Numbered from the stretch's first letter, positions 1 through 64,000 are shown. The stretch is DNA of 64,000 nt from Macrostomum lignano (GCA_002269645.1 NIVC01001481.1:62001-126000); one strand, 5' to 3'. Numbers and translations: made by a program. Notes: generated by a model from the sequence alone, not told the origin.

Positions 1-589
1 TCCGCCGCTCTCATATCTTGGAGAGGGAGTGGATAGCCAATCAGAGCTCTTCGCCGCTCTCATATTTTGGGGAGGGGGTGGATAGCCAATCAGAGCTCTC
101 CGCCGCTCTCATATCTTGGAGAGGGAGTGGATAGCCAATCAGAGCTCTCCGCCGCTCTCATATCTTGGGGAGGGAGTGGATAGCTAATCAGAGCTCTCTG
201 CCGCTCTCATATCTTGGAGAGGGAGTGGATAGCCAATCAGAGCTCTTCGCCGCTCTCATATTTTGGGGAGGGAGTGGATAGCCAATCAGAGCTCTCCGCC
301 GCTCTCATATCTTGGGGAGGGAGTGGATAGCCAATCAGAGCTCTCCGCCGCTCTCATATCTTGGAGAGGGAGTGGATAGCCAATCAGAGCTCTCCGCCGC
401 TCTCATATCTTGGGGAGGGAGTGGATAGCCAATCAGAGCTCTCCGCCGCTCTCATATCTTGGGGAGGGAGTGGATAGCCAATCAGAGCTCTCCGCCGCTC
501 TCATATCTTGGGTTGGGAGTGGATAGCCAATCAGAGCTCTCCGCCGCTCTTATATCTTGGGAAGGTAGTGGATAGCCAACCAGAGCTCT
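1..589. repeat. 49-bp tandem minisatellite (~12 copies, runs off the left edge)
   Basis: Unit TCCGCCGCTCTCATATCTTGG(A/G)GAGGGAGTGGATAGCCAATCAGAGCTC recurs with 49-nt period; each unit contains AGCCAATCAG. Confidence 0.95.
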
Positions 590-1072
590 GAAATGACACA
601 ACATCCATCTGAATTGGTATTAGAGCTAGTTGAATAAAATTTATTAAAGAAATAGCATCAATCAGCCAGGCAAAAAAAAACTGTTAGGAAAGCACCAGAA
701 TGATGCTATTAAGTTCGTCGTATATTTAGATAAAAAAAGATTTTATCCGGACAATTTAAAGCAGAAATTTTGAGGCAGTGGCTTATTTTTGCTTCTCCTG
801 CCTTAGTTGACAAGCGTTAACTACTTACTCGCAATGAAAAAAACAAGTAAACTCCAACGAATGTGTTTAAAAGTATAGGATAAATGGCCCACAAAGCGGT
901 AATTCTGGCTGCTTTAATTTTTCAATACCTAGGGCTCAAAGTTTTTATAGGAAAATATAATCGGCCTCTAGTAATGGATCACAGAAGTACACTATATAGA
1001 CGGCAATGTCTGGATAACCGGACTCAGTCACTGATCGGACCTCCCGATAGCCCGACAAAATTTCCAAGCCTC

Positions 1073-1300
1073 TCACTCCACATCTTTGAGGTCGGCTGGC
1101 AGCTCCATCTTGGGGTGCTTGGCCTCGAAGTGCATCTTGTAGGTCTTGATGTCCCCGATCTGAGCCTTGCACACGGTGCAGGTGTACACCAGAGCCTTCT
1201 GAGCTGCCTTCTTCTGGTCAGAGCCTTGCGACTTTTTCATTGCGGCTTTCTTCTCAGCGTTTTTCTGCTGCGACTGGATCTTCTGGTGACCGCGGGCCAT
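1073..1300 (-). CDS. ZNF706: Zinc finger protein 706-like (single C2H2 finger), 75 aa, intronless CDS
   Basis: MARGHQKIQSQQKNA...DQKKAAQKALVYTCTVCKAQ...YKMHFEAKHPK matches the conserved ZNF706 family. Confidence 0.93.
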   Translation of the reverse strand: MARGHQKIQSQQKNAEKKAAMKKSQGSDQKKAAQKALVYTCTVCKAQIGDIKTYKMHFEAKHPKMELPADLKDVE

Positions 1301-1351
1301 CTCTGTCCGGGCTCAGCGATTGGCTGCGGTGGTGGGCACAAGCGGCTTACT

Positions 1352-1353
1352 TA

Positions 1354-1396
<43 letters not shown>

Positions 1397-1469
1397 GCCT
1401 GCCTGTCTGTCTGCCTGTCTGTCTGTCTGTCTGCCTGCCTGCCTGCCTGCCTGTCTGTCTGTCTGTATG

Positions 1470-1555
<86 letters not shown>

Positions 1556-1560
1556 GGTCT

Positions 1561-1618
<58 letters not shown>

Positions 1619-1639
1619 TAATCAATCAATTAATCAATT

Positions 1640-1687
<48 letters not shown>

Positions 1688-1704
1688 TATCTATCTATCT
1701 TTTT

Positions 1705-1743
<39 letters not shown>

Positions 1744-1760
1744 GTCTACCAATCTACCAA
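1352..1760. repeat. Compound tetranucleotide microsatellite (TCTG)n-(TGCC)n-(CAAT)n-(CTAT)n
   Basis: Read directly; starts about 50 nt upstream of the ZNF706 ATG. Confidence 0.95.
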
Positions 1761-3552
1761 TCTATTTATTACATCATATTATAACCAATTTAAAAAAAGC
1801 GAGTAGTCTGCATGCCCGTAAAGAAGGAGCAAATCTAAGCGCACAGAAGCTTCAACAAAGTGTATTGAGAAGTCTGAAAATTCAAACTTTCTGGGCATTT
1901 TTAAGACAGGGATGACAAAATAAACAGAATTCGGTCGCGGCAATAACTGTTTAATATGGCCGCGCGTGTGATAGCAAAGTTAAAGCATTTCAAAAATAAT
2001 TATCGAACCAGCAATGAAACAATATATCGAATTTAGATGAGGTAAAATATACAAATATATATGCAAAAATAACCTGTGGCGAATGACTGATGGCCATGGA
2101 CCTTCACAATTTTTTACATGCATGAAATTTTCATTCAACAAACGGATCAAAACAGAAAAGTCCCAACACCCAAAACAGTATAAAACATCACTGCCTTAAG
2201 TATATTTTATCAAGTGCGAAGTTTAAACTACTTACTAAGTAGTATTCTGGAGTATAAAAGAACGAAAAATACAAATTTAGAAGTCCTTAGCAGACAAGAT
2301 TAGCTGCTAAGAAGAAAATAAACTACATGTGGAGCGGAATATACATTAAGCTTAATAGCCATAACCACTTAACAATAGGAGCTCAATAATGCGACTTTGA
2401 GCAGTTTGCGCTCAAATGGATGCCAAGCTTAAGAGTTAGTTAGAGAAGCTTTAGTCTATGGTCGAAACCCATGCCTAATTATCCACTGAATTGAGAGACT
2501 TCCAGACTTGCTATCTATCTCGCAGACAACATCGAATTCAGACAATTCAGACTGGGGCAACGCTTACGGAAAATCAATAGAAACAAACCTCAGTTCAAAA
2601 CATTCTGCCACCAAGGCAAGGTTTAGCCATAGACAAAATTGTACCCAGTCTGAATCGTCTGAATTGAATTTCCGCTAGTTTTTTTAGAACTGGACTTTGA
2701 TCAAAATTGAACGTGAAAAGGTGTAGAATATTCTAGAATATTTTGACGTCTATGTGCATATAAACAGACTCTTTAAACTGAAACTTTATCCGATTATATA
2801 CTTACTTTTGTCTTCATTTAGACACAGGTAAAATCAAATTGTCTGCCTTTCATAAACATGTTTTGAAATTCTCTACTTTGCTTGTTTTTTTAACCAGAGA
2901 GCAGAGCCTTAGTCAGTTGGCTTTGGCCTGTGGGAGAGTGACAGCTTAAAATTGCGAGCGGTCGGCTTGATGGCTTTATTGTTTATGGCCGAGAGCTGTG
3001 CTTTATCACCTATCAGTGGCTTATCTAGCCTGGGATTCGATCATAAACTAAACAATTTGACCGACTGTCAAACTTGCAGCTTCCCAAAGTTGAAACCAAC
3101 AGATACCAGAATAACTACATGGGCCACTCAGCACACCCGCGTGCAAGCCACTTTCAGTTCAGTAGCAAAGAAGAATATATAAGCTATTTTATAAAAATAA
3201 AGGCAGCTAAAATGTCTTTGATAAGTTTAGAAGCCCAAGCTTGCAGGCGTAAACAACTTGCTAATTGGTTCAGTAATGTACATTAGCCAGTCCACTGAAA
3301 TGTACATGGCAGCTTTAGGCTGGAATTCCGAGAAAGGCAATAAAAATTGGGGTGGGGCGGGGGGTAGTGTGGAAAGGCGCGGTTGCAAGGTTTAAGCTGG
3401 GGGGGAGGGTGAGAGCCAATAAATGGGCCTTGGCTTTAAAGATACATTAAAATGCTTCAGTTTAAGCTACTACTGAACTGAAAGCAGCTCACACGCAAAT
3501 GTGCTGAGTGGCCCATTTAGTTATTCTAGTTTCTGTGGTTAAAACCAATGCT

Positions 3553-3951
3553 TTAACAATTCACGCTAAGCACCTTGGCTCGCTGCTGCATCCAGGCGCG
3601 ATACCAGACTACAAATTCGCAGCTCCTGTCCTCGCAGGAGTCGCAGCCGGGCACAGTCATACTAGCCTTAAATTTGTACTTCATTCCAGACACCACCTGC
3701 TGCTGGGCCTGGCTCACTCGGCCTACGGTAGCTTTCACACTGGAATCTCCATCAGATGAAGCTAGCCGGGCGTTGTACTCAGCGGCAGCTGCATCCAGGC
3801 ACTCGCGAAATACGTCGCTATCCATATCAGACTGCTTCATCTGGCTCCAGCCGCCGAGGATCGCGTTGTGAGCATTGGCTAGGCAGCTGGAAACAAGCAC
3901 TGCGACAGTTACAGCTGTTAGCAGTGCACCGAGCTTGTTGCTAACCTGCAT
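3553..3951 (-). CDS. Secreted type 2 cystatin (cysteine protease inhibitor), 132 aa, intronless CDS
   Basis: Hydrophobic signal peptide, N-terminal GG, QVVSG (QxVxG) loop, paired cysteines, and VWYRAW in place of the PW loop. Confidence 0.9.
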   Translation of the reverse strand: MQVSNKLGALLTAVTVAVLVSSCLANAHNAILGGWSQMKQSDMDSDVFRECLDAAAAEYNARLASSDGDSSVKATVGRVSQAQQQVVSGMKYKFKASMTVPGCDSCEDRSCEFVVWYRAWMQQRAKVLSVNC

Positions 3952-4036
3952 GGCTGATTTGTGAGAGCAAGTTGCAAGCTGAAAAATATAATAAACGGGA
4001 GAGTTGTGGTAGTTTTCTCATATATACTACTATTAG

Positions 4037-4684
4037 TCTCTGACATCTATTCTCTCCCCTATTCCTGTCTCTGACATCTATTCTCTATCACATTCCTGTC
4101 TCTGACATCTATTCTCTATCACATTCCTGTCTCTGACATCTATTCTCTATCACACTCCTGTCTCTGACATCTATTCACTCCCACATTCCTGTCCCTGACA
4201 TCTATTTTCTCCCATATTTCTGTCTCTGACATCTATTCTCTCCCCATTCCTGTCTCTGACATCTATTCTCTATCACATTCCTGTCTCAGACATCTATTCT
4301 CTATCACATTCCTGTCTCTGACATCTATTCACTTCCACATTCCTGTCCCTGACATCTATTTTCTCCCATATTTCTGTCTCTGACATCTATTCTCTCCCCT
4401 ATTCCTGTCTCTGACATCTATTCTCTATCACATTCCTGTCTCTGACATCTATTCTCTATCACATTCCTGTCTCTGACATCTATTCTCTCCCACATTCCTG
4501 TCCCTGACATCTATTTTCTCCCATATTTCTGTCTCTGACATCTATTCTCTCCCATATTCCTGTCTCTGACATCTATTCTCTCCCCATTCCTGTCTCTGAC
4601 ATCTATTCTCTACCACATTCCTGTCCCTGACATCTATTCTCTCCCACATTCCTGTCTCTGACATCTATTCTCTCTACATTCCTG
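4037..4684. repeat. 31-bp tandem minisatellite (~21 copies)
   Basis: Unit TCTGACATCTATTCTCTATCACATTCCTGTC with point variants; lies between NDUFC2 and the cystatin. Confidence 0.95.
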
Positions 4685-5033
4685 CAAACATGACAACGCT
4701 AGGTTCAAGCACATACTAAACAAAAGTAAGATAGAAAATAGAGTGGACAAGTCAACCACAACAAACTTTTTAGCCAGTTCGTCCAGGCATTTGAAAAAGA
4801 GCATAACAAGTTGATTTATATTAGCTAAATAGCAGTTTTGAATATACACTAGGCATGGCCTATTATTCCACTGTCACTACGGGAACTAAAGAGCCCATCT
4901 AATCTAAGGGACGCTACACACTTTTAAACCTATATACTAAGATGTATTGAATAGGATGACGACATTTTCTAAAAATAGAACAGAGAGCATTCAAAAATCT
5001 GCCTTGCTCCCTCCTACTCAAGCATTAGGTTAA

Positions 5034-5399
5034 TTAACGCTTCGGCACCCAAGGATCGAGCACCTCGCCCCAGCGCAGCCGCCTGGTCTCCGGGTAAAGC
5101 TCCGGGTGAGTTCGCTTGAAGTCGGCCACGTAGGCGGCTCGCATTTTGAGCTCATTATTCCAGTACACGTCTAGCAAATAGCCGGCGGTAAACACAGCGG
5201 CTGTGCCAACCAGACCCTGCGGCAGCTGGTAGAACCAGGGCGCTTTTAAATAAGCATTGCGGCACAGCCAGGCCACAGCTGTCATGCCGGCCATATAGTG
5301 TCCGGTTGTAGGCGCGCTAGATAGGGCCGCTTTCATTGATAGAGCGTCCACTTCCGGCCCGACAGAGGACACTGGGGCGGGACTGTCCTCGCTAGGCAT
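5034..5399 (-). CDS. NDUFC2: NADH:ubiquinone oxidoreductase subunit C2 (B14.5b), 121 aa, intronless CDS
   Basis: Two TM-like segments, then AGYLLD...HPELYPETRRLRWGEVLDPWVPKR, matching the NDUFC2 C-terminus (HPEDFP...YGEI...FHPIR). Confidence 0.85.
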   Translation of the reverse strand: MPSEDSPAPVSSVGPEVDALSMKAALSSAPTTGHYMAGMTAVAWLCRNAYLKAPWFYQLPQGLVGTAAVFTAGYLLDVYWNNELKMRAAYVADFKRTHPELYPETRRLRWGEVLDPWVPKR

Positions 5400-6451
5400 G
5401 GTTGGCGGTTTTACAGCTGAAAAAAAACAAATTATAAATGCTTTGTATTGAGTTCAAGATTTTCATTTTTAGTATATTAGACTAGCAATTCGACCCCCTT
5501 CAGGGAGCAAAAGTACGCAAATAATGAGCTGAGAATTTTCCATTTCCAATTGGCAATAGAAAATAGCTAGTTAAGCCCTATTCTTTGATTTATCAATATA
5601 TTCTAGTACTTAGGCCAGGAAGCCTCCTAGATTCAATTGCGTCGAGACCCAGTGTCGTTGCAGGTAACACAGGTAAAACAGGACAAGAAGTCTTCTAAGA
5701 GTCGCCTAAGAGTCAGTTTGAGGCGTGATAACAACTCTATTTAGTCTACTTGAGTTAGTAGACAGTTAAGCGCTAACAAAACGACTCTTGGACGACTCTA
5801 CGATTCTACAACTCAAGTGATGCGCTTGTGACTCAACAGTGTGCATTACAGTCAAAGGAGTCACCCCAGAGTCGCTAGAGTCATTACTGAGTTGTTTGCA
5901 GACAATATTTAGCGATTTTTGTTACGGTGAAGTTCTTAACAGCTAATGACTATTGATTATTAGCCTAGTACATAAATACCAAAAAACCTGGATTAAGTTA
6001 GCTCATAATTCATGCCGTAGAGAATAATATATTTCTCGAACTGTCAGATTCAACAATATGCAAGCAAGGCGTGATTATAAAAAAACTTGGAAGCAATAAT
6101 AACGATATTGCAATGTACAGCATGCAACAACAAATGCCAATGTATAATACACACATGTATACACTCATAATTGCTTAATAAAACTTTAACTGCAGTAAAA
6201 ACACGTGTATTGTTATTACACTGATGATTAACTAGAAAAGCTACAACTCAGACTAATGTGACTAGACAATGCAGAGGGGGGTACAGAAATTCAAATTATT
6301 AATAATTAAAGCTGTAGACTGAGCGAAAAAAGCTCTGGTATAGGCATGAGTGATAAGCTTAAGTCAGTATTCCGACTAGTAACAGCAGTAACAAATATAA
6401 GTCGCATTTTTAAACAAGAAGTGGTCCTTGCAGGACTATATAAGCAGTAAG

Positions 6452-7354
6452 CAGTGTGGGGGCAGATAAGCAGATGGCAGCTCACTGCAGGATCAGTGTG
6501 GGAGCAGATAAGCACATGGCAGCTCACTGCAGAATCAGTGTGGGGCAGATAAGCAGATGGCAGCTCACTGCAGGATCAGTGTGGGGCAGATAAGCAGATG
6601 GCAGCTCACTGCAGGATCAGTGTGGGGCAGATAAGCAGATGGCAGCTCACTGCAGGATCAGTGTGGGGCAGATAAGCACACGGCAGCTCACTGCAGGACC
6701 AGTGTGGGGCAGATAAGCACACGGCAGCTCACTGCAGGATCAGTGTGGGGCAGATAAGCACACGGCAGCTCACTGCAGGACCAGTGTGGGGCAGATAAGC
6801 AAATGGCAGCTCACTGCAGGACCAGTGTGGGGCAGATAAGCACACGGCAGCTCACTGCAGGATCAGTGTGGGGCAGATAAGCACACGGCAGCTCACTGCA
6901 GGACCAGTGTGGGGCAGATAAGCACACGGCAGCTCACTGCAGGATCAGTGTGGGGCAGATAAGCACACGGCAGCTCACTGCAGGACCAGTGTGGGGCAGA
7001 TAAGCAAATGGCAGCTCACTGCAGGACCAGTGTGGGGCAGATAAGCACACGGCAGCTCACTGCAGGACTAGTGTGGGGGCAGATAAGCACACGGCAGCTC
7101 ACTGCAGGACCAGTGTGGGGCAGATAAGCAAATAGCAGCTCACTGCAGGATCAGTGTGGGGCAGATAAGCAGATGACAGCTCACTGCAGGATCAGTGTGG
7201 GGCAGATAAGCAAATAGCAGCTCACTGCAGGATCAGTGTGGGGCAGATAAGCAGGTGGCAGCTCACTGCAGGATCAGTGTGGGGGCAGATAAGCAGATGG
7301 CAGCTCACTGCAGGATCAGTGTGTGGGGCAGATAAGCAGATGACAGCTCACTGC
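6452..7354. repeat. 41-bp tandem minisatellite (~22 copies) just past the MAGUK stop codon
   Basis: Unit CAGTGTGGGGCAGATAAGCAGATGGCAGCTCACTGCAGGAT. Confidence 0.95.
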
Positions 7355-7366
7355 CTCAGAGCCAGC

Positions 7367-10300
7367 TCATAGCCAGTGCTTGGGCACATAGGAGAAGTCA
7401 GTTTCCAATCGATAAGCCAGCTCAGACAGAGTCTCCAGCGCTACTGGCAAATCGTCATTAACCAAGGTAAAGTCGATCAGGTGGGCGCAGGCCGATTCCA
7501 TGCGCTGGCCCTCAATGACCATGGCCTCGAGTTCGGACAGAGTCAGCTGGCGCCCAGTATCGTACAGGCTGTCCTGCTGCTGCAGCAGATGCGGCGCCCT
7601 GGTCTCTCTGAGCACGTCCAACGGAGGCGGCTTAACGTAGACAACGAAAGCTCGAAGCGACGGAGTGCGCAGGCCCAGTAGGCAGTGAGGCGGCGGCCCG
7701 TGCGGCACGCAGACTGGCACGCGGCCATCGCGGAGCAGTTTAGTCAGCGAGTCGACTGGCAGAGCCCAGGTCTCGTTGCCGCCGTCCTCTGTCCACTGTT
7801 CGGCCAGGCGGCCGGCTTCGGCTAGGGCCCGGATTTGAGCGGCCGTGAGAGACACGAATGGTTCCGGGCGCTGCTGAGATCGGGTGGAGACAAGCACAGG
7901 CAGAGCAAAGTGTTCCCGATCCGTGCCAACCAGCTGTCTGGCCAGTTCTCGCCGGCCAACACCGGACGGTCCGATCAGCACTAGCGGCCGGTAGGGCGGC
8001 ACAGGCGAACCAGTTGGGCCGTCCGGCTGGCCGGGATAAAATCGGCCGAGCTCTTCGTAGAATTGCGGCGGCGGCTGCTGCTGGTCGGAGCCGGAGCTGT
8101 CTGCTTTTTTAGAAAGTACAAATAGTAAAAAATAGCTTAGCATGCTACTTAACAGCGAGGTGACTAGTAGTATCAACTGCGAAGTTTTCGTTAATTAGAC
8201 TGTGTCATATCGGCGCTACATTTGCCCAATTGGCGCCACATAAACCCTAGTTGGCGCTGGGTGCATGGGATTTTGGCACCAAATAATCCCTAGTTGGCGC
8301 TGGGTGCATGGGATTTTGGCACCAAATAATCCCTAGTTGGCGCTGGGTGCATGGCGCTGGGTGCATGGGATTTTGGCGCCACATGATCCCTAGTTGGCGC
8401 TGGGTGCATGGGATTTTGGCGCCACATGATCCCTAGTTGGCGCTGGGTGCATGGGATTTTGGCGCCCTATAATCCCTAGTTGGCGCTGGGTGCATGGGAT
8501 TTTGGCGCCACATGATCCCTAGTTGGCGCTGGGTGCATGGGATTTTGGCGCCCTATAATCCCTAGTTGGCGCTGGGTGCATGGGATTTTGGCGCCAAATG
8601 ATCCCTAGTTGGCGCTGGGTGCATGGGATTTTGGCGCCCTATAATCCCTAGTTGGCGCTGGGTGCATGGGATTTTGGCGCCCTATAATCCCTAGTTGGCG
8701 CTGGGTGCATGGGATTTTGGCGCCACATGATCCCTAGTTGGCGCTTGGTGCATGGGATTTTGGCGCCCTATAATCCCTAGTTGGCGCTGGGTGCATGGGA
8801 TTTTGGCGCCACATGATCCCTAGTTGGCGCTGGGTGCATGGGATTTTGGCGCCAAATGATCCCTAGTTGGCGCTGGGTGCATGGGATTTTGGCGCCCTAT
8901 AATCCCTAGTTGCGTTGGGTGCATGGGATTTTGGCACCCTATAATCCCTAGTTGGCGTTGGGTGCATGGGATTTTGGTGCCCTATAATCCCTAGTTGGCG
9001 TTGGGTGCACGGGAGTTTCGCCCCACATAATCTCTATTTGGCTTTGTGTACACACACGTACACATGGCTGCTGTACACAAATACATGAAGTTGAGAAGCG
9101 CTATAAAAATCTTCACCTAACAAAATGAAATCAAGCTTCGCCACACTTCCACTAACCTCGATGCGCCGTTGCCGGAGATGAAGGCGACGAAGTGGCCGAG
9201 GACGCCGTGGACTTTACACTCGATCTTCGGCCCTGCTGCTGCTGCTGTTGTTGAAGCTGCTGCTGCTTTTGATACCGCCGAAGCAGCAGATCCGTGCTGG
9301 GCACCAGACCGGCTCGCCGCCTGGCGTCGCCCTCCTTGATCGCCTGCCACCAATCGCCGTCCTCGCGATTAACCAGCTGCAAGATGTCGCCTAGCCGCAG
9401 ACAGAGTCCAGCCTCTTGGCACGGTATGAGCCCGTCATCCGCTGGGTTGTAGTTGAATAGCACTCGCACGGTGGCCGGACTGACACCGACTTGTTGCTGT
9501 CCGCCGCTGCTGACGCTCCCAACGCCTCCAGCTGTTGACGAGGATCTGCGCTCAGACGGCAGTACGGAGAGTCGGACGTTGCCACGGGCGGTGGTCAGCA
9601 TTCGAATAGCCGTCATGGGGTCCTGGCCGGCCACTAGCACCTGAGAATGAGTAAATGCCAATTTCCAATGCATTAGCCTTTCATTACACAAACATTTTAA
9701 TACACTTGGCCACCACTGATCTGCCCGCTAGCTAGATGCCTCACTGATCTGCCCGCTAGCTAGATGCCTCACTGATCTGCCCGCTAGCTAGATGCCTCAC
9801 TGATCTGCCCGCTAGCTAGATGCCTCACTGATCTACCCGCTAGCTAGATGCCTCACTGATCTGCCCGCTAGCTAGATGCCTCACTGATCTGCCCGCTAGC
9901 TAGATGCCTCACTGATCTGCCCGCTAGCTAGATGCCTCACTGATCTGCCCGCTAGCTAGATGCCTCACTGATCTGCCCGCTAGCTAGATGCCTCACTGAT
10001 CTGCCCGCTAGCTAGATGCCTCACTGATCTGCCCGCTAGCTAGATGCCTCACTGATCTGCCCGCTAGCTAGATGCCTCACTGATCTGCCCGCTAGCTAGA
10101 TGCCTCACTGATCTGCCCGCTAGCTAGATGCCTCACTGATCTGCCCGCTAGCTAGATGCCTCACTGATCTGCCCGCTAGCTAGATGCCTCACTGATCTGC
10201 CCGCTAGCTAGATGCCTCACTGATCTGCCCGCTAGCTAGATGCCTCACTGATCTGCCCGCTAGCTAGATGCCTCACTGATCTACCCGCTAGCTAGATGCC

Positions 10301-11865
10301 TCACTGATCTGCCCGCTAGCTAGATGCCTCACTGATCTGCCCGCTAGCTAGATTCCAGACTGATCTGCCCGCTAGCTAGATGCCTCACTGATCTACCCGC
10401 TAGCTAGATGCCTCACTGATCTGCCCGCTAGCTAGAGGCCTCACTGATCTGCCCGCTAGCTAGATGCCTCACTGATCTACCCGCTAGCTAGATGCCTCAC
10501 TGATCTGCCCGCTAGCTAGATGCCTCACTGATCTGCCCGCTAGCTAGACCCGTGAACAGACAGACCCCAAGATACAAGCCGATCAGTCAAACCTGATTGA
10601 CAGCTTGAACTTCGTCCCCGGCCTGCAGCAGGTCGCTGCGATCAGCCAGCCCTCCGTGCATCACCCGGGCGATGAGGATGGCCCCGGTTCGCTCATTAAT
10701 CTTAATAGTGGCGCCTAGCGGCTCGTCCTGCTTCACCAACTCGACAATTTTCACGCTAACATCGTCTTCATCGACTTCGTGAGGCACGGGCGATAGTCTA
10801 GGGCCGTAGGTACGATTAGCTAGGTCATCGTGACACTGGATCAAGGCTTTCATATGCGGCTTGCGCAATAGATGTACCAATTCGTGACAGCCTTCGGCGT
10901 GCGGATGGCAGCGCAAATAGTCGTAGGCCTGCGATTTGGGCAATGCGCAAGGCAATTTGAATATCAAATTATTTTATTTCTGGCGGAGGGGTTGCTTTTG
11001 TCTAGTTGCGAATGGCTTAGTGAAAATTACTAAGCTAGAAACCTGTGCGAAAGCCTATTAGAGAACAGACACCTGTGCGGAAGACTCTAACAGTATTAGG
11101 GAGCAGACACCTGGGCGAAAGCCTATTAGGGAACAGACACCTGTACGAAAGCCTATTAGGGAGCAGACACCTGGGCGAAAGCCTATTAGGGAACAGACAC
11201 CTGTGCGAAAGCCTATTAGGGAGCAGACACCTGGGCGAAAGCTTATTAGGGAGCAGACACCTGGGCGAAAGCTTATTAGGGAGCAGACACATGGGCGATA
11301 TCCTCTTATTAGGGAACAGATACCTGGGCGATAGCCTCTTATTAGGGAACAGACACCTGGACGATAGCCTCTACTTAGGGAGCAGACACCTGGGCGAAAG
11401 CCTATTAGGGAGCAGACACATGGGCGATAGCCTCTTATTAGGGAACAGACACCTGGACGATAGCCTCTACTTAGGGAGCAGATACCTGGGCGATAGCCTA
11501 ATTAAGGGAACAGATACCTGAGTGATAGACATGATTAGCAAACATGAGCTAATCTGATAGTGCCATTGAGTTAATAATCTATATGTTTATAAACATGTCT
11601 ACTTTATCAAGAAACACACGATACAAATAGAAAAAATGGCATTAATCACCTCGACAACATCCTCTAGTGCGCTCGGCGTGACAGGAGCCACTCGTCTAGC
11701 CAGATAGCCTTCAAGAATGTCGCACAATTTCACTACTGCATTCATATTTGCATCATTAGAAAACTGCTGTAAAAACTCCTTATCATCGGATGACAATGAG
11801 CCACTTTTAATTAGAGACTCCATTGATAATGGCGAGTCACAGATTCCCTGCTGCAGTTGCAACAT
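7367..11865 (-). CDS. MPP7: MAGUK p55-subfamily scaffold, MPP7-like (L27-L27-PDZ-SH3-GUK); exons 11865-11650, 10928-10593, 9640-9157, 8100-7367; ~589 aa
   Basis: LLRKPHMKALIQCHD and VKIVELVKQDEPLGATIK..TGAILIARVMHGGLADRS match MPP7; SH3 (LFNYNPADD..IPCQEAGL..WWQA) and GUK (RPLVLIGPSGVGRREL) present. All three GT-AG introns are phase-compatible (0,0,1) and the total is 1770 nt. Additional upstream exons cannot be excluded. Confidence 0.85.
8242..9030. repeat. 43-bp tandem minisatellite in MAGUK intron 3
   Basis: Unit AATCCCTAGTTGGCGCTGGGTGCATGGGATTTTGGCGCCCTAT, ~18 copies. Confidence 0.95.
9714..10548. repeat. 28-bp tandem minisatellite in MAGUK intron 2
   Basis: Unit CACTGATCTGCCCGCTAGCTAGATGCCT, ~30 near-identical copies. 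Confidence 0.95.
11040..11520. repeat. 30-33-bp tandem minisatellite in MAGUK intron 1
   Basis: Unit GCGAAAGCCTATTAGGGAGCAGACACCTGG with longer variants toward 11500. Confidence 0.93.
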
Positions 11866-12349
11866 TTGAAATTGCTTCTTAATAAAACTAGTTACAAAAA
11901 TATTCTAATTTCAATTTTAACTACGCCCTATAAGCAATTTATGAGTACCTGAATTTCATATGACCTAAATGACAGATGCTACGAATTTGTTCTAGGGTAA
12001 AAAATAATTAGTAATAAACATTCATGAATGTGTGCCTTAGATCCTGTTGTCCTGTGCCTATTTCTACAATTTATTTGACTATATATATATAAATATAAAT
12101 ATATATATTTCGTTGGAATATATAGTTTTCTATAAATATAGTTTTCTTGCAATCTCAATCTATTTAATTGATTTAAATTTCTCTTAACCAGTCATTTTGT
12201 ATCCCTAAAAAGAGTATAAGTTACAATTATTAAACAATTAGCTATATGAAATCTTCTATAACAAGCTTAGCTAAGACAAAGGTGATATTTCATTCTTTTC
12301 AAAAAGATGAGGCTCTTAAAGCTTTGTAAATAAAATCCAATCCATTTTC

Positions 12350-13760
12350 AAAGCATGAAAATACTTTGTTTCTTTCAAGCACTCAAGGTCTTAAGTGTGC
12401 TACTCTCCTTGCAAGTTTTATCTAATGACTATCAAGGAAAACTTCAATAGCAAGTATCTTCAATAGCTTGAAGAACTTCACCACAAAGGAGCCAACAAGT
12501 AAAAAGGTACAAGTAGAAAGATACATTCCCAACTATATTTGCTAATGCACTTTTTACCTATCCTCAAATCCAGCTACTGTTTGACAATCCACTTCTATAA
12601 TAACTGCTTCCAATCACCTAGAGAAGGAAGTTCAATACTTGGAAGCCATGTCAAAGACATTTGAAGGCAAAGATAATATCAGCTCTATGAGCCTAGAAGA
12701 TTTCAAGTTGCCATCATAGATAGGATTTTAATTATCTATTCCTTAGCATGTGTCAATGACATTCTAAACATGGCTGGTTCAATTTCAGTTTATGTATTGA
12801 TTTTATAGGTTGATTTTGAGTGCAGGTCATTTGTAGCAAGGAAGTCCTTTTGGCTAGGGTTTACCTGGTACCATGACAGCTTGCTTGATAGACTAAATAA
12901 TATGTTCTAGTTATTCAATCTCTAAGCTTTATAGTAAAATCTCTAATGAGCAAGTTCAAAGATGATGGCAAGATTTTCTATGACAAACCTAAATTACCAA
13001 AAAGCAATACTACCATTATAAAGAAGTCATGAAAATAGTACGGAGGATTGAATTTAATATCATAGAGATTCTTATAGACAATGCAATAGTGAATTCCAAG
13101 TTTTTGACTAGAATTACCTCTGCAATGGCTAGAAAACAATTTGTTATTTCCTATCCTAAATCTAGGTAGCCATTTTTTAGTTTTGATCTAATGTATGACT
13201 TAAAAATGTCTATAACAATTTTTAAGCTTTTTAAAAGAAATCTTTGACTAAAAATATGTTTTTTCAAAAGTTGCCATGGGTTTTCAATCTTTATATTTCA
13301 TGAATTCTCTTTTAAATTAACATTGGGATAGAAAATACTAGCTATATGTTATCTACTACCAGTTTGTTTATTGTATAGACTTATTCAGGGGCCTTATGCA
13401 TTATTATTGTTTATGTATATCTCTAGTCAAAAATGTAAAGGCTAATAAACTACCATAAATTATCCTTTTGGCTTTAATAGACTACCCATTTACCTATTAA
13501 TTGCCTTTTCAAAGTAAGCACAATCTTTAAAATGTAAAACCAACCCCTCCCTAAGCTTTATCCCAGCCTTAGAATATGGTAGGACAATGGACAGTTTTTT
13601 ACTTAGTAGAATAATAGTATAATTTTTTCTACTTAAGCAATATATTCCTATTCATTACTTTGTAGGCTCTATAAGATTAATATAACTTAGGATTTTATCT
13701 AGACTACTATGCATAAGACTATGTAATGGTCAATAAAAGTTTAGACCATAGAGTATAAGG
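12350..13760 (+). mobile_element. Decayed THAP-domain / P-element (THAP9-like) transposase fossil
   Basis: Hand translation through stops and frameshifts gives motifs in the expected order: VC(S) at 12395; KRYK*KDTFPTIF ending 12540 (THAP AVPTIF box); FIVKSLMSKFKD 12928-12963; IEILIDNAIVNSKF 13062-13103; YPKSR*PFFSFDLMYDLK from 13152. Boundaries approximate. Confidence 0.6.
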
Positions 13761-14247
13761 ATAAAAACTCTAGATTTAAGATTTAAGAACTCCAAATCTA
13801 GATTGGTTTAGGGTTTGGGACATAGGCCATTGAATACAATTTTTTACTTATTTGTTTGCAACCAAGCATTAAATATTTTTAAGAAAATGAGATATGAAAA
13901 CATTCAAGGCAATTCCAATTTCAACAGTTGTCATAAAAGAGACTTATATTGTTCTGTTTATTCCATTTTTATCTAGAATAGTTTCCTTTTTGTCATTAAC
14001 AATAAATATTTGATCAATTTCTATAAGTAACAAAGAAATAGTAGAGGTACCTACAAGCCAAATTTCACAAAGAAAATATTAAGACTTTAAATAGAAGATT
14101 AGGAGAATCTATAAGATTTAGATAGGTATTCTATTAGCAGCAAAGAATTTAGGGCAAAATATAAAAAATGAATACTATACACCAAGGTTGTTCTGCAGGT
14201 TGTTTTGGGTAGACAAAAGATAGGTCCTATAATAAATTAGCCTAAGA

Positions 14248-15298
14248 TCTAATTTATAACAAAAAAGGTCAATTAATAGGTTTTTTAAGTCTATTATCAA
14301 AGTCAACACAAAAGCAGTAAATAATTAATACTATATTGTTGAAGATATAATGCTAATATTAAGTATACCTTAATTTAGAGATGATAATTCTTTTATATTT
14401 TATTCTCAATCTTAACTTTTTTATTTCTTTATTATTTTTTAGAAATTTGCTATTCAAATCAATATAGAATGATATAGGCCTAGCTTAAAATATTTGTCTA
14501 GACTATAGCACAAAAATATACAAAGTCTCTAACTATTTAGTAGCATTCATATGCAACCTTGGGAATCACTTGGCTGTTGCAAGAGACTGCTCTTGGCCAA
14601 TAGCGACTTACATGTGTGTGTTGCCAATAGAAACAGCCAGGTGAATTTGTAGGTTGCGCCCAAGCATGTTTAGTAGGATAGGTAAACTTAGTGGTCAATC
14701 ATTGCAGGCAGATGCAGTAGACTCAACTCAAGCAACTCAATTATCATGGGACATGGTGCACTAACAAAACTATGCCATAGCTGGCCTCTTACCAGCACCT
14801 AAAACCATTGTTTATTGTTGCTATTCTATCTATAGGACTACCTATTCACCAGTTTCACTAGTTGACAGTTGCCAATTTATATGTTAAAATTTATTGGTAT
14901 TTCTATGAATATGTTATAGCATTCATCATTAAACTAGCTTAAACATAAATTACAAATCTTTAAAGAAAATAATTGAATGCACAAAAGTAAAGGACTACCA
15001 ATATTGATAAAAAAACTAGGCCTAACTTTATGGCCAAAATTATCATACTACCAAATGGGCAAATTCATTGTGAAGTTTTGTAACCTTTTAATTCATTACT
15101 CAACCAATTTTCAAAAGTAAGGTGTCATTTTACTCATGAAAAGGAGATTCATTCACCAGATTCGGTCATTCAGATGGAATAAGGGTTAGGCCGCGGGTAA
15201 ACTTCAACAATATAGTATTAATTATTTACTGCTTTTGTGTTGACTTTGATAATAGACTTAAAAAACCTATTAATTGACCTTTTTGTTATAAATTAGAC
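14248..15298. repeat. ~97-bp near-perfect inverted repeat pair (14248-14344 / 15202-15298)
   Basis: TCTAATTTATAACAAAAAAGGTCAATT...CTATATTGTTGAAG reappears reverse-complemented ~860 bp later, differing only in the A/T run length by eye. Confidence 0.85.
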
Positions 15299-17397
15299 AT
15301 GCAAAACTTGAAATGCACAAAAAATGAGTTTTTGAGTTGCCTTTACTTATCTTCAGATAATAAATTCGTAGCATAATATAATATTCGATGCTTGTTTAGA
15401 ATTTGTGGATTTGTTTGATGACCGACCGCTTCTAGTTCTAGTGTCCCTTCAGAACAGAAGTTTTCAAAGAATCCTGAAATTGCGATACAAGTGAAAATAT
15501 TTCTTATCTTTTATTTTGAATATGGTTATTGCAGTATCTAACTAAATTAAAAAATTATCTAAAATTCACTTAAAATCTTAATCTTTGAGCAATTTGTATT
15601 TGTCAGGTTGTTTTTTTTTGTTAAAAGCTGCCAATTGGCTTTTAACTAGTACCGGAAAATCGAGACTTTCGAAAGAACCTGATAGTTTTGCCATAAAAAT
15701 AATCGATTTAACCCTTAAAATGCTGGGCGGGGAAAAGCCCAGCTCCAGGTTTGATTGAACTAGAAACGCTAAAACGCTTTACTACGGGCTCCTCGGGATG
15801 CCGACGTCCTTTAATACAAGCTACGATCTCAAAGACAAGTAAATTGTCGAAGTGAACAAACGCATAGCTAGTGCACAACCTACCCATCGACAACTAAATT
15901 GTCATGGACAACCGAAGTTTACTTCTTCATAACTATGAAGTACGACTTTACCGTAACTTCAGTGGTCCTTGAATCGGTACGAAAGAAAGCATAAGAATTG
16001 CGATCAACATCGACTGACATGCGGCGCATGTTGTATATTTCTTACAATCATGTACGAATAAAATCATGCCTACGTGTATCCTGAACGAGGCGAGTGTAAT
16101 TAATTTTTTTGAGCGGCCATGGACAGAAACTGATATGCCATGCTATTATGTTACTATATTCAACACTTATCTAAATGTATAATGACGGCCTTCACCTCTT
16201 TTCTCCGAACGTAAGATAATTACCAGGTGCTGAAAATGAGAACAAATGAAGCTTGAATTGAGCCCGTTAATCGAGTGTGTTAACTTTGTCCTCGGTAAGA
16301 TGCTAAAGTCTTTCGACAGCCATTGGATTACTTTGCAAAAAAGACGGCAAAGGACAATGACAAATCATCAATACGCAACAAAACCAAAAAAAGAAACCTT
16401 GTAAGTCATTGTGGCTCGACAGGGGTGAACTTGTGACATATCGTAAGAATTTTGGACGTTAAGCGAACGACGTGTATCTCATATTTGTCACACACTTTGC
16501 TATTGAAGAGAGACGCTAAAGGCTCTGCTAAGAGGGAGCCAATTAGACACAAAACTCACTCAGCAGATGAGATTTTATTTTACATCGATATAGCTCTTTA
16601 GCCGAGTTCAATGTCGTACTGCAAAGTTTTGATCGATATTTTTCAACCATCTCAAGAGCATTCTTGGACGGCCACCTCATACCAAAGTACATGTTTGCTT
16701 TGAGAGAGGGCTTTTACATTGTAGATTGGTATATCCGAGCTAGTATTTAGGATGTCGCTACTTTCAAGTGTGAAATAAATACCATATCATTGATATCATT
16801 GCTGTAACTAACAATTGTGAAGTTTGACGAAATTTGTGCAAGACGAATAAGTAAGAAAACTTTAAATGATTCTGAAATATTATGCGTGAAATATTGTAAT
16901 AACTAGTCAAATAAACTGCGAACATTTTATGAATTATAATTAATGGAAGTTTAATGCGACACAAGATAATAATTTATGTAAACTAAAACCATTGCATAGA
17001 CAATCGGATTTAAAGGATCAATTAGAAAATAAAACCGCACGCAAATGAATCCCTAAAGCATTTACTATATAGAATTTCAGACCAGAAAGAGCAGGAGTAA
17101 CACTTTTAATTAACTCCCCTCTTGATTCCATTTCGAGGTATCAAATGGTGTTAACTTATATAGGATTAGTTCAAAAGTTTAGTCGTTTCATTTTCGTGCA
17201 AAGCTCTGTAAAGATTTTTAACGTTATCCTATTGATTGATGATCTCTCCTGGATTAGCGCTGATGGAATAATGCGTCTCAAACTACTAAGTCAAGAATTT
17301 CATGAGGTTTGAATCGGATGCAGCACTTAGCACTAGCAATCGGCAAATTAATACCAAAGATTTTCAATTATTTGTCTTCCCTTTCAGTGCCTGTTCT

Positions 17398-18569
17398 TCA
17401 GCCCTGTTCGGCCCCCAGCTTCTTAGCCAGAGCTGCAACATTATTTGGGGGCACCACGCCCGTGTCCGTCACTATGGCCGTGATTAGCTCGGCCGGAGTA
17501 ACGTCGAACGCCGGATTCCAGATGTCAATGCCGCGACAAGCAATTCGTTGGCCGGCAACGCAGGCCAACTCGTCGGACGGCCGCTCCTCGATGACGATCT
17601 CCGAACCGGTGCGCATGCTAAAATCAATGCTAGTAAGAGGCGCCGCCACGAAGAACGGTATGGAATGATGACGAGCCAGTACGGCAATCTGATAGGTGCC
17701 AATCTTGTTCGCGGTGTCGCCGTTGGACACGATCCGATCGGCACCCAGGACAACAGCGTGCACTCGGCCGCTTGCCATGGCCGCGGCAACCATGCTGTCG
17801 CAGATTAGAGTGCCCGGCAGCCCGTCAACAACGATTTCGTAGGCTGTGAGCCTGGCGCCCTGGTTGTAGGGTCGAGTCTCTGTGCAGAATATCCGGCCTA
17901 AGCGCCCTCGATTGTGCAGGCTGCGCACAACGCCTAGTGCGGTGCCGTAGCCTCCGGTGGCTAAAGAGCCCGTGTTGCAGTGAGTCAGCACGTTCACTTG
18001 GCCACCAGGTGGTACGAGGCCGCGCTCTTCGACACTTTGTAGTAGGGCATTGGCGCCAGCCTCTCCAATGGCTCGGCAGGAGCGGACATCTTGTTCCAGC
18101 TGCGACTCCAGCCATTCCACAGCGGCCAGACGCTGACCGGCTACGTCCATTGCTGACCAGTCGGTGGATAGAAGGCGAAACATCCGTTCGCGGCTGTCCT
18201 GCAGATTGACGGCAGTTGGACGGGCCGACACCAGTCGGTCCCATTTGGCGCCTAACCAGGCGGACAATTTTGCCGAACTGTCCACCTGAGACAGGGTGTC
18301 CGGCGATTTCAGCTCTACAGCCATGGCTAAGCTGCCAACAATGCCAATGGCTGGGGCGCCACGAACCTGAGAAATCCAGAGATTAGATGCAGCTGTATGC
18401 TCTCAATGTCAAGACGCAATGTAACAAAATTACGCACCTGCATCCTTTTAATAGCTGACCAGGCTTCCTCACAGCTGGCGATACGAATGTACACTGTCTG
18501 ATGCGGCAAAAGCAATTGATCAATAAGTGACAGCTCGCCATTGGCGTAGCGAATTGCTTCAAGCGACAT
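17398..18569 (-). CDS. MRI1: Methylthioribose-1-phosphate isomerase; exons 18569-18438 and 18366-17398; 366 aa
   Basis: [88 protein letters not shown]; one 71-nt phase-0 GT-AG intron. Confidence 0.96.
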
Positions 18570-19299
18570 TTTACTGAGCGAATAGCTCAGGTGGCTGAAA
18601 TTGTTTGCAGTGATTTGATCTGTATTTGGCGGAGTTTTGAAGTTTTGTCAATTAGAAGGGTCACTATTGTGATGAGCATTTATTCTACATCATTGTAAAG
18701 CACATAAAAGTTGAGTTTTTTCAGGGAAAAACAACAAAAATAGAATAAATTCACTTTTCTAGCACAAAATCGAATGTAGATGGTCTAAGGATTCAGACTC
18801 GGACCAAATCGATCTAATCTGAGGTTAATCTGCTTCGCAAAAGATGGAGGAAATTGGCATAAATCCAACGCGTCTCGATGCATATCTCATCATGTGAGGA
18901 TAATAAGGCTGATGCCCAAGGGACCAGTGGAAATCCAGGATTAAAATTCCAGTACTTGCCTCAGTAAAAAAAGAAGGAAATTAAGGAGCCACCTCGGAAT
19001 CAAACGGATTTCTGCTCGCCCCATACTGCGCCAACAATAACTCAAAGCGGTTTTAAGACCCGCTCCAACACAGCTCCGATCCTACTCGACAGTGCTAATT
19101 AGCACGGAAATTAGTTGCAATTCCCTGAAGGCTCAAGTTTCTTTGACCAAAAATTCTTATGTTTTAGCAGTTCGGCAAAAAAGCAAATGAATTAAGAAGG
19201 CAATTTCCGAAGCAAAAGCTTCGTCAACTTAAGGTCTGGTCTGGTAGGATGAAAAACTTCCATAAATAGCCGCACGAATTTTGAATTAAAAAACTGAAG

Positions 19300-21023
19300 A
19301 TAGGATGACGTTCCATTTCAGTGCCTTACACCAATAGACCTGCAGTAACTTGAAGAGCAACTCATTTCTTTTTAAGTTTACAATCGTAAAAACGGTTGTC
19401 TTATATCTTTGCTAGGTCGTAAAGCATGACAACCATAAGCGCAGTGCAGGATCCATAGAAGAGCCGTGTGCAGACGCAACGATACATGGCACATTCAAGT
19501 ACTAACTTGTAGATCCTGTAGCGGTGTTGCAACACTATCCTTGTACAAGAACTGGTGCAGCAAAAAAATGGAAATGAGTCTAGTAAAAAAATGCAACTGA
19601 ACTAGGCAATAACTCATTTTTTCTCACTCGAAAAAAGTAATTTTCGAATGATAAGTCGATTAATTCCTTAGCTTACGCAGATAAGCTTTGAGTCAATAGA
19701 AGTGAGATCAAGGCTTGGGTTCAGCTGCCGCCGCAGCTGCATGATAAGGCACAGGGCTTAGTTGTGGGGATTACAGCCGCTCCTAGATAGAATTGAAGCG
19801 ATAACCTTCGCTGGATTGAATGCGGCCAAGAACGCCAACAAGACGCAGTTCTCAGCAGAAATAGTTAACGTCAATCCCTGTTGTTCAATGCCTGTGCCAT
19901 CGCAAGCTCCTGTTAACATTAAAATTAGCCTCTTTCACACACCTCAAGCATATTTTTTGTTTTAACTGACGAAGATTTGAAATGCTACTGGTTAAAAGGC
20001 ACTGAAGAAAGTGTTGCTTAAGAAGATTACACATCGATAGCGATTGAAAGACACTAAACTTACTTCGTAGATTATTTGTGTAGGCGAGAGCGCTTTTGAC
20101 AGGAGACAAATAATTGCTTTAAGATTGTCAAAATAATTATTATACTGTAGATTGCTCAATGAGCTAGACCACAAGCATCGAATACGCCAAACAAGCTAGA
20201 AGACAAGTGTCCAATCAGACCAAGATCTTAACCAAGGATTTTACAATCATAGTAAAAAAACCAAGACCAAACAGGAAGATATTATATGGTTTGCAATTTA
20301 ACAACTCTCTCTCTCTCTTTCGACCGGGCAGTTGAAGAACTGTCAGCAACAGACTCACTCAGCCAGTCGATAATTGTGTATTATATTTGTAGTTTCAGTT
20401 TATCACAAGCTGTGCTTTTATCGTCGAAGTTGATATCGTTCAAAAAACATTCTCCTAATCACTAGCGAGTCTCCACAAACTCAAGCGTGATGTTATAGAT
20501 AGTTCAAAAAACGAAATACACAGACTTAGTCGGGAAATAGAAGGGATTCTTAGAATAGTTCAGTTCCTGGGCAGAATGTTGAAGAAACAAAACAAGTCTT
20601 GTGGTCAAATCAGCTGTTGACGTTCCATCAGCCGCGGAATCGATCGCGGCGTTTCTCCAGCGCCTTGCCCAGGTAAACATTGTCGATGCCAGCTGGCACG
20701 GAGTCGCAGTCCGCAACCTGCAAGTTTAAGAAAAATTCAAGAAAATCTGCATGTTTCATGCGCGAATATGGGATCTTTTGTAACCGACTGGCACCGAGAC
20801 TCACCCGAGCCATGGCCTCAACCAGACGGCAGATCCGATTGTTAGAGACCTCGCTGCCGGACACGGAATTGCTGCAATTGAGAAATGCAACTTTTTGCAC
20901 TGCATAGTCAAGTGTCTGCAACACAAAATACATGCTAGATAAACAAAATCAAACTAAAACTAACCCGGCCAGCACGCAGGCAGTCAGCAGGAGGACAACA
21001 AAAGCGGCGCGAATCTTCAGCAT
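19300..21023 (-). pseudogene. Type II membrane protein gene, apparently truncated or decayed (weak glycosyltransferase-25-like traces)
   Basis: ATG at 21023 opens MLKIRAAFVVLLLTACVLAG. Splicing 20964-20935 and 20804-20718 gives a 92-aa product ending IDNVYLGKALEKRRDRFRG*. Downstream frames carry stops but retain splice-like sites and fragments (NITLEFVE, ICLLSKAL, VYWCK). A 5' UTR intron lies at 21150-21065. Family assignment is weak. Confidence 0.35.
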
Positions 21024-21989
21024 GATTTGACTTCTTTTCGTTAGCGCTTTCGATATTAAAGAATCTGAAATGGTCAGTAGCAGGTTTGTTAAACTTGCAG
21101 CTAGTTGAAAACACTTATTAGAATACGTTGAACAGCCAGCAGACACTTACCAGAAGACACGTTAGAGAATGGGACAATTCTCAACAGTTTCAGACTGGCG
21201 TCTGTGTCGGCGACTACCGTGCTGCCATTTTTATAGAGAATTCAACGGCAAGCTGATTGGATAGGCCGGATAGCTGCGAAATCATAACTTTGTCGGACTG
21301 AGCTCGTGCTCGGAAGACACACGAATGCGCCACACAACACTTGATTGGATGAAGTCCGGAGAGGATAAGAAAAAATTAGATTTTGTTTCAGCAACCAAAT
21401 AAGACACAATTGTGAAGCGGATTAAAGAAACCGATTTAAAATCACGCGCAATTCAAAGTCATCATTTGTGCGTGGGTGGTGTTCCAGGCCAAACCTCGGG
21501 ACCAGTTGCGGGAGGTTAACAAGACCGAGGCGCGTTAACTAACAAAACGGAAGTTGATACAGCGTGCCAATCCTGACAGCAAAGGCCTAACAGTGAAACT
21601 CTGCAATCAAGCAACTAGCAAATCAGGCAAAACATTGTGCTGATCATTGATCAATCACCACGTCAGTTGCTCATTGCTTCCATTCAAATTCTAAAGATAG
21701 ACACGTCGAATGAACGGGAAAGAGTGTGTTAAATTTGTCATTTAAATTGAAATTTACTGTGAAATATCCTCGTGTCCAGTTAAACACATTTTCTAAAACT
21801 TTCATACAAAATAAATTTTACTATTCTCTCGGTCGAATATACCTGGAATTGTCAAAAAACATTATGGCTGGGGTATGGTTCGAGCATACCTTCTCATGGA
21901 GTGACCCAAAACTGCAAGTCATTTCTTCTGTACACCGAAACATGTGCATTAGTCTTTCAAGTTTTTTCGTTCCTGAACTAAAAACTGAG

Positions 21990-22545
21990 CTGCTGTCCTA
22001 GCTGGCACCCCTGCTGCTCTGGCTGGCATCCCTGCTGCTCTGGCTGGCATCCCTGCTGCTCTGGCTGGCACCCTTGTTGCTCTGGCTGGCACCCCTGCTG
22101 CTCTGGCTGGCACCCCTGCTGCTCTGGCTGGCACCCCTGCTGCTCTGGCTGGCACCCTTGCTGCTTTGGCTGGCACCCCTGCTGCTCTGGCTGGCACCCC
22201 TGCTGCTCTGGCTGGCACCCTTGCTGCTTTGGCTGGCACCCCTGCTGCTCTGGCTGGCACCCTTGCTGCTCTGGCTGGCACCCTTGCTGCTCTGGCTGGC
22301 ATCCCTGCTGCTCTGGCTGGCACCCCTGCTGCTCTGGCTAGCACCCCTGCTGCTCTGGCTGGCACCCCTGCTGCTCTGGCTGGCACCCTTGCTGCTCTGG
22401 CTGGCACCCTTGCTGCTCTGGCTGGCATCCCTGCTGCTCTGGCTGGCACCCCTGCTGCTCTGGCTAGCACCCCTGCTGCTCTGGCTGGCACCCCTGCTGC
22501 TCTGGCTGGCACCCCTGCTGCTCTGGCTGGCACCCTTGCTGCTTA
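21990..22545. repeat. 21-bp tandem minisatellite (~26 copies)
   Basis: Unit GCTGCTCTGGCTGGCACCCCT; source of the PARAAGV/LAGTPAA ORFs. Confidence 0.95.
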
Positions 22546-23414
22546 TCAGCCTGGCTCTGTTGCAAAACCACCCAGAGGTTGCAATGAATGCAGATCAGGT
22601 GTTCAATCAATTTTGCAGAAGTGGCTTGTGCCATACAGAATTTTTATATGATTTTGGCCCTTATCAGCAAGCACCTGTCTTTCTGCAACTGGTTTCACAA
22701 CTGATAGGATTGTGATAAGCTAACAATTTACATTACTTGATAACAATATGTCCTCTTATCTGATACTTTGACATCCTCCCACTCATTTAAATCTTTTTTT
22801 CCAAATGCTATATACAAGCTTAGGGCTATTTTTAATGCAGTTAAATGCACTTAAAAATACTATAACTAGGCAACAGGTGTAAATGTATGTCACACGCATG
22901 GGATCTATGAAATTTATATTGTACCTATATTTTGTATAAAGTCAATCAACTATGTTTTTTGATGTATTATAGAATAACACTAACAAAATACACCTTGCAC
23001 TAGACACAAGTAGCCATAGAGGGGAGAGATATTTAAAGATCTTTCTTTTTGTATATAGTATTGACAAGTATGGTTATATAATAGACAATTGCCCAATAGC
23101 TATTTAGCAACATTTGCAGAGTTCAATTTACAACATATTATAATGATATTTGTTTATCATTGATTTGTATATTGATATGCTATAATTTTATTATATCCAA
23201 GTGCCAAATATTCTTTTAACTCATAATTGCCTTTTATTATCTATGACCATAGCCAATGTAATAAAAGAAATAAGATTAAAATAATTAAGGATAGTTATTA
23301 TAATTTATATTAACTTAGTCTACTGCCAAACTAGTTATTGCCAAAATTTTGTTATAAAAATTGACTATTACCAAATTTAAAACTCACTAAAATAGACTTT
23401 ATTAATTAAACATA

Positions 23415-23699
23415 CATGCGCAACCTCCAAAATTTGGTTGGCCATGCGACTTAGTTTTAACAAAAATTCGACATAGTTTTTGGCCAAAAAGCGACTAACA
23501 TGTAAAAAAACCTAAAGTAAAATTAACGCAACTTTGGGTAAAAGGCAGGAGTAACTATGACTATCTTTTTAAGCCAAAATATCTTGTCAGCTACTTAGTA
23601 CTACTAGGGTAATTTTTTAGGTGGGTATTTTTGCAACTTCCTTGGTTGGCCGCCAAATTGGTCGGCCAGATCGGCCAACTCGGTCGACTGTTGCGCATG
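23415..23699. mobile_element. Probable MITE, 285 bp, 10-bp TIR CATGCGCAAC flanked by TA (Tc1/mariner-like TSD)
   Basis: TA at 23413-14 followed by CATGCGCAAC; GTTGCGCATG at 23690-23699 followed by TA; TTGG(T/C)(T/C)GGCC-like subterminal motifs. Confidence 0.5.
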
Positions 23700-24051
23700 T
23701 ATATAATTAAAGCTAAGTTAATTTCAATTTTATCCAAATTTAACTTATGCTTCAAAGTCAATGATTAAATAGATTTTTTTGAGTATAAGGACTAAAACCA
23801 GTTTTAATTAACTTATACCAATGATTTAAGACTTGTTAGTTACAGAAGTTATGATAAACAGACTATTATATCTATAATAAGTGCTGGTCACTTCATCAAT
23901 TGGCATTTTATTAAATGGTTGACAATGTGACTATTTGGCAGGGGTAGCGATATTTGCTATTGACAAAATGACCAAGTTAAAAGGTCTTACTAATTGGTTA
24001 GTTGACAAAGTCACTGAGATCAAGGCATATTCCTCAGGCCCCCAGTTGACG

Positions 24052-24784
24052 CCATAGTCAGGAAGGTGGCAGTTTGGTCGGAAAATTCCGGCGCACACAA
24101 GCCCTTTTTGGGCACACAACGGCGCACAGCGGCGCACAGCGGTGCGCCACAACAGCGCACAGCGGCGCACTGGCGCACAGCGGCGCACAACGGCGCACAC
24201 CAGAGGACACCGGCGCATGGCGGCGCGGCGCGGCGGGCGGCGCGGCGCGACAAACGCCGCGCCACATGCAGCGTTACCCTTGTGGCGATCCCATGTAACG
24301 ATGTAAGTCGTTACTTGTTACAGTACACTATTCACTGTTCTATCTAATGTAACACTGCATTCTACCAAAATATAAAAAATAAAATAAAATATTTTCATTT
24401 TCCTTTTTACCTTTGTTTTTGCCATTTGCTTACTTTTTATGTTTGTTTTGTTTTAAAAATTAGAAATTAAATTAAAAATTTTTTAAATTTCTATTTTCGG
24501 TTTAACGATCTCAATTTCTCATAATATAGATAGCCCGTAACCGTCCCGTATTAACCATTATATTCTCTTGTCTCGTGACTCGACTCTCGTGTAACGTTTA
24601 TTGAAAATATTGGCGCACAAAAATTGTTGCTATGTTGTAAAAAAAGGTCTTTTATTGTCACAAGGCAGGTAGTGGCGGGCGCACAACGGCGCACACGAGG
24701 GTTTTTGTGTCGGCGCACGGCGCACAATTTTGGGAGAGGCCAAAATTTGTTCCGGCGCACACTCTGCCACCTTCCTGACTATGG
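24052..24784. mobile_element. Non-autonomous DNA transposon, 733 bp, perfect 21-bp TIRs, 8-bp TSD
   Basis: TIR CCATAGTCAGGAAGGTGGCAG at 24052-24072 and its reverse complement at 24764-24784; AGTTGACG duplicated at 24044-24051 and 24785-24792; clustered GGCGCAC subterminal repeats; AT-rich core. Confidence 0.92.
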
Positions 24785-25695
24785 AGTTGACGTAATGAAA
24801 CAAATTTTAGAGTCATAATTCCATGAACATGATTTTGAAAAGTCCAAAAGCCCATAATACGAATAGCTTATTATAGGAAATATTAGCCTAGACTGTGGTT
24901 TTGATTTAAAAAAACAAATAATTAACCTTTCAAAAGCTATTATTACTGCTAAATTTTATTAAACATCGAGAGTGTGAAATGAAGCTCTATACATAGTAGG
25001 AATGAAAATATAAAAATTGTTAAGCTTAGCCAATGTATGATCTGCCAATACTGCTACATAGACGTACTGTCCCTGGACATAACCCTTACTGCCTTACATA
25101 AGACTAAGAGTAAGAATAATATTGAATGGTCGTCACCGACGTCACGTCACTCATTGATCTATACTATTTCGTAGAAAACAACATTCTTATTAAATTTTGA
25201 ATATGTTAGCGTAGTATATCAAATCTTGTTTAGATAAAAAAATATTTGACTTTTTTGGGCTAAAGTTTTAATGAAAAATGCCTGCAGAACTGTTTTGGCA
25301 GCGTTAGAGCTGTTACTGTGAGTGTTTATGTGTGTATATTAGTAACGGTCGAAGTTCTATTTTTACCTTTGTGCTCCCGTAGGATTTAGAAGTCCTGCTC
25401 GTACTATTTCGTCGTTAATTATTCTGTTTTTCTTTAACCCTTAATATTCGTGGCACAAGTGAAACAGACATATAGTAGAGCTTGTTTATAAAATATTTTG
25501 CAAACTTTCGGAAAATTAATACAGTACCAAGCAAGCTGTTGTTGATCTGAACAACTTAGTTGTGCATTGACTGACTGTCTCACGTCTGTCTGTCCTTTGT
25601 TCTAATTTATATTTGTAATATTATAAACTTTTTTAAAAAATTACTGTAAATTTAAGCTAAGAAAGCTAAGTATTTGCTTATATTAAAGCCTCAGA

Positions 25696-27738
25696 ATGGG
25701 TTGTTCACCCTCTCGAAATGTCTCTCAATACATTGGTAAGTGCAATGTTCTTTACTAACTATATCAGTTCGAGAATGCAAACAGCCCATCCTAGCTAGCC
25801 AGTAAAAAATACAAATCTAGAAAGTCAATTTAAAAAATCGGTAGGTTTGTTAATTAGAAATCAATAGAAGTAGGGCAAAGACTTCTTATTTTACTGTTTG
25901 AAGTAATTTAAGACATCTAAGGATTTACTTTTATATTTACAGTTGCAACTATACATGACAGTTTAAATTGATTTTTTTATTTCAGAGGTGATTGCATCAA
26001 AATCGCCAGACTATCTATGCCGCTCAACCGAAGTGAAGCATAGTGTTGGTGTGCTGTTTGATGTGAAAGGATTCTCAGATGCTGTCATTTCTCTTTGTGG
26101 ACCACAGGAAATGGTAGTTCATGAAATTATTTTTTTTACTAAAATAATTATAATTTTTTAAGAGTGAGTTAAGTTTAAATGAAAAATACTGATTTGACTT
26201 TTCCAAGTTGTTAATAAACTGTCCATCATCCCTAACAGGTTGACTATGAGGCAACTATTGGCGCCTTCGGAAACTCGCGCTGCCTTCTGCGATCAACTCT
26301 GGATCCTGAGGTGGTCGCGCACAGCAATACACCCAGCCTGCTCAACCAGACAGATTATCGGCAGATGTGGCTCACCTGGAGACAGTGCCAGCTGTGCCTG
26401 GGAGAGTGAGTGCTTTTATGATAACCGACTCCAATAACCATTCCTTCTTTGTTTGCCATCACTGTCTTCTGTCGCTTCAGTTCCTGTCTTCTGTCACCTC
26501 TTCCTGTCTTCTGTCACCTCTTCCTTTCTTCTGTCACCTCTTCATGTCTTCTGTCACCTCTTCCTTTCTTCTGTCACCTCTTCCTGTCTTCTGTCCTCTC
26601 TTCCTTTCTTCTGTCACCTCTTCCTGTCTTCTGTCCCCTCTTCCTGCCTTCTGTCACCTCTTCCTGTCTTCTGTCCCCTCTTCCTGTCTTCTGTCCCCTC
26701 TTCCTGTCTTCTGTCACCTCTTCCTGTCTTCTGTCACCTCTTCCTGTCTTCTGTCGCTCCTTCCTGTCTTCTGTCACCTCTTCCTGTCTTCTGTCACCTC
26801 TTCCTGTCTTCTGTCGCTCCTTCCTGTCTTCTGTCCCCTCTTCCTGTCTTCTGTCCCCTCTTCCTGTCTTCTGTCACCTCTTCCTGTCTTCTGTCCTCTC
26901 TTCTTGTCTTCTGTCGCTCCTTCCTGTCTTCTGTCTCCTCTTCCTGTCTTCTGTCCCCTCTTCCTGTCTTCTGTCGCTCTTTCCTGTCTTCTGTCACCTC
27001 TTCCTGTCTTCTGTCCTCTCTTCCTTTCTTCTGTCTCCTCTTCCTGTCTTCTGTCACCTCTTCCTGTCTTCTGTCACCTCTTCCTGTCTTCTGTCCTCTC
27101 TTCTTGTCTTCTGTCGCTCCTTCCTGTCTTCTGTCTCCTCTTCCTTTCTTCTGTCACCTCTTCCTGTCTTCTGTCCCCTCTTCCTGTCTTCTGTCTCCTC
27201 TTCCTGTCTTCTGTCCCCTCTTTCTTTCTTCTGTCACCTCTTCTTGTCTTCTGTCGCTCCTTCCTGTCTTCTGTCACCTTCCTGTCTTCTGTCACCTTCC
27301 TGTCCTCTGTCCCCTCTTCCTGTTTTCAGACGCTCCTCCCTTCCTAACCTCGAATTTTCTCACGCCCCAATTCTTTCGTGTTTATCTTTATTGCTTAAAA
27401 ATTTCCAACCATACTCTAACAAAATCCTGTTTACTTATAGTAGTCTGTAGAGCAAGTGCAAAGTCTCATTTATATTAATTCTAGCGGTCCTCGGGCCGGG
27501 CTGTCCAAGTACGAGCTGCTCAGCCTGCCGATCGCGGCCGTCCAGTCTGCATCAGGGGCGGCGGAGGCCTACCGGCCCTTCTGTCTGAAGGTTTCCTGTC
27601 CCACGGCCGGCAGCAGAGTCTGCTTTCGCAATCCCCGATTGCTGTGTAAGTTTATTCAGCCTGTTTCCTAGATAAATAGCGCACATGTCACAGTTTTGAC
27701 TGTTTTATAACTCTACTTCAGTCGAGGGCGACATCTGA
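25696..27738 (+). CDS. Methyltransf_FA (farnesoic acid O-methyltransferase-like) domain protein; exons 25696-25735, 25986-26113, 26239-26405, 27485-27645, 27722-27738; 170 aa
   Basis: Spliced product MGCSPSRNVSQYIEVIAS...VLFDVKGFSDAVISL...YEATIGAFGNSRCLLR...VAHSNTPSLLNQTDYRQMWLTW...LLFEGDI* fits the family pattern (F.V....DA.I.L / YE..IG..GN / TP.LL....R..W..W). Four GT-AG introns, phases 1,0,2,1, all consistent; 513 nt. Confidence 0.8.
26463..27320. repeat. 20-bp pyrimidine-rich minisatellite (~42 copies) in intron 3 of the FAMeT-domain gene
   Basis: Unit TTCCTGTCTTCTGTCACCTC with variants. Confidence 0.95.
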
Positions 27739-28347
27739 ACTGGCTGAAGGCTCCCTCCAACAGCGTTCTCCGTATTTAGCAGCGAAAGAGTCCAAAGTCG
27801 GTTGAAAATTGAGCAATTATTGACTGCTTTATCGGAACAGATCGCAAAGTTCGTTTTCTATTTTATTCAATTTTTATAATGAAGTTTAATAATGCTTTTC
27901 ATGTCTTTCGATTTGATCTATTGAATTGATGTTTCATTTATAGTCTTCACGTGAGCTTCCTCATGAGAGCGACCAGCTGCCATGTCCTACTACAACACAA
28001 GCATACATTATGAATGTTTGAATTGCATTGCAACTTAGAAGGAATAGCTGCTGTTACCCAATCGCAATTTTCAGCTTTTTTGTACTTTTTCCTATTCGTA
28101 ATTTAACATTTCATTTTTCTGGCATCATTCTTATTGCACTACTTATCATTGCGGTTTTATTCAGTAATAAAACCCGACTGCAGACTGCTCTGTTGCCACT
28201 ATTGGAAATCGTAAATGAAAAAATAAATGAATGGTTTTCTATTTTTATAATTTTGATGTAAGTTTGATTTCTCTTTGTTGTAATGAAGTTCACAGAAAAT
28301 GACTGGCCAATATTGGTAAAGGGTATGTCAACTAAGGGTTGGGCAAC

Positions 28348-28500
28348 GGGGGTTGTAGCCCAGTAGTCAGAGTGTCGGACTGACGACTGAAAGGTCGGTG
28401 GTTCGATTCTTGACTCACTCGGAAAAATTTGTCCTTGAGCAAGACACTTAACTCTGCATTGCTTCAGTTCACCCAGCTGCAAAATGGGTGCCAGCATTAG
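28348..28500 (+). mobile_element. tRNA-derived SINE with CORE-like central domain (3' end not defined)
   Basis: Head GGGGGTTGTAGCCCAGTAG (A box) and GGTTCGATTC (B box, 28400-28409), followed by TCCTTGAGCAAGACACTTAAC...CTTCAGTTCACCCAGCTGCAAAATGGG, resembling the MIR/CORE consensus CCTTGGGCAAGTCACTTAAC...CTCAGTTTCCTCATCTGTAAAATGGG. Confidence 0.75.
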
Positions 28501-29174
28501 CTGGGGTAATTGAGGGTGTGTGCGGTCGGTTGCACATCTGGCCCAATTAGGGCAGGTCATTTGGATGCCTTTGACAACGAACTCCGAAGGTTGCACGCCT
28601 ACTTTTCAACTTCAAAGGCTGAACGACAGCCAAACTGCGGGTTGTCATTGCCATGTAAGCAGTGCATGCAACAATTGTTTTCTAGGCCACTACATGTATG
28701 CATACATGTACATGTGTGTTCCTGAAAGCTTCAAGAAGACTTATCCGAATTAAAGCACCGATTCGTGGAGACTATGCTGTTTCACTAATTTGCCGGTCCA
28801 TTAGAGGGACCCGGCAGCGAAAGAACCGCTCTGATACATACATCGCTTCCATTTTGGAACTAAGTTGAAATAATCTTTGAAGCAAGCTAGCATGTTCTAC
28901 TATTGATAGTAAGCTAAATAGCGTATGACTTGGTAAATAAAAGAATTCTTTACCCAAATAAAAAACAATAAATGAATCAAAGTCGCCATATATCGCTACT
29001 TATGTACTTATCGTTTACCACCAAGCTTTCAGCCATAGACATGAGCGGGGGAGCGAACCCTCAGCCGCAACTCAAGGGGAGAGAAGATTAGAAAGGCAGG
29101 GGAGACACACACAGAGAGAGGCAAGCGGCCGAGCGGCGTAAATCATACTTGTGCAAGAGTGTTCAGCTGATCAA

Positions 29175-30437
29175 ATGGCTAAGTACTCGCGCACCAACCT
29201 CATCATCAACTACTTGCCTCAGGCCTTCTCAGATGACGAGTTCCGCGCCCTGTTCGGCAGCGTGGCGCCGGTGAAACGGGCCAAAGTGTGCCGGGACAAG
29301 CGCAGCGGCTACAGCTTCGGCTTCGGCTTCTGCGAGTTTTACACGGCCGAGGATGCCAGCAGAGCCGTGCGGATGCTGAACGGCCTGCAGCTGCACCGCA
29401 AGACAATCAAAGTTGCCCACGCCAGACTGCAGAGCTCGGAGTCGAAGAACTGCAATTTGCACATCACCAACCTGCCGCCAACTGTCACGGCTGAGGACAT
29501 TCGGGCCGTTCTGGAACCGCACGGTGGCATCATTAACTGCAAGATTCTGCCTGGCGGCCATCGGGGCGGCGGCGGGGCCCGCGGTGTCGGGTTCTGCCTG
29601 TTCGAGACCCGGTCGGCGGCGGCCTCTGCGCTGGCCGCTCTGAACGGGAAGCCGTGGCCGGGCTCGGCCGAGGCAGCCGCCGACAGTCCGCAGCAGCTTG
29701 TCCAGGTTCGATTCGCCGACGAGAACGAGAAGAAAGTCCGGCCGCCAGCGGTGTCAGGCGCTGCCGCCTCCTCGACACAGTCACTGCCGCTGCCGCCACC
29801 ACCTCCGCCGCCTTCGACATCGATGTCATCTCTACCGGCGCAGCTTCCGCATCATCAGGTCCATCAACATCTGTCCTCCTTGCCGCTGTCTCTGGTGCCT
29901 CAGCCGCCTCAGATGCCGCTGCCGCCGCCACCGCTGCCGCCTCCGCTGATGCCGCAGGCCTACGACTTTTCCACCTTCTACGCCATGCAACAGCAGCACG
30001 GCCTGCCCCCGACCTACGGCTACCCGACCGCCCTCTACTCCGCCTTCCCAGGCTGCCCCCCGGCCCAGTTCTACCCTCCAGTGCCGACTTCGGAGCTTCC
30101 GCAACAGCCGCAGTCTCAGCCGCCTCAGTCGGCTCTGGCGCCACCACCGCCGCCGCCGCCGCCTCCAGCCTTCATCGTCAGCGTGTGCAACCTGCCACCG
30201 GGCACCGACGAGTGTCAGCTCTGGTCAATGTTCTGCCAGTTTGGCGGCCTTGCCGAAGTCCGCCTGGAGCCCAGCTCCGGCCGCCAGCCAGCACCGGCCG
30301 AGGGCGACCTTCAGCCGCCGGGCGCCTCCGCCGCGGTGGGTTTCGCGTCATATCAGGCGGCGGCCAGCGCAGTGGCCCACTGGAATGGCCAGAGTCTTGG
30401 CGGGCGGCAGCTGCAGGTGTGGCTGCGGCTGCCCTGA
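29175..30437 (+). CDS. ELAV/Sex-lethal-family RNA-binding protein, three RRMs with a Pro/Gln-rich hinge, intronless, 420 aa
   Basis: First in-frame ATG at 29175; RRM1 TNLIINYLPQ...RDKRSGYSFGFGF...LNGLQLHRKTIKVAHAR; RRM2 NLHITNLP...RGVGF; degenerate RRM3 VCNLPPGTDECQLWSMFCQFG. Confidence 0.88.
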   Translation: MAKYSRTNLIINYLPQAFSDDEFRALFGSVAPVKRAKVCRDKRSGYSFGFGFCEFYTAEDASRAVRMLNGLQLHRKTIKVAHARLQSSESKNCNLHITNLPPTVTAEDIRAVLEPHGGIINCKILPGGHRGGGGARGVGFCLFETRSAAASALAALNGKPWPGSAEAAADSPQQLVQVRFADENEKKVRPPAVSGAAASSTQSLPLPPPPPPPSTSMSSLPAQLPHHQVHQHLSSLPLSLVPQPPQMPLPPPPLPPPLMPQAYDFSTFYAMQQQHGLPPTYGYPTALYSAFPGCPPAQFYPPVPTSELPQQPQSQPPQSALAPPPPPPPPPAFIVSVCNLPPGTDECQLWSMFCQFGGLAEVRLEPSSGRQPAPAEGDLQPPGASAAVGFASYQAAASAVAHWNGQSLGGRQLQVWLRLP

Positions 30438-30830
30438 TGCTGACAGCTGCCTCCTCCCTCAGCCTCCTTCTCTTCTCTAACAGAAATCAAATCAGTCGTA
30501 TTATGTTTTTTTATTAATTTAAATTCCGTACGAAACTTGCTCAGCAGTTTATTTTTAATTTTTTCCCCTGCTCAAAGGGCCGCTCAAAGCGGAGCTCGAT
30601 TTTTCGCAATCCAAAAAGACACTTTCGTGCTCGCCTCTCATTTGTACTGGATTTTTATGCCGATAATTTTTTCTGGATTAGAAAAAACTGCCTCTTCTGG
30701 AAGCAAAAATAAACGTCGCCTTTTACTGAACAACAACACATTTTTGGTTATCAATTTAGCTAAATGGCTTTGAACTCTAAATAACTGCCTTTTATTTCCC
30801 TTTTGTGTGCCTTTTTCCTCTACAAACATC

Positions 30831-32765
30831 TCCCTCCGTGCCTCCCCTCCGTCCCTCACCTCTGTGCCTCCCCTCTGTGCTTCTCCCTCCGTGCCTCTCC
30901 CTCTGTGCCTCCCCTCTGTGCCTCCCCTCTGTGCCTTCCCTCTGTGCTTCTCCCTCCGTGCCTCCCCCTCCGTGCCTTCCCTCCCCTCTGTGCCTCCCCT
31001 CTGTGCCTCCCCTCTGTGCCTCCCCCTCTGTGCCTCCCCTCTGTGCCTCCCCTCTGTGCCTCCCCTCTGTGCCTCCCCTCTGTGCCTCTCCCTCTGTGCC
31101 TCCCCTCTGTGCCTCCCCTCTGTGCCTCCCCTCTGTGCCTCTCCCTCTGTGCCTCCTCTCTGTGCCTCCTCTCTGTGCCTCCCCCTCTGTGCCTTCCCTC
31201 TGTGCCTCCCTTCCCCTCTGTGCCTCCCCTCTGTTCCTTCCCTCTGTGCCTCCCCTCCGTGCCTCCCCTCTGTGCCTCCCCTCTGTGCCTCCCCCTCTGT
31301 GCCTCCCCTCTGTGCCTCCCCCTCTGTGCCTTCCCTCTGTGCCTCCCCTCCGTCCCTCACCTCTGTGCCTCCCCTCTGTGCTTCTCCCTCCGTGCCTCCC
31401 CCTCCGTGCCTCTCCCTCTGTGCCTCCCCTCTGTGCCTCCCCCTCTGTGCCTTCCCTCTGTGCCTCCCCTCCCCTCTGTGCCTCCCCTCTGTGCCTCCCC
31501 TCTGTGCCTCCCCTCTGTGCCTCCCCTCTGTGCCTCTCCCTCTGTGCCTCCCCTCTGTGCCTCCCCTCTGTGCCTCTCCCTCTGTGCCTCCCCTCTGTGC
31601 CTCCCCTCTGTGCCTCTCCCTCTGTGCCTCCCCTCTGTGCCTCCCCTCTGTGCCTCCCCCTCTGTGCCTTCCCTCTGTGCCTCCCCTCTGTGCCTCCCCT
31701 CTGTGCCTCCCCTCTGTGCCTCCCCTCTGTGCCTCCCCCTCTGTGCCTTCCCTCTGTGCCTCCCCTCCCCTCTGTGCCTCCCCTCCCCTCTGTGCCTCCC
31801 CTCCCCTCTGTGCCTCCCTCTGTGCCTTCCCCTGTGCCTCCCCTCTGTGCCTCCCCTCTGTGCCTCCCCTCTGTGCCTCTCCCTCTGTGCCTCCCCTCTG
31901 TGCCTCTCCCTCTGTGCCTCCCCTCTGTGCCTCCTCTCTGTGCCTCCCCTCTGTGCCTCCCCTCCCCTCTGTGCCTCTCCCTCTGTGCCTCCCCCCTGTG
32001 CCTCTCCCTCTGTGCCTCCCCTCTGTGCCTCCCCTCTGTGCCTCCCCTCTGTGCCTCCTCTCTGTGCCTCTCCCTCTGTGCCTCCCCTCTGTGCCTCTCC
32101 CTCTGTGCCTCCCCTCTGTGCCTCTCCCTCTGTGCCTCCCCTCTGTGCCTCCCCTCTGTGCCTCTCCCTCTGTGCCTCTCCTTCTGTGCCTCGCCTCTGT
32201 GCCTCTCCTCTGTGCCTTCCCTCTGTGCCTCTCCCTCTGTGCCTCTCCTCTGTGCCTCTCCTCTGTGCCTCTCCTCTGTGCCTCTCCCTCTGTGCCTCCC
32301 CTCTGTGCCTCCCCTCTGTGCCTCCCCTCTGTGCCTATCCTCTGTGCCTCCCCTCTGTGCCTCCCCTCTGTGCCTCCCCTCTGTGCCTCTCCCTCTGTGC
32401 CTCTCCTCTGTGCCTCTCCCTCTGTGCCTCCCCTCTGTGCCTCCCCTCTGTGCCTCCCCTCTGTGCCTATCCTCTGTGCCTCTCCCTCTGTGCCTCCCCT
32501 CTGTGCCTCTCCCTCTGTGCCTCCCCTCTGTGCCTATCCTCTGTGCCTCTCCCTCTGTGCCTCCCCTCTGTGCCTCCCCTCTGTGCCTCCCCTCTGTGCC
32601 TATCCTCTGTGCTTCCTCTCCGTGCCTCTCCCTCTGTGCCTCCCCTCTGTGCCTCCCCTCTGTGCCTCCCCTCCGTGCCTCCCCTCTGTGCCTCCCCTCT
32701 GTGCCTCCTCTCTGTGCCTCTCCCTCTGTGCCTCTCCCTCCGTGCCTCCCCTCTGTGCCTCCCCC
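30831..32765. repeat. ~1.9-kb pyrimidine-rich minisatellite built from CCTCTGTGCCTC(C) variants
   Basis: Read directly; + strand almost free of A. Confidence 0.95.
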
Positions 32766-33623
32766 TCTCAGATTCAGGGAGCTTTAAGAAAGCATTGAAC
32801 ATTCCCTATCAATTCAGTTCGGTTTTTTATTGCAAAAATATAAAGAAATAACAACCAGTTAAAGTGTTTAGTCTAAACCCAGCAACAAAAAAATTAAACA
32901 AACACGTCATGAGTTTCAGTCATCTGTGCTAGCCAGTTTAAGTAACTGTCTGTCAAGTTCCCTCCAGCGCTCTTCAGTATTTTAAAACCGTTTTCATAAG
33001 AACTGTCCTGTCCAATCCAATGAGCTTTCAATGCCATTCAGCTATGGCAAGCCGTGGAAGAAGGCTTGCAACTTCTCAAGAAGTTTTCAAAAGGCACACT
33101 TCGCCATTTCACCGCTAGTCTGTCCCTGCCTGTTCTGGGAAACTCGCAGAGGGGGGGGCTTTGGCGTGGCGTCTCTGCTCAAAAAACGGTTGCCAAGGAG
33201 AAAACTGCCAGCCTCATCTCACAGCCGCCACCCGCCGCGATCCCCAGGTGCAGTCAAGTTCGCTAAAAAACCCTCGCTTCCCCAGCCCCCGAGGGCGAGC
33301 ACGAGCTGAATAAATTCTCTTTTCCTGCCTCTCTGATGAGGGAGGGGAGGGGGAAATCATACTGAGTCTCGGATTGATGAGCTGCCTTGTTCGTGACACT
33401 TGATCAGCGACTGGGAATCAAGACCCAGCCTCTTCGTAGATGCTTTAGGCCTTGGGGAGGGGCTTCATTATCCTTTTCTATGATAATTTCGACACCAAAC
33501 TTGAGACGAATGATTTTGGTTGCTATCTAATTGACACGATTCCAATGGGCTGATTGATAACCACTTTAGATGATAAATAGGTCGCTTTTTGCTATTGAAA
33601 TTCTGATTGATTATGTCTGCAAA

Positions 33624-34420
<797 letters not shown>

Positions 34421-35325
34421 TCATGGAAAGGCCTTCAAGGAATCACGCGAAGATATGGAGAGTGGCTCTCAGGTCTGGCGCACCATTAAGTTTTCACTAA
34501 AAAGACAGAATACTTGTTGAAAGCCAGAGAGCTAGAGGCAGCATTTCGGTCGGGAGGCTCCCCAGCGAAAACAAAGATCCTCATCGGAACTAACTAGCTA
34601 TAGCAATCGGTTTCCTCCCCTGCCTCCTTTTTGTATTGTTTTGTTGATGTTAATCAGCTCAGGGGAGCACAATGGGACTGCGAGTTCCAATCGCTTCCTT
34701 CGCCCTGCTGCCTCGTTCCCAGGGCTCGGCTTGTTGTTGGTTTTTTTCTCAACGACACTCCCAGATTGCGCGGGACGCACCATCTTGGGGAGCAATCTTC
34801 GCATTTACACAGTCGCGTCACACGGGAAGCAATCACGATCCTTAGTTTTTCCTTTAAAATATTGCTTTTTGGTGGGTTTAGTTTAGCCCTGCCTGTGGAT
34901 TGCGTCATCAAGGCCTCATTGTGTTGCTTTAGCACCACCCGATTTTCTCTCAATCTCTCCAACACACCTGGGGAGCTCCACGGTTCGGTAGGTTGGCTAA
35001 CATAGGCCACACAGTGGCACCCTGCAGGCATGCAGACTTTGCAATTAAATATCCACTGGCTTCTTCAAGCCAGACTCCTTAAAACAATTGCAATTTGCAC
35101 AATTCCTTTGTAGTCGAATTTTAATTTCCCATCGCAATGTTGATTCGATGGCGGGTTCACCAGTGCATGCTAATTCGTTTTACTACTCAAAATTACTCAA
35201 CTATGCCGAATTGCGCCTTCAAAATAACCAGTAATCTTCGGTATTATGAAGACATTTCATTTCTATCATTTTTATATGAAGTTGGCAACACAACCGACTG
35301 GGATGGAGTGTCTATTTTCTACAGT

Positions 35326-36502
35326 ATGATCTACAGAATGATCTACAAAATGATCTACATAATAAACTACAGAATAACCTACAAAATTATCTACAGAATG
35401 ATCTACGGCATAATCTATAGAATAATCTACAGAATAATCTAAAGAATAATCTACAGAATAATCTACAGAATGGTCTACAAAATATTCTACAGAATAATCT
35501 ACAGAATGGTCTACAAAATGATCTACAGAGTAATCTACAGAATGATCTACAGAATGATCTACAGAGTAATCTACAGAATGATCTACAGAATAATCTACAG
35601 AATAATCTACAGAATAATCTACAGAATAATCTACGGAATAATCTACAGAATAATCTACGGAATAATCTACGGAATAATCTACGGAATAACCTACAGAATA
35701 ATCTACGGAATATTCTACGGAATAATCTACGGAATAATCTACAGAATAATCTACGGAATAATCTACAGAATAATCTACAGAATAATCTACAGAATGGTCT
35801 ACAAAATAATCTACAGAATATTCTACGGAATAATCTACAAAATAATCTACAGAATAATCTACAGAATGGTCTACAAAATATTCTACAGAATAATCTACAT
35901 AATACTCTACAGAATGTTCTACAAAATAATCTACAGAATAATCTACAGAATAATCTACAGAGTAATCTACAGAATGATCTAAAGAATAATCTACAGAATG
36001 ATCTACAGAGTAATCTACAGAATGATCTACAGAATAATCTACAGAATAATCTACAGAATAATCTACAGAATAATCTACGGAATAATCTACGGAATAATCT
36101 ACGGAATAATCTACGGAATAATCTACGGAATATCCTACAGAATAATCTACAGAATATTCTACGGAATAATCTACGGAATAATCTACAGAATAATCTACAG
36201 AATAATCTACGGAATAATCTACGGAATAATCTACAGAATAATCTACGGAATAATCTACGGAATAATCTACAGAATAATCTACAAAATAATCTACAGAATA
36301 ACCTACAGAATATTCTACGGAATAATCTACAGAATAACCTACAGAATAACCTACAGAATAATCTACGGAATAATCTACGGAATAATCTACAAAATTATCT
36401 ACAGAATGATCTACGGCATTATCTACAGAATAACCTACAGAATAATCTACCGAATAATCTACAGAATAATCTACAGAATAATCTACAGAATGATCTACAG
36501 AA
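35326..36502. repeat. 12-bp tandem minisatellite (~98 copies)
   Basis: Unit AATAATCTAC(A/G)G. Confidence 0.96.
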
Positions 36503-37184
36503 TTAAGATCAAATATTCTACCACCAGTTCGTAGGGAAGGATCAATCCACAGTAGAGGTGTATCGGCTTTCAAAATGAGTCACACAAGAGCAGATTGCAG
36601 CGAGCCCTATAGAAAACGCCGGACATGAAAAATGCTCATCTGCCCCAGCTGCAACTAATGATGGCATTGCGAGAGGACCATGCCATTAGAATCGGTTCGA
36701 GCCTGGAACAGCTTAGCAACCGCAACGCTGGCACCGCGAGTACCAGCTGGTCAGACGAATAAAAAAAACTGAATAAATAATAATTATTTTGTTGAAATTT
36801 CAAAACACCTGGATTTTATTATCGAGTCGACTGATAGACTAACCTTCTTCCCCCTGCCCAAGTGCAAGTCCTTATGGGTTGCTATGCTCGAATCCGCAGT
36901 AGGTTTCGGGTAGTTTTTTCTCCAACCCAACCCTAAGGCCTGTTCAAATATCCAACTCTGGCGTTTTTTCCGAGATCCGTGGACCAGCTGGCGCAGTAGA
37001 CTGTGAAAATTGGCTGAACCATGGACTACTGAGCCATCATCGGCACCTGGAATGAAAGCCACTAGACGTACGAGTATATTTCACACTTGAAATGATTAAG
37101 GAAAGAGTAATAAACTGCGAAGAAATTTCACTCCTAAGCCTTTCAAGTCACTCCTAATCATCGCCTAAGATTCATTCCTAACCC

Positions 37185-37820
37185 TCATCAGAGATTCACT
37201 CCTAACTCCTCATCAGAGAGTCACTCCTAACCCTTCATCAGAGAGTCACTCCTAACCCTTCATCAGAGAGTCACTCCTAACCCTTCATCAGAGAGTCACT
37301 CCTAACCCCTCATCAGAGAGTCACTCCTAACCCTTCATCAGAGAGTCACTCCTAACCCTTCATCAGAGAGTCACTCCTAACCCTCACCAGAGAGTCACTC
37401 CTAACCCCTCATCAGAGAGTCACTCCTAACCCTTCATCAGAGAGTCACTCCTAACCCCTCACCAGAGATTCACTCCTAACCCTCACCTAAGAGTCACTCC
37501 TAACCCCTCACCAGAGAGTCACTCCTAACCCTCACCTAAGAGTCACTCCTAACCCCTCACCAGAGAGTCACTCCTAACCCTTCATCAGAGAGTCACTCCT
37601 AACCCTCACCAGAGAGTCACTCCTAACCCCTCACCAGAGATTCACTCCTAATCCTCACCTAAGAGTCACTCCTAACCCCTCACCAGATAGTCACTCCTAA
37701 CCCTCACCTAAGAGTCACTCCTAACCCCTCACCAGAGATTCACTCCTAACCCTCACCTAAGAGTCACTCCTAACCCCTCACCAGAGAGTCACTCCTAACC
37801 TCTCACAAGAGTCACTCCTA
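37185..37820. repeat. 24-25-bp tandem minisatellite (~25 copies)
   Basis: Unit AGAGTCACTCCTAACCC(C/T)TCA(C/T)CAG. Confidence 0.95.
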
Positions 37821-38537
37821 TTCCACACAAGGAAATCAACTAGACTCCAGTCCAGTTTGTAGATCCCAGTTGTCCATGACAGCCGGACAGATGGCAACAG
37901 ATGCCAGCTGGCTGACAGTACGCGTATCATAATAGCTCCCATGGGTGGTCGAATTCGATAGTAAGATAGTGAAAGCTATCCCCGAGGCTCACGCAGGTTC
38001 AAGGAGGACCGACACCCGTCTAACCCCCGGTTTCGCCCCAGGATATTAAGGGAAACCCCACCCACCCACGCCATCCCGTCCACAACCACCGATTGCGTCA
38101 CCCATTTGCGCCCAGGCCCGGCCCAGCTGCTCATCCACAGTAGTCAGTGGCTTGCTTGGTTTCTCAAAGCCCTCCTGCAGAAAATTGGCGCGGGAGTCGG
38201 CCCGGGAAGACAGACCAGGTTGGGGGAGAAAAAACAGGTCACCAGTTGGTCAAGAGACCCACGCGCCAAACCTAATCCACTGATTGGCGGTAGATTGCGG
38301 ATGGCAGAATTGAGATCTCTGAGGATGAAAGCTTTTCTCTTTGCGAGCATAGGACAGACTGTCATCAAAATTATCCCAACCCTGCTCTGTCTGACTGTCT
38401 GTCCCCTGAAGGGGATTAATAGGATAGAATAGATTGGAGACGGCAGAGCACTGCAGCCATACGGCGCTGAAATCAAAGTCAAGCTGATATAATAAGATGC
38501 AGAATGAGAAATGGGCTGAGGACACATTTAAGAATAT

Positions 38538-38858
38538 ACTGAGGATAGACTGGGGATAGACTGAGGATAGACTGAGGATAGATTTGGGGATAGACTGGGG
38601 ATAGACTGAGGATAGACTGAGGATAGACTAGGGATAGACTGAGGATAGACTGAGATTGAGGATAGACTGAGGATATACTGAGGATATACTGAGGATAGAC
38701 TGAGGATAGACTGAGGATAGACTGAGGATAGATTGAGGATAGACTGAGGATAGACTGAGGATAGACTGAGACTGAGGATAGACTGAGGATATACTGAGGA
38801 TAGACTGAGGATAGACTGAGGATAGACTGAGGATAGACTGAGGATAGACTGAGGATAG
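38538..38858. repeat. 11-bp minisatellite (GAGGATAGACT)n, left part, interrupted by the LTR element
   Basis: Same unit resumes at 41050. Confidence 0.95.
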
Positions 38859-39177
38859 TGTCGCGACTTTGCTAGTCATTTCTTTAGTTCACCTTCACTT
38901 GTCTCTGTTTACTCTGTTTTCTCTCTTCTCTGTCCAGCTCAATCTTGTTATTCTTATCTCTCTCTCTCCCTTGCTGCGTTCTGATTGGCTCTCCGTTCTC
39001 GCCTCTTTCCTCAGTCGCGCACTCCACCCCTCTCTTTATTATCTGCAATTCAAACCCCCTAAGTTAATGTCTGGTATAAATATACTTGTTTGGGCCCTGC
39101 GCCCACTTACTGGCTTATCTTCGGTTCAATTTAACTCCAAGTAACTCTCTAGTCTTTAGTTTAGTATTTTTTCTACA
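38859..39177 (+). repeat. 5' LTR (319 bp)
   Basis: Starts TGTCGCGAC, ends TTCTACA; contains CTGATTGG (reverse CCAAT) and TATAAATA. Confidence 0.93.
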
Positions 39178-40730
39178 TGGCGCCCAATGAAAAATAATTA
39201 AGTCAATTCAGTAAGGCTGGCAAAGGCCATGCCATCGTCATAGTCGTAACCCTCCACCAGTCATCTCGTCATCCCGTCTGTCGGCCTCATCGCTTCGTTT
39301 GTCGGCCTCATCGCTTCGTCTGTCGGCCTCATCGCTTCGTCTGTCGGCCTCATCGCTTCGTCTGCCGGGGGTGCGTCCTGCGGTGTCCTCGGTCTCTCTC
39401 GGTCTCAAATTCTCGGCCGGGGCACCTCAGGGCTCGCCTGCCGGATCGTCTCTTCGCTCGTCGTCTGCCGGGGGTGCGTCCTGCGGTGTCCTCGGTCTCT
39501 CTCGGTTTCCAATTCTCTGCCGGGGCGCCTCGGGGCTCGCCTGCCGGATCGTCTCTTCGCTCGCCTTCCGGATCGTCTCTTCGCTCGTCGTCTGCCGGGG
39601 GTGCGTCCTGCGGTGTCCTCGGTCTCTCTCGGTTCAAATTCTCGGCCGGGGCGCCTCGGGGCTCGCCTGCCGGATCGTCTCTTCGCTCATCGCCTGCCGG
39701 ATCGTCTCTTCGCTCATCGCCTGCCGGATCGTCTCTTCGCTCATCGCCTGCCGGATCGTCTCTTCGCTCATCGCCTGCCGGATCGTCTCTTCGCTCATCG
39801 CCTGCCGGATCGTCTCTTCGCTCATCGCCTGCCGGATCGTCTCTTCGCTCATCGCCTGCCGGATCGTCTCTTCGCTCATCGCCTGCCGGATCGTCTCTTC
39901 GCTCGTCGTCTGCCGGGGGTGCGTCCTGCGGTGTCCTCGGTCTCTCTCGGTTTCCAATTCTCTGCCGGGGCGCCGCGGGCTCGCCTGCCGGATCGTCTCT
40001 TCGCTCATCGCCTGCCGGATCGTCTCTTCGCTCGTCGTCTGCCGGGGGTGCGTCCTGCGGTGTCCTCGGTCTCTCTCGGTTTCCAATTCTCTGCCGGGGC
40101 GCCGCGGGGCTCGCCTGCCGGATCGTCTCTTCGCTCATCGCCTGCCGGATCGTCTCTTCGCTCGTCGTCTGCCGGGGGTGCGTCCTGCGGTGTCCTCGGT
40201 CTCTCTCGGTTTCCAATTCTCTGCCGGGGCGCCGCGGGGCTCGCCTGCCGGATCGTCTCTTCGCTCATCGTCTGCCGGGGGTGCGTCCTGCGGTGTCCTC
40301 GGTCTCTCTCGGTTCAAATTCTCGGCCGGGGCGCCTCGGGGCTCGCCTGCCGGATCGTCTCTTCGCTCATCGCCTGCCAGATCGCCTCGTTAATTCGTCA
40401 TTCAATTTTTTCTTTCACCATGTAGTCACAATGTAAAAAATTAAATTAATTTTTAGGGGGGAAGGCGGATATATTCAGTCTTTTCAGTCTTCTCATTGGT
40501 TCAAAAACTACTCAATAAAAATCTAAGTTTAAAATTCGGTCTAAATATTTTGCATTCGCTCTACTGTTTTTGTATTCAAATTCTTAGTCATTATGTATTT
40601 TTCAAATCGTTTTATACACCATTTATTGTGAATGTGTTTTTCAATTTAATTCGACCTAATTCTAACTCATTAATTTCAATTGGTAATGGTACTCGAAAAT
40701 TCAAAAAATGTTCCATTTTTTTGGGGGGAG

Positions 40731-41049
40731 TGTCGCGACTTTGCTAGTCATTTCTTTAGTTCACCTTCACTTGTCTCTGTTTACTCTGTTTTCTCTCTTC
40801 TCTGTCCAGCTCAATCTTGTTATTCTTATCTCTCTCTCTCCCTTGCTGCGTTCTGATTGGCTCTCCGTTCTCGCCTCTTTCCTCAGTCGCGCACTCCACC
40901 CCTCTCTTTATTATCTGCAATTCAAACCCCCTAAGTTAATGTCTGGTATAAATATACTTGTTTGGGCCCTGCGCCCACTTACTGGCTTATCTTCGGTTCA
41001 ATTTAACTCCAAGTAACTCTCTAGTCTTTAGTTTAGTATTTTTTCTACA
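40731..41049 (+). repeat. 3' LTR (319 bp)
   Basis: No differences from the 5' LTR seen by eye; both give the same 90-aa conceptual translation in the ORF track. Confidence 0.93.
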
Positions 41050-41320
41050 GATAGACTGAGGATAGACTGAGGATAGACTGAGGATAGACTGAGGATAGAC
41101 TGAGGATAGACTGAGGATAGACTGAGGATAGACTGAGGATAGACTGAGGATAAACTGAAGATAGACTGAGGATAGACTGGGGATAGATATGGGGTTAGAA
41201 TGAGGATAGACTGAGGATAAACTGAAGATAGACTGAGGATAGACTGGGGATAGATATGGGGTTAGAATGAGGATAGACTGGGGATAGACTGAGGATAGAC
41301 GGAGGATAGACGGAGGATAA
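41050..41320. repeat. 11-bp minisatellite (GAGGATAGACT)n, right part
   Basis: Continuation of the array to the left of the LTR element, degenerating toward 41320. Confidence 0.93.
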
Positions 41321-42239
41321 AATATCATTCTAAGGATATAGAATGGGAATTGAATATGATAGACATACTTGAGATATTTTGGAAATATCAAGCTCACGCA
41401 TGGGACTTTTCACTGACCTTTCTTGATCGAGTATGGCATCATAAAACCGATTATCATGTTGAAATTTTCCTAGAACAGAAAAGCCACCCCACCCTATATT
41501 CGCTATAAGATTATCTACGAGCTATCTAAATTTCTCAAAAGTTTGTCACCTACCTTTCGCATTAGAATTTCTGAGCTCACAGGCTGATAAAGGCCAATTA
41601 TCGAATTAAGCTCTTATGTTCATCAAGGTTGAAAAACTGAGCTCCCAAATTTAATTTTTCAACTGTCGAAAAAAGTTTCCAGTCGAATTGTCGGCCAAGT
41701 GCCAACAGAAGAAAATTGTTGTGTTTTTTTCTTCTTGCCCAACTCTGCTTCTGTCTTGTCTTCGCCTTGTTTAGAAATCGTCTAAAAGGTGTTTGAAATT
41801 GAGAACGCTCTGCTCACACTTGTCAGCTCAGGGGGGGGGGGGGCTTAAGCGACAATGAGGCCACTCCACTGCGCCAATTATCTTCTTGTCAAAATGGCCC
41901 CAGGGCTTGGGAGTTAAGAACTTGAGAGAGATTTATTCGCGTCATTTGAGAGCCTTGCGCCATTTCAGAATCTTAATTGGAACAATGCCGTTTGAGCCCT
42001 GGATCGAGAGGTAAAAAAGATGCGAAATTCTTGCAAAAAACACATTTACTTCCTCTAGAACAGGATATGCAAATTCAAAGAAGTCTAAAAATAGCCGCGC
42101 AATTGTGTCTGGATTTTTTATTGTGACAAATCCAACTTCTTTTTTTTTCAAAATGTCGTTCTCACTCGAAAATGAATTTGCTAAAGTATTTTTAAAGTCA
42201 TTGGCTTTCTAACCTGGCATTCGTGATCCAAACCAGCTC

Positions 42240-42548
42240 TCATCCGCCCCTTCGACCGCCCCTTAATCCGCCCCTTGATCCGCCCCTTAATCCGCCCCTT
42301 CATCCGCCCATTCATCCGCTCCTTGCTCCGCCCCATTATGATCACACCCTACCCTCATCGGCTCCTTGATCCGCCCTATTATGATCACACCCTACCCTCA
42401 TCCGCTCCTTGATCCGCCCCATTATGATCACACCCTACCTTCATCCGCTCCTTGATCCGCCCCATTATGATCACACCCTACCCTCATCGGCTCCTTGATC
42501 CGCCCTATTATGATCACACCCTACCCTCATCCGCTCCTTGATCCGCCC
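42240..42548. repeat. CCGCCC-rich short repeats followed by a 43-bp tandem unit (~5 copies)
   Basis: Unit ATTATGATCACACCCTACCCTCATCCGCTCCTTGATCCGCCCC, recurring at 42335, 42378, 42421. Confidence 0.9.
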
Positions 42549-43189
42549 TTTTTTCAAGAAAATTAACCAAGCAAGGACTTAACACCCTTCTCATCCACCT
42601 ATCCTAGGTGGTCCTATCTAATCCTATCTAATGCTCCATCATTCGCCAGCTTCCTGAACGCGTGTCAGGCTTCTATCATGCTCAATCATTCATTCTATCG
42701 TTGAGTTCGCTTTTTTCTGGATAAAGAGATATCGCACGTGAGGAGGTGTGAGCCGAGAGACAAAACAATAGCTTATAAGCTGCCAGCACAAAGGATCTAC
42801 CAGTACTTGTCGCTGTTTGCTCGCACTGGTCAAACATTCGGCACGCCACTGGTCATCGTGTGCGTGTTTGGCTGTCCCCGCGCGCCCAATATTGCCGAAG
42901 TGCCTGCAGGTGGCTCTCGAGTGACACCAATATGGTTTAAATGAATCAGCTATAGACAGTGGAGCCCTGCAGGTTTGGGTGCCAGTTTGGTAAACAGAGG
43001 CGCAAGGCCTCGTCGCTGAGTCCGAGGCCCGGCAATATGCGGTCGGCTAAGAGCTTTCGATGACTCTTTACTCCCGGCTACTCAAATAATTAGGGGATAG
43101 AGAACGAAACGGAAAGCTACGAGTAGATAACCAGTTAGCTTGATGAAACTACAGGGCCGGCTGCTTGAAAGAAGCGAGAGGCGAACAAA

Positions 43190-43655
43190 GAGAGAAAGAG
43201 ATGGGAGAGAGGGAGCGGGAGAGGTAGAGAGAGAGAGAGAGACAGAGAGAGACACAGGGAGAGAGGTGAGAGAGGGAGAGAGAGAGGGAGAGAGGTGAGA
43301 GAGGGAGAGAATGAGAGAGGGAGAGAAGTAGAGAGGGAGAGAGTCAGAGAGGTAGAGAAGTAGAGAGGGAGAGAGGCAGAGAAGGAGAGAAGTAGAGGGC
43401 GAGAGAGGCAGAGAGGGAGAGAAGTATAGAGGGAGAGAAGTAGAGAGGGAGAGAATGAGAGAGGTAGAGAGAAAGAGAGGGAGAGAGGGAGAGAGGGAGA
43501 GAATCAGAGAAGTAGAGAGGGAGAGAAGTAGAGAAGTAAAGAGGGAGAGAAGTAGAGAAGTAGAGAGGGAGAGAGGGAGAGAGGGAGAGAATCGGAGAAG
43601 TAAAGAGGGAGAGAAGTAGAGAAGTAGAGAGGGAGAGAGGCAGAGAGGGAGAGGT
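43190..43655. repeat. GA-rich low-complexity tract
   Basis: GAGAGAAGTAGAGAGG-type motifs. Confidence 0.9.
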
Positions 43656-44495
43656 TCAGATTTGGAGAGAAGTTTGACGTTAATCCGCTCTTGCCCTGAA
43701 AAAACCGCTTCCGCACAGGAAATTGGAAATTGGAATGAAAGGCTTTTGAGAACTGGGGGATTTTCGTGGTTTTGGGATTCAAGATTGAGGAACTGCTGCT
43801 TCCTGAATGCGCAGCGGTGGAAAGCCATTCCATTGTTTGCTGAGTGCCAGGAAGACACGAAGCATTTGGCTGCTGAGACCGCTGCTGCACTTCCTTCTGC
43901 AAACTCTGAGGCTGAATTCAATTGATTGGGATTTGTGATTCGCGGCTGGGAAATCATCGGTTGAGTTGGATGAGTCTCTCTGTCTCTCTCCTGTCTCCCT
44001 TCATCTATTGGACAGACGCTGCGGAACAAAGAGCCGACGATTTCATTCTGGCCTCCTTCCTGCTGTCCCGCTGGCGCTCTCTCGGTCCCTGCCGCACTTC
44101 CTGGACCAGACACGTGCAGAAACTCAACAACAGGGGTCGGCGGGTGAGGGCAGGGTGCGCCAGCTCTGGCTGACTCTGTCTCCCGGAAGTGGCTGAGGAC
44201 CTGGGAGTGGGGTTAGCTGAAATTCACAACTGGAAGCCAGAGGAAAATTGGGACTAGAGGGAAGCAGGATAACGCCGAGCTCAGCTTCCTGCTCATGCAG
44301 TTTTTGAGACTATTCTCATAATTATATTTCTTTCTAAGGTTCCCTTCGTTGTGAGCTAATCGACTGAAATAGCGGAATTGAAGGCAGGATTAGTGAGTCG
44401 CGAATTTATTATTAGTCAACCATGACTGACGTCAGTGGAAATCTGTTAAAGTTTATTTTCAATGTAAATTTTTTTGGACCCAGATAGATTTAATC

Positions 44496-44960
44496 CCAGA
44501 ATATCGATGAGTTCCTAAACTGAATTATCCCAGAATATCGACGAGTTCATAAACTGAATTATCCCAGAATATCGACGAGTTCCTAAACTGAATTATCCCA
44601 GAATATCGACGAGTTCCTAAACTGAATTATCTCAGAATATCGACGAGTTCCTAAACTGAATTATCTCAGAATATCGACGAGTTCCTAAACTGAATTATCT
44701 CAGAATATCGACGAGTTCCTAAACTGAATTATCTCAGAATATCGACGAGTTCCTAAACTGAATTATCTCAGAATATCGACGAGTTCCTAAACTGAATTAT
44801 CTCAGAATATCGACGAGTTCCTAAACTAAATTATCCCAGAATATCGACGAGTTCCTAAACTGAATTATCCCACAATATCAACGAGTTTCTAAACTGAATT
44901 ATCCCAGAATATCGACGAGTTCCTAAACTGAATTATCCCAGAATATATATAACTGAATTA
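44496..44960. repeat. 34-bp tandem minisatellite (~13 copies)
   Basis: Unit CAGAATATCGACGAGTTCCTAAACTGAATTATC(C/T). Confidence 0.95.
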
Positions 44961-45647
44961 TCCTACAGATTCCAAAAAATGAAGGAATTATAAAATTCAT
45001 TGCTATTGTGTCACAACATCAGGTCTCAAATCCGAATGAATCGGCCCATTAATTTCTCCAATTTACAATCAAACTCCCCGCCGACTCAACCAGACCGATC
45101 TTTGTGTTAAAAAGCATTTTACGCAAACGAACAAAGAGTTTCTATGGCTGCCCAGCTGAGTGTATTGCTGGGACATGTGGGCCACCCGCTCCCTGCAGGT
45201 ACGCAAACATATATTTTAGGATTTCTCATTCCCGGAACAGGGGAAGTCGTCCATCCGCCCGCACGATCAACACAGCATCTGGCCGACTTTTCCCCCCGTC
45301 AACAATAGGCAGATAACTTATGGCCTTGCTCAGCTGCTGATGAGGGAGGAAAACCGGAATGGGGATTCTGCGTAGATGCGGGCGGGACGCAGATCGGGGA
45401 GAGGGAAGGCATCTGGGGGCAACTAAGAAGTGGGAACATTGTGTTCTTCGGGGACTGCCCGCGTTTCTGAATTTCTGAGTCACCCCGCTCTCAGCCCCCA
45501 TGCAAACTGCCGCCACCATGTGATGCTGAGGTCGCGTTTATGACGACCGCTGCCTCCTCCTGTGCCCTGCAGGACTCTCGCGGCATGAGAGCTCTGCGAT
45601 CGGTCCGTTCTCTAACGATACTGGGGTTTATTGTGTGCGATCTTCTG

Positions 45648-46320
<673 letters not shown>

Positions 46321-46683
46321 TTAGCGTCTGTGTGTTTGCGGTTAGCTAGAAAGGTTATGACGCTATAATTAAATTTTCTACTGTTTCCTTTCTCGCATTC
46401 TGTCATAGGAAAACATCAGACTCGTATTCCGCCATCCCGCTCACTTTGCCACGTGTCTCTTCGGTACCCGCAGCCATCTGCGACCGACTGGCTGCCCCGA
46501 CCCGGTCGCTCGCAGGTCGCGCAAAACCAACTGCGACATTCTTTTGGGTCGCGCGCCCACGAAACCACTGCCGAATTCTTTGTGAATAGCAGCGCCGCCT
46601 GCCGCATTTTTGTTCAGACGGCCAAAACTGTGACAGAGTTCCGCTTACCCTGCAGGGGCTGGAGAAACTGATCACTCAATTGT

Positions 46684-46896
<213 letters not shown>

Positions 46897-47399
46897 ACCC
46901 TGCACCCACAGACAAGGTACAAAGGCAATTTCGCATTTCCCTCCCAGAGCCAGCTGGCCCCTAAAGAGAAGCTGGCCTCAGTGAAGGAGATGCCAGCTGC
47001 TTTCTTTCTGCAGAGTTGAGAGCGGGAGCAAGTGGGGTGAGGGGAGCCTCGGTGCACCGCCCTGAGTCCGGCCTCTTCCTCAGCTTTCTTCGGCGCGCTC
47101 CGTCGAAGCCGCCGGCCGCGCCCGGGTGAGAACTTGCAGATGCAAGATGCAGAAATCATTTCTCCCACGCGCAGACTCCCGGCGGCGCCGTTCCCGCACA
47201 GCATCATCATCTAAAATCCCGGCCCAACAGTTCCTAGGGAGGCTCCCCATCAATTCGGGCAGCAGTCACCCAGCGGCTGCGTTCCCACCCCACTGCCTCA
47301 TCTGGAGCAGTTTGCTTTAGTCTCAGCCCCCTTCACCCTTCTCTTTTCTCCATTCGCCTCCGAATAGACTCTCGGCAGAGTAACAGGAGGATAAATAGT

Positions 47400-48400
47400 G
47401 AGAGGAAGCAAAAATAGATAGGGAGAGTAGAAAATTGAGAGTAGAGATGGAGAGAGAGAGTATAGATAAGAAGAGAGTAGAGATGAGGAGAGAGTAGAGA
47501 TAAGGAGAGAGTAGAGATAAGGAGAGAGTAGAGATGAGGAGAGAGAGTAGAGATAAGAAGACAGAAGAGATAAGGAGAGAGTAGAGATAAGGAGAGAGTA
47601 GAGATAAGAAAACAGAAGAGATAAGGAGAGTAGGGATAAGAAGAGAGTAGAGATAAGGAGAGTAGGGATAAGAAGAGAGTAGAGATAAGGAGAGAATAGA
47701 GATTAGGAGAGAGTAGAGATGAGGAGAGAGAGTAGAGATAAGAAGACAGAAGAGATAAGGAGAGAGTAGAGATGAGGAGAGAGAGTAGAGATAAGAAGAC
47801 AGAAGAGATAAGGAGATAGTAGAGATAAGGAGAGAGTAGAGATAAGAAAACAGAAGAGATAAGGAGAGAGTAGATATAAGAGAGTAGAGATAAGGAGAGT
47901 AGAGATAAGAAGAGAGTAGAGATAAGGAGAGTAGGGATAAGAAGAGAGTAGAGATAAGGAGAGTAGGGATAAGAAGAGAGTAGAGATAAGGAGAGAATAG
48001 AGATTAGGAGAGAGTAGAGATGAGGAGAGAGAGTAGAGATAAGAAAGACAGAAGAGATAAGGAGAGAGTAGAGATGAGGAGAGAGAGTAGAGATAAGAAG
48101 ACAGAAGAGATAAGGAGAGAGTAGAGATAAGGAGAGAGTAGATATAAGAGAGTAGAGATAAGGAGAGTAGAGATAAGAAGAGAGTAGAGATAAGGAGAGT
48201 AGAGATAAGAAGAGAGTAGAGATAAGGAGAGTAGAGATAAGAAGAGAGTAGAGATAAGGAGAGTAGGGATAAGAAGAGAGTAGAGATAAGGAGAGAATAG
48301 AGATTAGGAGGGAGTAGAGATAAGAAGAGAGTGGAGATAATGAGAGAGAATAGATAAGGAGAGAGAGTAAAGAAAAGGAGAGAAAGAGAGTACTGTAGAG
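47400..48400. repeat. Purine-rich degenerate minisatellite (GAGAGTAGAGATAAG-type units)
   Basis: Read directly; strong strand asymmetry. Confidence 0.92.
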
Positions 48401-49249
48401 TTTATGTTCGAGATAAAAATGGAGAAAATGATATAGCATACAATGTATATGTGTAAAACAAAACTAGTGATGAAATCAGAACAGACATAAAAAACAGAAA
48501 AGGAAGATTCTTTGCTGAGGTAGAAGAATGTGTAAGATGAGAGACTGAAACTTTCATTGCCTCCCTCTCTGTCGGCTTGCAATAGAAAAATGCAGCATAC
48601 GCGTTTGGGGATTTGGGCAGCGGAGGGCGGTTGAGGACGTAGGGGGGGGGGGGTGGAGGCCGTTTACACAGGCCAGGCGGGCCCAAGCAGCTGGCGCGAT
48701 GAGAAGTCACCAGTTGGCATGGCGGGTGCTGCTGGGGGGGGGCAGCGCCATCTGGGAGAACTATAAGCAGAGCGAGAGGGGGGGGACGGATCCCACCTGC
48801 CGCAGGCCCGGAGTCCTCGGAGCCGTTCCCACCCTCTCTCTCTTCCTTCGCCCGTTTCGCATCGCAGCCACAGCTGGACAGATGATTTTGAGAGACTTTG
48901 CCCAAGCAGACCGGCAGAGTTTGGGGAAGGTGGGAGGAGCGCTGGGAATGGAGCAGGTAATACAGGTGATGGTGAGAGAGGGGGGCATTGGGTGGACCCC
49001 ATCTGCCGGCAAACCTTATCCATCTGCTTTCATTCTGCTTCCAAAACTCTACAGGTGGGCTAGTTTGGTTGCTTGGGGTCTCTCTCTCACTCACTCAGGC
49101 GGGAGCAGCTGCGCCACTTTCTGCTCCGCGATCCTCGCTTTCTCACGCTTTTTTCTTGCCTGACACTCGCGCAGCCCGGGTCACTCGCTCTCGCTTTCCA
49201 TTTTCTGGCAGCGACCGGCTCCTCTGCTGCTGTCAGACTGCTGATGTGC

Positions 49250-50155
<906 letters not shown>

Positions 50156-50934
50156 CAAAGGAATCCTGAACTGCTTTCACAGTAAAAAAAAGAGTTTAGA
50201 AGACAGTGATGTCAATTTTAATGATGGGCATACAACCAGACCAAGTTATGCAGAGTAACTAAGATAATTTATAATTCAAAATCTAAACAAGAAACATTTT
50301 TATGCTTGACATTCTCGCAATGATCGCTGGCTGAAGCAACAAAAATGCGGGTGATGCAAAGCCTGCCAGACCAGAAGCAACCAAAATGAACGCGAGACCA
50401 ATGTAGATGTGAATGAAATAAAGCGCAATTTAAACAGCATCGGAGCGTGAACTCAGCGCGAGACTCAAATCATCTGATGGGTAAGGGCTACGCGATAAGG
50501 AGCTAGGTGGGGTTACACGCAGAAAACTTTAGTATTAAAATTTGCTGACAAGACAGAGACGAGGGGGACGCAGGGAGAAGCGGGCAGGTGTAAGAGCAGT
50601 CCAGTTAATATCACAGACTTTGGCTTGAACAGAGCCAACATTGACAGATAAATAAGCGTTATTATTCACATCATTCGAGCTAGCTTTGTACAGTAAATCA
50701 AAACAGCAAAGTCAAGCTGCAGGGAGAGAGACAGAGAGAATTGAAGTGCAGACCGTCCTATCGCTGTCTACCAGGGCCTGTTCAGTGCTGACTCGGCTCC
50801 CAGAATTTTTGCCTGCGGGTGGAGTTTAGTGACGGTTTAACTCGATTTGGTAACAAATGAATAGGGTTTAGTGTTTAGGGTTTAGGGTTTAGGGTTTAGT
50901 GGTAAGGATTAAGGTGGTTTAATACTAAATTTAT

Positions 50935-51501
50935 TCAAAAACAGGTAAAACTACTCACTGCTGAGAGTTGCTGCGCAAAGCTCTGCTGCTGCTGTTGCTG
51001 TTGCTGTTGCTGCAGGTCTTCCATGTCGAAGCAGTCGTCGTCCTCTTCTTCATCCGTGGCGTTGAGGTCGGCGAAGGGCCGCCTGGCGCGAAGGCTCCGC
51101 TCCAGAGCCGCCTTGCTCTCCCGGATGGCCACCCGGTACAGATCTTCGCTCAGGTGCTCCGTCAGCTGCTCCTCCAGGTCGACGATGTAGTCGATGGCTG
51201 CCTGCAGGATCTTCAGCTGGCCCCTGTGCGAGTCGCTGCTGACGCCGGCCTTCTGCAGCCACGGGATCGCCTGGTGGAGCATCTCGAAGTTCTCAACAAC
51301 CTCCTCGCCAGAGAACTCCTCAGTCTGTAGTGGACAGCCGCTGCCGCCGCCGCTGCCGCCACAGCAGAAGTCCAGATTTTCAACGCCGTCAACTTCGATG
51401 TCTTCGTCGGTGGCGTCGCCAACTGCTGATGCAGCCTTCTCGATGGTCGGCTCAAGCATCAGCACCTCCTTGGCAATGTTGCAGATGGGGAAGTTCTCCA
51501 T
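50935..51501 (-). CDS. Id/extramacrochaetae-like HLH protein lacking a basic region, intronless, 188 aa
   Basis: ENFEMLHQAIP...QLKILQAAIDYIVDLEEQL aligns with Id HLH (YSRLKELVP...SKVEILQHVIDYILDLQ); the segment before helix 1 is acidic; RRPFADLN resembles the Id D-box RTPLTTLN. Confidence 0.8.
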   Translation of the reverse strand: MENFPICNIAKEVLMLEPTIEKAASAVGDATDEDIEVDGVENLDFCCGGSGGGSGCPLQTEEFSGEEVVENFEMLHQAIPWLQKAGVSSDSHRGQLKILQAAIDYIVDLEEQLTEHLSEDLYRVAIRESKAALERSLRARRPFADLNATDEEEDDDCFDMEDLQQQQQQQQQQSFAQQLSAVSSFTCF

Positions 51502-51579
51502 TTGGCGAATCGAATGCTAATTGAGTGTCTCTAGCAAAGCGACCGGGTGAGTGAGTGACTGTCCTGCCGGGAAGCCGCC

Positions 51580-51650
51580 TCTTCTATTTATGGAGACCAA
51601 GGCCCCCAAACTCTGCTCCTCCCTCATTGGAGGACTGCAGCAACCAATGG
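51580..51650 (-). promoter_or_regulatory. Candidate core promoter of the Id-like gene
   Basis: TATA-like CATAAATAG about 85-90 nt upstream of the ATG, plus CCAAT boxes at 51626-51630 and 51644-51648. Confidence 0.4.
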
Positions 51651-52304
51651 GAGGGATTTGTCTAACCACATCATATCGTTTTGAACCCAGGGAGGGGGCG
51701 ACCCCCCCCCCCCCCCTAACACCTGTCAGAGAGGCGGCCTCTTGGGAGCTCAGTTGTCCTCCTGGCTCTTTTCAAATTTTGCACCCCTCCCCTCAAGTCT
51801 CTGGGGCTCCGGCAGATCTGCCGGCTGTGGTTGGCTAAGAGGGGGGGGGGCGACTGATGACGGAGGCTGGACTGACTCCCGCGCGAGGGGAGAGAGAGAT
51901 TGAAGCACCTGGCTCTTATTGCTTGTCTTAGCCTTAGCTAGATTGTGCGCTGTTGTGCTGTGTAATCCCACCTGTGCCAAGCGCGGTTTCCGATCTGCGC
52001 GCAGCTGGTGGGTGCCGGACTGGCTGACATGTAACACCAGATCAGGGGGTGGCGCCTGACACACACAGACACACATTCTCGCTCTCTCTGTTTCTCTTTC
52101 TTGGCCTCAACTGCCCGAAGAGGCAGAACAGCTTATCGAAATTAAACGAATGCGCGAACAGATGCAAGGCCAGCCAGATGCATTCGATCAGAGCAACGAG
52201 CGAGTGCCTGTTTGGTAAAGTCTGCGGGATGCAGCTACTGTTGTTTTGCTACCTGCTGGCTGCTGACTGCTAGAAATGCGCTCGACTGCCACGTTAGAAC
52301 TGAA

Positions 52305-54560
52305 AGCAGTGTAATCTGGGGTAGCGAATGGGGGCAGTGAATCGGGGGCAGTGTAATCTGGGGTAGCGAATGGGGGCAGTGAATCGGGGGCAGTGTAATC
52401 TGGGGTAGCGAATGGGGGTAGTGTAATCTGGGGTAGCGAATGGGGGCAGTGTAATCTGGGGTAGCGAATGGGGGCAGTGAATCGGGGGCAGTGTAATCTG
52501 GGGTAGCGAATGGGGGTAGTGTAATCTGGGGTAGCGAATGGGGGCAGTGTAATCTGGGGTAGCGAATGGGGGCAGTGAATCGGGGGCAGTGAATCGGGAC
52601 AGTGAATCGGGGACAGTGAATCGGGGGCAGTGAATCGGGGACAGTGAATCGGGACAGTGAATCGGGGGCAGTGAATCGGGGGCAGTGTAATCTGGGGTAG
52701 CGAATGGGGGCAGTGTAATCTGGGGTAGCGAATGGGGGCAGTGTAATCTGGGGTAGCGAATGGGGGCAGTGAATCGGGGGCAGTAAATCGGGGGCAGTGA
52801 ATCGGGGGCAGTGTAATCTGGGGTAGCGAATGGGGGCAGTGTAATCTGGGGTAGCGAATGGGGGCAGTGAATCGGGGGCAGTGAATCGGGACAGTGAATC
52901 GGGGACAGTGAATCGGGGGCAGTGAATCGGGGACAGTGAATCGGGACAGTGAATCGGGGGCAGTGAATCGGGGGCAGTGTAATCTGGGGTAGCGAATGGG
53001 GGCAGTCTAATCTGGGGTAGCGAATGGGGGCAGTGTAATCTGGGGTAGCGAATGGGGGCAGTGTAATCTGGGGTAGCGAATGGGGGCAGTGTAATCTGGG
53101 GTAGCGAATGGGGGCAGTGAATCGGGGGCAGTGAATCGGGGACAGTGAATCGGGGGCAGTGAATCGGGGGCAGTGAATCGGGGGCAGTGTAATCTGGGGT
53201 AGCGAATGGGGGCAGTGAATCGGGGGCAGTAAATCGGGGCAGTGTAATCTGGGGTAGCGAATGGGGCAGTGTAATCTGGGGTAGCGAATGGGGGCAGTGT
53301 AATCTGGGGTAGCGAATGGGGGCAGTGTAATCTGGGGTAGCGAATGGGGGCAGTGTAATCTGGGGTAGCGAATGGGGGCAGTGAATCGGGGGCAGTGAAT
53401 CGGGGACAGTGAATCGGGGGCAGTGAATCGGGGGCAGTGAATCGGGGGCAGTGTAATCTGGGGTAGCGAATGGGGGCAGTGAATCGGGGGCAGTAAATCG
53501 GGGGCAGTGTAATCTGGGGTAGCGAATGGGGGCAGTGTAATCTGGGGTAGCGAATGGGGGCAGTGTAATCTGGGGTAGCGAATGGGGGCAGTGAATCGGG
53601 GGCAGTGAATCGGGGGCAGTGAATCGGGGACAGTGAATCGGGGGCAGTGAATCGGGGACAGTGAATCGGGACAGTGAATCGGGGGCAGTTAATCGGGGGC
53701 AGTGAATCGGGGCAGTGTAATCTGGGGTAGCGAATGGGGGCAGTGTAATCTGGGGTAGCGAATGGGGGCAGTGTAATCTGGGGTAGCGAATGGGGGCAGT
53801 GTAATCTGGGGTAGCGAATGGGGGCAGTGAATCGGGGGCAGTGAATCGGGGACAGTGAATCGGGGGCAGTGAATCGGGGGCAGTGTAATCTGGGGTAGCG
53901 AATGGGGGCAGTGTAATCTGGGGTAGCGAATGGGGGCAGTGAATCGGGGGCAGTGAATCGGGGACAGTGAATCGGGGACAGTGAATCGGGGGCAGTGAAT
54001 CGGGGGCAGTGTAATCTGGGGTAGCGAATGGGGGCAGTGAATCGGGGGCAGTGAATCGGGACAGTGAATCGGGGGCAGTGAATCGGGGACAGTGAATCGG
54101 GGGCAGTGAATCGGGGGCAGTGAATCGGGGATAGTGAATCATGCACAGTGAATGGGAGGACAGTGAATCGGGGACAGTGAATCGGGGATAGTGAATCATG
54201 CACAGTGAATGGGAGAACAGTGAATCATGCACAATGAATGGGGGACAGTGAATCGGGGGCAATAAATGGGGGGCAGTGAATCGGCGACAGTGAATCTGGG
54301 ATAGTGAATTGGGGATAGTGAATCGGGGGCAGTAAATGGGGGGCAGTGAATCGGCGACAGTGAATCTGGGATAGTGAATTGGGGATAGTGAACCAGGGAC
54401 AGTGAATCGGTGATAGTGAATCTGGGATAGTGAACCGGGGATAGTGAATCTGTGATAGTGAACCGGGGATATTGAACCGGGGATAGTGAATCTGGGATAG
54501 TGAATCGGGGAGAATGAGTCATTCACAGTGAATGGGGGACAGTGAATCATGCACAGTGAA
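52305..54560. repeat. ~2.2-kb G-rich compound minisatellite of 14-bp and 28-bp units
   Basis: GCAGTGAATCGGGG interspersed with GCAGTGTAATCTGGGGTAGCGAATGGGG; degenerate monomers at the right end. Confidence 0.95.
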
Positions 54561-55099
54561 TCGCATTGATGAATAGCATTTAGGCTAGCTGTGCCCAGCC
54601 TGCCTGCAGGCCATTTCGCATTATTTACCATAATTTGAAAAAGCTAAACAGCAAATTATGCTCTTGATCAAAATATTTATGCCACATTGGGTTGGTCGGG
54701 ATTCTGGGGCAAACGGCATATCCCAGCCTAGGCCCATTTTGTCACAGCCGGCGAGCCGCGCGCAGACAGCCATTCAGACAGCCGCAAACAGCCCCCATAT
54801 GGATTCTGTGTAAACTGAATACAAGCCTGTCAGGCCGAGTCTAAACACCCCCCCCCCTTGTCATCATCCTTCTGCTCCCCAAATCGCTTCTGTATATACA
54901 TAGAACTTGAACCCAAGCGAACCCACACCTATCCAAAACTCATAAACATTCGATTGGGTTGGGCCAAACAGCAGTTGTTGCTCCCTATCTCCCACACACT
55001 CTCTCTGCGCTGGGGCAATGGAAATATCAGATTCCATCTGGAAGAAAATATTGAATTAGCTGCTTTGTACAGGAAATATATAGTGGTCTTCCAATAGAA

Positions 55100-55480
55100 G
55101 GACAGGGAGGGGGTCAGGGCGGTCCATGGAAAGACATGGACGGGGGTCAGGGTGGTCCATGGAAGGACATGGACAGGGGTCAGGGTGATCCATGGAAGGA
55201 CATGGACAGGGGTCAGGGTGGTCCATGGAAGGACATGAACAGGGGTCAGGGTGATCCATGGAAGGACATGGACAGGGGTCAGGGTGATCCATGGAAGGAC
55301 ATGGACAGGGGTCAGGGTGGTCCATGGAAGGACATGGACAGGGGTCAGGGTGGTCCATGGAAGGACATGGACAGGGGTCAGGGTGGTCCATGGAAGGACA
55401 TGGACAGGGGTCAGGGTGATCCATGGAAGGACATGGACAGGGGGTCATGGTGGTCCATGGAAGGACATGGACAGGGGGTC
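55100..55480. repeat. 33-bp tandem minisatellite (~11 copies)
   Basis: Unit GGTCCATGGAAGGACATGGACAGGGGTCAGGGT. Confidence 0.95.
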
Positions 55481-56054
55481 ATGGTGGTGAGGGCATATTT
55501 CACAAGCTTAAAATATAACTTTGTCGAACAAACAAGAATTTCGGAAGCTCAAAAATTTTCATAATGCGCTCTCTGACTTGCGAGTTAAGAAAGCAATTCA
55601 AGCATTAATTGGTTTGGAAAATGAGAATCTTTTTCTAGGAGAAACTGCATGACATCACCTCAATCTGCAGGTTCCCATTCCTCTCTCTCTAGTGGATGGA
55701 TGGGTGGGTGGGTCAGAAGCTGTCACAGGAGAACTGCAGGGGATTGTGTCAATTGCGTCACTCGCTGTTTCGAGTGGTTCTTACATTCTTTAGCAGAAAA
55801 TTTTTAAAAGCGTTGGTCAAATTTCTGGTCCCCACATCTGGACAATAAAATCTGGTTTTAACGCTGTGGGCATTTTCGGCATAGTGTTTACAGGGCCTGA
55901 ATTTTTTAGCAACAGGAGGGGAATTCTATTTCATTCTCGAAAATAAAATTCACTGAGTGCCGCACTTCTGGGTCAAGAGGTCGGTATTTTTATGTTTTAC
56001 TCTGCAGTTTTTAGATGAAAGTTTTACGACCACTGAGCAACTTGCAAATGGGAT

Positions 56055-56820
56055 TATTTAAGGATGGGATAACTTTGAGAATGGGGAGATTCAAGGATGG
56101 GATAACTTTGAGAATGGGGAGATTCAAGGAGGGGACAACTTTGAGAATGGAGAGATTCAAGGATGGGACAACTTTGAGAATGGGGAGATTCAAGGAGGGG
56201 ACAACTTTGAGAATGGAGAGATTCAAGGAGGGACAACTTTGAGAATGGAGAGATTCAAGGATGGGACAACTTTGAGAATGGAGAGATTCAAGGAGGGGAC
56301 AACTTTGAGAATGGGGAGATTCAAGGATGGGATAACTTTGAGAATGGGGAGATTCAAGGAGGGGATAACCTTGAGAATGGGGAGATTCAAGGATGGAATA
56401 ACTTTGAGAATGGGGAGATTCAAGGATGGGATGACTTTGAGAATGGGGAGATTCAAGGATGGGATAACTTTGAGAATGGAGAGATTCAAGGATGGGATGA
56501 CTTTGAGAATGGGGAGATTCAAGGATGGGATGACTTTGAGAATGGGGAGATTCAAGGATGGGATGACTTTGAGAATAGGGAGATTCAAGGATGGAATGAC
56601 TTTGAGAATGGGGAGATTCATGGATGGGATAACTTTGAGAATGGGGAGATTCAAGGACGGGATAACTATGAGAATGGGGAGATTCGAGGATGGAATAACT
56701 TTGAGAATGGGGAGATTCAAGGATGGGATGACTTTGAGAGTGGGAAAATTCAAGGATGGGATAATTTTTAATTTTGGGGCAGATTTGATGATGGGATAAT
56801 TTTGAGTATGGGGAGATTCA
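56055..56820. repeat. 33-bp tandem minisatellite (~22 copies)
   Basis: Unit AACTTTGAGAATGGGGAGATTCAAGGATGGGAT. Confidence 0.95.
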
Positions 56821-57629
56821 ACGATAGGATAAAAAATGCGAAGAAATAGAAACGATTCAAAGATTTAAGGATTAAAATAAAGAAATCAGCAATTGAAACA
56901 TGATAATCCTGAAGGAACAGATTAATTGAAGGTAGAAATCGATACAAAGTCTCCCCAGCCCCAGGCCTTTGTTCCCCCATCACCTGTCAATCCTCAATGG
57001 TGTCATATTTCCCCACCTCGAATCCTTTGCTCGGATTCAAACACAAATCCCCAAGCCTGAAAATCTTCCCAAAGATTGGACATGCTCAGAAGAAAAAATT
57101 ATCCCCATCTAATGATTCGATCCCCTCAACAGCCTCAGCTTGGATCGGGTGAGTCAACAGGCTCCTGTTTCCCATTGTATTAATTAATGTATTTCTTAGA
57201 ATAATAGGGGAAGATATGGGGGGCGGGGAAGCGCACGATTGTCAAGTGTCTGGCGAGCGAAGGATATCCCGTTTCCAATTTGATGTTCTTGTTTTGCGTT
57301 CTTGTTTGCCTGCTCTGTCACAGAGGAGGAGGGGGGCGTTCACGGTTGCGAGACTGACTCCACCAGTGTGTGTTTGGATAAAGACTTGCTTGAGCAATGG
57401 CTGCGGTGCTCAACACAATTAGTCAATATACGAGCGCAGGCTTCATACAATGCGTTACGCAAAGCACTTGAAGTTCAGCGCGGCGTCGCCTCTTTATCGA
57501 ACCAAGGTCGGTTGGTAAGCAGGTGACTTAATGGCTGCCGGCAATATCAATGATAGTCAAGTGCCCTGGCTCCCGCGTGGTTAGTTTCGTGTTTGACTGT
57601 TTTATTTATTTATAAACACTGAATAGGAA

Positions 57630-57915
57630 TTCGGTAAATAGGGATTCGGTGAATAGGGATTCGGTGAATGGGATACGGTGAATGGGGATTCGGTGAATGG
57701 GATACGGTGAATGGGGATTCGGTGAATGGGGATTCGATGAATAGGGATTCGGTGAATGGGGATTCGGTGAATGGGGATTCGATGAATAGGGATTCGGTGA
57801 ATGGGGATTCGGTGAATGGGGATTCGGTGAATAGGGATTCGGTGAATGGGGATTCGGTGAATGGGATTCGGTAAACGGGGATTCGGTGAATAAGATTTTG
57901 GTGAATAGGGATTCA
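57630..57915. repeat. 15-bp tandem minisatellite
   Basis: Unit GGGGATTCGGTGAAT. Confidence 0.93.
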
Positions 57916-58829
57916 GTGGGTCTACTGGAATTCAACAAGCAGTGTCATGTATAATGATGCAGTGATCGTTTTAAAACCGACAGTTAAGTTAAGTTAAGTT
58001 AAGTGAAGTTAAGACTTTAAATATACTTATTTTAAGCTTCATAAAAACTCAGAACCTTCGCAGACAGAGGCTGGAGCAACTTCATCATCTTGTGGATGTA
58101 CAAAACAATGCTTAAGTCAGATATATTTTTTGTCTTGCTAAACAGGAAAAGCAATTGTTTAAAAGCACTGCTGCCGTTAATATCGGTATATACTACTTGC
58201 CTATTCTTCAGTAAGTAGAGCGAATAATGAAATTTGAAAGGCCCAGTTTCTCTACGATGAGGTTAACATATTGTATTCGAATTCGAAAGCGAAGAGAGAA
58301 GCAGATTTGCGAAGATTTCTGTTCATAGAAAAAATACAAAATCGCGTAAGAGATTTAAAGAGCAAGAGCGAAATCAATATCACAAGCCGCTACGCATACA
58401 TTTATCAAATACTCTTAGTAGTACTAGCAGCAAATTACATAAATGTTGGTTAGAAAAATTGTGAAAAAAACGCTTAGCACATAAAATTCGCGATCAGCAC
58501 GAAGTTTTGAAGCATTGAATTGCCCTAATTTGATGAAGCAGCAGAGATGTGTGGATGATTTACTTCAGATTTAAGACTAATTCTCATACTACTGACCTAC
58601 CGCGCAGCAGTAGTGTAAAGCAAACATTTTGGCTAACAGTTGCGAAAATGTAAGCGGGGTGCGCACACAGTGCTCTCAGATCAGGTCAAACAGTGCATTT
58701 TTGAGTCGTCAGAATGCAATGCAATGAATATTGTGACGTTTGAATGCGCGATAACTTTTTTTATATAGAGCTAAAATAAAAAAAATTAGTTTCTTAAAAA
58801 TTACTCTAGACTCTCAGTTTCCCATGTCC

Positions 58830-59170
58830 CGGATCCTCAGCTCACAGATCCCCCGATCCTTAAATCCTCAAATTTCAGATCCTCAGATCCTTAGATTCCA
58901 GATCCTTAGATCCTCAGATCCCAGATCCTTAGATCCTCAGATCAAAGATCCTCAGAAACCACATCCTCAGAACTCACATCCTCAGATCCTACATCCTCAG
59001 ATCCCACATCTTCAAATCCCACATCCTCAGATCCCAGATCCTCAGATCCCAGATCCTCAGATCCCAGATCCTCAGATCCCAGATCCTAAGATCCCACATC
59101 CTCAGATCCCACATCCTAAGATCCCACATCCTCAGATCCCACATCCTCAGATCCCACACCTTCAAATCCC
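58830..59170. repeat. 15-bp tandem minisatellite just 3' of SPATA6
   Basis: Unit CCTCAGATCCCA(C/G)AT. Confidence 0.92.
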
Positions 59171-59298
59171 ACAGCACTTAAACGGTAAAAACTCGTATAA
59201 TCGTACAACCCAAAAATTCTCGCACAAAAATCGAAACGCCAAAATAGCAGTCTTTGTTATTAATTGAACTCAATCGTGGGCCACCAGCCATGAAGTCC

Positions 59299-60774
59299 TC
59301 AGGCGCGAACGCTGCGCAGTCGAGCGAGCCGGAGCTCCCTCTCCAGCATCTCTACGTCGTCATAATACCGACCGTAGTAGTACGGATAAAAGTACGAATG
59401 ATAGGGACTGTAGTAGTATGGATAGTAGTAGGGCCTGTAGGGCCGGTATGGCGAGCCGCTTCGCCGCAGGGTGTCGGCGACTCGCTCGTGAAGGTCGGCG
59501 GACGTCAGGGCCGGGTAGCGCTCGCTCAGCGTCGGCCGGGACGGCGACGGCGACGGCGACCTTGGACGGGCCCGCGACGGCGCCTGCGCCTCCGCCAGAG
59601 ACGACGTCGAACGGCGCAAATCGGCGGCGGATCGACTGCGCTTCAGACGTCCGGTGCCACCGCCCTCGCCGACGCCGCCGCTTCTCGCCTTTGCCTCGCC
59701 GTAATTATCGTGCATAGTCGGCGTCCTGCCGACTAGCGAGTTTTCCACGCGCCGAACAACAAACGGTGGTCGACCGTTCGACGCCCCGCAGGCCGCCGCG
59801 GCAGCCGATTTTGTCGGCGGTTTCTTCGATCGAGTTGACGGTTCGTCCAGATCGTCGCAGAGGGCCTTCAGCCGGGGGCTCGGCGATCGGGAGCGCATAG
59901 CGGCGGCCAGCGTCTGCCGCTCGTAGTTGTTGGCGCCGCCGCCGCTACCGCCACCGCCACCAGACTGCCTCAGTCGCCGGGACCGGGATCGAGACCGGGA
60001 CCGGCGGGCGCCGTTGACGCCGACTGAGCTGCCGTTGGCTTTCGAGGTTGCCAGGAGGCCGCCGCCCGGCAGCAGCTCCTCGATGGCGGCGTAGGTGGCG
60101 AATTCGAGCCTGGGCGGCACGCCGGGAAAGTCCAGGGTTCGCGTCATAAGGATGTCGCGGCTGGCCGAGTGGCTGGTCCGGCCGGCCAGAGGGCCGAAGA
60201 AGTCGCGGCAGTTGGTCTCGTGGTAGGCCAGCAGGCAGCCGCCCAGGTAAATGTCCGTCACCTGGGCGGGAAATAAGATCAGTCAAAAGTTGATTCGTTA
60301 GTACGAGTAGTTTTCAGTAGTATTAGTAGTAGTATTATTCGTCCAGTGATCGTTTCTAAATTTTTTTTCAAAAATGCACCTCAAACTTCTGGACGTCGTC
60401 CTTCCACTTGAGTCGTTCATGGTGTGCTTGCAGTCAAATTTACGTCGAATAAAGCTGAGTACAAAAAGTTAAATTACATGTAGTTCAAAACAGTAACCAA
60501 ACGTTACCTGTCGCAGCTCCAGCGTCACCGGAGCGTCAGCCAGCAGGTCGGTCACTACGAAGGCGTCCTCGGCTGTCCAGAACAGGCGCTCGAACTGGAA
60601 TCGCTCGTGAACGTTCAGTGGGAAGGCGGCTTCCAGCAGGCGGGTCCGCTTGGCCTGCCCAAAGACGACAACTACCAGAAAGAGGTCGTCCCGGATGGGG
60701 AGCCGCGTGCCCGGCGAGGACACCACGTCCAGCGTCAGCTCCAGCGTGCATTTGAATCCGCCGCCGCTAGACAT
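59299..60774 (-). CDS. SPATA6: Spermatogenesis-associated protein 6-like; exons 60774-60508 and 60261-59299; 409 aa
   Basis: CTLELTLDVVSSPG..RDDLFLVVVVFGQAKRT..FPL..RFQFERLF...LELRQ and YHETNCRDF..RDILMTR..FPG..PRLEFAT match the SPATA6 N-terminal domain; phase-0 GT-AG intron; low-complexity RS/Y-rich tail. Confidence 0.88.
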
Positions 60775-60894
60775 GCTGATGAGTTTCTAATTTTTATTAT
60801 CGATTCCGGCTTGTCTTACTGCCAAAAATGAGAGACTAGAAGACGACAGCGGCTCTGAAATGCGAATTTTAGTGTTTTATGATTTTCAGATCCT

Positions 60895-60908
60895 GATACT
60901 TTAGCAAC
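60895..60908. promoter_or_regulatory. Candidate RFX X-box upstream of SPATA6
   Basis: GATACTTTAGCAAC matches GTTRCYATRGYAAC at 12 of 14 positions, 121 nt from the ATG. Confidence 0.45.
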
Positions 60909-63216
60909 AAATTTAATTATTATAAGTTGTCATAGTTATTTTTAGTTCCTGTTCATATTGTAATAAAATCGTCAATTATTGAAATTATTGAAAATCAAAA
61001 GTCTAAATAACTTTAATTAAATCACAAACTTTTAAACTCATAAAATAATCATTCTTAACTTTCGTACTTTGTTGTTTAATTTAGTTTTAAATACTTAAAT
61101 CCAAAAAAGGCTCCCTATGCTTACTCTATTTTTTTTATAAATACCATTAATACATGTATAGTAAAAGCTAAACTGTGTCATTGTTTCTGTATAGTTCATT
61201 TAATTAAATTTAAAACTGTGTCACAGATAAATAGATAAGGAGTGAAGGCAGTGAGTGGTTCTGTCAGTCAAATCAATTACAATTATAGCTGGCTAGAAAT
61301 GTGCAGATGATCTAGTTACTATTTAATTTTTATAAAATTTCTTCAGGGGCAATGTAAATAAAATATAGCCAAAGTTTTATTAGCAAAAATCATTAAGGCA
61401 GATGTAACCTGCATCGCATGACCACTGATCATACGAGGATAAAGCCTTGTTAGAAATATATAGATTTACTATAGTCTAAATCACATTGAATCAATTTGCT
61501 AAGCAAAAGAATAAAGTTACAGTTACGTTTTTTCAGAAAAGAAACCCAAAGTATTCTCAAAAAGAAATCTGAAGTTTACACAAACGAAATTGGTTAATAC
61601 GGGGTAGTAAGGCAACAGGAAAAAGAAAGTTACATATGAACTGAAAATCACAAGTCATCCGGTTGCTACGCAATATGCATAAAATTAAACGGCATTGTGA
61701 TTAATAAAAATAGGAATTCATGCTACACATTTAAACTTTTGCTGCAACACTTGAAAGCCACTAAATGATGCTATTGTAAATCTTACTGAAGTATTTGTTT
61801 AAGTTGATAACAATTAATACTGCTTTAAGGCGGTGAATAAAAAATATATATACATATAAGCATATAAAATTTCGATTTGTGATTTTTTACGGTGCAAAAA
61901 ACAAATATCGTCTATGAAAGCAGACTAAAGCGTTGCCTCTTTTATCCAACGCCTTAATTTTTTGCAATGTAGTGTCACTAATTTTATGTTTAACGCTGCT
62001 AGTTCACTGATTTGTTTTGCAAAAAATAATATCATCAAATATTATCACTATTAAAGTTCAAAGTTTACGGGTGATTGTTAGCCCGTAGTTTGCGCCAGAG
62101 GGAGTTTGCATCAGATTTTTTATCGTTAGTCTCTTTTTACGTTTTCACTTTTCTAATGTATGCAATATAAAGTATTTAAATTGCAATCATGCAACAATAT
62201 TTTTGCAATTTTGGTACGTTTCACCACTTTTTAATTATGATGGCAAAATCTATCGTAAAATACTCAACTGATATCAAAAGAATGAAGACGATAAGAACGA
62301 ACCAACAGCGAAATAAAATGAACGATCGTATATGCTTTGCGCATTTCTGAGAGCTGCCCCAGTCAACCTCTTAATTACGCTCGTAAATTATAACCTTGTA
62401 AATCTTTTATCATTGTCAATGCCAATAAATTTGATAAGGGAGTGACCTCAATAAAGTAAAATATCACGAAAGCAATATATATATATCTTGGTTCAATCAG
62501 ACAAATTTAATTTACAGTAAAATAATACTACTGAAAATTCTAAAGCACTAAATACCCGTTCAATGAGAAAGCACATAATTTTATTATAGAATTTCCTTAA
62601 TTTTCACATGTTCGTTTGAACGGTTACACAAACCAAAGCCACTCAAAGTCACAAGAATACATAAGCGGAAAATTGAAACAAAAGCAAAAATAATAAAGGC
62701 ACAACTTAACCACAGTGCATAAAGAGATCGTGTTAAGGATTAAACTCAATATATAATTAGTTCGATCGGTTGCCATGCTAACAACGTACACTGAAGTACC
62801 TTTAATTTTTTATGATGGTCTTTGAGGGTTGCGTACACGGAGTGTGTAGGTCGGCACACACGTAAGACTCGTTCACACTACGCCAGTTCTGCATGTCACA
62901 CTGATAGTGCGTGGTTTTTTTGTTAAATATAAGATGGAGCATGCACTTTTCTTATTTAGTCGAGTGATTAAACTTGATGGCTCAATTCGATCGTGGTGCA
63001 AACAAGCCTTTGATCTAAACACTATGAGAATACTGCTGCACACACAGTACTAATTTCTTTGCTTTAAAAAACGCAGCTACAAAAAATTTCGATAACCCTG
63101 CTAGAATAATAGTCATTTGCTTAAGGTACCAGGTTCATACCACACCATAATTGTTAGTATAAATTTGGTAGCAAGAGAAAACAAGAAACTTGAAACCTAA
63201 TTGCCTGCTTAAGGTT

Positions 63217-64000
63217 TCAAAAATGAACCTTCATTCGCTTGGTGCGAATAGCGAACGCAACGTTAGCCAGCATGCTGGACACATCGACGTTGGCACTTTC
63301 CCACAGCGTTCCGCTTGTGACGATAACCCAGAATAGAGCAGAAAACAGAGAGTGGCCCATGTTGCCAGTGCGGCCTCCTCCGAGAATGGCACAGGGTTGC
63401 CCGTCTTCGACTCGTAGATCTCCTTGAATGTCCTGTAGAACTCCTTGGGATCTTGTCCACGTGTTCCTGCATCGCCTCGGTCGACAAGCTAGAAATCATC
63501 AACAAGCCGAGGTCGAGGCCGAAAACACTGACGTCCCAGAACTGCCAGTCAAATAGTCGACAAATCATGCTGCCTCCATCGCCCTTGAACATGAAGTTCG
63601 AGAACCAGAGGTCGCCATGCGATATTCCGACGGCTCATCTGTGAACGCTGGAACCCCTTTCATTGGATCTGCGACTAAAGTTGCGATAAGCTTCTTCACA
63701 AGCTCTTGGATCAGCTCACGATCCGAATGTGACGGCACATGCTTGTGCAAGTTCTCAAAGAAGTACTTCGTGTTTTGTTCCAAAATTTCTTTGAGGTCAA
63801 CACCACTCTTCCGAATTCCATCACTAAATGGCGACTCGCGGCCGAACAGCACGGAGTCCAGTGAGTAGTTGAAGTTCACCCGAGCGATCCAGAACGCGGC
63901 CTGCAGTCGGGCAAGGGTCCTCACTACGCAGTAAGCCTGCTCGATGCCGAATGACTTCCGATCGACAAGGCTGAAGCCTTGCTTCGTCATGTCCTCCATA
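63217..64000 (-). pseudogene. EcKL/CHK (ecdysteroid-kinase-like) kinase, 3' part, with at least two frameshifts (pseudogene or sequence error); continues beyond the window
   Basis: MEDM..GF..D.....A...R.LARLQA in one frame; HGDLWFSNFMF...LFDWQ...LDL in a second (frame change ~63630); KEFYRTFKEIYE..PFSEE in a third (frame change ~63448). Confidence 0.75.

What the first reader, a model, noticed from the sequence alone, without database searches (positions are those of the whole stretch)
38859..41049. Young non-autonomous LTR retroelement whose cargo is a higher-order GC-rich tandem array
Seen: 319-bp TG..CA LTRs with no differences by eye, PBS TGGCGCCCAA abutting the 5' LTR, GGGGGGAG PPT abutting the 3' LTR, a 5-bp GATAG duplication, and a 1553-bp interior with no gag/pol remnant. 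Established: TGGCGCCCAACGTGGGGC is the tRNA-Lys(CUU) PBS, and matching LTRs indicate recent insertion. Inference: a TRIM/LARD-like element mobilised in trans that spreads its internal satellite as cargo, which would be a route for seeding new minisatellite families. This is the most complete system-like structure I found in the window.
Basis: partly seen in the sequence, partly recalled or inferred. Interest (0 to 1): 0.72.

Follow-up and report, generated by a model that had tools for sequence, protein, structure and literature searches.

The report
Gene-less flatworm retrotransposon carrying a minisatellite
This is a real, recently inserted, gene-less LTR retrotransposon in the flatworm Macrostomum lignano whose interior is mostly a GC-rich tandem array; such elements are already known in plants, so it is a tidy but ordinary example.

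Summary
Two 319-bp TG..CA LTRs (38859-39177, 40731-41049) are 100% identical. TGGCGCCCAA follows the 5' LTR directly and GGGGGGAG precedes the 3' LTR. GATAG flanks both ends. Removing the element and one GATAG restores the perfect 11-bp phase of the host satellite. The 1553-bp interior has no gag, pol or env trace. 71% of it is tandem repeat: 21-mers, then seven 75-76-bp units, each followed by 1-9 copies of a 27-mer.

The window is Macrostomum lignano contig NIVC01001481.1. That genome is 21% LTR retrotransposons and 13% tandem repeats.

This is a non-autonomous LTR retroelement, but at 2.2 kb it fits neither strict TRIM (<1 kb) nor LARD (>4 kb). Trans-mobilisation and satellite seeding are inferences. 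I could not search the genome DNA, so copy number, solo LTRs and the autonomous partner stay unknown. One diverged relative of the interior turned up, in M. lignano gene model A0A1I8JQV4, with the same block order and a shorter array. That suggests the array is an old built-in part of the element, not fresh cargo.

Non-autonomous LTR elements with internal satellite-like arrays are documented in sugar beet, and in Ogre elements of grass pea (Lathyrus sativus). Verdict: new member of a known kind, modest interest.

The parts
38534..38858 (.). Host 11-bp satellite (ATAGACTGAGG)n, left part of the insertion target
   Evidence: TRF: period 11, 30.4 copies. The phase continues across the element once one GATAG is removed.
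38854..38858 (+). Left copy of the 5-bp target-site duplication GATAG
   Evidence: Read directly. Phase test.
38859..39177 (+). 5' LTR, 319 bp, TG..CA. It carries an inverted CCAAT box (ATTGG, 38984-38988) and a TATA box (TATAAATA, 39075-39082).
   Evidence: 319/319 identical to the 3' LTR. The motifs were read from the sequence; their function is inferred.
39178..39189 (+). Primer-binding site TGGCGCCCAAtG. The first 10 nt are complementary to the 3' end of tRNA-Lys(CUU) (Lys1,2); pairing reaches 12 nt with one G:U pair.
   Evidence: Only occurrence in the window, 0.09 expected. The reference PBS sequence comes from PMC1084362 and PMC8775094. The host tRNA was not available; no tRNA gene lies in the window.
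39190..39274 (+). Short unique leader
   Evidence: From about 39239 onward it is partly conserved in M. lignano protein model A0A1I8JQV4.
39275..39357 (+). 21-bp tandem repeat (CGTCTGTCGGCCTCATCGCTT), about 4.5 copies. It shares the TCGYCTGYCGG start with the A and B units.
   Evidence: TRF, family D7, array parse.
39358..40378 (+). Composite GC-rich array (67% GC). Seven 75-76-bp A units are each followed by 1, 2, 9, 2, 2, 1 and 1.3 B units of 27 bp. The higher-order periods are 103 bp (A-B) and 130 bp (A-B-B).
   Evidence: TRF: period 130 x3.3 at 99% and period 27 x14.4. Parse. A3 equals A7, A5 equals A6, and 12 of the 18 B units are identical. No Pfam hit and no true protein relative except one M. 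lignano model.
40379..40722 (+). AT-rich (29% GC) unique tail. It holds a second PPT-like motif, T5-AGGGGGGAAGG, at 40450-40465.
   Evidence: Composition, sequence. It holds only two short ORFs (34 aa and the start of an 83-aa one), neither with a Pfam hit.
40723..40730 (+). Polypurine tract GGGGGGAG, preceded by a T7 run
   Evidence: Read directly. It abuts the 3' LTR.
40731..41049 (+). 3' LTR, 319 bp
41050..41054 (+). Right copy of the target-site duplication GATAG
41050..41319 (.). Host 11-bp satellite, right part of the insertion target
   Evidence: TRF: period 11, 24.4 copies.

Best explanation
This is a recently integrated, non-autonomous LTR retrotransposon of the flatworm Macrostomum lignano. 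It is 2191 bp long and sits inside an 11-bp host satellite.

Shown by the sequence:
- identical LTRs
- a tRNA-Lys(CUU)-type PBS
- a PPT
- a 5-bp staggered-cut duplication
- no coding capacity

Inferred mechanism:
1. Transcription starts about 30 bp downstream of the TATA box in the 5' LTR.
2. The RNA is packaged by Gag and copied by the reverse transcriptase and integrase of an unidentified autonomous LTR element of the same genome. Minus-strand synthesis is primed by tRNA-Lys and plus-strand synthesis by the PPT.
3. Integrase inserts the DNA copy with a 5-bp duplication.

The GC-rich 21-mer/A/B array fills 71% of the interior and begins about 100 bp after the PBS. It is an inherited part of the element's leader. 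Its unit number changes by replication slippage, unequal exchange and probably template switching during reverse transcription. Each new insertion therefore deposits a ready-made short array at a new locus. Whether any such array later grows into a free satellite is not shown.
For: Structure:
- LTRs are 319/319 identical with TG..CA ends.
- The PBS is unique in the window and lies exactly at LTR+1. It matches the published tRNA-Lys1,2 PBS over 10 nt.
- The PPT abuts the 3' LTR.
- The 5-bp TSD is confirmed by restoration of the host satellite's phase.

No coding capacity:
- No Pfam domain in the six frames of the interior.
- No protein relatives for the LTR ORF or the array ORFs.
- No tRNA or Rfam RNA inside.

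The array is part of the element:
- A diverged M. lignano gene model (UniRef100_A0A1I8JQV4) translates the same order of leader, 21-mers, A, B, A, B, with fewer units.

Host context:
- The host is M. lignano assembly Mlig_3_7, whose genome is 20.7% LTR retrotransposons.
- A '2-kb long LTR retrotransposon' is mentioned as a transgene landing site.

Precedent:
- Non-autonomous LTR elements with internal satellite-like arrays exist in sugar beet.
- The same is reported for Ogre elements that lack pol.
Against: - Only one copy could be examined. No second copy with the same LTR, no solo LTR and no autonomous partner was found. The tools could not search flatworm genome DNA, so this is absence of a test, not a negative result.
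- The PBS pairs over only 10-12 nt and the PPT is only 8 nt. Both are at the short end of the usual range.
- The host's own tRNA-Lys sequence was not checked.
- No canonical AATAAA lies downstream of the TATA box in the LTR, so the U3/R/U5 borders are undefined.
- In the related gene model the array is followed by GC-rich sequence, not the AT-rich tail. The family's architecture is therefore not uniform, or that model is chimeric.
Confidence: 0.8

Rival explanations
1. In-situ deletion derivative. A full-length autonomous element inserted here, and its gag-pol region was then lost in a single deletion, for example by recombination involving the internal repeats. On this view the 2.2-kb form never transposed as such.
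For: No second copy of this exact architecture was found. The related M. lignano gene model shows the array followed by different, GC-rich sequence rather than the AT-rich tail. That sequence could be the interior of a longer relative.
Against: The identical LTRs leave little time for a secondary event. No fragment of any retroelement domain remains in the six frames. The interior keeps exactly the cis parts needed for replication: PBS, leader and PPT with its upstream T-run. That pattern is typical of families that propagate as non-autonomous elements.
Confidence: 0.12
2. Assembly artefact. The 319-bp duplication, the interior length or the array size was created or collapsed by the PacBio/Canu assembly of a very repeat-rich region.
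For: The window is 33% tandem repeat. The genome is described as hard to assemble and partly redundant. The number of identical 27-mers (8 in a row) is the kind of detail assemblers get wrong.
Against: An artefact would not produce TG..CA ends, a tRNA PBS at LTR+1, a PPT at LTR-1 and a 5-bp duplication that restores the host satellite's phase. At 2.2 kb the element is well within the span of single long reads.
Confidence: 0.04
3. Active satellite vector. The family is currently amplifying, and its arrays are the seeds of free-standing minisatellites in this genome.
For: The insertion is young. The array shows very recent expansion, with 12 of 18 B units identical and A5 equal to A6. Array length differs between the two known relatives. 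The host genome is 13% tandem repeat. The route is demonstrated for Ogre elements in Lathyrus.
Against: No free array of these monomers lies in the 64-kb window. None of the other ~30 unrelated arrays in the window lies between LTRs or next to a TGGCGCCCAA PBS. No evidence on copy number is available.
Confidence: 0.07

Closest known systems
Non-autonomous LTR retrotransposons with internal satellite-like arrays in sugar beet (PMC13570524; 10 of 115 families)
   Same: Both have short LTRs, a PBS and PPT, a TSD, no coding capacity and high LTR identity. In both, the internal region is enlarged by a satellite-like tandem array. Both fall in the 1.5-4 kb size range that has no agreed name.
   Different: Those elements are in a plant and this one is in a flatworm. 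There is no sequence relationship. The sugar beet families are defined from many copies, with solo LTRs and tandem arrangements, whereas here one copy and one diverged relative are known.
Ogre/Tat Ty3-gypsy elements whose UTR tandem repeats gave rise to satellites in Lathyrus sativus (PMC7004042)
   Same: Short arrays sit at a fixed place between the LTRs. They also occur in non-autonomous derivatives lacking pol. Unit number and sequence vary. They are proposed to arise during replication.
   Different: In Ogre the arrays lie in the 3' UTR, downstream of gag-pol. Here the array starts about 100 bp after the PBS, on the 5' side. For Ogre, expanded free arrays and a FISH distribution are shown. 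Here no free array is known.
TRIM (terminal-repeat retrotransposon in miniature), e.g. PbTRIM of the harvester ant (PMC3532108)
   Same: Both have LTRs of 100-350 bp, a non-coding interior holding only a PBS and PPT, a short TSD, and presumed mobilisation in trans.
   Different: TRIMs are under 1 kb overall (PbTRIM 480-781 bp) with a 100-300 bp interior. This element is 2191 bp with a 1553-bp interior. PbTRIM has a 4-bp TSD and a tRNA-Leu PBS.
LARD (large retrotransposon derivative)
   Same: Both are non-coding LTR elements presumed to depend on an autonomous partner.
   Different: LARDs have LTRs of about 4.4 kb and interiors of about 3.5 kb, more than 4 kb overall. This element is far smaller.
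SVA (SINE-VNTR-Alu) of hominids (my own knowledge; the abbreviation is listed in PMC5857280)
   Same: It works in a similar way. It is a non-autonomous retroelement whose centre is a GC-rich variable-number tandem repeat, copied in trans by another element's machinery, with unit number differing between copies.
   Different: SVA is a non-LTR composite mobilised by LINE-1 through target-primed reverse transcription. It has no LTRs, PBS or PPT.
Insect gypsy-group elements with tandem repeats in the 5' untranslated leader, e.g. the Su(Hw)-site array of Drosophila gypsy, which also uses a tRNA-Lys PBS (my own knowledge, not tested here)
   Same: The tandem array lies just downstream of the PBS in the leader, and the primer is tRNA-Lys.
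   Different: Those elements are autonomous (gag, pol, env) and their repeats are protein-binding sites with a known function. No function or binding factor is known here.

Membership tests
LTR retrotransposon (structural definition) | Two long terminal repeats in direct orientation with TG..CA ends | tested here: met
   319/319 identical; starts TG and ends CA.
LTR retrotransposon (structural definition) | Target-site duplication of 4-6 bp | tested here: met
   GATAG on both sides. Excising the element plus one copy restores the 11-bp phase of the host satellite.
LTR retrotransposon (structural definition) | PBS complementary to a tRNA 3' end, next to the 5' LTR | tested here: met
   TGGCGCCCAA at LTR+1 equals the first 10 nt of the published tRNA-Lys1,2 PBS. 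The host tRNA itself was not available.
LTR retrotransposon (structural definition) | Polypurine tract next to the 3' LTR | tested here: met
   GGGGGGAG at 40723-40730. It is short, at 8 nt.
Autonomous Ty3-gypsy, BEL-Pao or Ty1-copia element | gag and pol (protease, reverse transcriptase, RNase H, integrase) coding regions or their remnants | tested here: not met
   No Pfam hit in the six frames of the interior. The only long ORFs are read-throughs of the array and have no true homologues.
TRIM (strict sense) | Overall length under 1 kb (extended definition under 1.5 kb) | tested here: not met
   The element is 2191 bp.
TRIM (strict sense) | LTRs of about 100-350 bp and a non-coding interior with PBS and PPT | tested here: met
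   The LTRs are 319 bp and the interior is non-coding.
TRIM (strict sense) | Multi-copy family with conserved LTRs in the genome | not testable with these tools
   No collection at hand holds searchable flatworm genome DNA. Exact-pattern scans of metagenome, viral and prokaryote collections gave 0. Only one diverged relative of the interior is known, through a protein model.
LARD | Overall length above 4 kb with kilobase-scale LTRs | tested here: not met
   2191 bp overall with 319-bp LTRs. Definition.
Retrotransposon-derived satellite (Ogre type) | The same array sits at a fixed position inside different element copies | tested here: inconclusive
   The window copy and A0A1I8JQV4 share the order leader, 21-mers, A, B, A, B. 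That is only two data points, and the second is known only as a translation.
Retrotransposon-derived satellite (Ogre type) | Expanded free-standing arrays of the same monomer outside elements | tested here: not met
   Within the 64-kb window all 18 matches to the 27-mer lie inside the element. A genome-wide test was not possible.

The most novel reading that the evidence does not exclude
The element belongs to an active family that repeatedly drops ready-made GC-rich arrays into the genome. On this reading, such non-autonomous LTR elements are a main source of the unusually high minisatellite load of Macrostomum lignano (13% of the genome, 33% of this window). That would be the first animal counterpart of the Ogre-to-satellite route known from legumes.
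Probability: 0.07. Interest if true: 0.6.

Novelty: new member of a known kind. Interest (0 to 1): 0.3.

Why it matters
The element is a cleanly bounded, apparently very young insertion in a laboratory flatworm that can be made transgenic. That makes it a usable marker of ongoing LTR-element activity in M. lignano, and a candidate for asking which autonomous element supplies the machinery.

A genome-wide search could show many copies with arrays of different length, or free arrays of the same monomers. That would extend to animals the plant finding that LTR elements incubate and scatter satellite precursors. It could also help explain why this genome is so rich in minisatellites. Without those data it is one more non-autonomous LTR element.

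Tried and rejected
**Other copies through predicted proteins.** The LTR ORF (102 aa), the array + strand ORF (364 aa) and the array - strand ORF (288 aa) gave no hit at E<=0.001. The two array searches hit the 8000-candidate ceiling with low-complexity words, so they were not exhaustive.

**Exhaustive phmmer of the 364-aa ORF.** It gave 68 hits. Local tblastn, the sequences of twelve hits and source names for eleven of them indicate that all but one are unrelated 9-residue-repeat proteins from fish, moth and metagenomes. Only P0024 (M. lignano A0A1I8JQV4) is a true relative.

**Fetching DNA.** The look-up for P0024 found nothing on record. The same was true of the window's own 364-aa ORF and of the 188-aa ORF at 50935-51501, which I tried in order to reach a paralogous empty site.

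**Exact DNA scans.** The LTR/PBS junction, the LTR 5' end and the 27-mer gave 0 matches in metagenome, viral and prokaryotic genome collections. This was expected, because none of these collections holds flatworm DNA.

**Other ideas tested and dropped.**
- A second LTR pair in the window: self-BLAST of the TRF-masked window found none.
- A small RNA gene as cargo, as in Cassandra: no Rfam or tRNA hit.
- A structured RNA in the leader or the array: z-scores were +1.0 and -1.5, not significant.
- The C-terminal 529 aa of P0024 as gag-pol or a known host protein: no Pfam hit and no PDB sequence hit.
- Assigning a superfamily (gypsy, BEL-Pao or copia): TG..CA ends, a 5-bp TSD and a tRNA-Lys PBS are not diagnostic.

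Full report
**Where the window comes from.** The 420-aa RRM protein encoded at 29175-30437 is on record on one contig only. That contig is NIVC01001481.1 of assembly GCA_002269645.1, at 89175-94437. The window is therefore bases 60001-124000 of that 281-kb contig. [quoted passage not shown] That genome is 20.7% LTR retrotransposons and 13.1% tandem repeats. The GenBank annotation has no gene between 30437 and 42437.

**The observation.** All items hold.
- The two LTRs (38859-39177 and 40731-41049) are 319/319 identical, start TG and end CA. The AG just upstream of each LTR also matches, which is a 1-in-16 coincidence.
- TGGCGCCCAA begins at the first base after the 5' LTR. It is the only occurrence on either strand of the window, against 0.09 expected by chance.
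- Two papers give TGGCGCCCAACGTGGGGC as the PBS for tRNA-Lys1,2. The element matches its first 10 nt, or 12 nt if the T at position 11 pairs as G:U, and then diverges.
- GGGGGGAG, preceded by seven T, abuts the 3' LTR.
- GATAG flanks both ends. The element sits in an 11-bp satellite, so the duplication can be tested. Joining the flanks with both GATAG copies gives one 16-bp step in an otherwise regular 11-bp spacing. Removing one copy gives an unbroken 11-bp period. This is as good as an empty-site allele for showing a 5-bp staggered-cut insertion.

**The interior.** It is 1553 bp and divides into five parts.
- The PBS, followed by an 85-bp unique leader.
- 4.5 copies of a 21-mer.
- A 1021-bp composite array at 67% GC.
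- A 344-bp tail at 29% GC.
- The PPT.

The array consists of seven A units of 75-76 bp. They are followed by 1, 2, 9, 2, 2, 1 and 1.3 B units of 27 bp. This produces the 103-bp (A-B) and 130-bp (A-B-B) periods that TRF reports at 95-99% identity. The 21-mer, A and B units all begin TCGYCTGYCGG, so they share an origin. Homogeneity is extreme: 12 of the 18 B units are identical, A5 equals A6 and A3 equals A7. Tandem sequence makes up 71% of the interior.

**No coding capacity.**
- The six frames of the interior give no Pfam match at E<=0.01 (best 0.014, a low-complexity match).
- The long ORFs (364 aa on the + strand, 288 aa on the - strand) exist only because the GC-rich repeats lack stop codons. 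The 103- and 130-bp periods are not multiples of three, so each ORF wanders through all three frames of the units.
- There is no tRNA or Rfam family in the window. The cargo is therefore not a small-RNA gene of the Cassandra kind.
- The leader and one higher-order unit do not fold better than shuffled controls.

**Regulatory motifs (read from the sequence; function inferred).** The LTR has an inverted CCAAT box at 38984-38988 and TATAAATA at 39075-39082, about 95 bp before its end. No canonical AATAAA follows, so U3/R/U5 cannot be delimited.

**Age.** Zero differences in 319 bp puts the 95% upper bound on LTR divergence at about 0.9% (my own calculation, not a tool result). No substitution rate for Macrostomum is available, so this means 'young' only in relative terms. 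It is below roughly 0.5-5 million years at 1e-8 to 1e-9 per site per year. Gene conversion between the LTRs cannot be excluded.

**Search for other copies and for the partner.** This is the weak point.
- None of the DNA collections at hand contains flatworm genomes. Exact scans for the LTR/PBS junction, the LTR start and the 27-mer found nothing.
- Protein-level searches with the LTR ORF and both array ORFs found nothing. The two array searches were saturated by low-complexity candidates.
- An exhaustive phmmer run of the 364-aa ORF gave 68 hits. All but one match only the nine-fold ACRIVSSLI run. The twelve I read or traced are unrelated repeat proteins of fish, moth or metagenomic origin.
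- The exception is P0024, which is UniRef100_A0A1I8JQV4, a 677-aa M. lignano gene model. Its first ~150 residues align to window 39239-39739 with frameshifts. The aligned order is end of the leader, 21-mer repeats, A unit (LPGVRPAVSS-VSLGFQF is nearly identical), B, A, B.
- The rest of that model is Ala/Arg-rich, has no Pfam or PDB relative, and does not resemble the AT-rich tail. Its DNA is not on record.

At least one other, diverged locus in the same species therefore carries the same interior layout with a shorter array. That is weak evidence for a family. It is better evidence that the array is an old, inherited feature of the element's 5' region, not recently captured cargo.

**What the window says about 'seeding'.**
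- TRF masks 32.6% of the window, about 30 unrelated micro- and minisatellite arrays.
- After masking, the only LTR-like direct repeat pair is this element.
- The only TGGCGCCCAA in the window is its PBS.
- All 18 matches to the 27-mer lie inside it.

In this sample no other array shows a retroelement frame, and the element's own monomers have no free array.

**Most likely mechanism.** The shown steps are the structural hallmarks and the insertion event. The inferred steps are these.
1. Transcription from the 5' LTR.
2. Packaging and reverse transcription by the proteins of an autonomous M. lignano LTR element, with tRNA-Lys(CUU) as primer and the PPT for plus-strand priming.
3. Integration with a 5-bp duplication.
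4. Change of unit number by slippage, unequal exchange and template switching. For Ogre/Tat elements, abnormal strand transfers between co-packaged copies have been proposed.

The main rival is an in-situ deletion of a full-length copy. It cannot be excluded without more copies. It is less likely given the identical LTRs and an interior that retains the cis-acting parts (PBS, leader, PPT), the array and a non-coding tail, but no coding remnant.

**Comparison with known elements.**
- Structurally it is an LTR retrotransposon without genes.
- It fails strict TRIM on size (<1 kb, or <1.5 kb) and fails LARD (>4 kb). It lies in the 1.5-4 kb range for which a 2026 sugar beet survey notes there is no name.
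- That survey also reports that 10 of 115 non-autonomous families contain internal satellite-like arrays that enlarge the interior.
- In Lathyrus, nine satellites derive from short arrays in the 3' UTR of Ogre elements, including non-autonomous derivatives lacking pol.
- The differences here are the host (a flatworm), the position of the array (just after the PBS rather than in the 3' UTR) and the lack of any evidence for expanded free arrays.
- From my own knowledge, insect gypsy-group elements with leader repeats and hominid SVA elements are functional analogues.

**Verdict.** It is a new member of a known kind, of modest interest. It becomes more interesting only if a genome-wide search shows an amplifying family or free arrays of its monomers.

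Noticed in passing
window 1-64000: 32.6% of the window is masked by TRF. It holds about 30 unrelated micro- and minisatellite arrays with periods of 4 to 57 bp, several of them 1-2.4 kb long (for example 30832-32764 with period 13, and 52306-54563 with period 14). This is well above the 13% genome average reported for M. lignano.
   Followed up: partly
window 14248-15297: A ~1050-bp unit bounded by 97-bp terminal inverted repeats that are 99% identical (14248-14344 and 15202-15297). It lies inside an AT-rich block (29-32% GC, 12-16 kb). It looks like a MITE or other non-autonomous DNA transposon. No clear target-site duplication was seen by eye.
   Followed up: partly
window 40450-40465: A second PPT-like motif (TTTTT-AGGGGGGAAGG) lies just after the array, 270 bp upstream of the real PPT (TTTTTTT-GGGGGGAG). 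It could be a central PPT or a vestige of an internal duplication.
   Followed up: no
UniRef100_A0A1I8JQV4 (P0024), not in the window: A 677-aa M. lignano gene model named 'AMP-binding domain-containing protein' begins with a translation of a diverged copy of this element's leader and array. The remaining ~530 residues have no Pfam or PDB relative. The model is probably a repeat-derived or chimeric prediction, or an element-initiated transcript.
   Followed up: partly
window 7367-9691 (-), 17398-18324 (-), 29175-30437 (+), 59299-60261 (-): Host gene pieces. There is a MAGUK-like gene with guanylate-kinase and SH3 exons separated by a 43-bp minisatellite (8230-9042). There is an IF-2B family exon, probably methylthioribose-1-phosphate isomerase. 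There is an intronless two-RRM protein, and a SPATA6-like exon. Minisatellites sit between and beside exons.
   Followed up: partly
window 50935-51501 (-): A 188-aa ATG-started ORF with an acidic tail and a poly-Q run. It has no Pfam hit and is not on record as a called gene.
   Followed up: partly
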